Source of the DNA: Faecalibaculum rodentium
GTDB taxonomy: Bacteria > Bacillota_I > Bacilli_A > Erysipelotrichales > Erysipelotrichaceae
Direction of reading: 5' to 3'
Length of the DNA: 32,000 nt
Assembly (NCBI RefSeq): GCF_001564455.1
Contig: NZ_CP011391.1
Location: forward strand, 1,410,001 to 1,442,000
The stretch's first letter is position 1. Each line of letters begins with the position of its first letter. The translations under genes and the position numbers were made by a program. Positions 1 through 32,000 of the stretch are shown here, in pieces. Under the pieces are notes generated by a model. It was given only the letters and a program-made list of their open reading frames with translations. It was not told the DNA's origin and did not search any database.

Positions 1-414
1 AAGGCCGGGACTGATTTCAGGATGTGTGCCGTCTGCCGCTGTCTGATAGCCCGATTCTCCTGAACCCGGCTGGCTGTCGTGTTCCCCGACACCCTGGGTT
101 TCCGCTGTCTCTTCGGCTGCTGCCACCGGTTCCGGCAGTTCCCGTTCCCCGCCTGAACCGATGCCTGCATCCTGATCCATATCTGTTTCGGTCTCCGGTC
201 CTGCACCTGGATTCAGGTCTTCTTTCTGCGAAGATCCATCCGGTTTTGAATTTTCCGGGATTCTGCTGTCACTGGCCTCCATCTGTCGCAAAAGTCCTTC
301 CGGCGTCCTGATCCAGACCCGGCGGGATGGCTGTGTCAGGATCCCGGGATCCTTCATGGTGCAGATCTCGCAGATCGTGCCGGCATCTACCGGCGGCTGT
401 ATATGTTCAGTCAT
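1..414 (-). CDS. hypothetical acidic protein, N-terminal part only (gene runs off the left edge); CxxC near N-terminus
   Basis: Absent from the ORF track because no stop lies in the window. Hand translation of the reverse strand from ATG 414..412 gives 138 stop-free codons down to position 1: MTEHIQPPVDAGTICEICTMKDPGILTQPSRRVWIRTPEGLLRQMEASDS..., followed by a D/E/G/P-rich tail. The ATG lies inside the end of the upstream gene (ATGACTGA, 8-nt overlap). Confidence 0.45.
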   Translation of the reverse strand, partial: MTEHIQPPVDAGTICEICTMKDPGILTQPSRRVWIRTPEGLLRQMEASDSRIPENSKPDGSSQKEDLNPGAGPETETDMDQDAGIGSGGERELPEPVAAAEETAETQGVGEHDSQPGSGESGYQTAADGTHPEISPGL

Positions 415-1393
415 TCACTGTCTCCTTCCATTCCATCAGCTGTGACACATCAGACCCGAACCGGTCTTTCCACTCCGCCGGCAGGGTCATGTCACAGCCT
501 TCTGTCTTCATTCGCAGAGCGTATGCCGCAACACACAGCGCATCCTGCTCTGTCCGGACTTTCCGGCACACCTGTTCCAGCACCCCTGCCTCCAGCGGTT
601 CGTCCAGGTCCTGCAGAACCTGCAGTCGTTCACTTAGCGGACGGCTGTCATCCAGGAGCACCTGACGGACGAGATCCGTTTCGTGCATCTGAGACCCGGG
701 CAGCTGCAGAACCGGAACACAAAGTCCGGCCGCGAAGACAGACACTGTGATCATCCAGATCAGAACACTGCCCGGGATCTTTCCAGAATGCAGGGGATCC
801 CTCCGTCGCCCTGGGTCCAGTTGCAGGCACCGGCGTCGCTGCAGGGGATACAGATGCCAGCGTCTGGCCAGCATCCCCCAGGCCCAGGCATCCGCTGCCG
901 TGGTTTTCGGACAGTCACCGGCCAGTTCCGGTGCCATGCTGTCCAGTGTGGCGAAAAAGCACTGACGGCTGCCGGCCTCCAGCACGCCGTCATAATCAAT
1001 GAGCACCACCCTGTCATCGCACAGAAACAGGTGGTCTTCCTTCAGGTCGAGATAGAGGTAGCCCAGCTGATGGATCCTTTCCAGAATGCGGGCCGCTTCC
1101 TGTAGGACCCGCCGTTTCTGCGCCCTGCTCAGCCCGCCGGCGGGTGTTCCCTGGATGTATTCCTCCACCAGGACACGCTCCGTCTCCGTTTCCCGGCACT
1201 CATACAGGCACGGTGCATTCCTGCCCTTGAGCTTCAGTAGCAGATCCGCCTCCCTGGCAGACTGACGGCAGGCCAGGATATCGCTTTTTCGGGCCCGCCG
1301 CAGGATGACAAGCCTGCCGGTCTCTTCATCCCGTGCAAGTTCCGTGCAGCACAGATTGCATCCAAGGACTTTCAGACGCCTGTAGCGGTTCAC
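407..1393 (-). CDS. membrane-anchored Ser/Thr-kinase-like protein with degenerate catalytic motifs (possible pseudokinase)
   Basis: ORF track, 328 aa, GTG start overlapping the FHA gene stop (GTGA). Kinase-like landmarks read by eye: LVILRR (VAIK-like, Lys->Arg), YLYLDLKEDHLF (HRDLKxxN-like), LIDYDG (DFG-like), SMAPE (APE). One hydrophobic helix, VLIWMITVSVFAAGLCVPVLQL, followed by about 95 aa. Confidence 0.7.
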   Translation of the reverse strand: MNRYRRLKVLGCNLCCTELARDEETGRLVILRRARKSDILACRQSAREADLLLKLKGRNAPCLYECRETETERVLVEEYIQGTPAGGLSRAQKRRVLQEAARILERIHQLGYLYLDLKEDHLFLCDDRVVLIDYDGVLEAGSRQCFFATLDSMAPELAGDCPKTTAADAWAWGMLARRWHLYPLQRRRCLQLDPGRRRDPLHSGKIPGSVLIWMITVSVFAAGLCVPVLQLPGSQMHETDLVRQVLLDDSRPLSERLQVLQDLDEPLEAGVLEQVCRKVRTEQDALCVAAYALRMKTEGCDMTLPAEWKDRFGSDVSQLMEWKETVND

Positions 1394-2415
1394 TGTATGA
1401 ACTGCAGGATATGCGCCCCCAGCCGGAGTTCCATGCCATTGCGGAGCCGCATTTTTCGCCTCACCTGTTTCTCCCCGAGCCAGGTCCCGTTTGCGGATCT
1501 CAGGTCCTGGATATAGAACCGTCCCTGATCCGCTGTGATCCTGGCATGCAGCGCAGATACGCTGTCATCCAGGACCCGGATGTCGGCCTGCATCCCCCGG
1601 CCCACGGTCATGGTTTCAAACGGCAGTTCATACCGGCTGTCGCCATCCACCAGACAGGCGGCAGCTTCCGGCACCGGCGCCAGGATCTGGGTGGCCTGTG
1701 TGAATGCCGGATTTCCGCCGCTTTCTGCCCACCTGTCACCCGGGTCCGGCTTCTCAGATCCAGGGATCGGCAGTGGCGGCATCAGTGCATCGTATTCGAT
1801 CACCGGCAGGATCACCTCTTCACGTGTCCGGAAGGGTTCTCTCGGCTTCGGGGGCAGAAAGGGAAACCGGCGGGGATGGTAGGTCCGTTCCAGTTCCCGC
1901 AGTCCCTGGATCACTGTCGGCAAAGAGAACTGGTCACTGCTCTGTGCCATCTGGAGCCAGCCGGGAATTTCGTAATCCGTCGATGTCCGAAAGGCCGAGC
2001 GGACAGCTTCCACGAAGTCCCGCATCTCTTCCCGCTGCAGCAGCCAGGCATCGGTTTTCAGTGGCAGGACAGCAAAGCGGAACTGGTCTCCGTACCTGGA
2101 ACAGAACACCGTACGGATATCCAGGTGCAGCGGCTTGCCCCTGGCCGTTCGAATCGAGGATTCAAAGAGTTCCTCCAGGAATCCGTAACCCTCCCGCTGC
2201 ACAAAGGTGTATTCCTGCAGAAAGGCATGGATGTCCATGAGTCCCGAAATGTCATACTCCAGAACCACCGGATTCCTGCAGACCACCCGGCACTTCAGAC
2301 ACCCCGGATCGAACGCCGCCTGCTCCAGCAGTGTTTCATCAAACATTTCCTGTTCATTGACCTGGATCCGCAGCACCGAAGCGCTGCGTCCTGTCACCGT
2401 TACATGGTCTTTCAT
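1390..2415 (-). CDS. FHA domain-containing protein (unrecognised N-terminal domain, Pro-rich linker, C-terminal FHA)
   Basis: The C-terminus ...YELPFETMTVGRGMQADIRVLDDSVSALHARITADQGRFYIQDLRSANGTWLGEKQVRRKMRLRNGMELRLG is a typical FHA signature (G-R...S..H...N.GT..NG). The track ORF (1390..2961) is over-extended. I place the start at ATG 2415 (MKDHVTVTG...), preceded by GGAGG (aaaggaggtccgATG). The region upstream of that is antisense to a hydrophobic plus-strand ORF. Confidence 0.8.
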   Translation of the reverse strand: MKDHVTVTGRSASVLRIQVNEQEMFDETLLEQAAFDPGCLKCRVVCRNPVVLEYDISGLMDIHAFLQEYTFVQREGYGFLEELFESSIRTARGKPLHLDIRTVFCSRYGDQFRFAVLPLKTDAWLLQREEMRDFVEAVRSAFRTSTDYEIPGWLQMAQSSDQFSLPTVIQGLRELERTYHPRRFPFLPPKPREPFRTREEVILPVIEYDALMPPLPIPGSEKPDPGDRWAESGGNPAFTQATQILAPVPEAAACLVDGDSRYELPFETMTVGRGMQADIRVLDDSVSALHARITADQGRFYIQDLRSANGTWLGEKQVRRKMRLRNGMELRLGAHILQFIQ

Positions 2416-2505
2416 CGGACCTCCTTTCCATGGGGCGTACTTGTATATACGCGGATTGGACTGATTTTTGATGAAATCCGACGAAAATCTGTATACTTTT
2501 AAGAT

Positions 2506-2976
2506 GTGTGTAAGATTTTTGTTCTGACTTTGTTGTGGCTGCCGGTTTTTTTCACAAACCCTGTCTCCCAAAACATCACGGCTCTCCAGCAGCACTGCCT
2601 GTGGCTGTACATTCTCTGGGGTCTGCTGGTTCTCACACTGCTTGTCCGCAGGTACAGACCCGGTCCCTGGCTGGTATGTCTGGCGGCGGGATTCGTGATT
2701 CCCTGGAATGCGGCCGGTCCGGGATGGCTCAATGACCTGCATATCTGGCTCCAGATTGCCGCCATCATCCTGCTGTCTGTCGAACAGCTTCGGCTTGTGT
2801 TGTATGTTCACAACAAAAAAGCCAGGACCTGGTTCCTGGTCCTGGGCATCAGTTTTGTCATCATGGCTGCCTGTGGGCATGTCAGCGGACTGGCCGAAAT
2901 GGTCTGGGCTTCCGGGATCCTGCTCCTGGTTCCAGCCCGACCCGATTTGAATTCTCCTCATGATTCCAGTTACTGA
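2506..2976 (+). CDS. hypothetical small integral membrane protein (about 4 TM helices)
   Basis: ORF track, 156 aa with a GTG start. It has several long hydrophobic stretches (IFVLTLLWLPVFF, LWLYILWGLLVLTLLV, WLVCLAAGFVIPW, IAAIILLSV, WFLVLGISFVIMAA, ASGILLLV). It is divergent from the FHA operon and followed by a weak hairpin plus T-run. No clear SD, so the start is uncertain. Confidence 0.45.
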   Translation: MCKIFVLTLLWLPVFFTNPVSQNITALQQHCLWLYILWGLLVLTLLVRRYRPGPWLVCLAAGFVIPWNAAGPGWLNDLHIWLQIAAIILLSVEQLRLVLYVHNKKARTWFLVLGISFVIMAACGHVSGLAEMVWASGILLLVPARPDLNSPHDSSY

Positions 2977-2999
2977 CCCGGTGCCAGGCCGGGCTTTTT
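2977..2999 (+). terminator. weak intrinsic terminator candidate
   Basis: CCCGG tgccagg CCGGG, then c + TTTTT, starting directly after the stop of the 2506..2976 ORF. The stem is only 5 bp. Confidence 0.4.
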
Positions 3000-3154
3000 G
3001 TTACCGTTTTGTCGCAGTCTGCCAGTCTGCCGATGGCAGCCGTACCTGTCGTCCATGACGCGAAACCCGGTAATTCAGGCATTCCGGAGTTTTTTATCAA
3101 AAACAGCGCCCTCTGGCGACTATACAAACATGGGGCGCTGGACAGGAGAACAGA

Positions 3155-3889
3155 ATGAAAGGAAAGACAGACCGGAAAACAAAGACAGATCCGCAATCTG
3201 CCAGTCTGAAAAAACCGGAATATTCATCCCTGGAAGAAACGCTGGAACCTGCACTGGATGAGCTGTGTCTGATGGATGACGTCTACCGGAAAGCAGCCGC
3301 GATCCGGCTGCCGGAGGACAAAAAGAAAGCATTCAGCATACTTCTGCACGAAGCCATATTTGGCCAGACCCTGAAACCCGACAAGATCACGGTGTCATTT
3401 CAGACACCCATCCCAAACCATGCCGATCTGATGACGGGCAAAAACTCCATCCTGGATATGCTCATACAGGTGGAAGGAGAAAGTGTCAGTGTTTATGACT
3501 TTATCCAGTACGACATTGAACCCGGACGTGTACTCCGTTATTCTGAAATCGCATCACAGTTTGCGGTGCGAGCGGGCAAACCCTGCAATGACAGGTTGCA
3601 GACCAACTGTGTGTTCATCACAAATGCAAACCACTTCAAAGGAACCCGACTTAAGATTTTTCCGCACGATGAACCGATCCGGATCATGGAAACGGTGACA
3701 GGCGATAAAACGACATGCTTTCGCTTTGATATTCACCAGGTATTTGTAAACGCCGGATTTCGGGATGACTCATTTCCGGGTCATCTCATGCAGGATCTCA
3801 ACGAACCGGATCCCGAAAACATCACCATACCTCTGCTGCAGGATATGGTGAAGACCATAAAACGAAAGAAAGGAGCAGAAGCTATATGA
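3155..3889 (+). CDS. Rpn/PD-(D/E)XK-nuclease-family putative transposase, N-terminal (nuclease-like) portion
   Basis: ORF track, 244 aa, SD AGGAG 7 nt upstream. The layout matches the family I know from gut Firmicutes: LMDDVYRK..., ...NSILDMLIQVEGESVSVYDFIQYD..., ...VFITNANHF..., ...GHLMQDLNEPDPENI.... It ends in ...KKGAEAI, exactly where homologues continue into the helical C-terminal region. Confidence 0.65.
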   Translation: MKGKTDRKTKTDPQSASLKKPEYSSLEETLEPALDELCLMDDVYRKAAAIRLPEDKKKAFSILLHEAIFGQTLKPDKITVSFQTPIPNHADLMTGKNSILDMLIQVEGESVSVYDFIQYDIEPGRVLRYSEIASQFAVRAGKPCNDRLQTNCVFITNANHFKGTRLKIFPHDEPIRIMETVTGDKTTCFRFDIHQVFVNAGFRDDSFPGHLMQDLNEPDPENITIPLLQDMVKTIKRKKGAEAI

Positions 3890-4143
3890 GCAGAGTACTG
3901 CAGGAAATGCTGGAAACCCGGGAACAGTCTGCCTTTTCTGCCGGGATACAGAAAGGAATACAGAAAGGCATGCAGACCGGAATATATGCCGAACGAAACC
4001 GGATCGTCACCAGAATGCTGAAAAAGGGAGGCAGCAGTCTGTGCAACATCGCTGAACTTGCCTCCATTCCCCTCAGCGTAGTCATACTGATCAAAGACTG
4101 CCTGGAACAGGCACAGGACGCCGGAGAAACCGTTCTGAACTGA
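3886..4143 (+). CDS. C-terminal portion of the same Rpn-like family (QKGIQKG repeat plus helix-turn-helix-like tail), encoded as a separate overlapping ORF
   Basis: 85 aa: MSRVLQEMLETREQSAFSAGIQKGIQKGMQTGIYAERNRIVTRMLKKGGSSLCNIAELASIPLSVV.... The E/QKGxxKG repeats followed by an 'ML..G.S...IAE...' segment are typical of the C-terminus of single-chain Rpn-like proteins. ATG 3886 overlaps the upstream TGA (ATATGA). GGAG lies at 3872..3875, 10 nt upstream. Confidence 0.6.
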   Translation: MSRVLQEMLETREQSAFSAGIQKGIQKGMQTGIYAERNRIVTRMLKKGGSSLCNIAELASIPLSVVILIKDCLEQAQDAGETVLN

Positions 4144-4168
4144 ATATCGAAAGCCATCAGATACAAAA

Positions 4169-4201
4169 CCCACCCGATATCAGATTGACTGGGTGGTTTT
4201 T
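4169..4201 (+). terminator. intrinsic terminator candidate
   Basis: cCCACCC (4169..4175), a 15-nt loop, GGGTGG (4191..4196), then TTTTT. Confidence 0.55.
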
Positions 4202-4326
4202 CAGTTCATTTAAACAAACAGACATCCCCTGCTCTGTGGCAGTCATGAAAAGAGGAGAACAGCATCCAGCCATGTTCTACTTCACTTTTCTGTCCTGTTC
4301 GATCTGGCGACACTATATTTCCATGA

Positions 4327-5622
4327 TTATTTCACCATCGAATCCTGTGTACGCCAGTCCGGACTCAGCAGCCGCCGCACAATGCCGACATGACCAGCCA
4401 TTTCCCGCAGGATAGCTGCCCGTACCAGGCCGGCCACAGCGATTGCCACGCCAACAACGGTCATCACACTGCACAGCTGCAGCAGGACCGGCAGTCCCAG
4501 CGTATCCTGCAGGATCCCCCCAAAGAGGTTGCCTGCCATACCACCCAGTCCTGTTGTGGCAATGGCGATCCAGCTCTGTCCCGTCAGTCTGTCCCCGGGC
4601 TCCAGGACCGATCCCGCATATTCGGTGATCACCACCGTAAACAGCCCGAAACTGATTCCCTGGCACATTAGTCCGGTCAGCAGCATGGCGAAGGATGTAG
4701 CCTGGGCCACCAGCAGATTCCGGCATCCGTAGCAAAGCGCTGCAGCCAGAAGCAGCGGCAGGGATCCCATTCGCTGCCTGATCCGCGGGGTAAGCACCAT
4801 CACCGGCAGTTCGCTGGCGGCCATCAGAAACAGGCTGATGCCCAGCAGTGACGGGTCCAGGTGCATGTCCTCCAGAATATTCACCAGATAGGTCTGCATG
4901 CAGCTGGCCACCATGTAACACAGGCCAAACCCCGCCAGCAGCACAAAGAACAGCGGGTATTTCCCGAACAGGCAGCCCTGTCTTTTCCCAGTGACCTGTG
5001 CAGAGAGTTCCGAGTCCGCTTCAGCTGCCTGACGACAATCGTCACCGGCTGCATACACCTGCGGCATCCACAGCAGGACCACACTCAGGCAGGCAGTTCC
5101 CGCTGCATAAATCCAGCCCAGGCAGCCGGGCTCCAGCCACGAAGAAAGCTGTGCAAGGATCATAGCCGCAGCCGCAAAGGAGATGGATCCCACTCCTCTT
5201 GCCGGCCCGAACTTCAGCCGCAGTCCCTGTGCAATGCAGTTCATGGAAATCTGCGAGAGAAACGGATTCATGGCCAGAAACAGGCAGAATGTCATCCCGT
5301 ATCCCGCCATGATCAGCCAGTCCGGCAGAGGCAGAAGAGCCAGCAGTGCATAGAGCAGACCGCTGAGTCCCAGATACATCATCATATATACCTGCAGCGA
5401 GATCCCGTTCCACCTGGCAGCCACTTTTGACAGCAGTGGTGACACAAAGTACGAAGCCAGAGAGGCAAGTCCGGCCGTCAGACCGATTTCCGTGTTGCCC
5501 AGTCCCCTGCTCTGCAGGAACACCGCTGTGAATCCCGTCAGGGCACACCCTGCGCCTCAGTACAGTCCCTGTGCCAGGCTGTACTGCACCTGCAGCCTGG
5601 AATCTGTTTTCTCCTGTCTCAT
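4327..5622 (-). pseudogene. MFS transporter interrupted by an in-frame TGA at codon 22
   Basis: The track ORF 4327..5523 (398 aa, GVGSISFAAAAMIL..., 10 or more hydrophobic helices) lacks the first TM helix and starts at GTG. In the same frame upstream: SD (ggatGGAGaaacg), ATG 5622, then MRQEKTDSRLQVQYSLAQGLY-TGA(5559..5557)-GAGCALTGFTAVFLQSRGLGNTEIG. The stop falls inside what reads as TM1. Confidence 0.75.
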
Positions 5623-5853
5623 CGTTTCTCCATCCCTTTCCGCAGCCGGTGCCTCCCTTATGGAGATTCGCCGGTTTTCTCTTTACACAGATGATACGAA
5701 ATGGATCCCGGCATGAAACAAAATGCAGGACACTTTGAAACACCATTTACACACTGTTCCCTGCAGACAGCCATTCCAGAGAAACGTCGTTTCATTCACC
5801 GGTTTCCCTGCCTGCCGCAACAGACAGATAACCCGGCAGATGAAAAGAAAAGC

Positions 5854-5916
5854 AAAAAAAGCTGCAGGCAGCCCTGACAGGATCCGCATCCGGAATCATG
5901 TCATGCTGTCTGCAGC
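5854..5916 (-). terminator. intrinsic terminator (long imperfect hairpin plus T7 on the minus strand)
   Basis: On the minus strand, GGCTGCAGACAGC ... GCTGCCTGCAGC is followed by TTTTTTT. It starts 13 nt after the TAA of the 5929..7371 gene. Confidence 0.55.
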
Positions 5917-5928
5917 CAGTCTGTCGAT

Positions 5929-7371
5929 TTATTTGTCTTCGTCCGGATCGTTCTCTCCAGAGCTGCCTTCCGGTTTCGCCGGCAGATCTGCAGGGCCTGT
6001 TTCAGAAGGAGTGCGGGTCCCGTCACCCGCATCCTCAGAAGATGCCTCCGGCTCCTGAACATCCACCGTCACGGTTTCCGACTCTGTTACAGCCGGAAGG
6101 GCCGGCAGAGAAGCCTGCTGCTCCTGTGCCTGATCCATCGCATCCAGTTCCTCGATCTTCTCCAGATAGCCTCTGGCATTGTCCACGAAATACAGCTTGC
6201 CGCCGGTCTGGATCACCTGCCGGAAATACATGGCGGCCAGACCGTAGTCCTGCTGCACAAAGGAAATCAGGCCGATGTAGTACGCCGCATCCGCTTTCTG
6301 GAACGGGAACACCGCTGTCTTCAGACTCTGCAGGAAATACCGCTTGCATTCCGAAAAGTCGCCGTTCATCAGATCCAGACGGTTCTTGATGGAATTCAGT
6401 TCCTCGCTCCGGATCATCACACCCGTGTTGCCGAAATTCAGCCGCACCTTCGTTGCCTCTTCATAGCTTCGCTCCAGGCCCGCCTGGTCCTTCATCAGGT
6501 AATAGATGTAGGACATCAAAGACCAGTATGTGAGCACACTCGCTGCATCCTTGCGCGGGAATGTGATCAGCACATCCTGGGCCAGCTGCGGATCATTCAG
6601 GTAAATCAGGCACTGGGCCAGAAGGGCCTGGTTGGTCAGGCGCACCTTCCCCCGCCGCGTGGAGTAGTAGATGATGGCCGAAATGCATGCTTCCGGATCG
6701 CACTGTTCATAGAGCAGCTTTGTGATCGGAATCATGCAGCTGGCGCGATATCGCGCGATGTAGTTGAAAATGATCATGTACGCCATGATGGCCAGCATCA
6801 TGATCAGGATGTTGTTCACGAAAAACAGCACACACATCACCGCCACAATACCCAACGCATAAATGGAAGCGGCGCGGTCTGCATTTTTCCGGCACTCTTC
6901 CGCCATGGCTTTGTATTGCGGATCCAGTTTGTGATGCAGCTCATAGATGCGCACCAGCTCCGCATCTCCGGTGATCTTTGCCCGGCGGAATGCGGAATCC
7001 CGTCCCGTTTTCAGCTGTATGAGACCCACGATACTCAGGATCACCATGGGGATCACCAGCGCTGTCCCGATCAGGATCAGGTACGAGGGCATCAGGAACA
7101 GAAACAGATAGATGAATATCGGAGAGACCTGGAACTGTGTCATGAGCAGCTGTCCGATCAGGATGATATTGGCAATGCCTGCGACCACCAGCCCCCCCGA
7201 TACACACATTGCGATCTTGTTTCCCACCGCATACGCCGCCAGTTCCGGCGGAAGAAACGACAGAGACGCATTGGACGGATCGGCATACAGCAGGAATCCG
7301 AAGGCAACGGCACCACACACAAAGGCAAGCGCCAGTGTAATCAGCTGCGTCTTGCAGCGATATTTCCACAT
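5929..7371 (-). CDS. hypothetical polytopic membrane protein with a C-terminal TPR-like helical region and acidic tail
   Basis: The track ORF 5929..7536 is over-extended into cysE. I start it at ATG 7371 (MWKYRCKTQLITLALAFVCGAVAFGF...), 7 nt after the cysE stop. The first ~250 aa carry about 6 hydrophobic helices. These are followed by helical-repeat-looking sequence (ALLAQCLIYLNDPQLAQDVL, YWSLMSYIYYLMKDQAGLERSYEEA, AAYYIGLISFVQQDYGLAAMYFRQVI) and a D/E/P/S tail. Confidence 0.7.
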   Translation of the reverse strand: MWKYRCKTQLITLALAFVCGAVAFGFLLYADPSNASLSFLPPELAAYAVGNKIAMCVSGGLVVAGIANIILIGQLLMTQFQVSPIFIYLFLFLMPSYLILIGTALVIPMVILSIVGLIQLKTGRDSAFRRAKITGDAELVRIYELHHKLDPQYKAMAEECRKNADRAASIYALGIVAVMCVLFFVNNILIMMLAIMAYMIIFNYIARYRASCMIPITKLLYEQCDPEACISAIIYYSTRRGKVRLTNQALLAQCLIYLNDPQLAQDVLITFPRKDAASVLTYWSLMSYIYYLMKDQAGLERSYEEATKVRLNFGNTGVMIRSEELNSIKNRLDLMNGDFSECKRYFLQSLKTAVFPFQKADAAYYIGLISFVQQDYGLAAMYFRQVIQTGGKLYFVDNARGYLEKIEELDAMDQAQEQQASLPALPAVTESETVTVDVQEPEASSEDAGDGTRTPSETGPADLPAKPEGSSGENDPDEDK

Positions 7372-7378
7372 ACCCGGT

Positions 7379-7918
7379 TCATTCCCCTTTCTGCTTCGTG
7401 ATGATCCGTGCAGGCATGCCCACAGCCGTCGCATGATCGGGCACATCCTGCAGCACCACTGCATTGGCACCCACCTTGCTGGATTCTCCCAGCGTGATGT
7501 TCCCCAGGACCTTCGCCCCGGACCCCACATAGGCACCCTTTTTCAGCGTCGGATGCCGCTTGATGTCCGTGGTCCCCACACCGCCAAGCGTTACCCCGTG
7601 ATACAGCTGACAGTCATCCTCCACGATCGCAGTCTCCCCGATCACGACCCCCATTCCGTGGTCGATCACAAGTCCCCTGCCGATCGTGGCACCAGGATGG
7701 ATCTCGATGCCGGTCTTCCGGCGCGCCCGGTTGCTGACCCACCTTGCGAGAAACCGGTGATCGTTTTTCCACAGCCGGTTCGCAATTCTGTAAGAGCGCA
7801 GCGCCTTGATATGCGGATATAAAAGCAGGACCTCCCAGGGCGATTTCGCCGCCGGGTCCAGGTCCATCGTTCGCTTTACGTTATACGTTTCAGCGTCAAT
7901 GAATTCTCGGATTGACAT
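7379..7918 (-). CDS. cysE: serine O-acetyltransferase
   Basis: 179 aa: ...DPAAKSPWEVLLLYPHIKALRSYRIANRLW...GIEIHPGATIGRGLVIDHGMGVVIGETAIVEDDCQLYHGVTLGG...KRHPTLKKGAYVGSGAKVLGNITLGESSKVGANAVV. This shows the typical SAT N-terminal helix and left-handed beta-helix hexapeptide repeats. Confidence 0.9.
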   Translation of the reverse strand: MSIREFIDAETYNVKRTMDLDPAAKSPWEVLLLYPHIKALRSYRIANRLWKNDHRFLARWVSNRARRKTGIEIHPGATIGRGLVIDHGMGVVIGETAIVEDDCQLYHGVTLGGVGTTDIKRHPTLKKGAYVGSGAKVLGNITLGESSKVGANAVVLQDVPDHATAVGMPARIITKQKGE

Positions 7919-8120
7919 GAATAAATCTTACGTTTTTTAAAGACCAAACTCAAGACGGAAATCCCGGCTTACGGGCATCACACAACCATCCCACAGTTCG
8001 CCTGTTTTGTTGCACACAATATCTCCAGCTATGTCACATTTTCGCCGAAAGTATAAAGAACAGCCGGATGCCGATGCTGGCAGAGAAGGACTGCCAAATG
8101 AAACTGGCCAAGGCTGGAAC

Positions 8121-32000: not shown

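Follow-up and report, generated by a model that had tools for sequence, protein, structure and literature searches.

An FHA protein, a kinase-like membrane protein and an acidic protein of Faecalibaculum rodentium at the front of a stripped-down type VII secretion operon

The mouse gut commensal Faecalibaculum rodentium has been widely studied. At the left edge of a 32,000-nucleotide stretch of its genome (NZ_CP011391.1, positions 1,410,001 to 1,442,000; hereafter the window) lie three minus-strand genes encoding an FHA protein, a membrane-anchored kinase-like protein and an acidic protein that leaves the window. What are these three proteins for, if they are made together and seem to stand alone? 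[quoted passage not shown] We find that the trio opens a type VII secretion operon of ten genes, at its promoter-proximal end. The cluster is a stripped-down, previously undescribed relative of the T7SSe systems catalogued in 2024, and not a free-standing signalling module.

The operon beyond the window edge

The chain of overlapping stop and start codons is as first described, and all of its coordinates check. The first gene (tsxJ-like, 341 aa, 1390..2415, minus strand) runs from an ATG at 2415..2413 to a TGA at 1392..1390; the second (tsxD-like, 328 aa, 407..1393, minus strand) runs from a GTG at 1393..1391 to a TGA at 409..407; and the third starts at an ATG at 414..412 with the Shine-Dalgarno sequence GGAAGGAGA upstream. 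The window holds the first 138 of the 480 codons of gene 3 (1..414, minus strand), an acidic, proline-rich and disordered stretch, with the rest beyond the edge. On contigs that match the window at all but 2 of 2,415 nt, the operon carries on directly past base 1, and so do the overlaps, from gene 3 into an ATPase gene and from the ATPase gene into one for a 67-aa protein. The full order is tsxJ-like, tsxD-like, gene 3, a tsxC-like FHA/FtsK ATPase, the 67-aa protein in the TsxB slot, two WXG100 proteins, a 58-aa protein, a 268-aa protein and a DUF4176 protein, with none of the ten reading frames broken and translational coupling throughout. The absence of partner enzymes is thus true within the window and an artefact of where it ends, since the operon runs off its left edge; the type VII analogy had been set aside for want of other such genes, and an FHA-FtsK/SpoIIIE ATPase, two WXG100 proteins and a DUF4176 protein are encoded directly beyond base 1. 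The idea of an assembly or signalling module was right.

The operon starts at the Shine-Dalgarno sequence AAAGGAGG of the first gene (2420..2427, minus strand; GGAGG at 2424..2420), from which about 90 nt of intergenic DNA extend to a divergent gene; a sigma-70-like match in this interval is weak and lies on the opposite strand only. The divergent gene encodes a 156-aa membrane protein that we considered as a component of the system and rejected, as it is conserved within Faecalibaculum only.

The ATPase (1005 aa), encoded directly after gene 3, combines an FHA domain, two hydrophobic helices (residues 198-250) and an FtsK/SpoIIIE region in the manner of EssC and TsxC. It matches Pfam FtsK_SpoIIIE (6.5e-19) and the NCBIfam families EssC (2.3e-59) and EccCa (1.6e-46), with YukB and EccC5 as PDB matches. 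D1 (residues 461-682), with an intact Walker A motif (GTTGSGKS), is its sole recognisable NTPase domain; the last 305 aa have no match among PDB sequences and were rejected on that ground as a recognisable NTPase domain, and at 1005 aa the protein is too short for four such domains. The two WXG100 genes are adjacent and encode proteins of 97 and 94 aa (Pfam 2e-8 and 2e-10). The 67-aa protein has no YukD match; an 87-aa protein in the TsxB slot of a distant relative (L011) matches YukD weakly (E=0.0037). We found no PP2C phosphatase within 10 kb on either side in loci L001-L006, or in a scan of the ten larger ORFs of the window, no TseH/TseK-like single-TM ORF among the called ORFs of the cluster, and neither EsaA nor EssA in the 20-kb loci. 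A literature search found no paper tying F. rodentium to type VII secretion.

Domains of the three proteins

The FHA domain of gene 1 (residues 254-340; 1396..1656, minus strand), recognised at the outset, matches Pfam FHA at residues 270-333 with E=1.1e-16, and its best Foldseek folds are the FHA domains of GarA and OdhI. Its phosphothreonine (pThr)-binding residues (G272-R273, S287-x-x-H290 and N309-G) are intact and nearly invariant across its relatives, and the same GR, SxxH and NG residues are intact in the FHA domain of TsxC in F. rodentium. About 10 aa before the FHA fold, in a disordered linker (pLDDT <50), lies the motif T242-Q-I-L245 (1681..1692, minus strand), a T-x-x-[L/I] element conserved in the family: 69 of 73 members have the Thr, and 67 of 73 have L or I at +3. 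The motif is also visible in the published alignment of TseJ, TsfJ and TsjJ. Conservation and position make it a likely candidate for a phospho-acceptor and FHA ligand, that is, a pThr docking site. Because it lies so near the FHA fold, binding in trans would be likelier than self-binding of the GarA type.

The N-terminal region of gene 1 had been left unassigned, and indeed residues 1-250 match nothing in Pfam or NCBIfam, with no Pfam match to DUF6382 at E<=1. An HMMER profile of the N-domain, however, retrieved 102 cluster representatives, and in the 73 full-length relatives of this family Pfam DUF6382 is found in 46 (best 2.3e-12) and FHA in 69; a 30%-identical relative (P0006) matches DUF6382 weakly (E=0.063). 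The size of this family comes from the exhaustive HMMER search, and word-index homologue searches gave 6-9 proteins each. We therefore read residues 1-180 (1876..2415, minus strand) as a divergent DUF6382 domain and place gene 1 in the TsxJ family on the strength of the profile. The combination of DUF6382 with FHA defines TsxJ of T7SSe, T7SSf and T7SSj and is known from T7SS clusters only (PMC11217815). [quoted passage not shown] Alignment of the N-domain with EssB/YukC by hhalign is weak (E=0.002, probability 14%), and its HMM has no match among PDB sequences at E<=10. From the one Foldseek match and the weak hhalign alignment, an EssB/TraF-like pseudokinase fold is predicted. The protein has no hydrophobic segment.

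Gene 2 has the layout first assigned to it: a cytoplasmic kinase-like domain (residues 19-175 match Pfam Pkinase, E=5e-13), a single hydrophobic helix spanning residues 206-233 (nt 695-778) and, beyond the membrane, a 95-aa C-terminal segment with helices at 238-325. Its PDB sequence matches are RSK and DAPK, and its Foldseek matches are MELK, MARK and PknB (about 1e-8). The GxGxxG loop is gone, R32 stands in place of the VAIK Lys of β3, H121 in place of the Mg-binding Asn of the catalytic loop, and DYD in place of DFG; the Asp residues of HRD type (D116) and DFG type (D133) are still there, as are K118, APE and the αC Glu. Replacement of the β3 Lys by Arg is a classical kinase-dead substitution. 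K8 is Arg in the sister species, so there is no conserved compensating Lys. The kinases of the distant relatives L011 and L013 are canonical, with GxGxxS, AxK, RDLKPEN and DFG kept, and the motifs of L007 and P0011 are intermediate. By its matches in sequence and fold, gene 2 is a genuine Hanks-type kinase homologue of the TsxD type and not EssB; it probably descended from an active Ser/Thr kinase and probably serves mainly as a scaffold in F. rodentium, and it may keep residual or atypical kinase activity. The earlier analogy to EssB was thus right about type VII secretion and wrong about the protein, the EssB-like fold being predicted for gene 1.

Gene 3 is acidic as described, with 17% D+E over all 480 aa (L001 copy) and a pI of 4.4. 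The CEIC motif said to begin it is present, but as C15-E-I-C18 and not at the very start, and it is not conserved, the orthologue of another Faecalibaculum species having REEQ there. A zinc ribbon requires two CxxC pairs, and we rejected a zinc-ribbon, TseK-like identity because the single CxxC is not conserved. Gene 3 has no Pfam or NCBIfam match, and its only conserved parts, a C-terminal β-domain, a short hydrophobic anchor and a basic KRR tail, all lie outside the window. It has no signal peptide and no Ig repeats; in L011 and L013 the same slot holds a signal-peptide-bearing Ig-repeat protein that is TsxI-like. Gene 3 compares weakly with the latter (BLASTP E=0.017, hhalign not significant), and we rejected it as a demonstrable TsxI homologue, the likeness being positional only.

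Relatives and comparison with known systems

The gene order J, D, gene 3, C, WXG100 is kept in four of the five lineages sampled; in the fifth, J is linked to PP2C phosphatases and not to a kinase. In another Faecalibaculum species the order is kept with amino-acid identities of 59-80%, lower for gene 3 (29%) and for the 67-aa protein; over all components other than gene 3 the span is 47-82%. The order persists at about 30% identity in L007 and at about 20% in the low-GC relatives L011-L013, and in L015 a DUF6382+FHA protein is encoded beside WXG100 and DUF4176 genes. A scan of species representatives with the 4-sequence alignment found a single locus, L010, in the genome of an uncultured Faecalibaculum sp. 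only.

Components of the TsxJ and TsxD type have been described bioinformatically in T7SS subtypes (Garrett, Higginson & Palmer 2024, PMC11217815), so the module was not as uncharacterised as it had seemed, and a match to a T7SSe-like system largely explains the locus. The closest relation of the Faecalibaculum version is T7SSe, together with the related T7SSd and T7SSj (PMC11217815). Like T7SSe, it has a cytoplasmic TsxJ, here with an FHA domain and a domain read as a divergent DUF6382; it further shares with T7SSe a TsxD that is a single-pass membrane protein with a Ser/Thr-kinase domain and a helical outer domain, a TsxC that is an FHA-bearing FtsK/SpoIIIE ATPase with conserved GR/SxxH/NG, a non-identical WXG100 pair (A1/A2), a small protein in the TsxB slot and a Bacillota host. 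Unlike T7SSe, the cluster has no PP2C TsxF within 10 kb and no clear TsxH or TsxK, its TsxI slot holds gene 3, whose acidic, disordered 480-aa product has neither signal peptide nor Ig repeats, its TsxD is missing the catalytic Asn and the β3 Lys as well as the Gly-loop, and its TsxC has 1005 aa, a single FHA and one recognisable NTPase domain against the four of PMC11217815. Neither Faecalibaculum nor Erysipelotrichaceae occurs in the text of that paper or in the accessible part of its supplements. The F. rodentium genes can also be compared with machines that are better known; to our knowledge, no T7SSc-j system has yet been the subject of experiments.

In T7SSb (S. aureus, B. subtilis) a membrane kinase-fold scaffold, EssB/YukC, contacts the FHA-bearing N-terminus of the ATPase EssC. 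Gene 2 shares the pseudokinase-TM-ectodomain topology of EssB and the gene 1 N-domain is predicted to share its fold, but here that fold would sit on a soluble FHA protein and not on the membrane protein, without membership of the sequence family, and the pThr-binding residues of the F. rodentium FHA domains are intact whereas EssC FHA domains have 0% GR and SxxH. In EssB all three catalytic motifs are degraded (PMC12599244). TraF of pIP501 is an interaction hub in a Gram-positive type IV secretion machine; unlike gene 1, it belongs to a conjugation system, sits in the membrane and lacks an FHA domain. Further parallels are the control of type VI secretion by Thr phosphorylation (PpkA/PppA/Fha1, and TssL-Fha in Agrobacterium) and, in mycobacteria, the switches GarA/OdhI and MviN-FhaA. 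In these, assembly or activity is governed by a kinase in the membrane, an adaptor with an FHA domain and a motif that carries phospho-Thr; the gene 1 FHA fold is closest to GarA and OdhI, and the Thr motif upstream of it recalls the ETTS motif of GarA. These are different machines, and unlike them the F. rodentium cluster has no phosphatase and a kinase partner that is probably inactive.

A putative docking platform and its rivals

We consider it quite likely that, at the front of this operon, TsxJ, TsxD and gene 3 form a cytoplasmic and membrane docking platform for the ATPase, tied together through pThr. TsxJ would be a soluble adaptor with an EssB/TraF-like pseudokinase-fold domain, a T-x-x-L phospho-acceptor and a pThr-competent FHA domain, and TsxD would be a single-pass membrane scaffold, as EssB is in T7SSb. 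Contacts between FHA and pThr would hold the complex together and gate its assembly, with the TsxJ FHA domain and a phosphorylated partner, and the TsxC FHA domain and a phosphorylated TsxJ T-x-x-L, as candidate pairs; the T6SS under its FHA/kinase control and the EssB-EssC(FHA) contact of T7SSb would be similar cases. Gene 3 would be the TsxI slot, filled in relatives by a C-terminally anchored Ig-repeat protein of the envelope that is exported via Sec, here reduced to one β-domain and an anchor that follow a fast-evolving acidic disordered region.

The most serious rival is that TsxD is still a working, atypical kinase that phosphorylates TsxJ T242 or itself and so switches secretion on, with an unlinked phosphatase reversing the reaction. 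We regard this as possible though doubtful. Relatives have canonical kinases and TsxD retains both Asp residues, the catalytic-loop Lys, APE and the αC Glu; in addition, F. rodentium has kept the T-x-x-L motif as well as the residues with which both FHA domains bind pThr, from which it can be argued that phosphorylation still matters. Yet a housekeeping kinase could donate the phosphate instead, the changes in β3, the Gly-rich loop and the Mg-binding position speak against catalysis with no conserved Lys to compensate, and the C-lobe is shortened in an alignment to an approximate reference sequence of PknB. The several simultaneous reductions relative to L011 and L013 (a degenerate kinase, a truncated ATPase, the loss of signal peptide and Ig repeats) could also suggest a T7SSe-like system in decay, or what is left of one that no longer functions, as could the low identity of gene 3 between species and the single genome recovered by the species-representative scan. 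But decay sits poorly with ten intact coupled frames, with a gene order kept between two species whose other components are 47-82% identical, with the intact Walker A of D1 and with an identical kinase-like protein in 486 blocks of the assembly index, and we think it unlikely.

Two further readings strike us as highly improbable. One is that the genes form a stand-alone Ser/Thr signalling module for division or the envelope, of the FhaA/FhaB-PknB type, which merely adjoins a T7SS: the FHA domain is most similar to those of FhaB/FipA, OdhI and GarA, and the kinase-like partner is membrane-bound, but the overlapping frames lead through to the ATPase gene, the order J-D-x-C-WXG100 is kept down to about 20% identity, and DUF6382+FHA is known only from T7SS clusters, with L015 placing it once more beside WXG100 and DUF4176. 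The other, which takes gene 2 for an orthologue of EssB/YukC within a canonical T7SSb locus, draws on the shared topology of a pseudokinase-like domain, one TM helix and an extracytoplasmic helical domain. Against it, gene 2 matches no YukC/EssB family in Pfam or NCBIfam, its best matches are true kinases and it keeps two of three key catalytic residues; membership of gene 2 in that family is refuted by the absent match, the kinase best matches and the retained catalytic Asps. Nor does the locus have EsaA or EssA, and in contrast to EssC its ATPase carries a single FHA domain whose pThr motifs are intact.

A T7SS in F. rodentium would be a candidate weapon in bacterial competition or a host-interaction factor. 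With just ten genes, a kinase that is probably inactive and no phosphatase, the cluster offers a compact, natural minimal system from which the structural roles of the FHA, kinase-fold and DUF6382 parts could be learned. We can only tentatively entertain a broader joint reading, which combines an extra minimal T7SS subtype, a transition from kinase to pseudokinase, a TsxJ phospho-switch and a gene 3 product placed by the T7SS. If it were true, T7SSa-j would gain a further subtype made up of the Faecalibaculum cluster, L007 and L011-L013, with an ATPase shrunk to one active NTPase domain and one degenerate one. The membrane kinase of this lineage would be seen on its way to a pseudokinase scaffold, repeating independently a route by which EssB may have arisen; DUF6382 of TsxJ would be an EssB-like pseudokinase, drawn to the FHA domain of the ATPase by a universally conserved phospho-T-x-x-L; and the gene 3 product, lacking a signal peptide, would be put in the envelope by the T7SS itself. 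The T-x-x-L motif and the EssB/TraF-like fold predicted for DUF6382 provide testable links between the phospho-regulated subtypes and the EssB-EssC interaction.

The type VII secretion operon

The locus is a type VII secretion (T7SS) cluster that continues past the left edge of the window. On the minus strand of the window, gene 1 runs from ATG 2415 to TGA 1392..1390 (341 codons), with a GGAGG (2424..2420) five bases upstream, and gene 2 runs from GTG 1393..1391 to TGA 409..407 (328 codons), the tetranucleotide GTGA containing both the stop of the first and the start of the second. Gene 3 begins at ATG 414..412, within the end of gene 2, is preceded by GGAAGGAGA, and has 138 residues visible in the window, which gave no Pfam match. 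The overlapping stops and starts had already been read in this way in the first-pass annotation, as had the FHA domain of protein 1, which Pfam places at residues 270-333 (E=1.1e-16). Its layout for protein 2 also holds: a protein-kinase domain at residues 19-175 (Pfam, E=5e-13) is followed by a single hydrophobic helix at 206-233 and then 95 residues.

That annotation saw a resemblance to T7SS, and set it aside because partner enzymes seemed absent. The instinct was right: the window simply ends before the partner genes. The exact gene 2 protein is recorded in 486 assembly-index blocks, and we examined 22 contigs that carry it. One F. rodentium locus, L001, differs from window positions 1-2415 by two bases and therefore directly extends the window. 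There, the complete gene 3 (L001:10980-12422, 480 aa) lies downstream of gene 2 and is followed, with an 8-nt overlap, by a gene for a 1005-aa membrane ATPase (L001:12415-15432). The ATPase matches FHA (2.7e-11) and FtsK_SpoIIIE (6.5e-19) in Pfam, EssC (2.3e-59) and EccCa (1.6e-46) in NCBIfam, and YukB and EccC5 in the PDB; its FHA domain retains GR, SxxH and NG. Its gene is overlapped by one for a 67-aa protein with no family match, and the genes downstream of gene 2 further include two encoding WXG100 proteins of 97 and 94 aa (Pfam 2e-8 and 2e-10), two encoding proteins of 58 and 268 aa with no family match, and one encoding a 92-aa DUF4176 protein (Pfam 7e-25). The trio and these downstream genes are translationally coupled and make up a single T7SS operon.

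The trio are conserved neighbours in related genomes, so the first refuting condition named at first pass does not hold. Four lineages share the order TsxJ-like gene 1, TsxD-like gene 2, gene 3 slot, ATPase (TsxC), small protein, WXG100, WXG100, small protein and a protein of ~270-290 aa. They are F. rodentium (L001-L006), a second Faecalibaculum species (loci L008 and L010, the latter a MAG named uncultured Faecalibaculum sp.), locus L007, and the low-GC loci L011-L013. At another locus, L015, a DUF6382+FHA protein adjoins two PP2C genes, two WXG100 genes and DUF4176. In a one-genome-per-species scan the locus was found only in the uncultured Faecalibaculum sp. MAG, at 69% identity, and none was returned under F. 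rodentium, though the window contains exact matches to the search patterns; F. rodentium strains may differ in carrying the cluster, or the stretch may be masked.

The 1005-aa ATPase is unusually short: beside its one FHA domain, a single NTPase domain of FtsK type can be recognised, the latter with an intact Walker A motif. Its last 305 residues matched no PDB sequence, and the ATPases of relatives (1141-1184 aa) likewise have a single FtsK Pfam match. The 268-aa protein (L001:16402-17208) combines a helical N-terminus with a C-terminal Gly/Ser-rich beta part. Every relative conserves it in this slot, at 27-60% identity and a length of 270-291 aa, with a 58-72-aa helical protein ahead of it and DUF4176 behind. 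It has no family match and could be a conserved substrate, toxin or core component.

TsxJ, TsxD and the gene 3 slot

The first-pass annotation put the trio forward as a candidate uncharacterised module, and named a match to a known module as its second refuting condition. Such a match exists: the TsxJ/TsxD component set catalogued in 2024 explains the locus. Subtypes T7SSc-j were defined from gene neighbourhoods by Garrett, Higginson and Palmer (PMC11217815), who describe TsxJ, found in T7SSe, T7SSf and T7SSj, as an N-terminal DUF6382 joined to a C-terminal FHA domain. A direct Pfam search of protein 1 gave no DUF6382 match. A profile of the N-domain built from four sequences recovered 102 proteins at E<=1e-3 (HMMER, 1.84 billion representatives), and among the 73 full-length members 69 carry FHA and 46 match DUF6382 (best E=2.3e-12). 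On this evidence we read the N-domain as a divergent DUF6382, and gene 1 encodes a TsxJ-family protein.

In the AF2 model of protein 1, residues 1-180 have pLDDT ~85, residues 181-250 are predicted to be disordered, and the FHA fold spans 254-340 and resembles GarA/OdhI-type FHA domains in comparison with the PDB. The N-domain model aligns over 199 columns (TM 0.59, E=1.2e-5) with the crystal structure of TraF-N from the pIP501 T4SS (8cba), a pseudokinase-fold domain whose structural homology to EssB/YukC has been reported (PMC13037476). Profile-profile comparison of the family with EssB/YukC is collinear but weak (E 0.002 as a single comparison, probability 14%), pairing N-domain columns 50-115 with EssB 56-120. 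The protein kinases among the TsfJ entries of the Foldseek table of Garrett et al. (PMC11217815) agree with a pseudokinase-like fold. Our conclusion, of moderate confidence, is that the DUF6382 domain has an EssB/TraF-like pseudokinase fold.

Outside the FHA pocket (G272, R273, S287, H290, N309 and T311), only L62, P118, G152 and T242 are near-invariant in the 73-member TsxJ alignment. T242 falls within the disordered linker, some ten residues N-terminal to the first FHA strand; its column is Thr in 69 of 73 sequences, with L or I at +3 in 67 of 73 and usually acidic residues before it. The classical FHA ligand is pT-x-x-(I/L), and this sequence pattern predicts that T242 accepts a phosphate and then serves as a docking site for an FHA domain, probably in trans. 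The T-x-x-L/I motif is also present in the published alignment, in TseJ (GTTVL, twice), TsfJ (ETELL) and TsjJ (STQLI), where only GR, SxxH and NG are marked (PMC11217815).

The likeness to EssB/YukC had been drawn for gene 2, and we rejected EssB as its identity: no YukC/EssB model in Pfam or NCBIfam matches it, and true kinases match it both by sequence (RSK, DAPK, MARK and PknG) and by fold (MELK, MARK and PknB, E ~1e-8). Gene 2 is instead a TsxD-type kinase homologue. It keeps the αC Glu (E48), D116-L-K118, D133 at the DFG position, A-P155-E156, D168 and the subdomain XI Arg; it is without a Gly-rich loop, the VAIK Lys is replaced by R32 (HMMER alignment), and H121 stands in place of the catalytic-loop Asn. 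A kinase that has lost one of the three key residues is usually classed as a pseudokinase, and the product is accordingly predicted to be one, with residual activity possible. Its relatives form a graded series of motif loss: TsxD of L011 and L013 has GKGGMSEV, AGK, FRDLKPEN and DFG; that of L007 has lost the G-loop and retains the Lys and DLKADN; the relative P0011 retains the Lys; and Arg replaces it in F. rodentium and its closest relatives. The F. rodentium TsxD probably descends from an active TsxD.

The full gene 3 protein (480 aa, pI 4.4) has no signal peptide. An acidic Pro/Ser/Gly-rich middle of 300 residues gives way to a β-rich C-terminus of ~90 residues, a short hydrophobic stretch (WFSLWPILLAPVLWL) and then KRRHHG. 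The positive-inside rule suggests a cytoplasmic location for such a basic tail, and in that case the acidic region would need to be exported without a signal peptide. The CEIC noticed at first pass is present, but at residues 15-18 rather than at the start, and it is not conserved, being REEQ in the second Faecalibaculum species. Gene 3 evolves fastest, with 29% identity between the two Faecalibaculum species against 47-82% for the other nine proteins, and aligns well between them only over the C-terminal 120 residues (L001 vs L008 and L010). Its slot holds a similarly disordered 896-aa protein in L007. The proteins found there in L011 and L013 (~900 aa) bear a Sec signal peptide and many Ig-like repeats and finish in a TM helix followed by a basic tail, a layout that fits TsxI as published (PMC11217815). 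Homology of gene 3 to these latter proteins is non-significant by sequence comparison, and the equivalence is positional and architectural only.

Relation to T7SSe and a proposed assembly mechanism

The Faecalibaculum cluster shares with T7SSe the TsxJ and TsxD proteins, a TsxC with a pThr-competent FHA domain, an A1/A2 pair and a small B-slot protein, which in L011 matches YukD weakly. It differs in having no PP2C within 10 kb, no TseH and no TseK, an atypical I-slot protein and a degenerate TsxD. Its TsxC, at 1005 aa, is also short; it has one FHA domain, and one NTPase domain can be recognised in it, whereas four NTPase domains are stated for all subtypes (PMC11217815). Neither Faecalibaculum nor Erysipelotrichaceae is mentioned in the searchable text and supplements of that paper, and a literature search for Faecalibaculum with T7SS found no linking paper. 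The cluster is a variant of catalogued T7SS components, and a subtype letter of its own would rest on TsxC phylogeny.

We infer that membrane TsxD dimers and soluble TsxJ probably form a docking platform for the N-terminus of the ATPase, with FHA-pThr contacts through the T-x-x-L motif gating assembly. The F. rodentium TsxD would act mainly as a scaffold, any phosphate coming from its residual activity or from another kinase, and the gene 3 product would be an envelope-side component. Precedents are the EssB-EssC(FHA) contact of T7SSb, the Fha/PpkA system of T6SS and the MviN-pseudokinase/FhaA pair of mycobacteria. What makes the locus interesting is that an important gut commensal has a reduced T7SS architecture, that TsxD appears to have passed from kinase to pseudokinase, that DUF6382 has a predicted EssB-like fold, and that TsxJ carries a conserved Thr motif.

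Neighbouring genes

Directly upstream of the operon and divergent from it, a plus-strand gene (window:2506-2976) encodes a 156-aa multi-helix membrane protein, found at the same position with 62% identity in the other Faecalibaculum species and with no convincing conservation in more distant relatives. Three genes at window:3155-5523, encoding proteins of 244 aa and 85 aa with no family match and an MFS transporter, separate the operon start from a conserved 480-aa gene. In the sister species (L008) the corresponding stretch lacks all three, and the segment therefore looks like a local insertion beside the T7SS. The 480-aa protein (window:5932-7371, minus strand) combines several hydrophobic helices with a helical region that looks TPR-like and an acidic tail rich in Pro and Glu; it has no Pfam match, and its gene adjoins a hexapeptide-repeat gene in the sister species too. 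The remaining window genes are housekeeping (GH1, a DnaJ-domain protein, Sir2, ClpB, RsmF and others). About 6 kb from the operon, minus-strand genes at window:8356-11000 (L001:1-3038) for an S26 signal peptidase, a DUF7601 protein, a sortase and a 197-aa protein look like a sortase-dependent surface-protein or pilus cluster.
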